Of a stretch of 64,000 bases of DNA, positions 1 through 64,000 are shown piece by piece. The DNA lies in NCBI GenBank assembly GCA_034226945.1, contig CP120462.1, positions 62,001-126,000 of the forward strand. The letters run 5' to 3'. Positions within the stretch are counted from its first letter, which is position 1. The number at the start of each line of letters is the position of its first letter. The notes beneath the pieces were generated by a model. It was not told where the DNA came from. It worked only from the letters and a program-made list of their open reading frames with translations, and did not search any database. The position numbers were made by a program, and so were the translations under genes. The DNA comes from Picochlorum sp. SENEW3. Lineage: Eukaryota.

Positions 1-289
1 TCGTATCCGTCACACTCCCAGTGAGGAGAGCATGGTTGCCAAGAAAGTTGGGCAGTTTCACGACGCCTAGAATTTTCCTATCTTCTCGTTCCACGTCTCC
101 CACTTCCGGCTGAGAATCCGCCAGAAAGAGGTATATCTACATCAACATATATAGATCAGGAGAAATGCGAGAATGTTGCCCTGTCCGAACTAGTGTGCGT
201 ACCAACACGGTCCCAATCGCTCCCAGAAACAGCAATGTCGCTCGGCCAAGGGTGCTGGTTTTCCTACTTGACTTTGGAGATAGTTGCAT
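1..289 (-). CDS. 5' part of a type II membrane protein, runs off the window start
   Basis: Exon 289-203 (MQLSPKSSRKTSTLGRATLLFLGAIGTVL), GTACGC...TAG intron 202-137, then an in-frame open exon IYLFLADSQPEVG... Splicing joins a continuous hydrophobic TM segment. Confidence 0.5.
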
Positions 290-461
290 TATAAATATTG
301 ATCAATAATTCTACTTGCAGCATGAAATGCTCAGACTGCGTCCCTGAGAACACTCACAACCACCTCGATGGGATCCACGCCATGTGCTCTATGCGATCTG
401 TTGCTCCGAATCGGATTAAAGATTCATTCTTTTTATTTACAATCATAAATTGGGGATTACC

Positions 462-2190
462 TCAGCGCCTTTGAGCGTACATATAGAGTCCGTTGGATGT
501 ATGGATCGTGGCTCCGGTGGTCATGCCAATCTCATGATCTTCCTTGAGGGCAAATGTAAAGTTTTTGAGCAGCACAGCCAAGGCCACGACACCTTCCATC
601 AGTGCAAATTGGTCTCCAACGCATTTGCGAGGCCCTCCACTGAATGGAATGTACTTGAAGTCTGTATTTTGCTCGTTTGGAATAGGGCCATCAATGTCAA
701 ATCGCTCAGGCTTGAAAGCCTCTGGGTCTTCCCACACATCCGGCGAGTGGTGGATGTTGTACACACTAATCATGACATCCTGGCCAGCGGGCACGGTGTA
801 TCCTCCTGGCAGTGAGTCCTCTACGAGAGCACGGCGGAGAAGAACTGGTGGGTGAGGGTACAGCCTCATGCTCTCGTTAATGCAACGCATGGTATATTTT
901 AGTTCTTGGTATTTTGCCAGTGTCATGGGCCCATCATCTTGGCCCAATACTCTATCTATTTCTTCCTGCGCCTTCTTCATGCATTCGGGATTGGTGACCA
1001 GCAAATAGAGAGTCCAGGTCAACACAGAACCAGTGGTCTCGTGTCCTGCCACCAGCATGGACAGCAAATCGTCTCGCAATTGGACGGAGGAGACTTCTTC
1101 ACGAGATGCAATCAAAAACCTGAGCACGGATGGATCACTCTCGTTGACGTAATTGTCGGGATCGAATGCTGCTGCCTCTTCCTCAGCCTCAACCATGGCC
1201 TTGCAGGTTGCAATGAGTTCTTCTGTTGTTTGCCTGATAAGGTCAACCGCTTCCATGGCTTTTCTTTGCCTTGGAATGATATATCGCATGAATGGAATTT
1301 TCCATATCGGTAGTACGTCCGTCGCTCTCTGCTCTGTCTCCTTCAGGCTGGTATACACCGCCTGAATAAGGGGTGAGTTGGTCGTCAAAGAGTTGAAATC
1401 ATAATTGAACACGGCCTTGCCAATCACGTCGAGCGTCAATTGAGAAAAGCAAGCTTCCATATCTATTGCCGCTTTCGGGTTCTTCGCCAACTGCTTATCC
1501 AGTTCATCAACCAGCTGGTGCGCACTCGCGTCAAAGACCCTTTCAATCATTACCTCCAGATATCCTCGATGCAGCGACGGTCCAACCGCCCGTCTCCGTA
1601 TCCTCCACGTCTCTCCTCCATTAATTGCAAATCCTTGTCCGAACAAGAATTCGGACACCTCCGCAACGAGCCCCTTGACGTACACAGGCCTCTGTGGGTT
1701 GTCAGAGCCCCTCAACACATGCTTGGCAGCTTGCGGTTCAGAGATGACCAAAAACGACGACACGGGTCCCGTCGGCAACAGATACACCGGACCAGTCTCC
1801 ACCATCCATTTAAAGAGAGCCTTGAACAATGCGCCGCCCAACAAATCCTGAATGTCCTCAGGCTTGGCATCCGCCACTGGAACATCTGATTTTCCTCCCC
1901 ACAATCTGCCCAGCTGGGTCAGCCACCCAGGGCTCGTGAAACTCGTACCAGCTCCTTCAGCATCAATCAGTTTTCCTGTATCTATCGGCTGATCCAGATC
2001 CACCTTCTGCATGGACACATGATCCATCATCACCTGCACAACCTGTACAGCAATATTCATGGACTCAAATACGCACCTCATCGTCCTGAATGGCCCTCAC
2101 GCTCCTCATCGTGCGGTGTCTATTTCCACATGCGCCCATCGGAACACGAATGCAGCATCTGCGCGGGTGGTATTGTCCTGTCCTGTTCAT
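462..2190 (-). CDS. CYP97C: Cytochrome P450 CYP97C, carotenoid epsilon-ring hydroxylase (LUT1-like), plastid-targeted
   Basis: AGHETT I-helix, ESMRLYP, heme motif [13 protein letters not shown]97-type DLLGGALF and [10 protein letters not shown] transit-peptide exon 2190-2077 (ending VRAIQDDE) is joined by a 43-nt GTGCGT...CAG intron. Confidence 0.9.
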
Positions 2191-2478
2191 GTCTCTGACA
2201 CAACTGGACGAGCTCAAAGACAATGTACGTGATACAGCTACCATGATTACTAAATTTATAACTTTTAAATTGTATTTGTCTGTGAGAAAGGCCCTCTGAA
2301 TACCTTGTGTGGGATTGCTTGCTTGGGAATCTTGAGACGTGACGCTCTTGTCTCAATTTCCTTTGTTCTCAATTCCTTAGACCGCATGTTTAAAAATCCG
2401 CATGACCCCGTCATGATCCACGATGTGTCCGTAAAATGCAGAATAATTGCTCTATATCGTCTCTCTGATCACGACGCC

Positions 2479-3000
2479 ATGGTGGCCTTGATCTTCAAGG
2501 TCTTCACCTTGACGTTGAAGACTGTGAGTAAACCCCTGGCCTCTAGGTTTGAGCAGTACGTCATGGGGCATCCCAAGCTGCGGAGCAAAGTGATCAATAT
2601 AGCCCAATGGATACACACTCTGGAGGTCAGCATCGATCGAGGGGCACAGGGAAAGACAGGAAGGGTATTTGTGGGGGATATGAGTGAGGAGAAATCAATC
2701 CAGCTTGCCTCAAAAGTAGCATCAGAGTCATTTGTCTACGGCACAGCGCTCATACTATTGGTGTTGGAGATGCAGAGGAAGGATGAAGAGGACAAGGAAA
2801 AGAAGAAGAAGGCAAATGAAGAGAAGGAACATAATGCCATGCTGCATCGACGGCATGAGGAAATGGACCTAAGAATAGCTCAGGAGCAATACCAGATGCG
2901 GCGGATTTTGGAGCGAATAGAAGAGCGAGTTTTAGCACTGGAGGCAACGAATGCAAAACGATCTAGATGGCCCTGGCCTTTATCCTTTGTTCAGGGATGA
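2479..3000 (+). CDS. OPA3-like protein
   Basis: N-terminus FKVFTLTLKTVSKPLA, SEEKSIQLASKVASESFVY, a hydrophobic segment and a C-terminal coiled coil, all typical of the OPA3 family. Confidence 0.8.
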   Translation: MVALIFKVFTLTLKTVSKPLASRFEQYVMGHPKLRSKVINIAQWIHTLEVSIDRGAQGKTGRVFVGDMSEEKSIQLASKVASESFVYGTALILLVLEMQRKDEEDKEKKKKANEEKEHNAMLHRRHEEMDLRIAQEQYQMRRILERIEERVLALEATNAKRSRWPWPLSFVQG

Positions 3001-3708
3001 ACATCCTGGCCCATCATTCAGCGCTGAGCATCCTTGTGATGATGATAGCAATCAATTATTATTAGTCTTCTTTGTAAAGACAAACATGCAGTTCATGTCA
3101 TGTCATCCTAAAGTACATTGGCTTTTTTTCATGAGGTTTTTGACCAATTCATGAATTGAGCATGGCCATATGGCTTGCAAGCTCTCTTCCTGATCAGCAT
3201 CCTCATATGAGGATGTCAGTAACAAGGGGTTTGATCGTACCATAAGTGGCACTTCAGCTGCATTAATTGATCAATGTAAAACAAAATATATTAATTGAAA
3301 GCATTGCGGTTGGATTACCAGTATATACAGGTGCGTGTTCGCCATTGAGCAACCATGCTGGGACACAATAGGTTCCGTTCAGGCGTCGTCTAGTCAGGAA
3401 TGCGCCTCATCGGATTATTTAATATATATTATTATTATGATAACCCTATCCTGCATCCAAATGGCACCAAGTCTTGGTGAACGTGCGGAGTGGTGCACGC
3501 TTTTTTGTCCAAACATTTCATTTCATTCTTCTTCTTTTTATTCTTTGGTTGCTCGGCGAGTCTCGTCGCAAGGCTGTGAGCTTTGTTTACTTCTCACATC
3601 TACTAGTCACTTGCGTTGACATGATGGAAATATCCGGTTGCAGGGAGTCACCTTTGTGGATTTAGCAAGTACACTTGTCTTCTCTCAGGCCCAAACACAG
3701 ATTGATTC

Positions 3709-4244
3709 ATGGCAAACCCGCACAGCAGAGGTGCGGCAGGAAAACTGCTTCTCTTGCTGGGTTTCAGCATTTTCTTTTACACAGGATATCAGACCATGAC
3801 GTGTGCGTATTTGTCATGAGGTGTATGCAGTATATAGATCTGACGTGAGTGAATATTTGGGCAATGCAGATGGAGAAAGTATGCGAGTATCTCATCGTGC
3901 CACAGGTGAAACTTCCAGTGGGGAGTTGAGTAGGCAAGGCAATGGCATCGGTAGCTCATGGATATTGTCTGGGTCTGGTGCTCCGTCCACGGGCATCTTA
4001 CTGGTGGTGGCAACGCTCATCACCTTGGCAGGGGGCTTGGTTGCCCAGGGCCCACTCAAACCAATCGTCATCTCCAAGGCACCTCCGTGCGTGATTTGGT
4101 CATCGTTGTATCCATCACCATGCGGCATTATGTCTGAATGTATGTATTTGTTGCAGAGTGACAGGAGAGTACCCAGAGTTTAGGGATTTCATATCCTTCA
4201 ACAACAGAGGAAGAATCCTTTCTGCTGCTGCCAAGGCTGACTAA
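3709..4244 (+). CDS. Hypothetical small single-pass membrane protein, tentative 4-exon model
   Basis: Three GTGCG...CAG introns give an in-frame model MANPHSRGYQTMTYGESMRV...GILLVVATLITLAGGLV...AAKAD*. No family recognised. Confidence 0.35.
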
Positions 4245-4432
4245 CCATGGTATTCCGGTCCATACATGTGGTTGACCGAGGTGTCCTTGTTGTCATGCAG
4301 GCAGCGGCATGGTATGGTGTCTTGGATCATCTCCAGTGTTTGATGACTGCTATTTCTCACGATTACCTATAGAAAATTATTTCTGAATCAGTTGGTTCAG
4401 TGTGGGGGCGTATCTGTGTTGGAGTTTGAACC

Positions 4433-5197
4433 ATGCAGCAGATTCGCGTTGGAGTGTTGGCCCTCCAGGGCTCTTTCAGAGAGCATATGTTTTTATTGAA
4501 TAAAATTGAGAATGTAGTTGCGACAGAAGTCCGCACTGAAGAGCAGTTGAAGATGGTGGATGGTTTGGTGATTCCTGGGGGGGAGAGTACTACTATGGCC
4601 CTTGTGGCTGAGAAGTGGGGGTTGCTGCCAGCGTTGCGAGCGTTCGAAAGAGAAGGCAAGCCTGTGTGGGGGACCTGTGCTGGTCTCATTTTCTTGGCGG
4701 ATCGAGCGACAGGGATGAAGGAAGGGGGGCAGGCCCTCATTGGTGGGATTGACTGCCTGGTGCACAGGAATTTCTTTGGGGCGCAGATAAACAGTTTTGA
4801 ATCACAGCTGCCTGCTCCGGACTGTTTGAAGAAGGAAGGTCAGGAATTGAGTAAAGATGAAGAGACTTTTCGCGCTGTATTCATCCGAGCGCCGGCAATC
4901 ACTGAGGTCGGAGAGGGGGTGGAGGTGCTTGCGAAATACGTGCTGACCAAGGAGGAGTTGCTCCAATCCGGTCACGAGTCTGTCATCATTGCTGTTCGAA
5001 GCAAGAATCTCATGGCGACATCATTTCACCCAGAGCTGACGGCGGATACTCGATGGCACCGGTATTTTGTCGATATGGTGAAGGAGTATCTCAGCACGTC
5101 TGTGGATGGACATCATTATCGACAGGTGGATATCTCAAAGACAGCATCTACGCCAAAATCATCATACAGGCCCAGAGATTTGCCCGTGTATCAGTAA
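4433..5197 (+). CDS. PDX2: Pyridoxal 5'-phosphate synthase glutaminase subunit
   Basis: GVLALQGSF, IPGGESTT, catalytic GTCAG, RNFFGAQ, FIRAP, FHPELT. Confidence 0.95.
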   Translation: MQQIRVGVLALQGSFREHMFLLNKIENVVATEVRTEEQLKMVDGLVIPGGESTTMALVAEKWGLLPALRAFEREGKPVWGTCAGLIFLADRATGMKEGGQALIGGIDCLVHRNFFGAQINSFESQLPAPDCLKKEGQELSKDEETFRAVFIRAPAITEVGEGVEVLAKYVLTKEELLQSGHESVIIAVRSKNLMATSFHPELTADTRWHRYFVDMVKEYLSTSVDGHHYRQVDISKTASTPKSSYRPRDLPVYQ

Positions 5198-5346
5198 AAT
5201 GTATTATTATTACAATAATGAATGAAATGAATCATTTATGTGCCACTCGTACAAAAAGATAGATGGCAATCTGTATCTTAACCATTAAAAAAAACTGATC
5301 AACAAGTACACAACATTTGTTTGTTGTAGCTTCAACGCGTTGCCTC

Positions 5347-6051
5347 TTACTCAGAGCATGTGACAAGACCATGTCGTTCCAGTATGTGGTTCACATTCCA
5401 GTCCATTGCAATTAGGGCAGAAAGCTCACAATCCGACAGCAGCAGGGATTTGGAATCTGTGGCTCGACTCAACAGGGTTCGGTTGGGTACGGCTGTTCTC
5501 ACAGAGCAATGCTTCATGGCAATCCACCAGCAGGCCACGAGGTCGTGTATCATCAGGTCCCTATTGCTGATATAAGAATCAGGCAATTTCCCTTGGGACC
5601 ACGATTTCAATTGCTTCTTTCTGAGCTGTTTGAATAGACAGAGCCCACATTCCATAATGTGGGGGCTCATGTGGACTTTTGGTTGCAGCTGAAGTAGCTT
5701 TTCCGTCCACATGACAAGCTGCGAACGCAGAACGCTGTCGAATCGGGCTGCATTTTCAATGCGTATTTTCGACTTCGCATCAGCCTTGCTTCGCTCGAGG
5801 CATTCAGTGTCTTCTTCCTCAAAACTGAGTGCCCTTGCTGAGAAGTACTTGAACCCAACCTTTTGCCTCTTGTTCTCGAACTTCTTTTGAGGGGTTTTGG
5901 TGCTCACATTCACAGTAACCATAGTTTCATCCCTTCCATCATTCGGATATGACGCCATTATTTTATCGTTGTTGAACTCGGATGGATGCACAACACCATG
6001 CCAGTCCATGCCAGCCCCCTGAATTTGGTCAACAATGCTATGATTCGACAT
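5347..6051 (-). CDS. Hypothetical protein with a divergent cyclin-box-like C-terminal half
   Basis: 234-aa ORF. LVACWWIAMK and CELSALIAMDWNV resemble cyclin-box helices 3 and 5 (ACLxIAxK; ExxxLxxLxW). Confidence 0.5.
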   Translation of the reverse strand: MSNHSIVDQIQGAGMDWHGVVHPSEFNNDKIMASYPNDGRDETMVTVNVSTKTPQKKFENKRQKVGFKYFSARALSFEEEDTECLERSKADAKSKIRIENAARFDSVLRSQLVMWTEKLLQLQPKVHMSPHIMECGLCLFKQLRKKQLKSWSQGKLPDSYISNRDLMIHDLVACWWIAMKHCSVRTAVPNRTLLSRATDSKSLLLSDCELSALIAMDWNVNHILERHGLVTCSE

Positions 6052-6648
6052 GTTGTGGATTCAATATGTAGACACAGTACCGAGTATCCAGTACGTGATC
6101 TATCTATATATATACTGTAACGTCGTGCACGACAAGATTGATTCACACTATCAAGCGATGGGATGAGAAATGCGATGGAATACAATTCACGAGACGTTCA
6201 GAGTGGCTGGGGGGATTCAACCTTCCAAGCCCGATACTCCTCGTCTCGTTCAATCTATCTCTACAGTCCTATTCTATACAGAGATGCCACGGATCAGATA
6301 TGGCAGACTGTCCTGAATGGTGCCAACAACATTCACGACCACTCGCCACTCTCTGGTATGTCCCCGAGGCTCCTACAAGTACGACGTGCCTGAATTCAGC
6401 GTTTCAGCGGTGAGTATCCACCTAAAATATTCTATCAAAATATTTAATTGATGGGTTCGTCGTGACGATACGATTTCAATCGCTACAATCGTCGTCCGAG
6501 TTTCCATCGTCATCACGACTCTGCGAGTCAACGGCCAAAGCTTCCACGTGGTTTGATTCTCCTAGAAATCGTCCTGCTCGAGGCAGTCACCTTCCTGGCT
6601 GGGAAGAAGTCAACAACAACAACGATTCTATTTCTTACACGATATCCA

Positions 6649-7737
6649 TCATTCATTTCTATGGTTCAACTTGATTCGGAGCAAAGAATCGACCTTGTTT
6701 CGACAAATGGGACACACGCTACTTTGCCTTCGTAGTGCATCAGCACACTCGTGACACATGCACATGTGCCGACAGGGTAATGCGGTGGTGTCCCTTCTGT
6801 TGCTCAGGCAAATGACGCACAGGTGCTCTTCCGTCGAGCTATTTTCTACAGGAGACACGGCATTCTCTAGCCCGTAGATTTCTTGGAGGACATAGGACAC
6901 CCCGTCCACCCAAAGCTTTTGCTTCACCACTGACACGGTCCATTCGCCCGAGTCTTGTTTATCAATCATCGCAAATGTCGTCTGCCCTTGGATCCATGGC
7001 TGCAAAGGCTCACCAGGGACAATATCATTCAGCGTGAATCCTTCTTTTCTCCCTTTTTCTGTCACAGTCGCCAATCTGACCACCACAGGGAATCCTTCTT
7101 CACTGCCCTGTTGTCCAAGGCTCAGCAACTCATCCAGACACACCTGGCTCAGGTCAATCCCATGCTGCGTTGCCAGGAACAGCGACATATCATCCTTGGG
7201 AAACTTTTGCTGCATCCCTTTCTCATACTCTACACACGACGCAAACACGCGATTGGCATCTTTGTACACCTGTGGGAGGTGCACCAACTTGCTGCCATTG
7301 GCTACATCCTCCTTCACTCCACAAAAGGTCATGACACAGCATGGCTCAGAAGCATCAAACTCAAACCCAATGGTCAAAAAGTTTGGGTCTGCCTCCGACG
7401 GAACAACCGTCAATGATGATTTCTTCAGATTCACAGCATTGCGGATTGTAGCAGTCTGGGTCAAAGACTGAGGAGGAGGCTGTGCTTCCTGGCTCTGCGA
7501 CGTCCCTTGCCTCCTGCCTTGTCCAGCACTTGTATTCACTGGACGACGCCCACCACTTCCGTACGGCATATTGTAGTATTGACCACTGTGGCCATAAGAC
7601 GCTGGAGGTGGGGGTACCCGACCAGCCGTGTTCGAGGGTGGATATCGCGCGTAGTGCGAATTCTGAGGCAACCCATTACCATTTTGCTGCTGATTAGTAT
7701 CGTTATCTTGTCTCTGTCGACTCGTGCGGTTCCCCAT
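6649..7737 (-). CDS. RING E3 ubiquitin ligase, LOG2/LUL/Mahogunin family
   Basis: Myristoylation-like MGN start, TIRNAVNLKK, VVKQKLWVDGVSYVLQEIYG, RING CVICL...LPCRHMCMCHECA...CPICR. Confidence 0.9.
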   Translation of the reverse strand: MGNRTSRQRQDNDTNQQQNGNGLPQNSHYARYPPSNTAGRVPPPPASYGHSGQYYNMPYGSGGRRPVNTSAGQGRRQGTSQSQEAQPPPQSLTQTATIRNAVNLKKSSLTVVPSEADPNFLTIGFEFDASEPCCVMTFCGVKEDVANGSKLVHLPQVYKDANRVFASCVEYEKGMQQKFPKDDMSLFLATQHGIDLSQVCLDELLSLGQQGSEEGFPVVVRLATVTEKGRKEGFTLNDIVPGEPLQPWIQGQTTFAMIDKQDSGEWTVSVVKQKLWVDGVSYVLQEIYGLENAVSPVENSSTEEHLCVICLSNRRDTTALPCRHMCMCHECADALRRQSSVCPICRNKVDSLLRIKLNHRNE

Positions 7738-8059
7738 GACAAACTGCTGAGGACACCCTTAGGTTTCGATCCCTTTCCAAACAATATCGGGTTTCTGGAT
7801 CCTTTAATCAACTATGTTGTACACATGCGATACTATCTGTTTAAATGCAGCCCACTGCGCCTTTGGACACCCTGTGGCTCAAAGTTCAAGTGTCCACAAA
7901 TCCGTTGTCGTTGGGTGTCAGTGTTTGTTCAAATCCAGTGACAATGGATACGAATGACAACGTCTTTTAAAAGTTCCTTTGTTAAAATATTGATTGTACA
8001 TTAGTGCCCCTTGGCCTCGCCTCTTGCAGGCTGGGTGCCGATGGGCACTACTCTCCACC

Positions 8060-9709
8060 TCAAAATTGACTCAAATCTCGACCAAAGACTTGCGTTTTCA
8101 ACCAGTCGAACAGGATCAGTACTCGATTCCTGATACTTACTTGCTTGGTGATGTACACACTCTTCCATAGAAGAAATGCAGGACTGCCCCACACATCCAG
8201 ACTGGAGTCAAATGCTTCAACTTGTGCGATTGCCTTGTCATCGCCAATCGATGCCAGAATGCCTAAACTCAAAAACTCAAAGGGTTTCTTTAAGACTGCT
8301 TTGGGTGGGCCACCTTCATCAACTGATTCTGTGACAGAATCAGTGACAGTGCTGAAAACTCTATCAGCTAATGAGAGGCTGGAGGCTGGTTTCCAAGGTG
8401 GCAGCATGTCGAGGCCGCCTGTGCCGACATTGTACCGTCTGTTTACTACATGAGATACATACGCTCCCTGCTGGGCAGCTACCTGGGCGGTGGGTGGCAG
8501 AGGATTTCCTTCCATGAAGGAGCAATCTCCCAGAGCAATGACATCTCGCGTGCCAATGACACGAAGGAAAGGATCAACATGAAGTTTCCGAGGCTTGTCG
8601 TTGTTCAATTCCATTTGCTGAGGAATCTGCCGAATCATGTCAGAGACAAGGGGGTTCACTGAATTTCCAGCAGACCACACACATATTCCATACTCCATCG
8701 TGTCATTATTCGCCAGGGTAATCTGCCTGTCATCAATTTTGGTCACCCTTTGTCCCGTCCGCACATCAACACCAATCTTTTCAAGGTTTTTCATGGCAAT
8801 CTGGGCGAGCTTTGTATCGAATTGTGTCAAAATAGCATCCCCTGACTGTAACAGGACAACTTTTACGTACTTTGCCAGTCGAGGATACTTTTTCCTCAAA
8901 TCTTGTTTGACAAAATCACTCAGAGTCCCAGCAAATTCCACTCCCGTTGGCCCTGCTCCCACAATCAACATTGTCATCAGCCTCTTTATCTCTTCCTCTG
9001 CCACACCGGGAAGAGACGCTAGCTCAAAAACCTCTTGTATCCTCTTTCGCAAGTTTGCAGCATCACGAACAGTCTTCAGAAAGAATGCGTATTCTTCAAC
9101 TCCTGGCACTCCAAACGATGCGGGTTTCTCGCCAACAGCAACCACAAGAATGTCATAGCTAATGTGAAAGACTGGCATATTTCCTCTTCCATCAGCTACC
9201 GCGGATTTGCACGTCACCTTTTTCCCTGTGACGTCAATGGACTGGCATTCAGCCTCAAAATACTGGACATACTCGTTGGCAGCCCTGATGGGCTCCAACA
9301 GGCTGCGAAACTCCACAGTACCAGTAGCTGTCGAAGGCAACATCGGGGTGAACAAGAAAGCATTGGATGGTGATACAACCGCGACGTCAAAGTGATCAGT
9401 ATCAACAACTTTGACGAGAGAGTGCGCACCCCATCCAGTTCCCAGAACACAAATCACAGGCTTTGCTCCAAATCGTTCAACTTGTCCACCCATATTGTTT
9501 CTTATGATTCTACGAACATGAGTTCCAATGTCGTCGACGGCGTCAATCATCTTGTCCGCAAGAATTGCAGACCATGTGCTATTTCTCCTGAGTTCAAATG
9601 GAACTGGTGCCTTGTCCTTTGGTGCTTGAGCTCTGCAAACAAAGGAGCGTCGACTGTGGGTTGTACGAAACCCGGGGTTTGTTTGAATTTTTTGTGATAA
9701 AACTGTCAT
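8060..9709 (-). CDS. Type II NAD(P)H:quinone oxidoreductase, organelle-targeted
   Basis: VLGTGWGA, FLFTPML, GTVEFRS, VGAGPTGVEFA, LPPTAQVAAQQG and C-terminal DWLKTQVFGRD. Probable start MTVLSQK with a VCRA transit-peptide motif. Confidence 0.92.
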   Translation of the reverse strand: MTVLSQKIQTNPGFRTTHSRRSFVCRAQAPKDKAPVPFELRRNSTWSAILADKMIDAVDDIGTHVRRIIRNNMGGQVERFGAKPVICVLGTGWGAHSLVKVVDTDHFDVAVVSPSNAFLFTPMLPSTATGTVEFRSLLEPIRAANEYVQYFEAECQSIDVTGKKVTCKSAVADGRGNMPVFHISYDILVVAVGEKPASFGVPGVEEYAFFLKTVRDAANLRKRIQEVFELASLPGVAEEEIKRLMTMLIVGAGPTGVEFAGTLSDFVKQDLRKKYPRLAKYVKVVLLQSGDAILTQFDTKLAQIAMKNLEKIGVDVRTGQRVTKIDDRQITLANNDTMEYGICVWSAGNSVNPLVSDMIRQIPQQMELNNDKPRKLHVDPFLRVIGTRDVIALGDCSFMEGNPLPPTAQVAAQQGAYVSHVVNRRYNVGTGGLDMLPPWKPASSLSLADRVFSTVTDSVTESVDEGGPPKAVLKKPFEFLSLGILASIGDDKAIAQVEAFDSSLDVWGSPAFLLWKSVYITKQVSIRNRVLILFDWLKTQVFGRDLSQF

Positions 9710-10377
9710 TGTGATGGATATTACGCACAATACATGTGGCGGTTTCTCTCTCTCGGCAGCGACCAAAAAGAAGAAGAAGGAAAGATACGACACGTCACAT
9801 GGATATCCTCCCATTCAGAAAGGTGTTTGATGGGAGACAGCTTCATCGAGACATCAAGACCTCACTCCAGTGAGAGAGCAGATCATAGTGAGCGTTTCAG
9901 AGGCAATTTGGCCACTATATTTCATAATTATTACACCAAAGGTACGCACGTCTAACAATCACGGCTGGGGTGCGAGAATAGTCGCACAGCCTGTCGATTC
10001 GCGGAAGCATTTCGACGCTTTTCCCTCTTGAATGGTGATATGAATGTGTTTGGATATCATGAATATGCGTCTAAAATGTGGGTGATTTGGTGGATTGGAT
10101 CGGTAAATGGGGGGTGGACATGGATGGATAGGAGACCCGACGGCCATGCGGCTGGACGAGGCCCTGACGAGTGTTCATTGAGGAGGCTCTTTCTTTATGG
10201 GAGTAGAAAAGATCTTCTTTGGCACTGTGATTCAAAGGATATTTCGAAGGAGGAGAGGGGGGGATCGCCTACCGTCCTGTGTGGTGTGTGGTAGACTACC
10301 TCGCAGGCGCGAGCGTTGTGGTGGCGGAATAAGGAATCAACTGACATTGCCATACATGTGTGTGCAGATCTAGTACC

Positions 10378-11055
10378 ATGAAAGCTGTCGTTTCTGTACA
10401 CGGCGCAAAGACTGCACTTGGCGGGCAGAGACTCGTGTGCTCTGCCAAGGTGAGGTCTCAGCAGCCAGGAAGGCTCTCTGTAGTTCAATGCACAGCTCAG
10501 GATACGGCTTCTTCCGAGCGTTTGAGATTGAATAACCTTTCTCCACAGGATGGATCCCGCCGTAAGAAGACCAGAAAGGGACGTGGGTATGGAGCTGGTC
10601 AGGGGGGTAGTGCAGGATTTGGAATGCGTGGGCAGAAGTCTCGTTCCGGATCTGGTATTCGCCCAGGTTTCGAGGGAGGTCAGACTCCATTGTACAGAAA
10701 GCTTCCAAAGCTTAAAGGAATTGCAGGAGGAATGGGTCACGGGCTTCCAGATTTTGTGACAATCAATGTGCGAGATTTGAATAAATTTGCTGGCGAGGGG
10801 GGAGAGGTGTCTTTAGAATTGCTCAAGGAGAAGAAGATTTTGAATCTGTCCGGAAGCCAAGATAAACTTCCTCTGAAGATTTTGGGAACTGGAGAGTTGA
10901 CTGGACCAGTGACTGTTCATGCTGCTGCCTTCTCAGAGAGTGCCCGATCAAAGATTGAAGCTGCAGGAGGAAAGGCTGTGGAGGTTCCACAAAAGCCAAA
11001 ATGGACTAGAAAGGCTCACGAGGCTGCCAAGGCAGCTGCAGAAGAATCTTCTTGA
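10378..11055 (+). CDS. RPL15: Plastid 50S ribosomal protein L15
   Basis: Transit peptide, [51 protein letters not shown]. Confidence 0.95.
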
Positions 11056-11088
11056 TTGAAATTGAAAAAAAATTGAGGTGTAATTTTT

Positions 11089-12120
11089 TCAGGATGCTGA
11101 CGCCATCTCCTGTCCACAATGAGGACACTTTTTTTTCTGTTTCAACCACTCTACGATACACTCTGGATGATACACATGCTTGCATGGGAGCACAACGACA
11201 CTGTCCTCAGCCTCAAACTCAAGCTGGCACACCACACAACTGCAACACCACACCATTATTGTTAGTCACCACGCGCGGTGAACGCTACATACTTTCAACG
11301 TACGGATCGCTATGATTATTTTCACGCGTGAATTCTTTGTACTGGGTTCGATTCAGCGCATTCAACTGTTTCTCTGTCAAACCTGCAGCAACAGTTCCAG
11401 CAACTTCACCAAGCACTGTGAGTTCCTCGTACGTCAAATCATCTGGATCAATGGCATCTTCCTCCTCCTCCTCCTCCTCCTCGTCATCATATGCGGTTGG
11501 ATGCTCAGCATCCTCCACTCCCGCTCCCTCCCTGGATGTCCCAGGCACTGCACACACAGGCAAGATGAGCAGATCTTTCACCACCACGCCCTCATCTTTC
11601 ACAGGGACACATGCAACGCACCTAGACCTGCCATTGCCATCATTCGTTGTTGTAATGCCTGTTCTTCCTCTTGCATCAGCTTCCACGCGAGCTGCTCATC
11701 AGTCATACTCTCTGGGTCGACCTGCTCTTGTTCACCAGAGTAACTCCCCATCCCTTGGCCCACAGCGAAAGGCGGAACATTCTCCATGGTCCTGTATGTC
11801 AAGAACAACACAGGGATGAGTCAAGTATCTGTACCTGCGTTTACCCAACAGCCATGGACACGTACCTTGTCCCTCCAGACAGTGACAAAAAGGCCCTCTC
11901 CTGCTCTTGCAATATTTTCGCCAGTGCTATGTCCTCATTCTGCAATCATATGCATAAAATAAATACCATGGAACTGAAACCCATCTCATATCAACCATGG
12001 ACGCACCTCACTGGACCCACCAAAAGCGCTGGGACGACTTTCCGTTACTCGGCTGTTCTCAGCCCTATTCTCACTTCTGTTATGAAGTATTCCTTCATCA
12101 TTGGTATTTTGATTCTCCAT
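11089..12120 (-). CDS. RING-H2 E3 ligase, BIG BROTHER-related (multi-exon)
   Basis: Exons encode DIALAKILQEQERAF, DEQLAWKLMQEE, IDPDDLTYEELTVLGEVAGTV and a last exon CVVCQLEFE...LPCKHVYHPECIVEWL...CPHC. Donors are GTGCGT/GTACGT. Confidence 0.8.
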
Positions 12121-12258
12121 ATTCCTGTTTCTATGCACACAAGGTCCACCACAACTCGACCCAGTGCGACGATTCAGTTGGAATACGCAAAAGCTCTCGT
12201 ACTCTTCCTTTGCCTTGATTATTCGATTTTTTTAGATTTTAAGACACAAAATATGTAT

Positions 12259-15200
12259 TTAAGAGGACGTTAACGCATAATCGATGAGTGCTGCTTGTTC
12301 CACCGCATGGACCTGGCCAAAGCCTGTGGCAGTGGCTGCCATGGTGGGTCGTCCGGCGTAGGTGATTCGGGCTGGAACATTCTCCCGCTCTGCTTCCATG
12401 CACCGCTGAATTCTTGGTTGAACATGAAGGTACGCTCCCATATTTTTGGGCTCTTCTTGGGCCCAGACGATTTCTGCATTTGGATATCTTCTGATTTCTC
12501 GCATGACCAAATCAAATGGGAATGGAGCCAGCTGCTCAATTCTAATGATGGCAACATCCTCTTCTAGACCTCTCTTCTTTCTCTCTGATGCCAATTCGTA
12601 GTAGACTTTACCAGAGCACATGACCAGGCGTTTTTTGGAGGGGTTTGGAGGAGGCGTCGGACTGCGGTCTGTCTCCCCCTCGTCCATGATGACCCTCTTG
12701 AAACGCGCACCCTTGATGAAAATATCATCTGATTCATCATCGAACTCTGTCAGGGGAGATCGAGCTTCCGGAAGTCTTAAGAGATTCTTTGGAGTGATAA
12801 TAATTAATGGCTTTCTGAATTGGCGGTGGATTTGCCTGCGGAGAACATGGAAATAATTTGCTGGTGTTGTTGCATTCACAATCTGCCAGTTGATTTTCTG
12901 AATTTGAGAGCCAAGGTGGCCTCCGGTGAACCATTGCTTTTCATCAATTTGTGGAAGCTCGTATGGATCTTCATCGACCATCTGAAGGAACCTTTCGATG
13001 CGGGCAGAAGAATGCTCTGGGCCTTGTCCATCATAGCCATGCGGCAACAACACAGTGAGGCCGTTCTGTCTGAGCCATTTTGCCTCTCCCGATGACATGA
13101 ACTGATCAAATATGATTTGCGCTCCATTGGCAAAATCTCCGAATTGTGCTTCCCACATCACCAGACTATTAGGATTTTCCAACGCATACCCAAGCTCAAA
13201 GCCAAGAACTCCATACTCTGACAAGGATGAATTGCTCACTGTGAATTGGCGCTTGTCTTGATCCTCAAAAACGTGTTGCAATGGAGTGTATTTTTCTCCT
13301 GTTTTTTGATCATGGATGACGGCATGTCGGTGACTAAATGTACCTCTTTCTACATCCTGCCCAGACAGTCGCACATGATTGCCTTCACAAAGAAGTGTTC
13401 CAAAAGCAAGAGCTTCAGCAGTCGCCCAGTCCACTGGTTCACCTTCGAGAATCATCTTTCTCCTCGCTTCATAAATCTTACCGATTTGTCTGTGGGGAGT
13501 GAAGCCCTTGGGAACTTCCGTAATCGCATTACCAACTTCCTTGAGCAATTCAATTGGGACACCTGTATTTCGAATTCTAGAGGTCTGCGAAGGAGACATG
13601 AATCCTTTCCACACGGAACTCAACCATTCCGAGAGATGCGGCTTATACGTCTTCGCCAAATTGAACTTATCATGCAATTCTTTCTGGACCCTGTCCCCAA
13701 TAGACCTGATCTGTTCCTTTGACACACTGCCTTCTCCCAACAGCTTCTCACTGTACAACTGCTGTGGATTTTTGTGACCACGAATGACCTGGTACATCAA
13801 TGGCTGAGTAAACATAGGCTCATCAATTTCGTTATGACCATATCTTCTGTATCCCATGAGATCGATCACAACATCCGAGTGGAATGTGTTCCTCCACTCT
13901 GCTGCCAATTCACATACTCTTACCACTGCCTCAACATCATCACCATTCACATGAAATACGGGCGCATTGAGTGCTTTCGCCACATCTGTGCAGTATGGAG
14001 ATGATCTGGATTTCTTTGGGTCCGTTGTGAAAGCGACTTGATTATTCACCACCAAGTGAACAGTTCCTCCTACCGTGTAGTCGGGCAAGCCACTCATATC
14101 CAAGGTTTCATACACAATACCCTGTCCGGCAAATGCGCCATCTCCATGCATTAGAATTGGCATGTGCTTCACTCGATTCATATCGTCACTATAATGCTGC
14201 TTTGCCCTTACTTTTCCCAAACACACTGTATTGACCGCCTCAAGGTGAGATGGATTGGCCAAAAGAGACAGATGAATCATCTTTCCAGACGTTGTGGGCC
14301 TATCAAACGATGTTCCAAGATGATACTTCACATCACCAGACCCCATATAGGAGTCTGATTTTGAAGAGGTGGGAGATTTACCGGCAAACTCTGAAAACAC
14401 CTGTTCCATTGGTTTCCTCATCACGTTTGCCAGGATGTTCAGCCTTCCTCTGTGGGGCATGCCAATTACTACAGATTCTGTGCCCAGCTCAGCTGCTCGA
14501 TCGATCAGCGCCTTCATACCAGGAACCAGAGACTCACACCCTTCCAAACCAAACCGCTTTGCAGCTGAATACTTGTTGTTCAGAAATGACTCGAATCGCT
14601 CACTCCATGTCAACCTATCCAGGATATTCAGTTTCTTTTCCTTCGTAAAATTCGGAGGCTCTGGCGTCTCAATTCTCGCTCGAATCCAGTTGCACTGGTC
14701 TCTGTCTGGAATATGCATGTATTCATACCCAATTTCCCCACAATAGGTCTCTCGAAGCCTTGTCAGAATCTCCCGCAGAGTCCTCACAGGCCTCTCTTCG
14801 TTCAAAAACCCTTCCTGATTCCAAATTCCTATGAAAAATTCTCTGTCCAAATCCACCTCTGTGAATCCATAGAAGGCAGGGTCTAACTCTGGCCGCTCCA
14901 TCTGCTTTGACAGCCCAAGAGGATCCAAGTTTGCTGCCGTGTGCCCCACAATCTGATACGCCCTCACCATCAACAGCAGACGCTGACTTTCTTGAATAGT
15001 TTGATTTGATATAGCAGCGTGCGCCAAAGGCGATGTGATATCACCCTTCTCCCACGCATCATATGACTCTGCCACTGCCTCTGGTGACACACCCATGTCC
15101 ATTGATTTGAAAAATGACGCCCAGGTCGTATCAATACTCGAGGGATCCTCTCTGTATTTTTCCTCCAACTCTTCTAAATACGAAGAAGAGGTTCCATCCA

Positions 15201-15609
15201 GAAAAGAATCCTTCATCTTCCGCATGGGCACCGGAGCAGGCTTCTCCTGCTGCTCAGCAACTGGCGACGTTGCAATCCCGCAACGAGCACACTCCTGTAT
15301 CGAATATCGTCCTTTCCCGTGTCTCCAATATCTTTCAGATCTGCTAATAGCTCTACTCGGAAAACTCCGAGAATACGACACGAACGTTCTCTGATGCCTC
15401 CCTTGACCCGCATCCCCGCGGAGGCCCCTGCGGAGAAACCCACGCAAATCCCCATCCCAAACCCCATTAGGACCTACATTGGAGAATTCCGATTTCGGTT
15501 TGGAACAGATTCCCGCCTTGGCATCCACGAAACCTTTCAGAACCGTCCGCTCCTTGGAGCCATATTGCTTCCCTAGGAACACGAGCGTCTCTTTCAAAGA
15601 TCGTCTCAT
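12259..15609 (-). CDS. OGDH: 2-oxoglutarate dehydrogenase E1, mitochondrial
   Basis: KRFGLEG, GMPHRGRLN, GDVKYHLG, NPSHLE, TPP motif HGDG...NNQ, WEAQFGDFANGAQ, GQGPEHSS. Confidence 0.97.
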   Translation of the reverse strand: MRRSLKETLVFLGKQYGSKERTVLKGFVDAKAGICSKPKSEFSNVGPNGVWDGDLRGFLRRGLRGDAGQGRHQRTFVSYSRSFPSRAISRSERYWRHGKGRYSIQECARCGIATSPVAEQQEKPAPVPMRKMKDSFLDGTSSSYLEELEEKYREDPSSIDTTWASFFKSMDMGVSPEAVAESYDAWEKGDITSPLAHAAISNQTIQESQRLLLMVRAYQIVGHTAANLDPLGLSKQMERPELDPAFYGFTEVDLDREFFIGIWNQEGFLNEERPVRTLREILTRLRETYCGEIGYEYMHIPDRDQCNWIRARIETPEPPNFTKEKKLNILDRLTWSERFESFLNNKYSAAKRFGLEGCESLVPGMKALIDRAAELGTESVVIGMPHRGRLNILANVMRKPMEQVFSEFAGKSPTSSKSDSYMGSGDVKYHLGTSFDRPTTSGKMIHLSLLANPSHLEAVNTVCLGKVRAKQHYSDDMNRVKHMPILMHGDGAFAGQGIVYETLDMSGLPDYTVGGTVHLVVNNQVAFTTDPKKSRSSPYCTDVAKALNAPVFHVNGDDVEAVVRVCELAAEWRNTFHSDVVIDLMGYRRYGHNEIDEPMFTQPLMYQVIRGHKNPQQLYSEKLLGEGSVSKEQIRSIGDRVQKELHDKFNLAKTYKPHLSEWLSSVWKGFMSPSQTSRIRNTGVPIELLKEVGNAITEVPKGFTPHRQIGKIYEARRKMILEGEPVDWATAEALAFGTLLCEGNHVRLSGQDVERGTFSHRHAVIHDQKTGEKYTPLQHVFEDQDKRQFTVSNSSLSEYGVLGFELGYALENPNSLVMWEAQFGDFANGAQIIFDQFMSSGEAKWLRQNGLTVLLPHGYDGQGPEHSSARIERFLQMVDEDPYELPQIDEKQWFTGGHLGSQIQKINWQIVNATTPANYFHVLRRQIHRQFRKPLIIITPKNLLRLPEARSPLTEFDDESDDIFIKGARFKRVIMDEGETDRSPTPPPNPSKKRLVMCSGKVYYELASERKKRGLEEDVAIIRIEQLAPFPFDLVMREIRRYPNAEIVWAQEEPKNMGAYLHVQPRIQRCMEAERENVPARITYAGRPTMAATATGFGQVHAVEQAALIDYALTSS

Positions 15610-16626
15610 TCGTCAAAAATCTATTTACATATATATCAGACTGCAGTGTATAGGGAACGCCATGCAGTCATGCAGATGTCTGAGGCCATGCCCCACAAGT
15701 AGATCAAGGGTCATATGACCCTTGTCATGCAAGGCTTGCAAGGGCCTCGCGCTCTTTGCCAGGGAAGGAATCTTTGGATGGGCAGATCTGCAGGCATCAG
15801 TATCATCGACCGATACGACGAGGTCTCAAGATGCCTTATCGACACCAGTGCCATGCACTCTCTGTAGCCATGCAGGGTCCGGTTAACAACCAGAATGCGT
15901 GGCATGATACTTCGATCAAAGGAGGCCCCTGATGGGATATGGAGTCCATCGGAACGTCTGTGTACGGAGAGGGCGTTTTTTCGTGCCAGAGGGCTAGTTT
16001 ACTGCAGAGAAGTTAGATTATTTGATCCCAAAATTATTGGAAAGTGTTTTGGAGCAGTACTGCGCTGTCTAACGGGCGTGGAGAGAGGATAGTCGAGGTG
16101 CGTGGTTCACACAATTTCCCTGTCCACAAGTAGAATGTGACATTTCAAACCTCTATGGCGTTGCCTAGAGTGGATGGAAGGGGCCGATACCGCTGCAATA
16201 TGTGTATAATAATTTATTGAATCGAATGGAATTGGAATATGAGGGATATGTCCCGAGAAGTTTGAAAGTCGGCCGACTGTCTGCTTTGCGTTGAAAACGG
16301 ACGGTGGAGGCGGGCGCTCGTGCTGGTTTGGAAGGGAGGGTTTCCCTGTTGTATGCCCACGGGCAGCTCTTGTATCATACATTACCGCTTTCTCGACTTT
16401 CTTTGCAGGGTTTTGATCTAATAAGGTACCGATACGCTTGATCTGATCATCGTGGTGGGAGCAATGTGGACCTTTTTGTAGTGTGTTTTGATAGTTTGAT
16501 AACCCTTGAGTGTTCGAGAGCCGTTCGGTGAGGAGGAGGAGGTGCAATCGCGTATCGTGCTGCTGCCACGGGGTCTGAGCTCTAGTTGTCTTCGTTTTGC
16601 CTTGGAGGTGTTTGCGGGCTCTGAAT

Positions 16627-18840
16627 ATGGCGAAGGCGAAGAACGAACAGCAGCAGCAGCAGCAGGGTGGGGCATCTGAGAAGGAGGCCAACAAAAAGTC
16701 CAATGGGGTGGCCAAAGATGTCGAGATGGCGAAAGAAGATGGAGACATGAGCCAAGTCAGAAAGGAAGAAGATGCTATTCTGGAGCAAGGAGAGGAAATT
16801 GCCTCGAGGAGGGCACTCATTGCTCAGGCCTTCAAGCCCCCATGTCTTGAGCCTGAGAGGCCACTGTCCCACTGGTCACATGTGTTGGGGGAGATGAAAT
16901 GGTTGGCGGTCGATGTTGCACAAGAGCGACTTTGGAAACAATCGGTTGCGTTCGCTATCGCTGTGGAGATTGGAAAGATGCAAGGGGATTTTGGATTGAA
17001 ACAGCCTCCAGAGGATTGCCGGCAGTTTAGTAATGAAATCAAGCAATTGAAGCTCGAGGCTGCAAAAGCGGCCGGCCAGGCAACAGGAAGGAGGTCAGTC
17101 AAGGCTACAAATCTTCCTAAACCAGCCGTATTGCTGGGCCTGAATGCAGAGGAGGATCCTGCCTTGGCGGAGATTGACGAAGGGGTTGCATTGCTGAAAA
17201 AGCAGGCCAAAGAGATTGGGGAAAAGCCTGACACAGTCGTCGATCTTGCCGAAAACAATGTGAAGCTAACCCTACCATGGGATGATGCAACCACTGAAAA
17301 GATGGAACATCATCTGTATGAATTGGAAAAGCAGAGGCTCATCCAAGAGGAAGCCCAGTTCCGATCGTATCGCCTCGAGTATGAGGCAGCTCTTGCAAGT
17401 CATCAGTTGGCCATTGCTGAGCAGCAGGCTGCCGCCAATGCTATTGATGGATTTGAAATCGGGCAATCGCTTGATCTTGATCTCATGGACGATGGGCTTC
17501 TCGGTCCGCCTAGGAGGTACAAGAAGAGAAGGACAGGGTATGCCGTGGATGAATATGATGATCGTAAACTGGATGGCTACGCTGACAGAAGAAGAGCGAA
17601 AGCATATAGAGATGGAGATACAGATCCCAACTACTCCGCAGAGACAGGTCGTTATGGAAGGAGGGCCGCAGGACGAAACAGAAGACCTCTCAATGACCGC
17701 AATAGGAACTTCAGGCAGCGTCAAGACCATTATGCTCAAGGTGGAAGAGTGCAAGGACAGCCAGGCATTTTGTCTTGGAGTAGAAATGAAGATGATTTAC
17801 TATTGGCGATAGTGCACGAGTTTGGCGTGAATTGGACTCTGGTGTCAGAGGTCTTGTCGAGAAGTTTATCTCTGCAAGGTATTCATAGACCACCACAACA
17901 ATGCCGCCATAGATTCCGCCAGTTGATTACACAGGAAGGTCAGAGTCTGACAGACGAGAAAGCATACGAGTTATTGACAAGCAGGTTAGCAAAGCAGCAG
18001 GCAAGGGAATTATTGCTCAACTCCCTTCCAGTACGGAACGAATCGCTGGTACGCTTTTTAGAAGCATTGGCACAAGTAGGAGCCAGTGCCAGAAACAGGC
18101 GACTTGCGGAAGAGAAGCGTTGCGAATCGATTCGCACACAACGACAGGAGCCACACACATCGCACAAGAGTGTTGTGAATGGCATCATGCAGCAAACAGG
18201 GGGAAGACACCTGACTCCTTTAGAATTGTCTGCTCACGTGATGAATACGTATGCCCAGCAAGCACGGCAAATACAGGCACCGTACAATCCCAACCAACCT
18301 CCACAGCAAGGTGGGCCAGATGGAAGTAATGGTCAAATCGGTGGACCACCAACTGTGCAGCAAATGTCGGCCCCTGGTCAGGGAATGGCCAGGCCAGGGG
18401 GCGGAAGTGTTGCCATGAACATTCAGCAACTGACAAATATTCTGAACGCGAACAAGCTTCCGAATGGCAGTGAATTGACGGATGAGATGAGGAAGGCACT
18501 CGAAGAGAAGAAGAGAGCCTACTTGGTAAGACTGACGCAGTCCCACAAAGCAGCCATGGCCCAGAGGCAGGGCTTGACACCCAGTCAGATTTCGTCAGGG
18601 ACAGCCATGGCTTCCATGCAGGTGAATGCGAGGCCCCAGATGGGGACTGTCGTAGCACCAGGCATGAATATGTACGCGGGAAATCCCGGTCCTGCTCAGG
18701 GAGTGACCGGAGTTCCAGCTCAAGGAGCCATTCAGCAAGGAGTTGCCATCCTCCCAGGAGGGCAGCAGCAGAATCAGCAATATATGGTGCCTCGAGCCCA
18801 GCAAGCCCCTCCAGTGCAGGGGCAGCAGCAGAATCAATAA
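16627..18840 (+). CDS. EAF1: EAF1-like NuA4 scaffold protein (HSA plus Myb/SANT domain, Q-rich tail)
   Basis: HSA motif SHWSHVLGEMKWLAVDVAQERLWK; SANT motif WSRNEDDLLLAIVHEFGVNWTLVS...RPPQQCRHRF. Confidence 0.8.
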   Translation: MAKAKNEQQQQQQGGASEKEANKKSNGVAKDVEMAKEDGDMSQVRKEEDAILEQGEEIASRRALIAQAFKPPCLEPERPLSHWSHVLGEMKWLAVDVAQERLWKQSVAFAIAVEIGKMQGDFGLKQPPEDCRQFSNEIKQLKLEAAKAAGQATGRRSVKATNLPKPAVLLGLNAEEDPALAEIDEGVALLKKQAKEIGEKPDTVVDLAENNVKLTLPWDDATTEKMEHHLYELEKQRLIQEEAQFRSYRLEYEAALASHQLAIAEQQAAANAIDGFEIGQSLDLDLMDDGLLGPPRRYKKRRTGYAVDEYDDRKLDGYADRRRAKAYRDGDTDPNYSAETGRYGRRAAGRNRRPLNDRNRNFRQRQDHYAQGGRVQGQPGILSWSRNEDDLLLAIVHEFGVNWTLVSEVLSRSLSLQGIHRPPQQCRHRFRQLITQEGQSLTDEKAYELLTSRLAKQQARELLLNSLPVRNESLVRFLEALAQVGASARNRRLAEEKRCESIRTQRQEPHTSHKSVVNGIMQQTGGRHLTPLELSAHVMNTYAQQARQIQAPYNPNQPPQQGGPDGSNGQIGGPPTVQQMSAPGQGMARPGGGSVAMNIQQLTNILNANKLPNGSELTDEMRKALEEKKRAYLVRLTQSHKAAMAQRQGLTPSQISSGTAMASMQVNARPQMGTVVAPGMNMYAGNPGPAQGVTGVPAQGAIQQGVAILPGGQQQNQQYMVPRAQQAPPVQGQQQNQ

Positions 18841-18899
18841 ACTAAGAATTTATAATGTAATGTTAGAGTCAACTATATACATACATCTGAACACAGAAA

Positions 18900-19994
18900 T
18901 CAAAGGAACATGCGCTGTGTGTTCCTGACCTGCTCTCGACATGCATGGCACTCAGTGGGCCGATCCAGCAATACATACCTTCTTGAAAGCTCTTTGTAGC
19001 ATGTATGACATGTCCCATGGCCACAAGGTATGAAAAGAATCTTTTGCTTGTTTGTGAAACAGATCCTGCACTGGTTTCCTTCCACCCCTTCTTCGTCCTG
19101 GTCAGATGAATCCTCATTCTCCTGAGAAAACTGATCCGAGGCGCCCTCCTCTTGAGAGCTTTGGTCCTCTGTCATCATTACAAAGCCCCTCTCTCTCGCA
19201 ATCGTCGAAGATCTGTTGGTGAAGTAGTCTCGCGCATGGATATCATCACAGGTGGAGATCAAGGCGTCCAGAGTCTCCCTGGATCCACTTGCAGCAGCAT
19301 ACACCATTGGTGTCAAACCATTGCCATCAACAGCCTGCACATTTGCTCGATGTTTCGTGATCAAAGAAATCACCGTATCGGTACATCCTTTCTCTGCGGC
19401 GTGCATTAATGGAGTCATAAGATCCAAATCGGGGAGATCGACGTCTGCTCCATGCCTGGCAATAAGAGCATTGAGCGTCTCAGTGTGACCATTCCTGGAG
19501 GCATACGCCAACGGAGTCTTTCCCCAACAATCATGATCAACTATTTCAGCACCATGGCGCATCAAGAGATCGACAGTTCTAGTGTGACCCCTGAGAGCAG
19601 CCCACAACAGCGATGTCCTTCCGTCAGAATCTCGAGCATGGACATCAGCACCTTGATCGTTGATGAGGGTTTGCACACTGTCCAAACATCCATCGCTTGT
19701 AGCATATATCAATTCAGCAGATCTCATACTAATCTTGGAAGGCTGATGGAATGTCGATGAATCATGATTCAAAGCATCATTCGCCACATGAGCAGCAAGA
19801 GAGTTTTCCAACGACACAAGCCTATCTTCGACAGTGTCACGCACTCTTCCATCCTCAAATTGCACCGTGTACGATGGTGGCAAGTATGTCACATCAATGT
19901 TTACTATGACAGCCTCTCGCGTTCCATACAGGACTGTATCTCCGACCTGAAAGGCTGGGCGCGTTTGAGCCATGTGCACGTCTTCACGACACAT
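18900..19994 (-). CDS. Ankyrin-repeat plus C3HC4 RING protein (probable E3 ligase)
   Basis: Four to five ankyrin repeats (GRTSLLWAA, GKTPLAYAS, MTPLMHAA, GLTPMVYAA) and a C-terminal CRIC...PCGH..CHTC...CHACR. Confidence 0.85.
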   Translation of the reverse strand: MCREDVHMAQTRPAFQVGDTVLYGTREAVIVNIDVTYLPPSYTVQFEDGRVRDTVEDRLVSLENSLAAHVANDALNHDSSTFHQPSKISMRSAELIYATSDGCLDSVQTLINDQGADVHARDSDGRTSLLWAALRGHTRTVDLLMRHGAEIVDHDCWGKTPLAYASRNGHTETLNALIARHGADVDLPDLDLMTPLMHAAEKGCTDTVISLITKHRANVQAVDGNGLTPMVYAAASGSRETLDALISTCDDIHARDYFTNRSSTIARERGFVMMTEDQSSQEEGASDQFSQENEDSSDQDEEGVEGNQCRICFTNKQKILFIPCGHGTCHTCYKELSRRYVLLDRPTECHACREQVRNTQRMFL

Positions 19995-20202
19995 TCATAC
20001 AGAATCTGGATCGAAGTCTCTCACTTTTTCAATTAAGAATTACGATGTAAAATTTCGGCGCGATATGACGCATCCTCCCGCCACAAGACGCAAGAATCGC
20101 CTGTACGACGAATAGGATACAGTGTACGATGCTGCTATATATCATCACTGCCACATGTACATCCAAGAGTACAATCAAACGCATCATTACATATTCAAAA
20201 AT

Positions 20203-20754
20203 CTATTCAGTCTTGCCCAGCCATTTGGCTACCACAGGTGTCAGGGCAACAGTGGGTGGAAATCTAACGGGAGACAGGGCCTTGTGTGCAGCATATGCAA
20301 TGGCAAATGTCCCAACCTTTTCGCTGGTATCAGACACCTGCAACCCGACCTTGGACAAAATTGCTGCCACATCCACGCCAGCATTCACCAAAGCATAACA
20401 GGTGGCAAACGATACGATGGCAAAGGATATGGATGTGACAAGATAGGCACTTCCATATCTCTTGAGCAAATCCTTGGCCTGCTCACCCCTCGACTTGCCT
20501 TCCGAGCCACTTGTCGGTGACGTAAAAACTTTCCACAACCCAGCCTCTAATCCGTATTTGAGCGTCGTCTCTTCACTATCGTCCTTTTCAGTCTCATTAT
20601 TTGTCGCCTTTCCTACCACCAGCCCCTGCAAGGTTCTGGAACGAGGAAGGAGCACATGCCTACAACATGCACTTCGACCACTTGTACCACAGTATCGCTC
20701 ATTCGCACTTCGCAATGTCCCACATTGCACTCTGTCAACAATAATTTTGGTCAT
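20203..20754 (-). CDS. DUF1279/FAM210-like plastid membrane protein
   Basis: KYGLEAGLWK, LLKRYGSAYLVTSIS, TFAIAYAAHKALSPVRFPPTVALTP. Confidence 0.85.
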   Translation of the reverse strand: MTKIIVDRVQCGTLRSANERYCGTSGRSACCRHVLLPRSRTLQGLVVGKATNNETEKDDSEETTLKYGLEAGLWKVFTSPTSGSEGKSRGEQAKDLLKRYGSAYLVTSISFAIVSFATCYALVNAGVDVAAILSKVGLQVSDTSEKVGTFAIAYAAHKALSPVRFPPTVALTPVVAKWLGKTE

Positions 20755-21198
20755 TCTCCCCCGACCAGCTGCTCTATGCCTGGCGGTGAGTTTCTCTGTA
20801 GCACTCGCAGTTGTCGTGCGAACCAACAGGCTGGAGTCTGCAGCGATTTTGATTACAAACGTGAATTTATTTGTTAATGTTACTTTAGGTATCCAATGCA
20901 ATGGGTCATAGATGTGCTCGATGCCCAAATGGATGGGACCAACCCCAAAGATTCCTTATATAGAATACAAGTAAATTTCAAAGAGTCTAGCCTCCACGCA
21001 GGAAAAGCAGAGAGTGAAATATATTGTTTACTTTATCGACGTGTAAATTAATATACAGAGAGACTCATAGGCGCGGGGATTGAGGTCAGCTATCAGGGAA
21101 GGACGTGTCGTGTGGACCACAAGGACGAATACACAGATTACCTCTCAGGTGAGGGATTTTGAGGTTGTATCGGGCTAGTGAGGAGACGAGAAAAAGAA

Positions 21199-22041
21199 AT
21201 GACGGTTTTGAGGGCATCCAAGGTGTCGGCGAAGACTACTACACTGCGGACTGGCACGGCGCAAGGGCGACATGTAGCCAAAGTGTGGACGTGTGGTCCA
21301 TCTGGGTGGCATCGTACACGATTTGGTGCCCCTCACGTGGTGTCTTCGGCATCATCGGAGCATCAAGAGGTGGCAGATCCATTTGCCACGAAGGAGGTGT
21401 ATGATGACAGTGATATTCTGAGCAAGTTTATGATTGGGTACTTTTCCAAGGTCACATCCAAGCAGCTGGGGGGCTTGCCGTATGATGGCACGTATGAAGG
21501 GTATGTGGAGCTGTCTCGGGAGATTATGAAGGGAAGAAATACGGCACAAGTTCAAGAGCTTGTCGCTGGAATTTTGGATTCTTTGCTGCCTCCACAATCC
21601 CCTGAGAGGTTCAAGAAATGGTTTCCTTTGAACAAGAGAAATGCAGAGATTAATGCATGGATAACAACATTGGGTTTTAAATGGCTTGTGGGGCCGTCTG
21701 ATGTCCAGGATGCTGAGATAGAGTTTCAGGGCGAGAAGCAGGTTTGGAGGAGTGGCGTGAAGATTAAAAAGTGCAGGTATTTGGAGAATTCTGGGTGTGT
21801 GGGGATGTGTACCAACATGTGCAAATTGCCCACCCAAAAATTCTTTTTAGAGAAATTCGGTTTGCCGTTGACGATGAACCCAGACTTTGAGACGCTCGAA
21901 TGTGAGATGATTTTTGGGCAGGCGCCTCCTCCGGTAGAAGAGGACCCCGTGTACAATCAGCCCTGCTTCTCCGCCTGCAATATTGGATCTGATTCAAAGC
22001 AAGTGTGTCCAAAGATTGACACCGATAGGTCACAGAACTAA
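21199..22041 (+). CDS. Beta-carotene isomerase D27-like (DUF4033)
   Basis: FKWLVGP, KCRYLENSGCVGMCTNMCKLPTQKFF, GLPLTMNPDFE..CEMIFG; N-terminal transit peptide. Confidence 0.9.
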   Translation: MTVLRASKVSAKTTTLRTGTAQGRHVAKVWTCGPSGWHRTRFGAPHVVSSASSEHQEVADPFATKEVYDDSDILSKFMIGYFSKVTSKQLGGLPYDGTYEGYVELSREIMKGRNTAQVQELVAGILDSLLPPQSPERFKKWFPLNKRNAEINAWITTLGFKWLVGPSDVQDAEIEFQGEKQVWRSGVKIKKCRYLENSGCVGMCTNMCKLPTQKFFLEKFGLPLTMNPDFETLECEMIFGQAPPPVEEDPVYNQPCFSACNIGSDSKQVCPKIDTDRSQN

Positions 22042-22067
22042 ATTATATATATAAACGTAATGAACAT

Positions 22068-24113
22068 TCATCCCATTCTCCAGTCATCTTCCTCCGGAAA
22101 CAGTTCCCCGTCCACAGAGGTTAAATCTGTTGGGAAGCCGCGAAGCCTCGAGTCATAGTGTGACAGAATATCTGGGTTAGGACCGGCTGTGAGCAAGTCT
22201 GCGAATTCTTCGCGAGAGACTTTCCCATCGCCGTTTGTATCTGCCTCTCTCAACATGGTCCGTGCTTCAACAGCCCTCTCTGATTCCTCGCTGGAGAATA
22301 GGGGGTCCATTGTCCCACCCATAAGCTCCTCCAAGGAATCTAATGCAATATACCCGTCTCCGTTCCTATCCAATCTATCGAAAGCTCTATCTACCCAAAC
22401 GGTCCATCGCGCGTCTTCTTGCAGAGCTGGCCAGTCAATCATGCCAGCAACAAATTCTGGAAGTTGGAGGGAGCCATCCTTGTTCGAATCAACTTTATCC
22501 ATCAACTGCTCTAATTCTTCGCTCTCTACATCGTATCCAAGGCGCTCCAGACCTAATACTAGTTCGTCCATTGACACAGATCCCGAAGCATCCACATCCA
22601 ACTCGTCAAAAAGGCCAGACAATGTCTGTAACAAGACGACAGAACCCTCAGTTGCTCCGGCATCCACCATGACATCTCCTGTCATCGTTGCTATGGTGTC
22701 TTCATGGAGATCGTCTGCAATGATCCGAAGAACAAGCTGTTTCAACTTGCCATACGTGGCGAATCGTTGCAATCGTTGCACTACGGAGGACCTCAAGGGG
22801 AGCGCAGGAGCTGCCTCCTTCTCTGCCAACCAAGGATGTTTCAGAGCCTCATTGGCAGAAATACGTCTCGTTGGATCTCTATGCAGCATTTTACGCAGCA
22901 AATCACGTGCATTCCTTGATAAATGGGATAATTCTGCAGCGTCATAATCAATTCGCTCCGTCAGGATGGACTTCCAAACCTGCTGCAGAGTGCAGTCTCT
23001 CACATTCTCCCAGAATGGAAACTTTCCGGTCAATAGCTGATACATCATGATTCCAGCAGACCATATGTCAGCCTTCTCAGTATACGACTGACGAATGACT
23101 TCTGGCGCCATGTATGCAGGTGTTCCACTCCTGGATTTCAAAGGAGGCTCATCTCCACGATGGCGAATGGACAACCCAAAATCAGTCGCCTTCACCATCA
23201 GTTCATGGTCCATGCTGTACTCATCATGTACTGTGCTACGCGTGTATGTATTCTGCAACACATCATCACCCTCGTCCTGGCTACTTCCATCGGACTCATC
23301 ATCTTGCATGCCAATAGCATGAGAAAAACTTTTCCACAACTTTCTTCCTGGGCCAACATTCTTTCTCTTCTTTCTCTTCTTCCTTTCCTCCTCCTGCCGA
23401 CTTTTATGCAACAACATGAAGTTCTCTGGCTTCACATCTCTATATACAATCCCTTTTGAATGGCACTGGCTAAGAAACCGCAGCACCGATCGCATGATAT
23501 GGGCCACCTGGCGTTCGCTATACTCTCCCGTCTTCAGCCTGTCCAATACAGACCCCCCCTCGCACAATTCCATCACCAAATGCAACGCAGCATCATCTTC
23601 AAACACATCTTTCAAATACACCGCATCCAGCGAAGACCCAATTTGACCCATCGCATCCACCTCTGTCTGAAGTTTGAGCAAATACCTTGGGGTGCACTTG
23701 TGATTCTTTGGCATTTTTGGTATTGACTTTACTGCGTACATCTTTCCCGTCACCTTTTCCGTACATCTACGTACTACACCAAAACTTCCTGCTCCGAGAA
23801 CCTCCTCAAGAGTATATTTATCCCTGATGTTCCTCCCAAATCCAAACACATTCCGTACCTCTGATGGTGACAACTCACACTTTAGAGGCTTCTGGAGCAC
23901 ATCAGAATCCCCAGCTTTGGCACTATAATCCGCATGTAAGCAATATACAATGCACTTCCTCTGATCCACAGCCACACGTCTACCAGATCGACATCCTCTC
24001 CGGCTCCTCCAAGCGCCCTTGGTTTTGCTCAACTGCTGGTGCGCACGTGGCACGTACTCGCTCACCAGCGAGCACGAATGCCCTCGATGATGCAACCCAG
24101 CAATTACTACCAT
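22068..24113 (-). CDS. Calcium-dependent protein kinase
   Basis: LGAGSFG, YRDVKPEN, DFG, GTPAYMAPE, a junction region and four EF hands (DVDASG, DSNKDG, DRNGDG, DTNGDG). Confidence 0.93.
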   Translation of the reverse strand: MVVIAGLHHRGHSCSLVSEYVPRAHQQLSKTKGAWRSRRGCRSGRRVAVDQRKCIVYCLHADYSAKAGDSDVLQKPLKCELSPSEVRNVFGFGRNIRDKYTLEEVLGAGSFGVVRRCTEKVTGKMYAVKSIPKMPKNHKCTPRYLLKLQTEVDAMGQIGSSLDAVYLKDVFEDDAALHLVMELCEGGSVLDRLKTGEYSERQVAHIMRSVLRFLSQCHSKGIVYRDVKPENFMLLHKSRQEEERKKRKKRKNVGPGRKLWKSFSHAIGMQDDESDGSSQDEGDDVLQNTYTRSTVHDEYSMDHELMVKATDFGLSIRHRGDEPPLKSRSGTPAYMAPEVIRQSYTEKADIWSAGIMMYQLLTGKFPFWENVRDCTLQQVWKSILTERIDYDAAELSHLSRNARDLLRKMLHRDPTRRISANEALKHPWLAEKEAAPALPLRSSVVQRLQRFATYGKLKQLVLRIIADDLHEDTIATMTGDVMVDAGATEGSVVLLQTLSGLFDELDVDASGSVSMDELVLGLERLGYDVESEELEQLMDKVDSNKDGSLQLPEFVAGMIDWPALQEDARWTVWVDRAFDRLDRNGDGYIALDSLEELMGGTMDPLFSSEESERAVEARTMLREADTNGDGKVSREEFADLLTAGPNPDILSHYDSRLRGFPTDLTSVDGELFPEEDDWRMG

Positions 24114-24812
24114 CACAGATGATCTAATTCAGTATTTATTAAATGTGATGCCTGGCCTAGGCCACAGGTGACGTATCTCCGTTCCGACAGCGAATTCCGG
24201 TCCCGAGAAGGACAATACGCCCCTGCCTAGAGTAGAGTATACAAGTATGTTACCTGGATTTACAAATATGTTCTTGAAAAACAAAGACGATGAAGAACGA
24301 GAGATATTGTCCAGGTTTCAACGAATTCATAACATGTGGGGCAATCACAACTTGTTTCCTAACACACCTGTCGAGATCGATCTCAGTGATCGATTTTCGT
24401 CTCAACTTTTCATTTGAAATGGATTCACAGACGTCCTGGCGAATAGAAAGCCACCTTGGTCACGCGACTGTCGACGTTGGTCCTTAATAAAACTTTAAAA
24501 TCAAAAAAAGTGGCGCCTTCATCCCAGGGGAAGGAGGCATCTGCTCCAGCAATGACAGTCAATGCTGTAGCTGGAACATTGTATGAACAGCCATACGCCA
24601 GAGCGAGCGGTAATCTAATATATTTTACATATTCTATCATAGGATTATACATTTGAGTTTTTATCAACTGTATCTGGCGTATCTGGAGGCACATGTCACA
24701 TTCAAGTCAGAGCCATTCGAACAAGATCTGAACAGCGACGAATGCTGTTAAAGTACTAAATACAGTATAGAAATACTCTTTTTGCAGTAAAGAATAGGTA
24801 TTTATTGCTATA

Positions 24813-26165
24813 ATGGAGAAGAAGGCGGATCAGGTGGGAATGTCGATGTACCGGCTTTCAGTTTTGGTGATGCTTGGTCTGATTCTGGTGTCGCCGTTCC
24901 TGTGGATGGCGATTGATGGGTCAAATGTGGCACTGACGGTTGTGGCCTCTTTTCATTCTACTTCGTCGGAGACTGGGGAGCAGCGAATGTTGCTCGGGTA
25001 TTCTCGGGATGGCAGTTTACAGGCATACAATGAAGAGGCTCTGGAGAAGCCGTGCAGAGCTCCAGCTGGGGGAGAGGATTCTGTTCCTTCGTTAGAATTC
25101 ATTCATGAATGGGCGAGTGAAAAAGATGCCATAGAAAGAGAATCCGTGACGTTATTGACCCATCTGTCAGTTGACAGATTGACAATGCTTGAAAACCAGT
25201 GCATGACATGGGCAGATCCTCTGGTTGCCGAGGTGTATGTGCCGCTGGTACGATCTAAACAGAGGGACTCCAAGCCTGCTGTGTATGAAAGTTCGAGCTC
25301 TTTAGGAGAGATCACTCGAGGTATCTCATCCTTCCATTCTAATATGGAACGTCAGGGGTCCTGCAAGCTGCACATTGAACTTGTGGGACAGTACATCAAG
25401 GATGAGAAGAAGACTCCTTACCCCATCAACGCTCTCCGAAATAGAGCCATGGACTTGGCAAGAACAGAGTTGGTTATTTTACTGGATGTCGATTTCGTAG
25501 CAACGCCTCTGCTCGGGCTGCCACAGCCGGGATACAAAGACCCTCAGGTGTTTGACCAGATGCTCAGCATTGCAAACAATAGAAAGGCTCTCGTTGTTCC
25601 TGCGTTTGAACTCACGAATAGACATGTCGAGCCCATCCTTGGACAAAACTATGCTAGAAATTTAGTTCTGGATGGCAAAACGGCGGTCGTGAAGAGCTGG
25701 CAGGCTGGCGCAGTGGATTACTTTAATGCTCATGACGCCCCCTGGGGCCATGGCCCCACGAACACGTCGCGGTGGGCCCGTTTGACCAAGCCAGTCATGT
25801 ACAAGATCGATTACAAACCAAAATACGAACCGTTCGTGTTGCTGTCGCGGAAATTGGCTCCATATGCAGATGAAAGGTTTGTGGGATATGGTGGAAACAA
25901 GATTGCATACATCAATCAGCTTGTTGGGCTCGATTTTGGGTTCAGAGTCCATCCATATGCATTCTCTATCCACGTTCCTCATCATAGAACAAAAGCAGCG
26001 GACAGATTTGTTGCTCATAAGAAGAACGGGCACTCGGAGATTGAGCAGTTGAGAGTTGACATTGAACAATCAATACACAAAGGAGACTATGCTCCAGTGA
26101 CTGCTGGATGCACCTCAGATCAGGGGAAGCGCTCTGTTTTCACCACAAAGAAACAGTTTGAATAA
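24813..26165 (+). CDS. GT49 (LARGE/B4GAT1-like) glycosyltransferase, type II membrane
   Basis: N-terminal TM, YPINALRN, DxD motif LDVDF, ALVVPAFE, YEPF, DERFVGYGGNK. Confidence 0.85.
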   Translation: MEKKADQVGMSMYRLSVLVMLGLILVSPFLWMAIDGSNVALTVVASFHSTSSETGEQRMLLGYSRDGSLQAYNEEALEKPCRAPAGGEDSVPSLEFIHEWASEKDAIERESVTLLTHLSVDRLTMLENQCMTWADPLVAEVYVPLVRSKQRDSKPAVYESSSSLGEITRGISSFHSNMERQGSCKLHIELVGQYIKDEKKTPYPINALRNRAMDLARTELVILLDVDFVATPLLGLPQPGYKDPQVFDQMLSIANNRKALVVPAFELTNRHVEPILGQNYARNLVLDGKTAVVKSWQAGAVDYFNAHDAPWGHGPTNTSRWARLTKPVMYKIDYKPKYEPFVLLSRKLAPYADERFVGYGGNKIAYINQLVGLDFGFRVHPYAFSIHVPHHRTKAADRFVAHKKNGHSEIEQLRVDIEQSIHKGDYAPVTAGCTSDQGKRSVFTTKKQFE

Positions 26166-26325
26166 ATTATTATTTATTGTAAGAAGGTAAAATACCATTC
26201 ATTTCGACGGTATCTTGAGCAAACACAGCATGCACATCTGAAGCATGCGATTGCTGCTGTCATCCTGAAGTATCTGGATCAGACCTATTCATAGAATTTC
26301 ACAAAATTTTGGTTATATATAGAAG

Positions 26326-29300
26326 ATGAGAAAAAAGGTGGATTCTCGAATTCGAACATTGGTAGAAAATGGGGTAAAATTACGCCATCGTTCACTTTTC
26401 GTCATTGTGGGGGATAAGGGACGAGATCAGGTGTGTATTATGCATTATCTGGGAATGATGGACTGTTTTAATGATGTGGATGGGCCGTTTCTATACAGGT
26501 TGTCAACTTGCATTACATGCTCTCAAAAACTGTGGTCAAATCTCGTCCTTCTGTTCTTTGGTGTTACAAGAATGACCTGTATTTGAGTTCCCATCGTAAG
26601 AAGAGGATGAAGCAAATTCAGAAAATGGCCCAGCGAGGTCTGCTGGACCCAGAAAAGGAGGACCCATTTTCTCTTTTTGTGGCATCAACTGACATTCGCT
26701 ATTGTTACTACTCTGAGACTCACAAGATTCTTGGTAATACATATGGAATGCTCGTCTTACAAGACTTTGAAGCACTTACTCCTAATTTGCTGGCAAGGAC
26801 TGTGGAGACGGTGGAAGGTGGCGGTATTGTTGTGTTTCTGCTGTCGTCGCTGGATTCTCTGACGCAGTTGTATTCGTTGACCATGGATGTTCACGCTCGG
26901 TTGAGAACAGAATCGCATCAGCAGGTAGTTCCAAGATTTAATGAGCGATTGGTGTTATCTTTGTCAAAATGCTCATCGTGCATCTTGATGGATGATGAAC
27001 TGAATGTTCTCCCTACGAGTTCGCACATTCGGTCCATCAAGCCTGTTCCAACGAACCCAGATGGCTCTCTTGCGATTGAGACAGAAGGAATGGCTGCATC
27101 TGCAGAATTAAAAGAATTGCAGGAAAGTTTAGAAGATGTTCAGCCAGCAGGAGCTCTAGTGTCGCGCTGCAAATCATTAGACCAAGGAAAAGCTGTTGTA
27201 TCTTTCCTGGACGCTGCATCGGAGAAGACGCTGCGAAGCACTGTGGCTCTCACAGCCGCAAGAGGGCGAGGAAAGTCAGCGGCACTCGGCCTTGCAATCG
27301 CTGGGGCCATTGGTTTGGGGTATTCAAATATTTTTGTGACTGCTCCATCTCCAGAGAACCTCAAAACATTGTTTGAATTCATATTCAAAGGGTTGGACGA
27401 TTTAGAGTATAAGGAGCATTTAGATTATGATCTTGTGGAGAGTACAAATCCAGCGTTTGGAAAAGCAATTGTACGGGTCAATGTGTATCGAACCCATCGA
27501 CAGACTGTCCAGTACATCCAGCCCCAGCATTACGCAAAGTTGGCACAGGCTGAGCTGCTTGTGATTGACGAGGCTGCGGCTATCCCGCTTCCAATAGTAA
27601 AGCAAATGCTGGGTCCTTATCTGATATTTTTATGTTCGACAGTCAATGGCTATGAAGGCACAGGAAGATCTCTGAGTCTCAAATTGATCCAGCAATTGCG
27701 ATCTCAGGGTGCCAAGCTGGACAGCTCAAAGGACAAAGATGGCTCCAAAGATACTTCTGCCGGTGGAAGAACATTCAGGGAAATTGTTCTTCAGGAACCT
27801 ATTAGATATGCTCCTGGTGATGCAATCGAATCATGGCTGAATAAGCTCCTCTGCTTGGATGCAGCAGATTTTGTTCCACCAGTCCCTAGCAGGCTGCCAC
27901 ACCCAGAGGAGTGTGACCTGTACTATGTCGAACGAGATACCCTCTTCAGTGGTCATGCTGCGTCTGAATCATTTTTACAGCGAGTCATGTCGCTGTATGT
28001 ATCATCTCACTACAGAAACACACCAAATGACCTGTTGCTCTTGGCAGATGCTCCTGCACATCAGCTCTACGTTCTTCTCGGCCCAGTGGACGAGTCTACA
28101 TCATCGCTGCCAGACATTCTTGCAGTTGTACAGATTGCTCTCGAAGGAACTGTTTCCAAGAAGACTGCCAAGGCAAGCTTGGCAGCAGGACAGCTGCCAC
28201 AGGGAGACCTGATTCCATGGACTGTTGGCCAGCAATTCCAAGATTCGGAATTTCCAGGGCTTTCTGGAGCTCGAATTGTCAGAATTGCAGTACATCCAGA
28301 GATTCCAAGAGCCGGGTATGGTTCTAGAGCAGTGGCATTGCTGAAAAGGTATTTTGAAGGTGACATTGCCATGCTCAGTGAAGATGAAGATGGAGCTCCT
28401 GTCAAGACCAGAGCGGCATATCCTACATCTTCACATAATGATACACAGACGCTGCTTTCAGAGGAGCTGGGGCCTCGGTCAAATTTGCCCCCGCTTCTCA
28501 CAGATCTGCCCCATCGCAGCCCAGAATCTCTTCATTACATTGGAACCTCATTTGGTCTCACACAGGAGTTGTACAATTTCTGGAAGAAAAACGGATATCT
28601 TCCTCTGTATTTGCGTCAGACACCCAGCGACGTGACAGGAGAACATACAGTGTTGATGTTGCAAGCGCTGCGGTCGGATGAATTGACATCAGACACTTGG
28701 CTAGACCCTTTTGTCGCAGATTTCAGGCTCCGCTTCCAGTCCCTCTTGGCAGGAAACTTTAGAAACTTTAGCGCAGCATTGTCACTCACCATCTTAGACC
28801 CTACCATACGGTATCCAGATGCAGACGAAGAATCAAAGGTTGAGGCAACAAAGCACGTGCTCCGCCCAGATGGGCAACCACTGTCACCATACGACATGAA
28901 GAGACTGCAGGCATATTCATCAAATCTAGTCGATCACCACCTTATTCTAGATCTTATGCCATCATTAGCACGGGCATATTTCTCGAGGCATATTCCAGCA
29001 ACTCTATCCTACAGTCAGGCAGCAATTCTCCTCACCCTGGGTTTACAATGCAAATCAGTGGATGACGTCGCCCAGGATCTCGGCCTTCCAGTCACGCAGG
29101 TACTTGCATTATTCTCTAAATCAGTGCGCAAGCTTCACTCCCACCTGGAAGCTGGAAAGGAAGCCCAGATTGCCAGGAAACTTCCCGCTCGCAAGGACCT
29201 CAAGGCCACAACAGCATCCCTAAAACCCTATGCTGTCGACCTCGATGAAGACTTGGAACAGGGTGCTGCAGAGGTCAATGAGCAGATGAAACACTATGAG

Positions 29301-29555
29301 AAAGAACTAGGCAACCTTGAGCAGTACGCCATCAAAGGATCCGCAGAGGAAGTCGCCCAAGCAGCTGCAGGTGCCCAACTCACCTCGGGTGGCCTCATCA
29401 GCGTCAAGGTACCACAGAATGCCGATGATACGCCAGCTACGAAGAAGAAGAACAAGAAGAAGAGGTCCGATCATGATGATACCACTAAGAAGGCCAACGG
29501 GCCATCGTCATCAAACAAGAAGAAGAAGAAGCTTCAGAAGAAGCAAAAGACGTAG
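26326..29555 (+). CDS. NAT10: RNA cytidine acetyltransferase (NAT10/KRE33); intron 26431-26498
   Basis: MRKKVDSRIRTLVENG, LQDFEALTPNLLARTVETVEGGG, RGRGKSAALG, IDEAAAIP, GARIVRIAVHP, Lys-rich tail. Confidence 0.97.
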
Positions 29556-29685
29556 GTGGCGCCCAATTGCAATGACGACCCTTGACCTACATTCTGTCCA
29601 CTTGATCGTCCAACGTCTCCATTCTTAATGATACGCGAATTCGATTGCAAGCAAAAGACTCACTTTTAAAATATAACTATCAACA

Positions 29686-30098
29686 ATGCCATTGAATCCA
29701 AAGGCAGCAGAGTTTCAACCATCGACGTGGATGTCACCACGACACGGGTCCGGAGAAAAAACCACCATTGGTGGATACGCCTCATACCCCGTTAATATTC
29801 CTTTACCTGATGATCCATTCGCTCAGGAATACGACGATGTACGTGATCATGCTACGTCGTGTGAACATCGATCAAATCTACGACAGTGTCGTAGATTAGG
29901 GTGGGAGTGATTCATATGTGATGCTTGATGATACTGCAGATGGCCATATCTCCTGATGAGGCAGAGGAACTGGAAAACGTGCAGACTTGGGTGGAAATGA
30001 TGGCAGACCTGGAAGAGTCTGAAGGTGATCACCTGATTGCCATGGCTCTGAAATTTTCAGATAAAAAGCGCATTCATGAGCTCAGAAGCCGAGCATGA
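29686..30098 (+). CDS. Small PAM2-motif (PABP-interacting) protein; intron 29839-29939
   Basis: Starts MPLNPKAAEFQP (PAM2 consensus LNPxAxEFxP). A phase-0 GTACGT...CAG intron leads to an acidic exon MAISPDEAEELENVQTWVEMMADLEE...SRA*. Confidence 0.7.
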
Positions 30099-30156
30099 TT
30101 GCGGTACCATTTTTGTATATTTGTATAATTTTTTCATCTGTAACACGTATTGTTCA

Positions 30157-31828
30157 TCATGCGACACTCATACTCTCAGCTGCTGTGGACGCAGGAGATA
30201 TTCCTTTGCAGGCGTTTGGAATGTCTACGAGCTTGCCCTTCTTATCAAACTGCTTCCTGAATGGAATGAATTCCACTCCCATCATGAAGGGGCGAAGGGC
30301 GGGTGGAACCCTCACGCCACCCTCTTCCTGCCAGTTTTCCAAAAGGCAACACAGGGTGCGCTCTGTGGCAGAGAGGGTGGAATTCAACATGTGCACGTAT
30401 TCTTTTTTGGCTTCCACTCCCGGTGTTTTCACGGAGCGCAAGCGAATTTCGAGGCGGCGAGCCTGGTAGTCTGTGCAGTTGGAGCAAGAGACCAGCTCCC
30501 TGTATGTTGCCGATGCTGGGAACCATGCCTCCAAATCATACTTTTTGGCAGCGGCATTGTTCAGCTCTCCCGAAACGATATTCACCACTCTATATGGCAC
30601 TCCTAGCGATTGATAAAAGTCTTCTGAATTTCCAATCATCTCATCCAGCATCTTCCAACTGTCATCATCATGAGGAGATACAATGGCAAATTGTTCCACC
30701 TTTTCAAACTGGTGTACTCTGAAGATTCCCAATGTATCTCGACCATGAGATCCAGCTTCTTTACGGAAGCATGTGCTATAGCCAATGTATTTGATGGGCA
30801 GTTCTGTCTTTTCAAACCATTCACCTCTGTGGAGAGCACACAGGGTCTGCTCAGCAGTAGCAATCAAGTACTTTTCGTCTCCCTCCCCAGTCACCTTGTA
30901 CAGCTCCTCATCAAACTGGCTCAACTGTGCGCATTGCGCCATGACTGGCTTTTGCATAAAAAATGGAGTTTGGACGGGAGCAAAGCCCCTGCTGGCAGCA
31001 AACTGGATACCATAGTTGATCAACGCTTGGTTCAACAGGACACCTTCATTCTTCAAGTAATACCCCCTGCTCCCAGCCACAGCTGTCCCTCTCTCCAATT
31101 CAGCAATCCCCAACAGCTGCACCAAGTCCACATGGTTGTACAATTTCTCTTTTGATCCATCTGCAAGTTCTTTTGGCATTCTCAGCTCCCCAATCTCCCT
31201 GACTATAACATTATTTGCCTCATCATCGCTGATTGGCACAGAACTGTGTACAAGATTTCCAATCGGAGCAATGGCTGCATCGCGCTCCTCCTCCAATTCT
31301 GCAAGCTTGGCCTCTGCGTCTTTAATCGTCACCTTCATAGCCTTGCTCTTCTCAATCAACTCAGAAGCATCCTCCTTTGCCTGCATGATCATCCAAAAGC
31401 ACCTGGTTGGTCAAGAAGGAGCTGTGATACCACCCATCAAAGAAGAACACGCACCATGCGAAGCTTTTTGATCTCTTGTGTCAGGGCATTGAAGTCCATG
31501 TTCAGGGTGTCCAGGTTCCCCCTCGCTGCACATACACGTCACATCGTCAATGCTATAGTACATGTGGAATATGATGAAGAAAATACGCACCTTCTCGCCA
31601 CTTTCCATCGAGATCGAGCACGTTGTCCACCTGATCCACCTGAGCAAATCGTTCACGTTGAGATTTTCGCACAATGTCCGGGTTTCCACCCTTGTCTGCA
31701 TCCATACATGACAATAGGTTGATACATTGAGGGTATCAGGACAAATAGCATCGCAATATTCAAAGGGATGGTGATTTTGGAGCCGCCGAGCAAGTCGTAC
31801 CTGTGCGGAACAGGTTGATATCCAGCAT
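30157..31828 (-). CDS. SARS: Seryl-tRNA synthetase, cytosolic (4 exons)
   Basis: Exon 1 MLDINLFRT, exon 2 [60 protein letters not shown]. Confidence 0.96.
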
Positions 31829-32073
31829 TGTAACAACACACACACGGCATCAACGATCCATATACTATTCAATCTGTGAATTGGAATGCAGATGATGAGC
31901 ATATGGCCCCACAAGCAAGAAGGCTCTCCGTAATAAGAATCATCCCTGCAAGGGTGTACCCACTCAACGTCATGAATGCCTTGGTGTCTCCATCGTATGC
32001 GCACTATACTATGATATATACTATCGCAATGATATCACATACATGAATTCTTGAAGAAAAGGGGATATACACG

Positions 32074-32386
32074 ATGGCATTGCAGTCCAAGTTTTTAAAT
32101 CAAGGTCTTCCTTTGGTGCTTCTCACAGTGGGTGGCTGGTTTGCCTTGTCCCAGTTTGTCAAGAATAGGATTGATGCACAGGCATGTAGTCTCTGTTACC
32201 AATATGCTGATTCTGGTCAGAATGTTGAATTGTTTACATGTGCAGGAGGCGCAACGTACCCATGTTGATGACAGAGCTCCCGTCCAAAAGCAGAGGGCCA
32301 AGAAATTCAATTTACAAGAGGAAGCAGAAAGGATACGGAAACATCATGTAGAAAAAGAATACAAGAACAGACCAATTTCTCGCTGA
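32074..32386 (+). CDS. COX16: Cytochrome c oxidase assembly factor COX16-like; GC-AG intron 32182-32245
   Basis: FLNQGLPLVLLTVGGWFALSQF..RID followed by KFNLQEE and a C-terminal YKNRPISR, matching the COX16 layout. Confidence 0.7.
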
Positions 32387-32397
32387 TAGTTGGTATA

Positions 32398-33236
32398 CTA
32401 GTGGATGGGGCGTTGTCTCACAAAAAAAGTGCATTCATCGTCCCCCTCAGCTTTGGAACTCAGCAGCTCGGCATGGCACATGGACCCTGATGTGGTGTGC
32501 AATAACCACAATTTATCTTGGCTGCAGCAACAGCATGAGAGCAAGTTTCTCCTATTTTCTTTCGTGAGAATTCTATCGTACAAACAGTCGTGTACTTTCA
32601 GAGTGGAGATGTTTGGATCGCATGCCAAGGTTGTCTGAAAGCCAGCTCCATAGTCTGATTGAAGGCCTCTCAATCTGCCTTGCAGGGTTTTATACGCATC
32701 TCGATGCAATATAGACGTCATTCTGAGCAAAAACCTGTACATGAACACACACACTTACTTGATTTCATAATAATCCGTACAGGAGAATGCTGCAAAAAAA
32801 AGTCAAGTCGGACATACTCTAATACTGGTGTCGTCTTCCCACCACCATGCTCCCGTATGATATCTACAACCTCTTGCTCATTCCTAATAAAAGGTGTCAA
32901 ACAAGAATGCGTCGCAAGGATGAGGCTTGCCACCGATACATGCAGCCTGCTACGAGAATCTCCATCAGAATACTCCTCACCATGGGTGTGCATGTATGTT
33001 TGGTATTCCTCTTCAAGTTTCCTTCGAATCAACCCAGAGTGACCAGCCAGCTCTGGTCGAGTCTTACATCGAGACTCAACAAGGCCCTTGATCCACCACG
33101 TCCGTGTCATGTCCTCCAGAGCATGCTGGACCTTTTCAAACCTATCAAGCCAGTGTGACCCACGTTCCATTTCTGCTGCGAAACACGTTGATGAGAACGC
33201 CCTTTTTCCTATATAATTTGATATACTCCTTTTCAT
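32398..33236 (-). CDS. Hypothetical 2-exon protein, possibly ATC-hydrolase-like fold, mitochondrial-type presequence
   Basis: Two overlapping minus-strand ORFs joined by a GTATGT...CAG intron; VHDCLY...CCCCSQD pattern. Confidence 0.5.
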
Positions 33237-33520
33237 TATACCATGGGCAGCATGCCTTTTTTCTCTTTTTTAAAACCAATCTTGGTGGGTTTAGGAAGCT
33301 TTTTTCAAAAGCAACATGTGCGTATCGAATCTCTTAAATTGGGAATCAGTTCTGTTTTTGTACTCCTCTCGTGTCCCCCCATACATCAGTATGAGTGCTG
33401 TTTTCGCATTTACATGAAATACATCTCAACACAGGGGTATACATACGTCAGTATGGCGGTGTAGTCGCCGTGCTTCGAATTTGAATCTGCGCAACGACAT
33501 TGCTTTTTCAGCCTGATTGG

Positions 33521-34915
33521 ATGGTGGAGATGAGTGACAAGAAAATTGTTGATCTGACATCCTTGTCTGATGACGACAATAAGGAGGAGGAGGAAGATGT
33601 GATGAATTTGGTGAGCCCTGATACCACCAAGGGTGGTGGTACGGTTGAGGAGGATGTAGATGCTCGGGCCAGTAGATTGCGTGATCAGCTGGCAGCGAGG
33701 GCTAAATCTATGCGGCATTTGGTGAATTTGGGGAAGGAGATGCGCCGGGGGTTGGTGCCAGGTGGAAGGCAGCAGCAGCAGGAGGAAGAGGTTGGGGTGG
33801 TTGCTGAGCATGAGGGAGGGTCTCTGGCCTCTGAGAAGGACACGCCAAGGGATCAGAAGACTGAGAAATCTCGCGCTGCAGAGGAAAGAAAGCTTGAGCG
33901 AGCAAAACTTGCAGAGGAAAAGAAACAGGAAAGAGCCAAACTTCAAGAGGTGAAGAAACTGCAGAGGCAGGTTTTGAGTGAAAAGTATGTTTTGAAATTC
34001 ATCCAAGTTGTTATGACCCCAGAATTGATGAGTCAGCCCCTTGGACTCGCGATAGGGCAGGCATTTCAGAAAACTGCAGAGAAGGCAGAGCATGAGCGCA
34101 TTTCATACAAGGTGGCTTCCATAGAGCAGTATGGTAATCATCCCATGCTTGCGTGGAATAGGATTGAACCGGATAGTGACAACGGAGGTATGCTGGAGAG
34201 CGAGGAGCCTTTTGCCATGATTTGCTTGGAAGGTAAAGACATGATTGAGAAGATTGGAAATGGATGGATGGATGCCATGTTGAATGGTGTGCCACAAGGG
34301 CACCGTGTCCACATTCTCGTGCACCGTTTGGAACAAAGCATGCGACAACGAGAGGCAGAGGATCATAGGGAAGCGATGAGCCAAAATTCCTTGTCACAGG
34401 CGCCTAGATTTATGGCATCATCTGTGGAAAATTATATGACCTCGCTGTTGGTGGAGCGTGCGGATGTCGATGTGTTTGATGCTAGCAGTCTTGAGGAGGC
34501 ATCCAATCATGTTCTTGCAATAACTCGTGCAATAGCGATGCGACATATTGATGTTGGATCTGGAGCAAAGTATCTACAAGGAAAGTCAAAACGTAGGAAT
34601 GGATCGACGAATTTAGAAACGTTGTTGGTCTCGAGGCCCTTGGCAAGAGATGACATGTTGTACCCCATTAGAGCACTGTGTGCTTTGCCCTCTATTGGAC
34701 CAGTTTCAGCGCATGCGTTGGTTGAGGAATACACAAGCTTCAAAGGCATTTTTGAAATGCTAGATGATCCTCGAACAAGCAGAATACAAAAAGAAAAGGA
34801 ATTGGAAAATATGGTGGGATCGAATGGCCGGAGGGTGGGGCCAAAAGCGGCAAAGCAGATTGTCAACCTCTTCTCATCTGAAGACCCAAATACGCAATTG
34901 ACTGATTCACAATAA
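33521..34915 (+). CDS. EME1-like crossover-junction endonuclease subunit (degenerate ERCC4 plus HhH)
   Basis: Charged coil (ERKLERAKLAEEKKQ), EEASNHVLAITRAIA, ALCALPSIGPVSAHAL, LENM...RRVGPKAAKQIVNLFSSEDP. Confidence 0.7.
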   Translation: MVEMSDKKIVDLTSLSDDDNKEEEEDVMNLVSPDTTKGGGTVEEDVDARASRLRDQLAARAKSMRHLVNLGKEMRRGLVPGGRQQQQEEEVGVVAEHEGGSLASEKDTPRDQKTEKSRAAEERKLERAKLAEEKKQERAKLQEVKKLQRQVLSEKYVLKFIQVVMTPELMSQPLGLAIGQAFQKTAEKAEHERISYKVASIEQYGNHPMLAWNRIEPDSDNGGMLESEEPFAMICLEGKDMIEKIGNGWMDAMLNGVPQGHRVHILVHRLEQSMRQREAEDHREAMSQNSLSQAPRFMASSVENYMTSLLVERADVDVFDASSLEEASNHVLAITRAIAMRHIDVGSGAKYLQGKSKRRNGSTNLETLLVSRPLARDDMLYPIRALCALPSIGPVSAHALVEEYTSFKGIFEMLDDPRTSRIQKEKELENMVGSNGRRVGPKAAKQIVNLFSSEDPNTQLTDSQ

Positions 34916-34945
34916 ATAAAAATTGTAAATTATTGAATAAGGTAA

Positions 34946-37900
34946 CTACGAATGCTCTTTTTCTCGGAGCAATTTCTGATACACCTGCTTCAATTTTTCC
35001 CCGCTCATGGAGTTCTCTGTAAATCTGCTCACAAACTGCCAATAGGGTAGCTTTGCTGCGTCATCCTCACAAATCTCATCTATTCGCTCACCAATAGATT
35101 CCATGTATTTTCGTGTTTTGTTGACCACTGTAGATGCGCCCATTTGTGAGCCTTTGCGCTGAATCGTCCTGAGTTTTCGAACAAGAACCATTGTTGTGTC
35201 ACCCAACTCTTTTCCAAAACTCTCATCGGATCTCTCCTCCTTCACAGGCACTGGCTGGTCTTGTCTTTTACGTTTTTGAGGTCTTGTCGACTTTTCCAAG
35301 TGCCTTAAAATGCCATACACCCTCGTCTCCAAATGGGAAGCTTTTGGAAGGGCTGAAGGTGCAGCATCAGGGAAAACAGCTGGTGAAATTTTGTCAGCAA
35401 TACTCAAAGATGGATCATTGTATATTCTGCAGCATGACCTCCGTTATTAAATCAATACAAATTGGTTATCATGGATTTTTGACGTACCTGGCCCATTCTC
35501 CTACCCCGTAGCGGTATGCTCCAATGAGGAGATCAGAGTCATCTTCAATGGTCCATCCACAACCTCTCATCCAAGCGGTGACGGCAGGAACCTCGCCAGG
35601 GAGCAGTGTGAATTTAATACGCTTTTTGGTATCTTCATCAAGGCCTTGCTCATTGGCAATTGCACTGATCTTTTCATCGAGAACTCTCATCTGTCTTGCT
35701 AATGCCAAAATGTCCCTGGCCTTGACATCCACACCAAAGAAATCCAAATGGGCCTCAGGTGGCCTTGCACGAGGGCCTGAACCTACTGTTTTCTCAAATG
35801 CCAATGGTCCAAGTCTTGCGTGAAACGATTCCACAGCTTTCTCACATCCTCTGAGCAATCCATACCATAAAGCCTGTAATGGCGCTAGATCAAGCACGGT
35901 AAGTGCACCCCCGACATCATTTGCTAATTCTCTCAACTTGAACGCATGGGGATATTTTTTGAAACATTTAATGAACTGAAGAGCATCTTTCTTGCTCAGT
36001 GTGTGCGGAAAGTTCTGCGGCCTAGGTGCAGATTCATCAGCCACCAATCTGCCTTCAGAGTCAACTGCTTGTGGCCATCTGTCGATTCGCAATTCTGCAC
36101 CAGCAATAGGGGGGCCCGGCATGCCTTTGCTCGCGCTTTTCTTCTTTTTAGAAGACCCAAGTTTGATTTTAAGGCCCTCAGATGGCTTGTTTGAGGCCAT
36201 TTCCATGGTCTTGAGCCTTGCAGTCCTGATACCTGGGTCCTGGTGAACCTCTTCCTCCTGTTTGGGGCGCATGTTCTCTGGGATCAACCGATCCCAGAAT
36301 GCTGCATCATCTTCCTCGCTCTTAAATGTAGCAACTTTGAATGACGACAGTAGGTCTGAGGCAGCTCCCTGACCTGATCCCTCTGTAGCATGCTCAATTT
36401 CCTCTGCCCTTGCTAGAATGGCATCCAGGTCCTCATCAGTCATTGATGTGCCATCAGTCTGTTTGCCTGCATCCTCACTCTCCGTTTTGAACAAATCTTC
36501 GGCACCAAATTTCAATATAGCTGCTAGCTCATCCTTTTTGAACATCTTTGCCCCAGCTGCTGCAGCCCCAGAGTCAGAGCTGTTACCCAACACAGTACGC
36601 CCTGAGGTATCCATCTTTTGGATCACAAGATGATCCAAGACCATCTTACTTTTTGCTCGTTCTAAAATATCTTCTTCTACAGATCCACCTGTGACAAGTC
36701 TATAAATATTCACGGCATCCTTTTGACCGATTCTGTGAGCCCTTGCCATGGCCTGGAGGTCATTCTGTGGATTCCAGTCCGAATCAAAAAGAAGCACTGT
36801 ATCTGCTGTGGCAAGATTGATGCCTAGACCGCCAGCCCGCGTTGATAGCAAAAATGCAAAATCCTGAGAGTCGGGCGCATTGAATCGCTCCATTGCCTGA
36901 TGTCTTTTGTTTGATGGTGTTGAGCCATCCAGCCTCTGATGTCTGTAGCCCCGCCTGTTCATGTATTCGCTGATTATATCGAGAACTTTGACCATCTGAG
37001 AAAATATTAGGACTCTGTGTCCTGTCTCTTTCAGTCTGCCGAGAAGTTTGTCGAGCAGCACCATTTTCCCAGAGGTCACCACCAAGTTTGTGATGATATC
37101 TTCAGCATTCCCTGTGGTTGCCTGATATGTTTCACGTGCCGTGTCGAATAAAAACGGATGATTGCAGCATTTTTTTAGGTCAACAATAATATTGAGTAGT
37201 TTTATCTGTGACCCCTTGGCGTTCTGCAGCAAGGAAATCTTCGATGAAAGCATGACATCCAAGCATTTCCAAACAAGCAAACAAACATACCTTGTTCAAC
37301 TGAGCAAAATTCCGCGTCAGTATCCATTTATAGTACTGCTTCTGCAAAGGCGTCATTGGTACGCGCAGAATTCTCTCTCTCTTCGGAGGAAGACTTTTTT
37401 CTACGTCCTTGATGACTCGACGCAACAAGTGTGGCCTGAGAACCCCATGAAGCTTCTCCACACTGTTTGGATCCTTCAAATCATATGTCTGCTCGAACGT
37501 ATCACAAGAAGGAAACTTTCCGGGATGTAGGAAGTTCAACAAAGCCCAAAGCTCCCTGATATTATTCTGCAGCGGAGTACCAGTCACCAGCAACTTTGAC
37601 TTGAATGTCCACTGACTCAACTCTCTGTACAATGCTGATTCGCTATTCTTCAACCGATGCGCTTCATCAACAATCAATGCGCTCCATCTAATATTCTTCA
37701 GCGTCTCTGAATCTTTCAAAACCATCTCAAACGTTGTGATCAAGGCATCAAACTTAACATGCCGCCCTGGAACAGATGCTTTTGTTGGAAACTCGAAATG
37801 TCGAATCACCTCTCGGGAAGACCCGTTTCCAACATACACGAGCGTGTTCACTCCTGGAATCCATTTTGAGAATTCTTTTGACCAGTTTGGAACTGTAGAA

Positions 37901-39057
37901 AGAGGTACGACCACCAATACTGGCGGTCCAATCATCTGAACCTCTGACACATACCCCACAAAACTAGCACACTGAATTGTCTTACCCAATCCCATTTCAT
38001 CGGCCAAGATCCCATTGACACCTCTCGACCAATTATACACCATCCAATTCAATCCGCTCAATTGATAATCCCTCAACGTACCACACTTAAGGTATCCCGG
38101 CTGCTCTGTAAGGGCTCGGTGTCCACTCGATAAGAATGTCTTGCGTGCCATATCCACACTCTGCCGAGGCTGCAGCGCCTTTAGCTCTCTCTTTCTATAT
38201 TCGTCAATTTTATCCTGAGCTCCCGCATCAATCAAGTCCTTTGCAGATTCCCACGTCGCGTCCGCATACGGAAGACCACTCCATTTCACGAGGTACTGCT
38301 CAACATTTTCCTCACCTCCCTCTGTTGTGTGATATCCATGTTCAGCACGTTGAGATGCTGCATGCAAACGCTCCCCAAATACCCTTTCAACCTGCTTATA
38401 CTGTTGCACAATCTCTTCCTCCATAGATTGACGCCAATCAACCTCCTCCAACTCTTCAACAGTCATGTGTGTCCTCTTTGCTGCCAATGCATCAACCCTT
38501 TTGCAATAATTCAAAACCCTTTTGAACCCTCCAAGCATAGACAGCGTCTGGTACGTATCCCATGAATTATGAATATGCGAGCACCTTGCCCATTTAACAT
38601 AAAACTGCCAAAACTTCCAAGCTTCTGGTCCTGTCAGAGGTATTTTGTTGTACTCCCCCTCAAACGCATGAGCGTTTGGTGCCTCCCTGTGAGTGATCAC
38701 CATCTCCACCTCATCATCCATTGCAGCCAAGTCTTCCTCACTCAGTAACACAGGGGCAATCAATTTCCTCCTCTTTGCCAGCTCTGCCTGTCGCAATGCC
38801 TCCTCTTCATCATCTGTATTCATTTCGTATATTTGCTCCTGCTCCTCCTCTGGGGCAGACGAGGACACCTGTCCAGCGCTGTTGAGCACTTTAAGCTTGA
38901 GCTTTGTCCTCACTCCATTCTGCTGATCGTTCACATCGCCATCATCATCGTACGCATATCTACCCACAGGGCCACCGACACCGCTCTGTTGACCAGGGCC
39001 CTGTTCGTGCTCCCATCTCTCCTCTGACTCACCTTTCGACCCCATCATCATCTCCAT
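34946..39057 (-). CDS. CHD1: CHD1-type chromodomain SNF2 chromatin remodeller (3 exons)
   Basis: Tandem chromodomains (FYVKW..SHIHNSW; YLVKWSGLPY..ATWE), ILADEMGLGKT, DEAH, DSDWNPQNDLQAMARAHRIGQ, SLIDE-like WTIEDDSDLLIG. Introns near 37290-37224 and 35487-35428. Confidence 0.93.
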
Positions 39058-39420
39058 AAACTTCTATGAAATAATCTATCAAATATTCGTATGTACAGCC
39101 TCTCCATTGACCCAGCAGTCTACGCACATGATCCGTCTCAGCCGATTCTTCCTAAATTTTGGCTCCTACGTTCGTATCGTGGGTATATATAGCCACTACG
39201 ATCGTAGTATACAAAGATAAATACAATGCGCCGGAAAGGATGGGACGCCGGGCAAAAGAAGAGAGTTCGATTCCGTAAATGAATCATATATATGACCCAT
39301 TTCAAGAATTGATCAATCGATACGTGTACATCTATGCGAACTTACACATTCTCAAACAAACAAAACATGTCTCGTCAATTCATACGACTCGTACTAGTTC
39401 TTCGCACTATGAAACCATGC

Positions 39421-40459
39421 CTAGTACTTGAAGTCTACACTGACACCATACTTTGGTGCCTTGCTCAAATCCTTGGCATCAAACTGTCCAGAAAGCGCCA
39501 GCTTGCTCTTTCCTTCCAGAGTCTGCTCGTGAAGCACAGACACAATACCTGTGTGCTGAACCTTGACCTTTTGGAGAGCGCCAGAGGGCAATCTGCGGGC
39601 CACCCCAGCAGCCATGGAGGTTTCGGCAGAGTCCAAGTTCCTCACAATCTCTGCTCCAACAGTCACATCTGGGGTCACGGAATGAGCAATCAGCGCAGAA
39701 ACATCCTTCTTATCACTGAAAGTTGCCGCCACCTGGTAATCGAGAGCAGCATATCCAAATCCTACCTTCCAGGAGGACACCAGCCCCTTGGCAGCATCAT
39801 AGGATCCCTGTCCACCCACAACCAAGTCTCTTCCCTTGACGTCCACGTTCGACGTCACGGCCACATCCATCAACGGAGTCGCAGACAAGGTAGATCCAGC
39901 CTTCAACGAAACATGTGGAACCACATACTCCAGGCCAAGCTTGCCAGACCCAACATCTGGAAGAGATCCAGACAAAGTCACATTCAACCCAGGCACCACC
40001 TTCTTTCCGGTCAATGCCAACCCCACCTTTCCGCTTGCCTGAGCAAGAGATGTCACCAACTTGAAATGAGGATTATCATAGGTCGCCTTCACCTCTGGCA
40101 CGAAAGCATCCTCCTTCTGGACTCCCTTGAGAACAAAATCCATGCCATCTGCAGTCTTGGTACTCAACGATACCACGTTCGAGTACTGATAAACACCATC
40201 ACGTCCTCCATATAACACATCTGTACAAAACACGAGTGAATTCGTGACAACATTCGACAACCAACGGGCACGGCGTTGTTGATGATGGGACGAACCACCG
40301 ACAGGACACGATACCAAACCCAAACCCCATCAGATACTGTAAATTTCTATCCGTAATATCACACGCATGCCTATATCCGAAACCGGTATGGTATGGCAGA
40401 GACCGTCACGTACCTCGTGCCGTTTTCCCGAGATCTCCAAAGAATGGTGCTGGTGCCAT
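39421..40459 (-). CDS. VDAC: Mitochondrial outer-membrane porin
   Basis: Exon 1 MAPAPFFGDLGKTAR spliced to DVLYGG; amphipathic beta strands; terminal PKYGVSVDFKY. Confidence 0.9.
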
Positions 40460-40519
40460 GATCGATAACAGATATGATTTTATAATAGAGTAAAATTGAT
40501 TTTTAAATAGATCGGGCAG

Positions 40520-41107
40520 CTAGGCTCGTGTGGATTGGATTGGAGAATCTTCACCTGCTGTTGTTGTTGTTGCATGTTCACCTACCACAGCGACAGATGC
40601 ATCAGTCGTTTTGATGCTGCGACCAGCTTCGCCTGCGACCCAGAATGCCATCTGGAAGACTGCCCATACGCCAATGGCTGCCACAAGAACGGCACCGCCT
40701 GCCCCGGCACCCATGGCTGTAATGGTGGTGAGCACACCAGGTGGTTGCTCTGGGGGATGTTCTGTTGCTCCTGGCATGGTTGCCTGGTCTTCGCCGCGAG
40801 ACTGGTCTTTTCCTTGATGCACATGAGCGGATGATGCAATCATTCTGCTGTAGCATCCAGTCCTGAGCACGTGTAGAGATTGTTCATGCATGCTGTAACC
40901 TACACGAAATAATTTGCTGGCCATGGCAGCCTCTGCTGTGCCACTTCCTGCTGCTGACCCATGATACTGCCTACTTGAAAGAGCTTGTGTGACCCACGAT
41001 CGGCTCTGCTGCTGTGTTGCTGTGGCTTGGACGGGAGCAGCGCACTCGAGCCAAGAGAGCAGGGTGGTGGACAGGTCCTTTGCGCTGCGACGCCGGGCTA
41101 TATTCAT
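40520..41107 (-). CDS. Hypothetical protein with a mitochondrial-type presequence and one TM segment
   Basis: 195-aa ORF, Arg/Ser-rich N-terminus, hydrophobic GAVLVAAIGVWAVF. Confidence 0.55.
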   Translation of the reverse strand: MNIARRRSAKDLSTTLLSWLECAAPVQATATQQQSRSWVTQALSSRQYHGSAAGSGTAEAAMASKLFRVGYSMHEQSLHVLRTGCYSRMIASSAHVHQGKDQSRGEDQATMPGATEHPPEQPPGVLTTITAMGAGAGGAVLVAAIGVWAVFQMAFWVAGEAGRSIKTTDASVAVVGEHATTTTAGEDSPIQSTRA

Positions 41108-41373
41108 GCTCTCGTCAAGGATTGTGCATGATACTACTCAATTTGCTATGAATGATATTTCAACTGGAGAGGGCCGCGAGTTGTATTGCGATGCTTGGTC
41201 ATTTTTGTGGTTTTCTAATTCGTGGAGCATGGAATTAAAAACTTGCCAACGTTGGCCCAGATTTCAAGCCATTGGTCAATAACAGTCATTGGTTGGGAGG
41301 ATTCCTGGACGGAACACGACGCTGGATTGTTATGAAAACGATATAATATTATTTTTTAAGAGCGAATACCGTA

Positions 41374-43295
41374 ATGGCTGATACGACGAGTGGTGGAATA
41401 CGGCGTAGTATTCTTCCCAAACAGAAGAAGACTTTGGGGAAGGAAGACACAAGGACAGAGTGTCGTGACGCTGCAAAGGAGGTGGATGTGACTGGGTTGG
41501 GAGAATACGTGGTGTATGATTATACAAAAAGATTCTTTCGACCTCTGAATTCTGTTCGCGGTGCTGTAGAGGCCGAAGAAGAGGATGAGGTGGAGCAGCA
41601 TGCATGGACGGATCCAGACAGCACAAGGAAGAGCAATGCGACTCATCGATTGCGACTCTCCGCAAAGGTTTGGACGCAAAAGAGTCTATGCTATGATTGT
41701 TGGACGAGCTGCGATCGGGTGACTACTGTGGATAGATGCGTAGGTGAAGGGGTGGATGGGGTTCGGGGATTAGGAGGGGGTTGCATGAAGGAGTTGGGGC
41801 GGGTTTTGTTTCTGAACAGTGATCCGGACGCTTTTCGCGATTTCTTGGTACGTTGTTTATACATATGTATACATATGTATGTCTAGAAATTCAAGTACAT
41901 TCTTCGATGTAGATGTGGAATGATCCCGTGGATGATTGCCAGCCCATGCATGGAACACTACTTCCGTTATGGGATGTATCATGCCGTGCTATGGATGGCG
42001 ATAAAGCATCATCGTCGTATGATCAAGGAATGCAGATCACAGCGATGTGCTTTGACCCGAATAATCATGATGTACTTGCTGTGGGGCTGGGTTCGCTGGA
42101 ATATGAGCACAGCAGTATTGGTGGACGGGTTTCTGTGTATGGGTTGCTCGACCTTCACCGGCCTCATTTTACGATTGAATTGCAATCTGGAGTAACAAGT
42201 CTCGCATTTGGACCTGATGGATGGCTTGCAGTGGGATGTCAGGATGGTGGTGTGGTGGTCATGTGTCCTCGTCGAGGAAGTACATCATCATCTTCATCAT
42301 CACATACAGGATTGATCGATCGAGAGTCATATACGGTGCTTCCGTGTCGACTAGACCAGCATCATGTGTTTCCTGTATGGCATGTTTCTATGTTTCTCAG
42401 TCAAGAAGAGGAGGACCATGCTGTAGTGATGATTCGTTCCGTATCACAGGATGGGGTTGAAGGGATCTGGTCATGCCAGATGAATGATGATGATGAATGT
42501 GTGCATCGTCTCCAATCCAGTATCATCGGAGTAGAGAATAGTACATCTGAGTACGATCCGGGCATTTTTCTCAAAGCATCGAACACAGACGTCTTCCAAG
42601 CAATCTCGTGTGCTGATAGGAGGGATGGCGTAGCAGTGTATGGCACTCTGAATGGACACACCATGTCCATGACAAGCACATCTCCCACCCATCACATGGC
42701 CCCAGTACAATCAGTATCTATCAATCCTTTCGACGCAACATACTGCCTGTCAGCGTCATTGGATTGGACAGTGTCTATACGCAATTCACAGACACTTGAG
42801 AGCAAGCTTGACATTGACATTGGCCAGCCAGTCACAGATGCTCAGTGGAGCCCTCAAGCCTCCACAATCCTAGGTGTCATCACCAGATCAGGAGATGCTC
42901 TTGTGTATGATGTATCAGTGAGTAAAGAAGTACCACTCTGTCATCAGCGAATCTCAGGCACAGATTCCCTGACCAAGATTCTTTTTCATAGGCGGGATCC
43001 CCTCCTGTTGATTGGTACAACTGGGTACGCCTTATATATATATATATATGTGTGTGATCATCGTGACATCCAATATTTGCATGAACCACATATACACACC
43101 CCTGTGTGCAGAGGACGCATTGTATGCATGAAGCTCTCCCCCAACCTACTATGCAGAAAGCAGGCAGACGATTCTGCTGATTTTGCCTTTCTTGATGACG
43201 ATGGAGAGGATTCCGTGAAGCCAGCACATCGACCCATCCTTCCAGTGGAAGAACAGATCGATATACTGCACGACACACTCAAACACCCCTATTGA
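41374..43295 (+). CDS. Divergent axonemal dynein intermediate chain IC1/IC78 (ODA9/DNAI1-like) WD40 protein, multi-exon
   Basis: Spliced ...DAFRDF-MWNDPVD...GTLLPLW, DVLAVGLGS, LSASLDWTV, DAQWSP..ST, KLSPNL all resemble DNAI1-family motifs. Confidence 0.7.
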
Positions 43296-43342
43296 AGACG
43301 GATAGATACGCGTTGTTACACATTGTAAAGACATGTAGGATA

Positions 43343-43871
43343 TTATGCAGTGGCTTCCTTCAAATACGCGATGATATCCGCGCGATCCTGCTCCTTCTTG
43401 AGACCAGCAAAGACCATCTTTGTTCCTGGAATATACTTCTTAGGGTTCAACAAGTATTCATACAACGTCTCTTCACTCCACACAATGTTCTTGTCCTTGT
43501 TGGCCTTACTGTAGGAGTATCCATCTGCAGATCCAGTATGTCTGCCAAAGAGTCCTCCCAAATTTGGACCCTACATGATAATGGTATTGATATCTTTTGT
43601 CAATGAATCGTGTGCGTGCTTGGTATGGAGAGAGATCGAACCACGAACCTGCTTGTGCCCTCCTCCCTTTTCTGCCACGTGACACTGAGAGCACCTGCAT
43701 CATTGACGGTGTATCCAGTCATTTCAACAGAAAATCCTCATGCTATTTTCATCCTAAACAAGATCGGTTGCTCAGTGTTTCAAAGAACCCCATCCGCACG
43801 CACTTGGTCTTGAAGATTTTGGCACCTTTGGCCGCATTTCCTCCTGGGGCTTCAGCGAAATTGGTCGACAT
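43343..43871 (-). CDS. CYC1: Cytochrome c, mitochondrial (3 exons)
   Basis: [23 protein letters not shown] | [16 protein letters not shown] | PNLGGLFGR...[15 protein letters not shown]. Confidence 0.96.
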
Positions 43872-44109
43872 GATGAAAGAATAATGAATAATAAAATTTC
43901 AGAACTACCCCAGCAAGCATCGGCATTTTGCAGGTAGAGTCCCGCTGCCCCAGGGTATTGTGATGGGCTGCAACATTGAGACAAGATTCTCCGGACAAAC
44001 ACATGCGTTGACCGGTGGAAGTCGAGACTGCAGGTATCATGCGGAATCTTACGAGTATAGCCACTGAACCTTACGGTGGTGCTTTTGCATAAACAAAGAT
44101 TCGTTCAGT

Positions 44110-45352
44110 ATGAGAAAATCTGCCATTTCAGCAATCGTTCGAGGAGGTCAGGACCTCTTGTACGCTTCAAGCAGCAGAGGGTACAGCAGTGGAGTCAAAC
44201 CGATCACTGCAACCCTGTTTCCTGGGGATGGTGCGTGAAAATATCAATCAACATGACATTGAAACCATTGGTACAAGCGATGGTGTCAAATGCGGCGATG
44301 CATGGGTATTGGGGTTGAAGCGATGCATAGGGCATGTCATGTGCGTGACTGATGGTACTCATTCTGCTCTTATGTGTGCAGGTATTGGTCCTGAGATTGC
44401 TGAATCAGTGAAAGAGATCTTCAAGGCAGCGGAGGCCCCGATCGAATGGGAGGAGCAGCATATTGGCAAGGAGGTCGATCCTCGCACAAACAGTTTCATT
44501 ACTCGCGAGAATTTGGATTCGGTGCTTCGAAATAAAATTGGACTGAAAGGGCCAATGACTACACCGATCGGGAAGGGATTCAGATCGTTGAATCTGACCC
44601 TGAGAAAGGAGTTGCAGCTGTATGCAAATGTTCGGCCTTGTTTGTCCATTCCCGGGTATAAAACTCGGTATGATGATGTCAATCTGGTGACTATTCGTGA
44701 GAATACAGAGGGTGAATATTCTGGATTGGAGCATGAGGTGGTGCCTGGAGTTGTGGAGTCTCTCAAGGTGATTACCAAAAAGGCGAGTGACAGAGTGGCT
44801 GAGTTTGCATTCAAGTATGCTGTGGCCAATGGGCGTAAGAAGGTCACTGCTGTGCACAAGGCAAATATTATGAAGCAATCTGATGGTCTTTTTATTAAAT
44901 GTTGCCAGGAGGTTGCGGAGAAGTACCCAGCTATCGAGTATGAGGAGATGATTGTGGACAACACATGCATGCAGCTGGTTTCCCGCCCTACCCAGTTCGA
45001 TGTGATGGTGATGCCAAACTTGTACGGTGATATTATCTCTGATTTGAGTGCGGGGCTTATTGGTGGATTGGGATTGACGCCAAGTGGAAACATTGGGGCA
45101 GACGGGCTGGCTCTCATGGAGGCAGTCCATGGTACTGCTCCAGATCTTGTGGGCAAGGATGCTGCGAATCCCACAGCGCTGCTGTTGTCTGGTGTGATGA
45201 TGCTTCGTCATTTGAATCTGACCGAACATGCTGATAGAATTGAAAAGGCGACGTTGGGAACGATTGCCGCTGGGAAGCATTTGACCAAGGATTTGGGAGG
45301 AAACAGCGGTACATCTGACTATACCAAGGCTATCATTGGAAATCTCAAGTAA
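44110..45352 (+). CDS. NAD-dependent isocitrate dehydrogenase, catalytic subunit, mitochondrial (1 intron)
   Basis: Exon 1 ends ATLFPGD and splices to [42 protein letters not shown]. Confidence 0.95.
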
Positions 45353-45383
45353 TCTTCTCTGTTGTTGCAATGATATGTATAAA

Positions 45384-47138
45384 TTAAGCCAACATGGTGG
45401 AATAAAATTTTGAGACTTTATCATCGCTTTGTAATGATTGTGGAGCCACAGAATCACAAATTCGAAGCCCTTGCATGCTTTTGGCTCGGCTGAGTGCCAC
45501 GTATGCCATGCCTGGTTCAAATGCTCGCTGTAACGAGATTTCCACTCGATCGAGGGACATGCCCTGACTTTTATGAACAGTGATTGCCCATGCAAGTGTG
45601 AGTGGAAGTTGAGTTCGTGTGGCAACAACCCTGCCACCAATTTTGATTGTCCATTTCTCCCTGTCGATCGGAATGGCTGCCTGATTTCCTTGGGATATGA
45701 ATTTGACGTATGGAAGTCCCGAACTGGATATTTTTTCGACAACGCCTCGAGATCCATTGACGAGTCCCCTGCGGCTGCTAATGTTTTTCACGAGCATCAC
45801 TTGGGATCCGACCTTGAGTTCAAATGTTTTTGGAGCTTGGCAACTTGCATCCAAAAGATTCACATCACCCGTGTCTCGTGCGTGATACGTCATGCATTCC
45901 CCTGGTAACTTTTCTAATTCGTTTCTATTGATTGCGTCGACATCTGCTCGATGGGTGAATAATTTAGTCGGAAGGATCCCATCTTCTGTGTTTAATGGTC
46001 TAAAACAGTTGTCTAATTTTTCTGCCAACTCTTGACTTGACAGCTTGCCAGATCGCACCTCTGCAAGTACGTCTATAAAATACAAATCTGATTGTCGAAA
46101 AACTGTTTTCAATTCAATAGTGTGCTGAATACATTCATTCCATGCCCGAGCCTCAAAGCAAAATGATCTAGCCGCAGGAGACTTTGCAACAGGTGGAAGC
46201 TGATGGAAGTCTCCAGAGAGAACTAATTGAATCCCTCCGAAAGGTAGTTTAGATGATCGAAGTTTCCTTGCAATAACGTCCAGTGCATCGAAAAATTCTC
46301 CGTGCATCATGGAGATTTCATCAATGATGAGTGTCTGCACATTTCTCCATCGAAATGATGCATCAGGCCTCATCGCGTAACGCATCATTGCTTCAATGCC
46401 TCCATCTGCCCTCCCAATACCTGAAAATGCATTGATCGTAGAACCTCCTAGCAACGACCCAGATAGACCCGTGGTGCCAGTAACTGCAGTTGAGGCTGTG
46501 GGCAATGCTCTAATGACATGCTTTAGAAGAAGAGATTTTCCAGTCCCAGCTGAACCAGTGAAGAATACCGATTTCTTCTTGTTCACAATCAAATTAAATA
46601 CAACTTGTTGCTCCTGACTCAAGGCGGGCAAATCCTCTTGGTCTGAGTTCACAAATCTCTTTGTGTAAGAATCAGGAGCAATGCAGCCTGTCCTTCTCAC
46701 AGGGCTAGCCTTTCGATTGAGTGCCATTGACGATTGAAACGGATGTGCTATGCACTTTCGTATACCTCGAGAGCCTGCCATGTTGGCAGTAGCCTGCTGT
46801 CGTTTGCCCTGCAAAGCCTCTGATACACACACAAACAACTTTTGAACCTCCTCAATCTCTTCAGACGATATGTTCACCTGCAGCACTTTATGGGCTCTGT
46901 CCCAAGGATTGAGTTTATATTTTAAGAATCTAATACCGAACTGTCCATGCTGCACCCTGTGTCCATATAACGTTATCGGTGGTTGCAAAGGCAGGACAAT
47001 GTCCTTGTTCACCTTGATTTGGATCGACAGTATTGGGCCTATTGATGCATCATCAAATGCATTAATTTTAGCTTTTGCCAGCTTTTGAACCTTTGAGACA
47101 TTCCCACTACCATCAGAATGCTCTAAATGAACCTGCAT
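45384..47138 (-). CDS. PIF1: PIF1 5'-3' DNA helicase
   Basis: FFTGSAGTGKS, IIDEISM, PFGGIQLVLSGDFHQLPPV, LAWAITVHKSQG, AYVALSRA. Confidence 0.95.
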   Translation of the reverse strand: MQVHLEHSDGSGNVSKVQKLAKAKINAFDDASIGPILSIQIKVNKDIVLPLQPPITLYGHRVQHGQFGIRFLKYKLNPWDRAHKVLQVNISSEEIEEVQKLFVCVSEALQGKRQQATANMAGSRGIRKCIAHPFQSSMALNRKASPVRRTGCIAPDSYTKRFVNSDQEDLPALSQEQQVVFNLIVNKKKSVFFTGSAGTGKSLLLKHVIRALPTASTAVTGTTGLSGSLLGGSTINAFSGIGRADGGIEAMMRYAMRPDASFRWRNVQTLIIDEISMMHGEFFDALDVIARKLRSSKLPFGGIQLVLSGDFHQLPPVAKSPAARSFCFEARAWNECIQHTIELKTVFRQSDLYFIDVLAEVRSGKLSSQELAEKLDNCFRPLNTEDGILPTKLFTHRADVDAINRNELEKLPGECMTYHARDTGDVNLLDASCQAPKTFELKVGSQVMLVKNISSRRGLVNGSRGVVEKISSSGLPYVKFISQGNQAAIPIDREKWTIKIGGRVVATRTQLPLTLAWAITVHKSQGMSLDRVEISLQRAFEPGMAYVALSRAKSMQGLRICDSVAPQSLQSDDKVSKFYSTMLA

Positions 47139-47673
47139 TGAAGGGTTGCTTTCGTTGGGTAGGTAGGCTCACATACGGTTACAACTGAGTCGGAAAGTTT
47201 CAACGTACTCGTGCTTCAAGCATTGAGATTTTTGCTGAAAGTTTAAAGATCTGTCACAGATCGTATCACGTCAAAGCGGATCGCCAGCTGGCTCCCTGCA
47301 AGGATCCAATCGCACAGTCTCCTCGACAATTCTACGATCTCGCCATTAATTGGCGACTGCCTTTGGTGGGTGCCGCATCATATGACTGCAAAAGATATCA
47401 CAACTGTTATTTAATAAAAATATATAGCTTTATCAATTTGTTAGAGGACAAGGGTCATGCGCTCTCGCAGACATTTATACCGACGCTGCTGGCGTTGAAA
47501 GGAGCGGAGGATGGATCTCAGATACAGCGTCATTCGATTTCCCCAAAGCGGTTGGCACCCACCAAAATTTTGGCGCCCTTGGGCGCTTCAATCTGTACAG
47601 GCTGAAAATCGCGTACATGCCTGGGTACGTCGCATATCTTACACACTATACGTATCACACATTACATTGGTCA

Positions 47674-49610
47674 TCATCCAGTGGATGTTGGCATCAGGTT
47701 TGCCAATTTATTGAACATATCATCAATGGATGCAGTCACGTGTGAGGGCTGGTTCTCGTGTGCCCTGGCAGATTCAACGTCTTGAGGGGAGAATTGAAGC
47801 AGCCTTGAGATGACATCAAAAATATGGCTTTTCGAGTCGAGTTCACCACAGGCAAAGCTCTTGACCAACACTGCTTTCAAATAATCAACATCAACAGCAT
47901 TTCGCTTTTGCATTCTTTTCAACTCTGCCACCTCATCCTTCAAAATTTGGGTTGCTTTATCACGTAGTTCGTGAGTCTTCTCACTGTCAGCCAAAGCTGC
48001 TTCTAATGCAGCATTCTGATTCTTTAGATCAATCATCGTATCACCCATCACAGTGTCATATGAAGGAGTGGGTGTGCTTTGATCTTCAGTTTCTGAGACG
48101 GCTCGTTGTTTCTCTTCCGCAAGCCTTGCCTCAGATTCTTTGAGCAATTGATGCAATCTATTCACTTCTTCTACTGCCTGTGTACCCGTTGAGAGCATTT
48201 CTTCAAGATTGGAGAGTTTCTCCTGCGTCGAACTCTTGTATTCTTCAAACTTTGATTGCTCATTGTGCAAGAGAGCTTCCAGCTCGGCAATTCTGCTTGT
48301 TGAGTTCTCATCAATCGCATCTTCCTGCTGCTCGTCACGTTTCAAAGAAGCAAGATCTTCCTCCAGAGAGTTGTTGATCTCCTTTTGATCACTCAGCTCC
48401 CGTCTCAACTGGGCAATCGTGTCATCCAAAACGGATCTCTTTGCAGCAAATCCATGATTGGCAGTCTCGAGTGCTTGCTTCAACTCGTCAACCATGCCCT
48501 CACTAGAAATAGCACGCTGAATAGCACTCGAAGCTTCCAGCACAAGCTGATCTTTTTCAACAAGCAGTGCATCCATGTCCTCGCACTTTTTGCAACAAGC
48601 AGGTGCATCAGGCACTGGCTCAGAGAGCTTCTTGTGTGCATCCTCAAGCTCGGCACGATATGATGCTACCTGTGCTTCCATGGCCTCCTTCTCTGCCGTC
48701 GACGTTGCCACATACCTCTCAGCCTCGCTTTCTAAAGACTGAATCCTATCATTCTTGGAGTCAACGTCCCTTTTCAACACAGCTGTCTGTTCCTCCTGTT
48801 CCACCACAGACTCCTCCAATCTCGCTATGCGTTCATTCAATTCCTTCACTGCTACACGCAAATCATCCCGCTCGTTCTGAACAGTACTCAACTCTTCTTC
48901 AACCTCAACAAGACGACTAGATGCTTTCGACAGATCATCCACATGCTCTTCAAGCTTCCTGTCCTGCGCATGTGCCATCTCAGCCCTGTGCTTCCTCTCC
49001 ATGTCGTCCATATTCGCCGCATACCTCTCCCTCTCTTCCTTCAAATCAGCTTCTAACGAATCGATCGTTTGCCGCATACTCTCACGTTCGCCCTCAAACG
49101 CCTTGACCCGCTCCTCCACCAACTGCTCCACCAAGCTTGTCTGTTCCCCATCAGGGACATTTTCTTTCGACTCCTTGACAACATGCTCTTGGGGACCAGA
49201 TGCCCTATATTCCTTCAAAAGCTCATGCAGCCTTTCATTCTCAATAGCAGTAGACCTCAAACGATCCCGCAACGCCTTATTCTGAAACTGAACCAGTCTC
49301 AACGCAGTCTCTTGTTCAGACTCGGCAGCTTCCGTTTGCTCTGCAGATTGCAATCATAATAATTATTATCCACGTGGTTGTATAATCTACTGAACAAGCA
49401 TTGTCCCATATCGGTTTCTGAAAGCGAATGTTACGCAACCACCGAGCCCTCGCTCGCATACACTCTATGCGCACCTTGACCCTTACTGCTATTCCTATTA
49501 GCAAGTCTATGCTGTTGGTCTTTTACCTGAGCAGCAAGTTTGACCCCTGCCTCCTGCGCCCGAGTTGCAAGTTCGTTAAACCGTTTCTTTACAAGCGACG
49601 TTGCGTCCAT
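47674..49610 (-). CDS. GRIP-domain coiled-coil golgin (2 exons)
   Basis: Long E/K/L heptad coil; C-terminal VDVDYLKAVLVK...VISRLLQFSPQD. Exon 1 MDATSLVKK...KGQ is joined in frame by a GTGCGC...CAG intron. Confidence 0.8.
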
Positions 49611-49651
49611 GGTTCTCAATACACCATGCACGCAATTTGATGTATACTATT

Positions 49652-51118
49652 TTAAACAAGTTCCCAAGAACTACTGCTTCCATCTGAATCCAACCGAGAG
49701 AGACCCTCATCGTCCATGGAGATTCTCCCCTCCATTGAGAGGGAAGGTGGTTCACATCCCTCTCGTCTGACACACATGATTGGGTACTGCTCATAGGATT
49801 GTTCAATTGTTGCAAGAGAGGACAATAATCTGTCCAGATCCTGCTCATGTCGGCACAAGAATCCAAAGGAGGCGGAAGAATCCATGGATGATGCAGGCAT
49901 GCTTTGGATTGTCTTGCTGGAAAATGTGGTGACACTGTCCTTGTTGAGGGCCGCAGGCTGCACCATATGAGGGTCTAGATACAGCAAGGTGTTGTTCTGA
50001 TGTCCTATGAAGTAATAGCTTGAATGCGAGGATCCGCCAATGATGCCAACGGATTGCTCTAGTTCTAATAGAGATGTGACTTGGGGAATATACACTGGGT
50101 TGATCTGCAGCACATGTGGGGCATTTTATTTTTTTTTTATTTTTTTCTCAGACGCATCTCAATCGACAGAATATGCTACACTGTATCCCTCTCCCCCTTC
50201 CGCTTTTTAAAAATATACGCACTATCAATCACTGCGTACCTTTCCGATTCCCATGACGAGAGGAATCAGTATGAGGACTCCTGCAACTCTGTCCTGTGAA
50301 AAGTAGGTGGCAAATGTCTGTTTTAAAGATTCTGTGTACAGAACGGGTGCGCCGCCTCCACAACCGATGACATGCGCTTTAATCCGTAGCGTGCTACCAG
50401 TGCTACACTGTATTGCCTCTGATATCGACTTTGAAGCTACATGTGGGCCCATCCATCGTCCAGGGACGACCCTGTAGGGTCATGCAAGAAATGAATACAT
50501 TGGGATATAGGCAACGCACACACAGTACACGACAAATTATGTAACGTACCCAAATTTTCTACCATGTCTGATGATGCTGTGAATGGACAAGGGATGCCTC
50601 TCATCATCATCAACATCCCAAAATGCCTCCATAGTTGATGCAGTCTTATTCACCGTATCCGAACATACCCGCGGTCGCTCCTGCCAATCACAGGTACTCT
50701 TATATACACTAGATGCAACAAGCATTTGGGATACCCTCAGGGTACATCCCCACCCAGCATCACTGGTCAGGCCATTTTCATGCATGAGTGGGGCAAAGCC
50801 CTTCCTGTACGTCATGTATGGAAATGACTGCAGCTGCTCCTCGTGCACAGTATTGTATTGGAAGCCGAGTAACCACAGTGGAGACGACGGATCGATCCGA
50901 GCTTGCCGATACACTCGAGTCAGACGACTCAACCCAAGAGTTCCTGACAGAGAGTAATATGCCTGGGCTGCAGACAACCGCATCGCTTCAATACGCCCCA
51001 AGCAGTCGTCATGAAGAACCCTTTCGTCGTTTTCTAGAATACCGTCCCAATGGGTGTCACCCGTGGAGGGGTTGTCTTCCATGCCGACACCAACCCTATG
51101 TGCTCTACTTTTTTCCAC
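49652..51118 (-). CDS. ATG4: Autophagy cysteine protease ATG4 (3 exons)
   Basis: TYRKGF, SDAGWGCTLRVSQML (catalytic Cys), WMGP, VLILIPLVMG, GIIGG...SYYFIG, LYLDPH, MDSSASFGF. Confidence 0.92.
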
Positions 51119-51720
51119 CTAAGTAAAAAAAGGACTTGGAAGAAAACCTCAAAGCGAAGAGAAAGGAGATGTTCATTTCGCAAACATAGTTCAAATAAAT
51201 AAAACACCCTGATTCATAAACAAATCTGTGAATATTCAAAATTATCTAGTTTGTGATTCGCCAAAGTGGTTTTTTCCAGCTTTATATCTGTGTGAATGGT
51301 AGCGATTTTCAAAAATTCGGAGAATTTTGTATTATTACGGGTGGAAGACGGAGATCTGACACAGAAGGAGTGATACGGTCGACACATATATGTGATATAT
51401 ATCACTGTCAGATACGCCACGGCGATTGCCTCTCAACGACAGCATTGGCAGAGCATCGGAACCACGTCGTCGTCTCACGACGTCATCCAATGGGGGCGTC
51501 TTCCAGGCGTCGATTTTACGGAGATCTGACACTGACGCTCTTTCGATGCCGGCACCAGACACGGGTGTAGGACCGCTCAGACGACACTAGAGACGGGAAT
51601 ACATCAGTCACGCGTGTTTCAAAAAACCGCAGATGTTACGGAGAGTTTTGACATGGCTTTTGAATAACCAATGCAATGTGGCGCAGTGCGTTGCATTTCA
51701 TTTCTAAAGACTAGGTAATC

Positions 51721-52506
51721 ATGGCATCGAGGCGATTGCTGGCGTCACTGTGGGCAGTCAGGGGGTCGAATGCTGTGAGCCATGGTTCTTGTGTCAGCAG
51801 TCAGATACCTCGTCATATTCACGCCCAAGGTACAATTGTACGAGAGGACAGTGAGACGAGAGAGAGTGGATCATGGATGCCAGAGTGGATGCGTGCTAGG
51901 ATGCCAGGGGTTCTGGGAGGCAGTAGAGAAGAAATTCAGGAGATGCAGGACTTGACGCTGGACTCGTACGCGAGCCAATTAAAAATGGCACGGAGATTGG
52001 GTTCTATGTCTGGGTTTGCATTTGGATCTACGAGTGCGTCGGATCCTGCTGCTCAGGGGACACTGCTGTTGTATGAAAAGATTATTGAGCGTATGAACTC
52101 GGCAGAGCGTGAGGATGTCAATGCATTCTCGTTGAACAGAAAAGTAATAGTTGCGGAGCAGGTTGGATGCAGCGTGGAGCAAGTGGAAGATTGCATTGCT
52201 CGATTCAAGTGGACGCAGCATATGATGAGGACGCTTGCGGCGTACAGAAAAAAGGGAAACCCAATGCCCAAGACGATGGAGGAACTGGAGCAGGTGGTTG
52301 GCAAGTGGCAGAGCTTCAGGTCGATTGAGGCAGGTGTGGCTTCATCTGGAGTAGCTTCTTCTGGAAGTATTGTGATTGCGATGGATGCTGTGTCGCCAAA
52401 GGATGGAAAGCCCTGTGGGCTTGCAGGGATGACAGTAGGTCGATCGACGAAATGTCCTCGATTTCGAAAGTCTTACAAGGCGTGCTGTGGAAAATATACA
52501 CGATGA
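51721..52506 (+). CDS. Organelle-targeted protein with a stand-alone SRP54/Ffh M-domain-like region and a C-terminal SEC-C-like motif
   Basis: LTLDSYASQLKMARRLGSM and IIERMNSAERE...RKVIVAEQVGCSVEQV resemble the Ffh M domain; VGRSTKCP...KSYKACCGK resembles SEC-C. Confidence 0.65.
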   Translation: MASRRLLASLWAVRGSNAVSHGSCVSSQIPRHIHAQGTIVREDSETRESGSWMPEWMRARMPGVLGGSREEIQEMQDLTLDSYASQLKMARRLGSMSGFAFGSTSASDPAAQGTLLLYEKIIERMNSAEREDVNAFSLNRKVIVAEQVGCSVEQVEDCIARFKWTQHMMRTLAAYRKKGNPMPKTMEELEQVVGKWQSFRSIEAGVASSGVASSGSIVIAMDAVSPKDGKPCGLAGMTVGRSTKCPRFRKSYKACCGKYTR

Positions 52507-53487
52507 CATGTATCAAAATAGTATTCAATGACGAAGAGTTTCAATACGGATGAGATGGGGCCAGGGACCCCCCTCGTCATAGTCGCAATCAAGTACAAGA
52601 AAGAAACCCTTGACAGAAGAACAGAAGTATAGGATTCAGAAAACTGTTCTTCGCCTACTGCCCTAGGGTTACTGACAGAAGTGCCAAAGAGTTTGGTTTG
52701 TTTGCAACTCCAGAAACTCGAGACATTGCGGTTGCTGTCTATTACCGAGAGAATGCATATCTCAAAATGGCGATTGAAATCATTAAAGCAGCGGCGCAAG
52801 ATAGATATGCTGCTGCTGATGGTCAGGAATTTGCAAGAACATAAGTCAAAGTCAATCTTACTTTCATCTTCACCAATGAGGGACCATCACATGTCGTTTT
52901 ATTACCCTTATACTGTAGGCGTATTCATTACTGGAACGAAAATATCAGAAAAAGGGTATCAAAACAGGGTATAGTTTCTTCGACAGAAATGACCGCCTGT
53001 TGAATTAATATAAACGAGTCAGTGGCAAAAGGGCAACAGAACTTCGAGACTGGAAAGGCTACTTGACTGAGTGACACAAGGCTGGCCACATCTGCACAAA
53101 ATACTGTACAGAAGTCCCCAAAACAAAGCAAAGATCTCGTGAATGCCAAACAGATCCCTAAAGAGGCCCGTGGCACCTCTATTACCCCCAGTGGCCCCCC
53201 TGACAGCTTGGAGCAAGCTCTGCAGAATGCTTGTCAATTACTGGATGAGCAGATAGCTGCAGTACTGGATGATCATATGTATGTGAGCAGATTCGAAATC
53301 TAATAGTCATGCCTCCCGTTGACGCCGCTTTCATACGAAGAAGCCGTCGATCAACACGTTCATCCTGAAGACATGGCCGCTCGTACTGTTTCTGAATATA
53401 GAAAATCATATGCGCGAACAAAACAACCCCCAGATTGGATGTGGTGGACCTCGCCATCACGAGATCATGACATGGTGCTGCGCACGC

Positions 53488-55566
53488 TCAGCTGAGGGCC
53501 GCGAGGATGGCGATGCATGCAGCCACCCCAGAGGACATGCAGCGCAAATCAACCGCGGATGAGCTGGGACTGGGAGGGGATCCGTTGGCATACCCAGCAG
53601 CGGTATTCAAGCTCCCGTCCGGAAGGATCTCCAGGCCCTTGCTGCGCACCTCGTCCTGATACCTCTTGGCACACGCGACAAACGGATCAAATTTGATGCT
53701 GCCAAAGCCGGTCGCTGGATCCCACCCAGGGGCCGCAGGGAACCCATACAGACACTTGTTGCCGAACTGTTTGTCACCTTGATTGTTTCCCACAGAAATG
53801 TCGTGGAAGGCATCAGTGCAGTTTTCTCCCATCCAGTAGATCATGGGATTGGCATACCCAATGGTCTTGTATCCGTCTGCCAGAAGCTTCTGGTTGACGA
53901 GCGTAAATATCGCTGCAGCCATGGGTGCAGCTAGAGAAGTGCCTGCTTGCAGTGAGAGATCTCCATTTGCAGCAGACAAGATAGGGAAATACGCAGCATA
54001 CATTGCGATATCTGGGAACGCTCTTCCATTGGGATTGAATCCAGGAGTGTCTTTGGTGGGAAACCCATCAAAGGTACTGGCATTGTTCTCCGACAAGTAT
54101 CGCTCTGCAAACTTCTTCTGCCATACTGGCATTGAGTATAGGCTTGACGGGTATTCAGTGCCCGTAAAGCCTCCTCCAGATGTAATGCCACCGTCAGTCA
54201 AACTGCTTGCAACTACCTCAGTGCCTTCTGGGTACTCCTCCGTGGCCAGCATCTGGGTGCCACCCACGACGGTCACCCAGGGACTGTTGTTTGGCCATAC
54301 AGATTGCAAGACCTGTTGATTTGCGTACAAGGGGTTATCCTTGGGTAAGCATGTCTCCTTCTCAGTGAGATCAGCTAGTCCACTTGCACCAGAGTCTCCG
54401 CTGGACACCAAGATGGAGACGCCACTCAGGGTGAGATTCTTCAGGGCTTCTTCACGAAGTTTGGGTTCAACTGCATAATCAGAGTTCCAACTCAGCGACA
54501 CTACCTGAGCACGTTCCTCAGAAGTGGTGACATTCTTGATAAACTCAAGGAAGTACTCTGTAGAGAGTTGGCTGTATGCCACCTTTATGTCTTGTTTAAT
54601 CGAGGCAGGCAACTTATCAGTGGTACCTGCTTCCACTGCCTCAACCGTTTCCTCGATGGCCTCTGATGCATAGCCTTTTCCCTTCAAAAACTCCTCCAAA
54701 TAAGCAACAGCCACAGATATCGGCTGCTTCGTCGGTGTAAAGTGTGTGACTGCCTGAGGCGCAAAAGCCTGTTGAGTCTGGACGTCGAGCATGGTTTCAG
54801 TACATTCGCCATCCCCTTCAGGAAGGCAAATAGAAACGTTATTTTTGGGTGCCCAGTCAGTCAGTTGCAGGGGAATATTCGGAACAAGACCCTGCAATAT
54901 AAGATATTCTTCCACAGCTGTTGTGTTAACAGCAGAATCTGTTAGGCCAAAAGAGAGCGTGGATGCTTGTACCTGATCTTCAGTACCCTGAAGCCCAGGA
55001 TTAACTCCATAGTATTCCCTCAATGACGCCGCCGAGGCATTGAAATAGTTGTAGATGGATGGCCTCATGAAGACAGTTTCATTACCATCTGAGAACACAG
55101 TCAATATTTCTGTTGCCTCATACAAGGTGTTTGGCGGGGCAACTTTGCTGAGAGGCAGGCCGTACACATACACGTTATCCTCAACCTTGACCGACTTCAG
55201 TTCATCCAGCTGCTCTGCGTCAAATGTGACGGTTGTGTTGCCCGCAAGGGACGACACCATGATGACTTCCACCCTATCAACGCACAGGTCAGGATTCGCA
55301 GGATTCACGGTAACATTGTTACCACACACAAAAGATAGTGGTGGATTTGTACACCAAGCGCTAATCTCGGAAATACCTTCAGATTTGTTCAGGCCAAAGT
55401 ATTCAGGAATCGTTGTCTTCTGAAGTTTGACTGCAGGGCCCTTGCCTTGATTAAGCTTTCTTCTTCCATTCTGAGTGATGGAGTTCAGGCCAACGGGCGT
55501 ATCCAGCGCAAGAGCAGGGCTTGTCACGAGGAACACTGCAAGCGAGTAAAGTAGGAATCTCGCCAT
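53488..55566 (-). CDS. Sedolisin / tripeptidyl-peptidase I-like S53 peptidase, secreted, probably GPI-anchored
   Basis: Signal peptide, ETMLD (ExxxD), SSGDSG, SPWVTVVGGT, SGGGF, GRAFPDI, GTSLAAP, Ca-site GWDPATGFG, hydrophobic C-tail. Confidence 0.9.
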   Translation of the reverse strand: MARFLLYSLAVFLVTSPALALDTPVGLNSITQNGRRKLNQGKGPAVKLQKTTIPEYFGLNKSEGISEISAWCTNPPLSFVCGNNVTVNPANPDLCVDRVEVIMVSSLAGNTTVTFDAEQLDELKSVKVEDNVYVYGLPLSKVAPPNTLYEATEILTVFSDGNETVFMRPSIYNYFNASAASLREYYGVNPGLQGTEDQVQASTLSFGLTDSAVNTTAVEEYLILQGLVPNIPLQLTDWAPKNNVSICLPEGDGECTETMLDVQTQQAFAPQAVTHFTPTKQPISVAVAYLEEFLKGKGYASEAIEETVEAVEAGTTDKLPASIKQDIKVAYSQLSTEYFLEFIKNVTTSEERAQVVSLSWNSDYAVEPKLREEALKNLTLSGVSILVSSGDSGASGLADLTEKETCLPKDNPLYANQQVLQSVWPNNSPWVTVVGGTQMLATEEYPEGTEVVASSLTDGGITSGGGFTGTEYPSSLYSMPVWQKKFAERYLSENNASTFDGFPTKDTPGFNPNGRAFPDIAMYAAYFPILSAANGDLSLQAGTSLAAPMAAAIFTLVNQKLLADGYKTIGYANPMIYWMGENCTDAFHDISVGNNQGDKQFGNKCLYGFPAAPGWDPATGFGSIKFDPFVACAKRYQDEVRSKGLEILPDGSLNTAAGYANGSPPSPSSSAVDLRCMSSGVAACIAILAALS

Positions 55567-55702
55567 TCCGTCACGGTCTGATACGATGCGTGGGGCTTCT
55601 CTTTTCCTTTGATTTAAGATTTTGTAATTTATTGTTTCTATTAGGTTTTTAGTTTATTCTAATGTTAATGTTAATTTGTGTTACAATCGCCCGACTGCCT
55701 AC

Positions 55703-55795
55703 AATTAATTAAACATGCCCGCGATGCTGTCTTTGATATCAAATCGATTACCTGCAGGTAAAGGCAGCTGCCTTTCATCGATCCCGATCGGGATC
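55703..55795. repeat. Chain of overlapping perfect palindromes (array A)
   Basis: TTAATTAA; TTTGATATCAAA; AATCGATT; TTACCTGCAGGTAA; AAAGGCAGCTGCCTTT; GATCCCGATCGGGATC. Confidence 0.9.
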
Positions 55796-56356
55796 TGTGT
55801 TTCGATCTCAAATTTTGTACATAGATTTGAGGATTCGTTCGGGGGCGTCTCTGGACCGACCAGCCTCATGCGAGATGGGATGGTGCAGCCCATGTGTTTG
55901 AAGGTATTGGTTTGATGCGAATACTTCAAAACTTTGGACATACACAGATGGTTCCAAACATACGGTGTGTTTGCTTGTGGACTTGAACATGAGACAGGGC
56001 AGTTTGAGGACATATGTTGGTCGTTGCCGACGGAACAGGTGCTCTAAATGCCAGCTGGCAGATGTGTTGATCAACAGAGAGCTCTAGCCAGGTCTGTAGA
56101 AGTTCGAGTGTGCACCGAGATTGAAGGCAATGCCATGTCCATAGGCAGTTACAGCAAACTATATCATTATGATGGATCAAATATATGGTCTATGTGATTC
56201 AACGTCCCCGTTTATTTTCTTGAATCATCTTGTCTTCTATTTCCCACTGTATGGATATATGTCATTCCAACCTATACCTTCTTTTTGTTTGGGCAGATCC
56301 TCGTGATGCTCTCGATCCTTTTGTTTTAATTAACGCATCGCAATTAGTGTGGGTTG

Positions 56357-56586
56357 CAGCACCGGTGCTGGTACCAGCCTACATATGTACATGCATGTAG
56401 GTTTGTACAAACATCATGATCATGATGTTTCTGATCAGAAGATGCGATCTCCATCCTCGCGAGCTCGCGCTCCGGAGCGAGGATCGATCCTCGAGGAGCC
56501 ATATCGATATGGGATATATATCTACCATGTATATATGCATATGCATCCATGGCCATGGGCGCGCGCGGGGCACCTATGTATACATA
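56357..56586. repeat. Chain of overlapping perfect palindromes (array C, 17 palindromes of 10 bp or more)
   Basis: Read directly, e.g. CAGCACCGGTGCTG, AAACATCATGATCATGATGTTT, CGAGGATCGATCCTCG, CCATATCGATATGG, TATGTATACATA. Confidence 0.95.
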
Positions 56587-56623
56587 TCCACCTTCATATT
56601 TTTTGCCTCTGATCGGACGAGTC

Positions 56624-56963
56624 GGCATATTTGATGGCATTTTCGGGGCATATTGATGTTTCCTGTCAAGTACGCGTTTGATGAGATGAGGATCCTGGGG
56701 TAGATCAGTTAGATTGAAAGTTGATTACTCTCCCATCGAAACCTGATTGTGATGGGAGTCTTTGCCGCCCTGCTGCGCCTCGCTAAGCTTGCTGAAGCTC
56801 CAAAACTGGCTCTTGACTGGTTCACTCATGCATTCTGGGCAGAGTGCAGGCATATTTGTTGACCAACTGGCATATTTTCTGAAATCAGCATATCGAGGGG
56901 CATATTTGCCGGACCAAATATGCCTCGAAAGCTTGATCTGGCAGATTTTCAAAGGAATATGCC
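56624..56963. repeat. Cluster of GGCATATTT-like motifs in both orientations
   Basis: Copies start at about 56624, 56636, 56647, 56849, 56869, 56899 and 56940 (+) and at 56915 and 56956 (-). Confidence 0.7.
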
Positions 56964-57188
56964 AAAAATGGAAACCCTGCTCATAAGAGGCCTAGGCCTC
57001 GGACACGGGGGATCTTTCTGGCACGGCCACGATGTTGCGTGCTCCGCGTTGAGTCGAGCAGCGTGAGGAATTCAAATGACTTATTAACCCACGCTTGATC
57101 AAGAGGCGACCCGGTCAGGGGGCATTGATGTAAAATCATACATACATATTGTCTACAACTAGTACAGGTTGAATACTCGAGAACGAGT

Positions 57189-57707
57189 ATGGCGACGTCT
57201 GTAGTGGCGAGCCAATATCAATACGCGACAACAAGAGGGGACATGATGGCTACGACGAATGCTGGGCTGGCGGAGGGGCAACGGAGGCAAGGAGGCTTTA
57301 AAGGGGATCGAGACTATCATGTGGACGCACTCATTGAAGCCTGTGAGAAGCCTGTGGTAGATGAAGGGACGATGACTGGTGTGAAGGAACGGGACTTGGT
57401 GCCATTTTTTGATACAGGTGACCTGGTTGGCGGAATGGGCTCTGCTCTGGATACGCCCGTGGGAGGGAATCAAAAGAAGCTGCGGGGGTATGGAAATGTA
57501 AACAAGGGTGGGTACTATGCTTCTCAGCAACAAGACAATTGTCCAAGAGGGAAGAAGAAGGGAGGGGATGGAAACAAGGGAGGAGCAAGGCAGTATTCGC
57601 AGAAGCAAAAAAGTGCATCTTCTTCGCCAAAGGAAAAGTATGCTGGTCCAGCTTTTACACTGAGCCCAGTGCCAGAAAGTGTTCCAAAGCCAACGTTTAT
57701 TCTGTAG
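57189..57707 (+). CDS. PNRC/Edc1-like disordered protein (candidate mRNA decapping activator)
   Basis: Low-complexity G/K/Q body ending KYAGPAFTLSPVPESVPKPTF (YAGxxF plus PxPxxxPxP). Confidence 0.7.
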   Translation: MATSVVASQYQYATTRGDMMATTNAGLAEGQRRQGGFKGDRDYHVDALIEACEKPVVDEGTMTGVKERDLVPFFDTGDLVGGMGSALDTPVGGNQKKLRGYGNVNKGGYYASQQQDNCPRGKKKGGDGNKGGARQYSQKQKSASSSPKEKYAGPAFTLSPVPESVPKPTFIL

Positions 57708-57897
57708 TGCGCGAGAAGTTGTAGGACACGTAGGTAGTTTGTGTATTATTATGAAGTTTTGTTCAGCTACAGCAGTAGAGTCAGTGGGATATGGGAAGAA
57801 TAAAGTATTGAAATTTTTTGCTTTTTTCTTCTCTGGAAACACGTCAGAGAGTTGTATAAATGATCTTTCGTGGACTTGCATGCAAGTTTTCAGAGCA

Positions 57898-58424
57898 TTG
57901 ACGCTGTATCCCGCTGCTCAGGGGACACTGCTGTTGTATGAGAAGATTATTGAGCATATGAACTCGGAAGAGCGTGAGGATGTCAATCCATTCTTCGTGG
58001 ACAGAAAAGCAATCGTAGCGGAGCAGGTTGGATGCAGCGTGGAGCAAGTGGAAGATTGCATTGCTCGATTCAAGTGGACGCAGCACATGATGAGGACTCT
58101 GGCAGCGTACAGGAAGAGGGGGAACCCAATGCCCAAAACTATGGAGGAACTGGAGCAGGTCGTAGGGCGGTGGCAAAATTTCAGGTCCAGTGAGGCAGGT
58201 TTGGCTCCATCTACAGTTTCTTCGTCGGGAAGTATTGTGATTGCGATGGATGCTGTGTCGCCAAAGGATGGAAAGCCCTGTGGGCTTGCAGGGATGACAG
58301 TAGGTCGATCGACGAAATGTCCTCGATTTTGAAAGTCTCACAAGGCGTGCTGTGGAAAGTATACACGGTAGCATATGCAAGATCAAATTTCGGTTCAAGT
58401 CCCAACACAGATGAGATGGGGCCA
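57898..58424 (+). pseudogene. 5'-truncated duplicate of the 51721-52506 gene with a premature stop
   Basis: 57908-58367 aligns with 52043-52502; CGA>TGA at 58330-58332; the 3' flank GATGAGATGGGGCCA is shared (52549 vs 58410). Confidence 0.85.
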
Positions 58425-58486
58425 TGCATTCCATGCAAGTGTTGTCCATTTATGTTGCTGCTGTTACTGTTGCTGGAGTAAACACA

Positions 58487-59509
58487 TTATGGCCTCAAAG
58501 CTGCGAATAGCACGATAATTACTGCAATAAAGTGCAGCACCGCAGAGGGAGATCCAGCTCCCACCATGGCTGCTGATACAGATGGCAAGGTATCCTTTGA
58601 TGTCACATTCTTTGCGAGAGGATAACAGGTAATGGATGCCAAGAGGTCAGAACTTTCCAGAGGCTGCCCATACTTGTATTGTTGCCATGCATTGCCATTT
58701 GAATCTTTCACAATCATGAGCCAACAATCATTTCCGATAATGTACGAATAATGCATCTGTGATTCTGTTAGGGTCTCGGTGCCAACCACCCATCCCTCTG
58801 GATATCCTGCAGTATCAACAAGCTCTTGCCATTCCTCTTCAGTCGTCACATTGGTGGTGGCTGTCTGCAATGCATACACATTATTATAGGTATCCGTTAG
58901 TGTGTACATGGTCACATTATCCTGTCCCGGCGAGGGACCGTAGGTGTATTGGGAACATTGGTTTGTCAGGATGAGGGTAACATTTCCTGGGGGTGGAACC
59001 AGCGGCACCTCCCCTTCCGCGCTGGCGACAGGATATGACTGAGAACAGTATAAATCTCCTAGATAGAACCAGGTAGCCCCATACAAATCAAAGTATTCCA
59101 AACAACTTTCTGTACAGGTCTTTGGTGAGCTCAGGGATCGGTTCCAACACTTTGTCTCGTATGCCTACACGCAAACTTGCATACGGATGTCACCGTGTCC
59201 TCAATGGTCTTTAAAATACAGTCATACCTCTGCCTCGTACACATTACCATCCTGAGCAGTCCAAGGAAAAATCTCTTGTGCTGGTGGAAGATCATCATAC
59301 AGGTATCCTGGTGTAGGAAATGATCCAATCTGTGACGTATTGAATGCATTCGTCAGTTCCACTACCCCACCACCTGTAGATGGATCATCAGGATTGGTAT
59401 AGTTGAAATTCTGAAACATCTCTGTGTAATTTGTGCATGGTTCCAAGGGCACTTGTCCCAGGACTTCACCGGAGAAGGGATATCCTTGCAGAGTTGCACT
59501 GCTACTCAT
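58487..59509 (-). CDS. Hypothetical cell-surface glycoprotein with a hydrophobic C-tail (1 clear intron)
   Basis: A GTATGA...TAG intron from 59227 joins the ORFs in frame. The protein has many NxT/S sites and a GPI/TM-like tail. A short upstream exon from 59600 could supply a signal peptide, but its donor is weak. Confidence 0.6.
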
Positions 59510-60080
59510 GCCGCATCTATTTTTTTCACTGGTATTTTAATTGATGATAATCATCGTGATGTGATATCCACAATACAATGCACAATCTTGTGATCACCAT
59601 CTTTACACGACGGGTTACGCTACGCTTTACACTACGGTGGTTCCGTACAAGCAAGCACTCTCGAGAACAAGGTGTAGCAAGAATCTAATCTCATTGACTC
59701 GGGCCAGTGTATTTTAAAAAAATACATTGTTGGTAAAACCAACAATAGATGCTCGCAATACTCGTCTTATGAGTGCCTGACCCACCTTCACCACAAAAGC
59801 AATACCATGGGACGCCTGTACGCGCTGATATCAGCATCGATGCTCATATATATCTCTTGTGCCATCCGTCACCATGACTGAGGATCAGGCGTAGGGGAGA
59901 TTCAGGAGAGATGCAGTTTGAACCATAGTATTCGAATGGGACCACCATAAAGGTGTTGCATGCATGTGGTTCAGATTTGTCATGATGATTATTGAACAGC
60001 AGTTGATGTGAAACATCTCTTTGAAAGTACAAGCAATTACAATATTCTGTACAAAGTATATGTTTATTGCGTGTCGTCAA

Positions 60081-60711
60081 TCAAGCCTGCGGGGCATTTC
60101 CTACAAAAGCTGATGTCAACAGGAAATTCTGGCAAATCTGATTCTCCCAATCCCCTTGTGCAATACCATCACCTGTGAAAGCAGGATTTGACTGGAAAGT
60201 AATGACCGTAGCGTTTGGTGTCGCTGCGCATCCAGGAAATGTATCCAATCCAGCAGAGTCCTGTACCCATGGGAAGATGACCCATCCCAACTGCCCCTTG
60301 GATGGAAAGCATGTCTGAATACCATTTGGCTGTGTCACATCCGGGAAACCTGGCACAGGCTCTGTCCCTTCCACACAATTTTCCGGTGGATTGAAATCAG
60401 TTGCGAGACCAGCTGGCTGCTCATATACATTAGCTGTGCGAATAAAGTCTCCAAAGTACTGCGTTGGAAGTGCTCTGTATGTCTGCTCTCTAATTCTCTT
60501 TGATGTGAACAGCAATCCAGCAAAGAATCCAGCCTCAATGGCATAGATGAAAAGGAATGCCAGTGCAATATACCCTGCAGGTCATCAACCATCATGTCTC
60601 GTCAGGAGCAAGAAGACTACAAACGACTCTTGTTGCACAGTTCACGTACCCCAATTTTTCCATGTATTGTTCCAAATACCCCTTCTCAGGGACTTTGGAT
60701 CCCATGTTATT
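60081..60711 (-). CDS. Hypothetical membrane-anchored protein (multi-exon, 5' end uncertain)
   Basis: Exon ...TWDPKSLRRGIWNNTWKNWG splices to YIALAFLFIYAIEAGFFAGLLF and a Pro/Cys-rich luminal part. Confidence 0.45.
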
Positions 60712-61321
60712 GTTGGTACCTATACCAAAAATGACCGATCGTGAGTACACAAGGACCAGCGACAACAGCCCTAGTTGAACCTTGTGGCATGGACCAATGC
60801 CCGACCTGTGATCCGTATCATCGTCACCACCTTTCTTCAATCCATATACCAATAGATATCTCTATCTGATGTATACAATGGGAATGCAATGCCACCTTTA
60901 TCAACAAAAACCCACCTTCATGCTACCACCAGCGCGAATTTACCCTAACTGGTCTCGACCTATCCGCTATTTGAATACCCACAAGGGCTATAGAGTAGAA
61001 TAGAACGTGATTAAATTTCAATCACTATTCCTATAATATTCCATCCAGGCTTGGTCAAGAGTGTCGAGGAACAAGGAATCCAAGGAGCAAGAAATATTCC
61101 ATCAAAACACCAATCACCATCAACACCTCCTGTTGACCGGACACTGAAACTCATGGTGCCTGTTCAAGATTCCCTTCCCAGAGCAAGATGATGTGTGTCA
61201 TTTCTCTGATGATTTTTCACAGAAATGGCATAGTTTATGTACACATGTGTGTAGCGGTATTTACACTCGAACATATCTATCATACGTACTACCCATCATC
61301 ATTCGTGGTCATGAAGAATTT

Positions 61322-62152
61322 CTATATCTTTGTACACAGAGTCAAACCATCTCCAACTGGGACAAGGGTCATATCAACCCTGGCATCGTCTCTGAGAAAT
61401 GCATTCAACTCCCGCAATGCCTCCGTCGTCTTATCATTGACTGATGGATCTGCAACTTTGCCATACCATAGCACATTATCAATCGCAATCACCCCACCCG
61501 GCCTGATCAGATGAAGCAATTCTTCATAATAGTCTCTGTATCCTCTCTTGTCAGCATCCACAAAGGCGAAATCGAAGGATTCATCGCCGTATTCCTTTCT
61601 AATATCCACCAAAGACTCCATGGCTGGAGCACAGCGGGCATCAATCACCCCAGGCACCAAATCCAACCGTTCCCAAAAGCCTTGGGCAACATCCATAGCC
61701 TCTGCATCTCTGTCCAACGCCATGAGCCTTCCATTCGATTCCTTTAGGGCTGTACCTATACATATGGAAGAATACCCAGTAAAGACCCCAATCTCGATGG
61801 CATTCTGAACCCGCAATACCTTGACGAGCCACCTCAAGAAGGAACCCTGCTCTGGACCAACAGCCATCTTTGCTGCTTTTGGAAACTGTCGCAATGTCGT
61901 CTCACGCAGTTCTTTCAGTACATCATCTTCTCTGATGTGATGTACAATGTACTCGAACAGATCGCTGTCCAAAGATGCTTTATTCGATGGATCTTTTTCT
62001 TCTCCACCGGCAGCGTGTGGTATTCCCATTATTAATCCATCACGATATGATCTTCTTTGATAGGTTACCAAATACTTCTGTAGATGCACGAAGGATCCTC
62101 GAGTCCCAAGGCATGGTTTTTCACCACTGAGACATGTCCACATGCCATGCAT
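61322..62152 (-). CDS. Class I SAM-dependent O-methyltransferase (CCoAOMT/COMTD1 family)
   Basis: PEQGSFL, IEIGVFTGYS, FDFAFVDADK, RPGGVIAIDNVLWYG, PVGDGLTL. The start may be 62029. Confidence 0.93.
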   Translation of the reverse strand: MHGMWTCLSGEKPCLGTRGSFVHLQKYLVTYQRRSYRDGLIMGIPHAAGGEEKDPSNKASLDSDLFEYIVHHIREDDVLKELRETTLRQFPKAAKMAVGPEQGSFLRWLVKVLRVQNAIEIGVFTGYSSICIGTALKESNGRLMALDRDAEAMDVAQGFWERLDLVPGVIDARCAPAMESLVDIRKEYGDESFDFAFVDADKRGYRDYYEELLHLIRPGGVIAIDNVLWYGKVADPSVNDKTTEALRELNAFLRDDARVDMTLVPVGDGLTLCTKI

Positions 62153-62236
62153 ACTTCTTCTTACTTCTTCTTGTCGTTACAACGCATTCTAGTACTATAG
62201 TATAAAATGGTTCCCAAAAACATGAATTAAAGTGAA

Positions 62237-63400
62237 TTAAATGGCAGTTGCTGATCTGGGTTGGGTATTGTTGTTGGCATTCACCTCCTGCATCATTGCC
62301 TCAAGGCGAGCTGTTGAATCTTCAAAATACGCATTCAACTGCTCTCGGAATGCAGGGTCCACTGTTCTACCCTTCCTCTCCCCGGACCACATCTTCCACG
62401 GCGTAAATGTATACGAGTCTGTATCAGCTCCAATAAACTCTAATGTACTCTTGACAGTATCTTCCACTCTGTCCTTGCTCATCTCGCTCAATGAAATAAA
62501 CCTGATATTCTTTGGGGGGAATCTGTCCAGGAATGGCTGCACTCTGTCTGCAAATGTACTGAAATACAGCGCGGCTTCAGCAGAGTAATACACATGATGT
62601 GGCAAGTCTTCTGGTAAAGGCTCATCCATGGATAAATGCTCCAGCTTTCTAAAGTACGCTGCTGCATCGACAGACAAGGATGGGTGCTTGGCAGTCTCTG
62701 TTTCCTCCGCCAGGGTCCATGGGAGATCTACCCCTGCATTACGGAGCATGATTTCTCCGCTGAACATGGCATCCACGGGATCTCGAACCATAAATATGAG
62801 TTTCGCATCCGGCGTCCACTGCTTGATGCGCTCCGCTGTGTATGGTAGGCAGGCATTCAAAGGACAGGCATCCAGGCAGAGCATCCGTTCTGCCCGCTTC
62901 AGCACCTTTTCCTTCCACCACAGCTCGATATATGTCGGGAAAAATGATGCATACCATCTCTTTGATCCAGTCGTGTCTCGACCCAAGATTCCCATGAAGA
63001 AATGCGATTCTTTGCTCAATGTTGCATCCCACGGCAGGCCATCCAGACCAACAACACCCTGGTGTCGCAGCAGATAGGTGGCAAGCGCTGTTGTGCCGCA
63101 CTTGGGAAACCCTAAGATGTAGACATCTGGAAGACGCTTTCGCATTGGCAAGGTCAGATATCGTCGAATGACATTCATGCAGTATGTTGCTTCAAAGCCA
63201 ATCCTCATGAAGAATCCTCGTGGCTGTTTCTCAGTGGAGAAGATGGACTTGGCAAACGGAATGCATTTGTAAAATGTGGACGCAGTCATCAAGCTAGGAA
63301 CTATGAAGAAGGGAGCTATGAATGATACAATCCTTGCTATCAATAGCCATATGCACGCAAATGGCAAAGAAAGCAGAATACCTGCGTCGGATGACGCCAT
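62237..63400 (-). CDS. Membrane-anchored sulfotransferase (heparan-sulfate ST-like PAPS fold)
   Basis: 5'-PSB loop PDVYILGFPKCGTTAL, KESHFF, 3'-PB motif PDAKLIFMVRDPVD..FS. Confidence 0.85.
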   Translation of the reverse strand: MASSDAGILLSLPFACIWLLIARIVSFIAPFFIVPSLMTASTFYKCIPFAKSIFSTEKQPRGFFMRIGFEATYCMNVIRRYLTLPMRKRLPDVYILGFPKCGTTALATYLLRHQGVVGLDGLPWDATLSKESHFFMGILGRDTTGSKRWYASFFPTYIELWWKEKVLKRAERMLCLDACPLNACLPYTAERIKQWTPDAKLIFMVRDPVDAMFSGEIMLRNAGVDLPWTLAEETETAKHPSLSVDAAAYFRKLEHLSMDEPLPEDLPHHVYYSAEAALYFSTFADRVQPFLDRFPPKNIRFISLSEMSKDRVEDTVKSTLEFIGADTDSYTFTPWKMWSGERKGRTVDPAFREQLNAYFEDSTARLEAMMQEVNANNNTQPRSATAI

Positions 63401-64000
63401 GGCTATTCCACACTGAAGGCTCTCTGCGCTCGCTCACTCTAGACAAAAAAAGTACAATGTATATCACTCCAGATAGATATATAGACAGTGCAGTCTCTAC
63501 GCATGGGAAAAGAACATGTCTTGATGCGATGACAACGTGTGTGTCGTCTCGTCTAAGAATTCGTACGTCCGAGGAGATCACAAGACCAAGCCTACACCAT
63601 CATTAGGAGGCTTGTCCCAAAAAAAAACTGGCGGGAACAGGATGAGGATCTATGTTCCTGTCGAATGACATGGTTGATGGGAATGCAAGGAATAGGATGC
63701 CATCATCCGAATCTTCTTTGTCATATACGCCTTACACATGGTGCATTGTCATGTACAATTTCATGTATTCCTTGATCGAATAGCATTTGTAGCCATGGCC
63801 TCTGTAGTCGCTCGTTTGAGACCAATGCTTGGACGCTCCGTCTTTGCGCCATCACAAGGCGCTGCTGGAGCGTCCAAATTCGCGATGATGCAGCCAATGA
63901 CTTCCTTCTCATCCATGAGATGGAAGGTTATGGCATCTGCAAAGACTGCCTACGTCAGCGAGACCAAGGTACGCTGCCATTCGTTCCATCTTCTTGTCCA

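Follow-up and report, generated by a model that had tools for sequence, protein, structure and literature searches.

Excision footprints are usually met singly and in reporter genes. When the flank hairpin of V(D)J recombination is opened off center, even-length, spacer-less P-nucleotide palindromes result. The target of PIF/Harbinger elements is TWA, a rule that the repeats described below do not follow. Footprints of Ac/Ds carry palindromic P-nucleotide insertions on both sides of the breakpoint, with microhomology in 85 to 100% of the Arabidopsis footprints and palindrome arms of up to 20 nt in S. cerevisiae, according to the available portions of one report (PMC5873905). Flank hairpins are made by the hAT, Transib, RAG1, and MULE enzymes and are opened by host nucleases before end joining, as stated in the accessible part of a second source (PMC5499845). 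CACTA elements make 3-bp duplications and are present in green algae, in the sections available from three further sources (PMC4158355, PMC5093975, 10.1101/342816). Finally, the LTRs of maize Sireviruses contain a palindrome-rich cis-regulatory region just upstream of the TATA box, in the available text of a fourth study (PMC4728375).

Here, we analyzed two chains of perfect palindromes in a 64-kb stretch of Picochlorum DNA, the window: chain 1, at 55732 to 55795, and a second chain that begins at 56357. Chain 1 is real and strongly nonrandom, and stacked and nested 3-bp scars, a variant on the known hairpin-type footprints, explain it best. The initial annotation had listed the palindromes of chain 1, and each was found in its place (55732 to 55743, 55742 to 55749, 55748 to 55761, 55760 to 55775, ATCGAT at 55777 to 55782, and 55780 to 55795, with arms of 6, 4, 7, 8, 3, and 8 nt, respectively). 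Neighbors mostly overlap by 2 to 3 nt, as had been noticed: the successive overlaps are 2, 2, and 2 nt, followed by a 1-nt gap and an overlap of 3 nt, and of the 64 nt between 55732 and 55795, 63 belong to at least one of the six palindromes. Four palindromes with arms of at least 6 nt within 64 nt are not a chance event. The second chain has about 17 palindromes with arms of at least 5 nt in 230 nt. No long palindrome is common to the two chains, in agreement with the earlier reading, and the longest sequence that they share is 8 nt, a length matched by 42% of 300 shuffles.

No second copy of either chain was found when the 64-kb window was compared to itself by BLAST. Within the window, nothing suggests a MITE-like or other dispersed repeat, as there is no second copy and at most 8 nt are common to the chains. 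It had been proposed that the chains reflect a repeated generative process rather than duplication, and this proposal holds: the two chains are unrelated in sequence, each occurs once in the window, and both obey one rule. A search of plasmids, phages, and prokaryotic genomes returned no match, the exact 28-nt chain pattern had 0 matches among prokaryotes, and no homologue was found of the ORF that spans chain 1. An insertion bounded by a 19-nt imperfect direct repeat (55608 to 55626 and 55801 to 55819) was considered and rejected, as the 79% match was judged to be chance.

AATTAATT and TTAATTAA do precede chain 1, at 55703 to 55712 (Table 1). There are only two copies of TTAATTAA in 64 kb, at 55705 to 55712 and at 56326 to 56333, and each lies 19 to 23 nt to the left of a chain, the second copy being 23 nt to the left of the chain at 56357. 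In the direction of the S53 gene, each chain is just upstream of its TTAATTAA copy. Two copies compare with 0.66 expected, and at least two matches were found in 12 of 100 shuffles. TTAATTAA is possibly a TATA-like element. A more extensive lead-in motif common to both chains was rejected, as local alignments were weak beyond TTAATTAA.

Codon usage gives a negative log-likelihood in each of the six frames between 55567 and about 57188, and both chains therefore lie within a 1.6-kb divergent spacer. That length is long for the genus, as mean intergenic length is 220 to 613 bp in three Picochlorum genomes in the part available of the source (PMC6141220). The spacer accounts for 20 of the 59 palindromes in the window with arms of at least 6 nt, and no Rfam family, tRNA, or Pfam family was found in it or its ORFs. 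Chain 1 had rightly been placed upstream of an S53 peptidase gene and is 166 to 229 bp from the start codon. The S53 ORF matches Pfam Peptidase_S8 (E value of 4.6e-8; subtilase clan), the solved structures that it matches best are kumamolisin (E value of 2.8e-14) and tripeptidyl-peptidase 1 (TPP1), and it shares 97% identity with a Picochlorum protein that one source calls tripeptidyl peptidase. Searching prokaryotic genomes for the locus with the S53 protein gave 16 pattern matches, 0 of which were confirmed. The remaining genes of the window are ordinary, compact green-algal nuclear genes. One 476-aa ORF (33485 to 34912, plus strand) has strong coding potential and no Pfam family.

The neighborhood has several further peculiarities. 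A direct duplication of about 520 bp (52043 to 52563 and 57908 to 58424, 87% identity) has the S53 gene between its copies. It spans the 3' half of a gene in which one region resembles the SRP54 M domain (SRP_SPB), and the copy at 57908 to 58424 is fused to another 5' ORF (57189 to 57707). The second duplicate copy has a 14-nt perfect palindrome at 57874 to 57887 that is absent from the first (52010 to 52030). The left arm is present in each copy and the right arm in the second only, as if an inverted copy of 7 nt had been added, and a 3-nt repeat is not evident. Moreover, a 26-nt inverted match (55490 to 55515 and 57439 to 57463, 88%, E value of about 0.03) encodes ALDTPVG both in the S53 N terminus and in the first exon of the neighboring gene, and its center, 56476, lies midway along the second chain. 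A large decayed inverted duplication centered on that chain was rejected, as its sole support was this one match and no further symmetry was seen. Finally, GGCATATTTG occurs at 56624 to 56930 in four direct copies and one inverted copy, in the part of the spacer that adjoins the plus-strand gene.

How the palindromes are put together follows a simple rule. Overlapping palindromes form doublets in which the 3 nt to the left of the first center recur to the right of the second. Thus, the order of a doublet is flank-XYZ, an inverted copy of the left flank, an overlap of 1 to 4 nt, an inverted copy of the right flank, and XYZ-flank, with inverted copies of 4 to 8 nt on each side. Both this doublet anatomy and the specific 3-nt repeat were observed directly. 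In a test of 15 pairs of palindromes (arms of at least 5 nt that span the interval between centers 6 to 40 nt apart; the TA run excluded), the repeat of k = 3 nt was found in 5 pairs versus 0.23 expected, a figure to be read knowing that the rule was found by inspection, first in the chains, and that all controls are internal to one 64-kb window. Repeats of other lengths were found in 5 pairs for k = 1, 1 pair for k = 2, 0 for k = 4, 1 for k = 5, and 0 for k = 6. A strict search of the whole window found 12, 2, 8, 0, 0, and 0 events for k of 1 to 6, respectively, and 7 of the 8 events at k = 3 were outside the TA run. When 2,000 chain pairs were synthesized with the same arms and overlaps and random new bases, k = 3 events averaged 0.26 with a maximum of 3, versus 5 in the two real chains. 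The rule then held in both of the other overlapping doublets in the window with arms of at least 6 nt (the isolated doublets in Table 1).

In eight two-sided events (F1, F2, F4 to F7, and the two isolated doublets), the two palindrome arms together account for every base of the tract that the repeats enclose. The overlaps in these events are 2, 2, 4, 2, 1, 2, 3, and 3 nt, and the repeats are GAT, CTG, ACC, CAT, ACA, TCA, ATA, and GAT, without a fixed sequence. When the tract and one copy of the 3-nt repeat were peeled away for each event, the chain 1 test segment shortened from 96 to 69 nt and the sequence was continuous. Relaxed thresholds (arms of at least k, centers at least k apart) gave 9 events for k = 2 and 8 for k = 3 in the second chain, and relaxed peeling does not discriminate between the two because trivial tandem units count. 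The one-sided footprint pattern was seen at 11 of 52 palindromes versus about 6.2 expected, which falls short of significance by itself, and most single palindromes in the window do not fit the 3-nt rule.

Table 1. Coordinates of the gene, the spacer, and the palindrome features, with the anatomy of each footprint
Feature	Position	Strand	3-nt repeat and its copies	Tract	Tails and overlap	Remarks
S53 (sedolisin/tripeptidyl-peptidase-like) gene	53488..55566	-				Intronless 692-aa ORF with an N-terminal signal-like segment
Noncoding spacer, 1.6 kb	55567..57188					Separates the S53 gene (-) from a + strand gene that begins near 57189; holds both chains
AATTAATTAA	55703..55712					Two overlapping 8-nt AT palindromes, 19 nt left of chain 1
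F1	55732..55749		GAT, 55735-37 and 55746-48	55738-45 (8 nt)	6 nt (left), 4 nt (right); overlap 2 nt	Chain 1
F2	55748..55775		CTG, 55752-54 and 55768-70	55755-67 (13 nt)	7 nt (left), 8 nt (right); overlap 2 nt	Chain 1
F3, tentative	55777..55795		TCG, 55778-80 and 55788-90	55781-87		Chain 1; one-sided, tract copies the right flank only; one-sided pattern not significant alone
F4	56357..56378		ACC, 56361-63 and 56373-75	56364-72	7 nt, 6 nt; overlap 4 nt	Second chain
F5, younger	Within 56379..56412		CAT, 56382-84 and 56394-96	56385-93		Second chain; inside F6
F6, older	56379..56412		ACA, 56381-83 and 56407-09			Second chain; strict doublet seen once F5 is removed
F7	56409..56440		TCA		8 nt, 6 nt; overlap 2 nt	Second chain; seen after removal of a 6-nt unit in the left palindrome
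Second half of second chain	56441..56586					146 nt; at least 9 further palindromes with arms of at least 5 nt
Isolated doublet	51383..51405		ATA		6 nt, 7 nt; overlap 3 nt	In another divergent spacer
Isolated doublet	59824..59844		GAT		6 nt, 6 nt; overlap 3 nt

Chain 1 contains two footprints and perhaps a third, and the first 84 nt of the second chain contain four or five footprints, two of them nested. F6 was exposed by the removal of F5, and therefore F5 struck the center of a palindrome made by the older F6. Such nesting is a direct observation, and the exposure of one strict footprint by the removal of another is as expected for successive events. F7 is a weaker case because it depends on first removing a trivial 6-nt repeat, a unit that could be a minimal footprint or a simple tandem duplication. 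Neither by hand nor by script was a fit to the strict two-sided 3-nt rule found in 56441 to 56586. We note that one pair in the second chain, at 56499 to 56522, has a 5-nt direct repeat, ATATC (about 0.015 expected among the 15 pairs), which may represent another type of event or reflect AT-rich repetition.

Long palindromes are also in excess beyond the chains. The window contains 59 perfect palindromes with arms of at least 6 nt versus 16.6 ± 3.6 in 100 dinucleotide-preserving shuffles (maximum, 26), a count inflated by a tandem 10-nt unit that makes a 22-nt palindrome (41858 to 41880; kept but flagged as trivial) and by a (TA)8 run (43033 to 43049; excluded from the tests). When the window was split into 47,176 bp of likely coding ORFs and the remaining 16,824 bp of noncoding DNA, the noncoding part contained 40 such palindromes versus 5.1 ± 2.3 expected (23 when the two chains and the TA run were left out), and the coding part was at expectation, with 13 versus 11.3 ± 3.3. 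Among noncoding inverted repeats with arms of at least 6 nt, there were 40 versus 4.06 ± 1.91 with a spacer of 0 and 2 to 10 versus 3.0 to 4.1 with spacers of 1 to 12 nt, which are barely enriched. Spacer-less palindromes are thus enriched about 10-fold in the noncoding DNA of the window, and coding DNA is not enriched; both the lack of a spacer and the restriction to noncoding DNA were seen directly. The long palindromes are spread over at least 18 spacers, divergent, tandem, and convergent. Four isolated ones do not follow the doublet rule (15705 to 15724, 3198 to 3215, 18121 to 18136, and 25743 to 25758, with arms of 10, 9, 8, and 8 nt, respectively), and the last two of these are inside Pfam-supported ORFs, a Myb/HSA protein and a glycosyltransferase.

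Palindromic tetramers occur at an observed/expected ratio of 1.02, so the palindromes are not copies of one core motif. Common half-sites were rejected, as the shared 8- to 10-mers were within chance by our own estimate and the tetramer cores were not enriched. Folding of the chains as single strands was unremarkable relative to shuffled sequence (z scores of -0.58, -1.86, and -1.33), and a structured RNA or hairpin RNA precursor was rejected on these scores and on 0 Rfam matches at the gathering threshold. The specificity for a spacer of 0 fits hairpin tips, not loop-containing fold-backs, and the restriction to noncoding DNA is what a mutational process would leave if genes were purged of its products. 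We conclude that the palindrome excess points to a sequence-independent process on duplex ends, purged from genes, and not to selection for RNA or DNA hairpins or for a single binding motif.

We lean toward the view that chain 1 is a stack of DNA repair scars from the repeated insertion and excision of a cut-and-paste element that makes 3-bp duplications. Such an element would insert and duplicate 3 bp of its target, and when it left, both flanking DNA ends would close into hairpins. Nicking of the hairpins 4 to 8 nt from the tip would convert the flank ends into spacer-less palindromes (P nucleotides), and the two tails would join through 1 to 4 nt of microhomology to give an overlapping palindrome doublet bracketed by the 3-bp duplication. 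The overlaps of 2 to 3 nt would be the microhomology joints between the two inverted-copy tails of one event. The events of chain 1 would have taken place at sites 6 to 10 nt apart in the inferred preinsertion sequence, and two events in the first 84 nt of the second chain would have hit the center of the palindrome of an earlier event. On the excision-scar reading, to which we give slightly better than even odds here as well, the chain would be neither a functional module nor a member of a repeat family. The unusually tight clustering, with three events in 19 nt and four or five events in 25 nt of inferred ancestral sequence, speaks against excision.

How well the doublets match described footprints can be judged from their parts. 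Each has what marks an excision footprint: a short duplication that brackets the junction, inverted copies of the flanks that start from the break, and a microhomology joint. Footprints of Ac/Ds (hAT) are alike in their inverted flank copies, in retaining both copies of the target duplication, and in the microhomology joint, in the portions of the source that describe them. The duplications of hAT elements are 8 bp, and in those same portions the palindromes have one complemented base at their center. In the present doublets, the duplication measures 3 bp, and the palindromes are even in length without a central base. Moreover, the footprints here are stacked and nested in natural DNA, whereas those of Ac/Ds were recovered from a reporter. 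Transib/RAG duplications are 5 bp and the P tracts usually 1 to 4 nt, in contrast to 3 bp and tracts of 4 to 8 nt here, where the pair at 56499 to 56522 is the single one with a 5-nt repeat. With Transib/RAG, the doublets would share a hairpin exactly at the end of the flank, as the accessible part of the source has it (PMC5499845).

The 3-bp duplication without a sequence requirement is that of the CACTA/En-Spm group, which includes Jordan and Idaten of Volvox and, in the sections available, also combines cut-and-paste footprints with residence in green algae (PMC4158355, PMC5093975, 10.1101/342816). Unlike in that group, no CACTA-ended element or transposase is present in this window. Among 30 candidate transposons in the window with inverted ends and a 3-nt flanking repeat, none had ends longer than 11 nt, all were chance-like, and 0 of 30 started with CACT. 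No transposase Pfam domain was found in the 99 ORFs of the window that were scanned. Moreover, no report of flank hairpins came to light for elements with 3-bp duplications, the CACTA superfamily included, and a search of the open-access literature found no description of palindrome chains or a palindrome excess in the nuclear intergenic DNA of Picochlorum or other green algae. We infer the hairpin chemistry, the transposon, and a CACTA/EnSpm-like family for the agent.

Perhaps no transposon was involved. A host or domesticated nuclease could cut open intergenic chromatin with a 5' stagger of 3 nt, which fill-in would duplicate, and capping by hairpins or turn-around of a polymerase would add inverted copies before joining. 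Such a nuclease would explain the doublets, the 3-nt repeat, and the spacer-0 specificity, and it is consistent with a window that has neither an element nor a transposase and with events that cluster very tightly. We nonetheless consider it unlikely, as a fixed stagger is a hallmark of transposase integration and we know of no cellular nuclease that combines a fixed 3-nt stagger with the lack of a sequence preference. Type II topoisomerases have a stagger of 4 nt, and Spo11 has one of 2 nt.

Selection might instead have built the chains as a regulatory array, in which dimeric factors would bind a bidirectional promoter shared by the S53 gene and its neighbor. Both chains are indeed in the divergent spacer, and chain 1, 166 to 229 bp upstream of the S53 start codon, lies beyond TTAATTAA, which is possibly TATA-like. 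The Sirevirus LTRs offer a precedent in their palindrome-rich region upstream of the TATA box (PMC4728375, in its available text), and the likeness is that palindromes are closely packed immediately upstream of a TATA-like element. As that text describes them, however, Sireviruses repeat one consensus palindrome within a repeated element, whereas here all of the palindromes differ and the locus is single copy in the window. We regard the array as improbable, since its palindromes have no common motif, regulation gives no reason for 3-nt direct repeats or nesting, convergent gene ends too have long palindromes between them (as at 22043 and 30023), and the folding scores given above are unremarkable. 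Scars may later have been co-opted for regulation.

A polymerase could also have written each chain in a single end-joining event, as iterative fold-back filler in which a theta-type enzyme alternates random addition with copying of itself. Purified Pol theta does alternate random addition with snap-back copying of 8 to 15 nt, yielding products of up to 138 nt, and its templated insertions resemble the chains in being short inverted copies of nearby sequence with a microhomology joint, by the available portions of the source (PMC4912351). Moreover, the chain can be parsed from left to right into "new" and "copied" pieces. Pol theta filler, however, predicts loops and random intervening bases, and neither fits the chains here. 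Snap-back in cis needs a loop, yet enrichment is at spacer 0 only; random bases fail the 3-nt rule, as 0 of 2,000 simulated chain pairs reached 5 events; and isolated doublets elsewhere obey the same rule. We hold fold-back filler to be a shade more improbable still than the array. As a grammar for the chains, random bases plus snap-back read from left to right was ruled out by the spacer-0 specificity and the simulation.

The initial annotation raised a different filler, one that bridges flanks from different loci. The locus has been rearranged, as the duplication around the S53 gene attests (52043 to 52563 and 57908 to 58424, with 87% identity), and neither chain is within 1 kb of its borders. 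The bridging model is not supported because each tract, wherever a doublet was resolved, is templated by its own immediate flanks, as an inverted copy of the directly adjoining bases. Peeling, moreover, restores a continuous sequence, and the same doublets occur at two unrelated spacers. Such a junction is very improbable. Finally, an assembly artifact or engineered polylinker is hardly credible: restriction-type hexamers are dense (8 in 93 nt and 33 in 261 nt of the chains), but the sites recur in a way unlike design (ATCGAT four times and ATGCAT three times), nothing in plasmids, phages, or prokaryotic genomes matches, and the excess extends over at least 18 spacers and is absent from coding DNA, a boundary that artifacts would not respect.

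Excision scars in natural DNA would be of interest beyond this locus. Here, the footprints appear to be legible in a natural genome, stacked and nested with their order readable, and they dominate a promoter region. If the excision reading is true, chain 1 is a readable record of past transposition, which is rare, in a very compact genome, and the otherwise unexplained excess of perfect palindromes in the noncoding DNA of this alga is explained. A palindrome doublet with a 3-nt direct repeat would then serve as a rule for counting past transposition where elements are rare or gone, and tens of base pairs of new promoter sequence could arise from the flanks alone. A further prediction is that Picochlorum, a genus of biotechnological interest, has an element with 3-bp duplications that is active or recently was, and such an element would serve there as a tagging tool. 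We speculate further, though we think it unlikely, that a hairpin-forming enzyme with a 3-bp stagger, either from a low-copy, very mobile transposon or a domesticated transposase, keeps cutting intergenic DNA with a preference for the palindromes of its own making, such that scars seed scars and chains reinforce themselves. If so, the 10-fold noncoding excess of spacer-less palindromes would be accounted for, and V(D)J-like junctional diversification would have created a measurable share of Picochlorum promoter sequence from scratch.

Follow-up and report, generated by a model that had tools for sequence, protein, structure and literature searches.

A single excision scar of the hairpin type is textbook material. 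Passages of PMC5873905 describe the P-nucleotide palindromes that flank the break after Ac/Ds excision, with arms of up to 20 nt in budding yeast, and record microhomology in 85-100% of Arabidopsis footprints. For hAT elements, Transib, RAG1 and a MULE, hairpins are formed on the flanking DNA and opened by host enzymes, as set out in part of PMC5499845. CACTA elements typically produce a 3-bp target duplication, and a 5-bp remnant containing it has been reported (PMC11790086, in the part concerned). A chain of ten or more such scars, nested in one another, is apparently new: the open-access literature yielded no description of so many footprints nested within about 100-230 bp. On algae, Picochlorum included, open-access text likewise yielded nothing relevant about chains of palindromes or about footprints, the footprint papers dealing with single scars only; PMC12312487 contains no passage on footprints. 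The Picochlorum lineage is used in biotechnology and is considered repeat-poor. CACTA (En/Spm, CMC) elements are reportedly present in the green alga Volvox, and we know of no biochemical demonstration of hairpin formation by CACTA transposases.

The window (the whole 64-kb stretch of DNA that was analysed) is compact eukaryotic nuclear DNA of approximately 47% GC, with long ORFs for ordinary cellular proteins. Two of its genes, for an ATG4-type peptidase (C54; 49652-51118) and a CHD1-type remodeller (35469-39057), are each represented by two ORFs, which suggests short introns or frame changes in genes that are otherwise intron-poor. The chain lies in a 1.5-kb inter-ORF gap between diverging genes, whose start codons lie at distances of about 800 and 600 bp. 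The features of this region are as follows:

53488..55566, minus strand: subtilase gene, with the chain in its upstream region
55787..56328, no strand: left dispersed-repeat mosaic, with variant letters and a summed contig depth of about 10-28 times single-copy
56357..56586, no strand: main palindrome chain of 17 perfect even palindromes with arms of 5-11 nt
56624..56963, five on the plus and two on the minus strand: cluster of seven GGCATATT motifs in 340 bp of multi-copy sequence
56842..57146, no strand: right dispersed repeat, with its deepest bin at 57086-57146 and copies that diverge at 57144/57146
57189..58332, plus strand: next gene on the opposite side of the chain, comprising two ORFs, with an SRP54 M-domain-like match in the second

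The best named relatives of the subtilase were a Picochlorum renovo model (63% identity) and Picochlorum sp. BPE23 (41%), so that this one protein points to a Picochlorum-like alga, Picochlorum being a trebouxiophyte green alga. The gene beyond the chain and 51721-52563 are partial paralogs; positions 57908-58424 and 52043-52563, the 3' parts of two SRP54 M-domain-like genes, are 87% identical over approximately 520 bp. No further duplications besides this pair were found inside the window, nor any other copies of the chain's intergenic region. A search of 55000-58000 against Rfam gave no match, and the contigs of the one clear RNA run (X10) lay on the repeated flanks only.

Depth of the chain contig equalled that of the neighbouring gene (16.2 vs 16.9 in X3), i.e. 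the main chain is single-copy. Over 55800-56330 and 56842-57146 the depth in X3 was about 10-35 times higher than over the chain, with variant letters, summed contig depth being a rough guide only to copy number. Break points of the left repeat were located at 55787, 56140/56144, 56209/56211 and 56328. Contig joints at 56177/56445, 56869/56952 and 56984/57113 rest on short sides of 22-27 letters in repeats and were set aside. Two smaller differences between runs or copies were recorded. The hexamer TAATGT, present 2.7 times at 55660-55675, is one unit shorter in X3, as in ordinary slippage polymorphism. The T at 56071, within a 12-bp palindrome at 56065-56076, is a C in the paralogous contigs of all four runs, so this palindrome was made or broken by one substitution.

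Region 55600-57150 was present, at least partly, in 20 of 21 listed public runs (12 studies); four runs were aligned to it, and the environmental runs that carry the chain include animal gut metagenomes. The chain itself was recovered in the contigs of three studies with 0 differing letters and 0 gaps, which rules out a one-off assembly error. Contigs spanning it were as follows:

X1: records 4 and 6
X3: record 18 (56299-56724)
X8: record 27 (56299-56866)

The X1, X3 and X8 contigs are possibly all of one strain, and X1 is possibly the window's own source. Identity of the chain between runs may simply reflect one strain and carries no information on conservation.

A sequence-only reading of this DNA had described 17 loop-less palindromes with arms of at least 5 nt, far in excess of chance and not copies of a tandem repeat. 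All 17 were located at the same coordinates. Dinucleotide-preserving shuffles of the window (30 in number) gave a mean of 63.2 loop-less palindromes (range 50-74) against 113 in the window itself, and the maximum per 230 bp across shuffles was 4, against 17 in the chain. Tandem Repeats Finder gave nothing within the chain. The palindromes cover 184 of the 230 bases of 56357-56586. From one palindrome to the next (16 pairs), eight overlap, by 2-8 nt, and two abut; gaps of 1 nt separate three pairs and gaps of 10-17 nt the other three. The inter-ORF gap at 55654-57128 contains 25 of the window's palindromes; a (TA) microsatellite at 43033-43049 is the source of 8 of the 113 calls.

Inverted repeats with arms of at least 5 nt were counted by spacer length over 56340-56600. 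Seventeen had a spacer of 0 and none a spacer of 1, 3 or 5 nt; counts at spacers of 2, 4 and 6 are the same palindromes re-counted, and the scan found no looped inverted repeats in the chain. Because the chain is without odd-centred palindromes, any hairpins from which it was made would have been perfect, as at RAG/Transib-type breaks.

A smaller chain within the left repeat allowed comparison with paralogous copies:

55732..55795, no strand: mini-chain of four palindromes, three inserts of which are missing from paralogous copies
55738-55745: mini-chain insert of 8 nt, triplet GAT
55755-55767: mini-chain insert of 13 nt, triplet CTG
55781-55787: mini-chain insert of 7 nt, triplet TCG

Other copies of the repeat are 37 nt shorter across 55737-55786. 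In a paralogous X3 contig, 55736 is joined to 55787 with 13 letters between, and the 21-letter loose ends before 55787 in X1 and X8 are the short form of the window sequence. The scar-free target form of the mini-chain therefore exists elsewhere, in paralogs that hold the short 55737-55786. Each insert is made wholly of inverted copies of the adjoining left or right bases, and where both flanks contribute the inverted copies overlap by 2-3 nt. The triplet in front of each insert recurs behind it. Since several diverged paralogs are short and the window copy alone is long, insertion is the parsimonious direction, and the mini-chain probably arose by insertion into intact older sequence. At 57111-57118 of the right repeat, an X3 paralog has 38 letters in place of 6. 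Several perfect palindromes lie within these 38 letters, together with a repeat of the neighbouring bases, so the process is presumably not confined to the chain locus.

A reversal rule was defined by two palindrome centres with identical inner triplets and with arms that together span the whole interval from one centre to the other; at each such place the interval and one triplet copy were deleted. Blind reversal of 55716-55810, with no input from the paralogs, removed three events and reduced 95 nt to 58 nt. The product holds the 21-letter loose end of X8 exactly, followed by the window sequence from 55787. Controls with complement or reverse triplets gave 0 events at the mini-chain. Reversal of the left half of the main chain gave the following:

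56357..56440, no strand: left half of the chain, five nested footprint-like events, 84 nt reduced to 25 nt
56364-56372: insert, triplet ACC
56385-56393: insert, triplet CAT, nested in an older insert at 56384-56406 (ACA)
56417-56419: insert, triplet TCA, beside or before an older insert at 56423-56434 (TCA)

Four of these five events are two-sided, with both arms of at least 4 nt. The left half thus holds five events in about 25 ancestral bases, and the mini-chain three in 34.

For a window-wide test, palindromes that adjoin or overlap were paired, giving 25 pairs in which each arm reaches at least 4 nt, low-complexity sequence being excluded. A direct 3-nt duplication was present in 6 of the 25 (51383, 55732, 55748, 56357, 56380 and 59824); in controls the reversed triplet matched once, the reverse complement three times and the complement not at all. 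Permutation of partners (10,000 times) gave a mean of 0.93, with six or more pairs at P = 1e-4. Two of the pairs are isolated:

51383..51405: two-sided footprint-like pair, insert 51389-51398, ATA duplicated, in a divergent intergenic region
59824..59844: two-sided footprint-like pair, insert 59830-59838, GAT duplicated

Events with a 3-nt duplication numbered ten: six clean pairs, one one-sided event confirmed by paralogs, and three nested events. In all ten the insert is fully covered by two palindrome arms that overlap by 1-4 nt. In relatives, 27 metagenome loci around the orthologous gene (117 kb, mostly from algae of about 60% GC) showed a 3-nt duplication in 3 of 22 palindrome pairs.

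The remainder of the main chain behaved differently under the rule:

56458..56586, no strand: right half of the chain, ten of the 17 palindromes, not decomposed by the 3-nt rule

Here the direct rule gave one small event, the complement control three and the reverse control none. Decomposition under duplication lengths of 3, 4 or 5 nt, or with as many as 2 untemplated bases allowed, was no better than controls and was rejected. Allowing 2-nt duplications made the right half collapse and produced two further two-sided 3-nt events, but this rule was too permissive to be kept. Three short right-half events, tandem copies of palindromic 6-mers, are fitted equally by the 3-nt rule or by plain duplication.

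A duplication of 5 nt instead of 3 nt was seen in two cases, at 56499-56522 and 15705-15724. The second is a perfect palindrome of 20 bp lying about 100 bp before the start codon of 2-oxoglutarate dehydrogenase; the 5 nt that precede its centre are repeated after it, which may mark a scar with one side only and a duplication of 5 nt. An 18-bp perfect palindrome at 3198-3215, with TCAG on both sides, is laid out differently from the footprints, more in the manner of a very small fold-back insertion. Scars with one side only were sought in 701 candidate intervals, of which 31 matched at shift 0 and 12-31 at seven other shifts. Among 50 palindromes with arms of at least 6 nt, matches numbered 13 under the direct rule, against 7 with complement triplets and 5 with reversed ones. 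One-sided scars are indistinguishable from chance.

Transib/RAG insertion duplications are 5 bp long, and normal V(D)J P-nucleotide tracts are short; only the two 5-nt cases above match that duplication length. Likeness to CACTA elements lies in a sequence-independent 3-bp duplication, which was found at the chain events, and in the short-motif subterminal arrays of En/Spm. CACTA termini, a CMC transposase or an element of this kind were not found in the window. With Ac/Ds scars, as described in passages of PMC5873905, the locus shares inverted flank copies on both sides, a retained duplication, joining by microhomology and long arms. Ac/Ds duplications, however, are of 8 bp, with odd palindromes centred on a complemented base, whereas those of the chain are of 3 nt, with even palindromes. 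The hAT type of footprint, with its 8-bp duplication and one-base-centred palindromes, was accordingly absent (3 nt; 0 repeats at spacer 1, 17 at spacer 0). With V(D)J joining and Transib/RAG breaks, as set out in part of PMC5499845, the locus would share perfect even hairpins on the flanks and P-nucleotides from off-centre opening. Filler made by polymerase theta resembles the chain in its short inverted flank copies and microhomology; in such filler no duplication and a loop between the arms are expected, in contrast to the 3-nt duplication and spacer of 0 seen here.

The resolved parts are read here, at a probability of roughly 0.55, as nested excision footprints of a hairpin-forming cut-and-paste transposon with a 3-bp target duplication, on the basis of one 64-kb window and short contigs. 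This reading follows from the combination of a retained triplet, inverted flank copies and microhomology, which is the footprint anatomy of the hairpin model. An inserting element would create a 3-bp target duplication. At excision each flank would be sealed as a perfect hairpin, and a nick 3-11 nt off the tip would leave a self-complementary P-nucleotide tail, i.e. an inverted copy of the flank. The two tails would then be joined via 1-4 nt of microhomology. Each cycle would convert L-t-R into L-t, inverted L-t, inverted t-R, t-R, giving two abutting palindromes centred on the two copies of triplet t. Further cycles in the same few dozen bases, some of them within earlier scars, would produce the overlapping chain. 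The sequence-only reading had offered two chemistries: hairpin capping and opening, with P-nucleotides, fits the resolved parts, and snap-back growth from one 3' end does not.

We infer from the scars that the breaks and hairpins were made by a transposase and that the site was an insertion hotspot. A hotspot must be assumed because five events in about 25 ancestral bases are packed much more densely than by ordinary reinsertion. It could be caused by a promoter region beside transposon-like repeats with an array of GGCATATT, which would perhaps recruit the transposase. Lying between diverging genes, the site is presumably of a nucleosome-poor type, and each scar would add symmetric DNA that is possibly itself a favoured target. 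En/Spm elements carry subterminal arrays of short motifs in both orientations. The motif GGCATATT was counted 13 times in the whole window against 2.07 expected, and its cluster is reminiscent of the binding sites arrayed subterminally in DNA transposons. It may be a candidate transposase-binding or promoter motif array. Subterminal repeats of such a kind are described for a MULE in part of PMC5499845.

The same scars could be left if the breaks came from a nuclease of the host, or another one unrelated to transposons, whose cuts have a short 5' stagger, mostly of 3 nt. The stagger would be filled in, and the ends would be hairpin-capped or extended by turn-around synthesis and then joined. 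Scar anatomy by itself needs no transposon, and none was seen in the window: the 42 ORFs scanned contained no transposase domains, neither an element nor its terminal inverted repeats nor an occupied site came to light, and a scan for inverted repeats with flanking duplications returned only chance arms of 9-10 nt. Duplication length also varies, there being the 5-nt cases and a right half that collapses only with 2-nt duplications, and the extreme clustering would suit a locus-recruited enzyme, for example one recruited via the GGCATATT array. Yet the ten duplicated triplets share no sequence that would point to a site-specific nuclease, the locus is set in transposon-like dispersed repeats, and to our knowledge no cellular nuclease has both a 3-nt stagger and perfect hairpin ends. 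Hairpin formation is known, by contrast, for transposases of the RAG/Transib/hAT/MULE type, as described in part of PMC5499845. A nuclease origin of the breaks is therefore judged possible and unlikely.

A further reading, quite unlikely and put forward tentatively, is that of a self-reinforcing break hotspot, in which a hairpin-forming or domesticated transposase is recruited by the GGCATATT array or by the palindromes and DNA grows by 'palindrome breeding'. If this were true, it would be a distinct route to new sequence, made of inverted copies of a 25-nt seed alone, and the chain would be a legible record of event order.

Growth of a single long filler at one break, by iterated base addition and snap-back copying as by polymerase theta, is very unlikely. 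The right half, a run of palindromes with 2-nt overlaps that lies outside the 3-nt rule, could be explained in this way, and the 1-4 nt junction overlaps fit microhomology-mediated joining. Chains were simulated on this model (300 chains; 0-6 new bases added, then 5-11 nt copied by fold-back). In none of the 300 did the number of two-sided events with a 3-nt duplication reach three, against four in the left half, and 1 of 300 lost at least 59 nt under the reversal rule. Geometrically, priming by a folded 3' end should leave loops, whereas spacers of 1, 3 and 5 nt are absent, and a single template switch would be expected to reverse the order of the inverted copies. The earlier proposal that a few new bases alternated with 5-8 nt of fold-back copying does not agree with the resolved parts, where the non-palindromic bases are old target sequence. 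Growth from one end is likewise disfavoured by the pairing of palindromes around a direct 3-nt duplication and by the mini-chain paralogs, which show three separate insertions in intact older sequence. The marks of snap-back filler were thus not found in the left half or the mini-chain.

Palindromes might instead be kept by selection as a divergent-promoter array, of sites for dimeric factors or of cruciform DNA, their origin being secondary. The chain does lie between diverging genes at the distances from the start codons given above and is identical in the contigs of three studies, and other intergenic regions are also enriched in palindromes (4.27 per kb outside long ORFs vs 1.00 per kb within, in the window). 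That identity may, however, reflect one strain, and because all 17 palindromes differ no single factor could bind all units. The 27 loci of relatives (117 kb) contained no chain and at most 5 palindromes per 250 bp, and the paralogs function without the mini-chain inserts. Maintenance by selection is considered most unlikely as the primary account. Although the tract contains many 6-bp restriction-type sites, the chance that assembly or amplification created it, or that it is a synthetic polylinker, is practically negligible, given the identical tract in the contigs of three studies, the absence of a match to the chain in a plasmid collection of 72,556 records that was not built as a vector library, arms of 5-11 nt that are longer than cloning sites require, and equivalent anatomy at four other sites in the window.

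The chemistry of excision footprints is known and half of the tract lies outside the rule, which lowers the interest of the locus relative to that given by the sequence-only reading; for the transposon and end-joining field the interest is moderate to high. If the footprint reading is right, repair of hairpin-capped breaks alone created approximately 60 of the left half's 84 bases, and the order of at least five events has been kept by nesting. The chain would then document, in nature, how hairpins are opened and ends joined in a green alga, with arms of 3-8 nt and microhomology of 1-4 nt. A transposase that makes perfect hairpins with a 3-bp stagger would be active, or recently active, in this lineage, and promoter DNA could quickly acquire many palindromic, potentially protein-binding sites.
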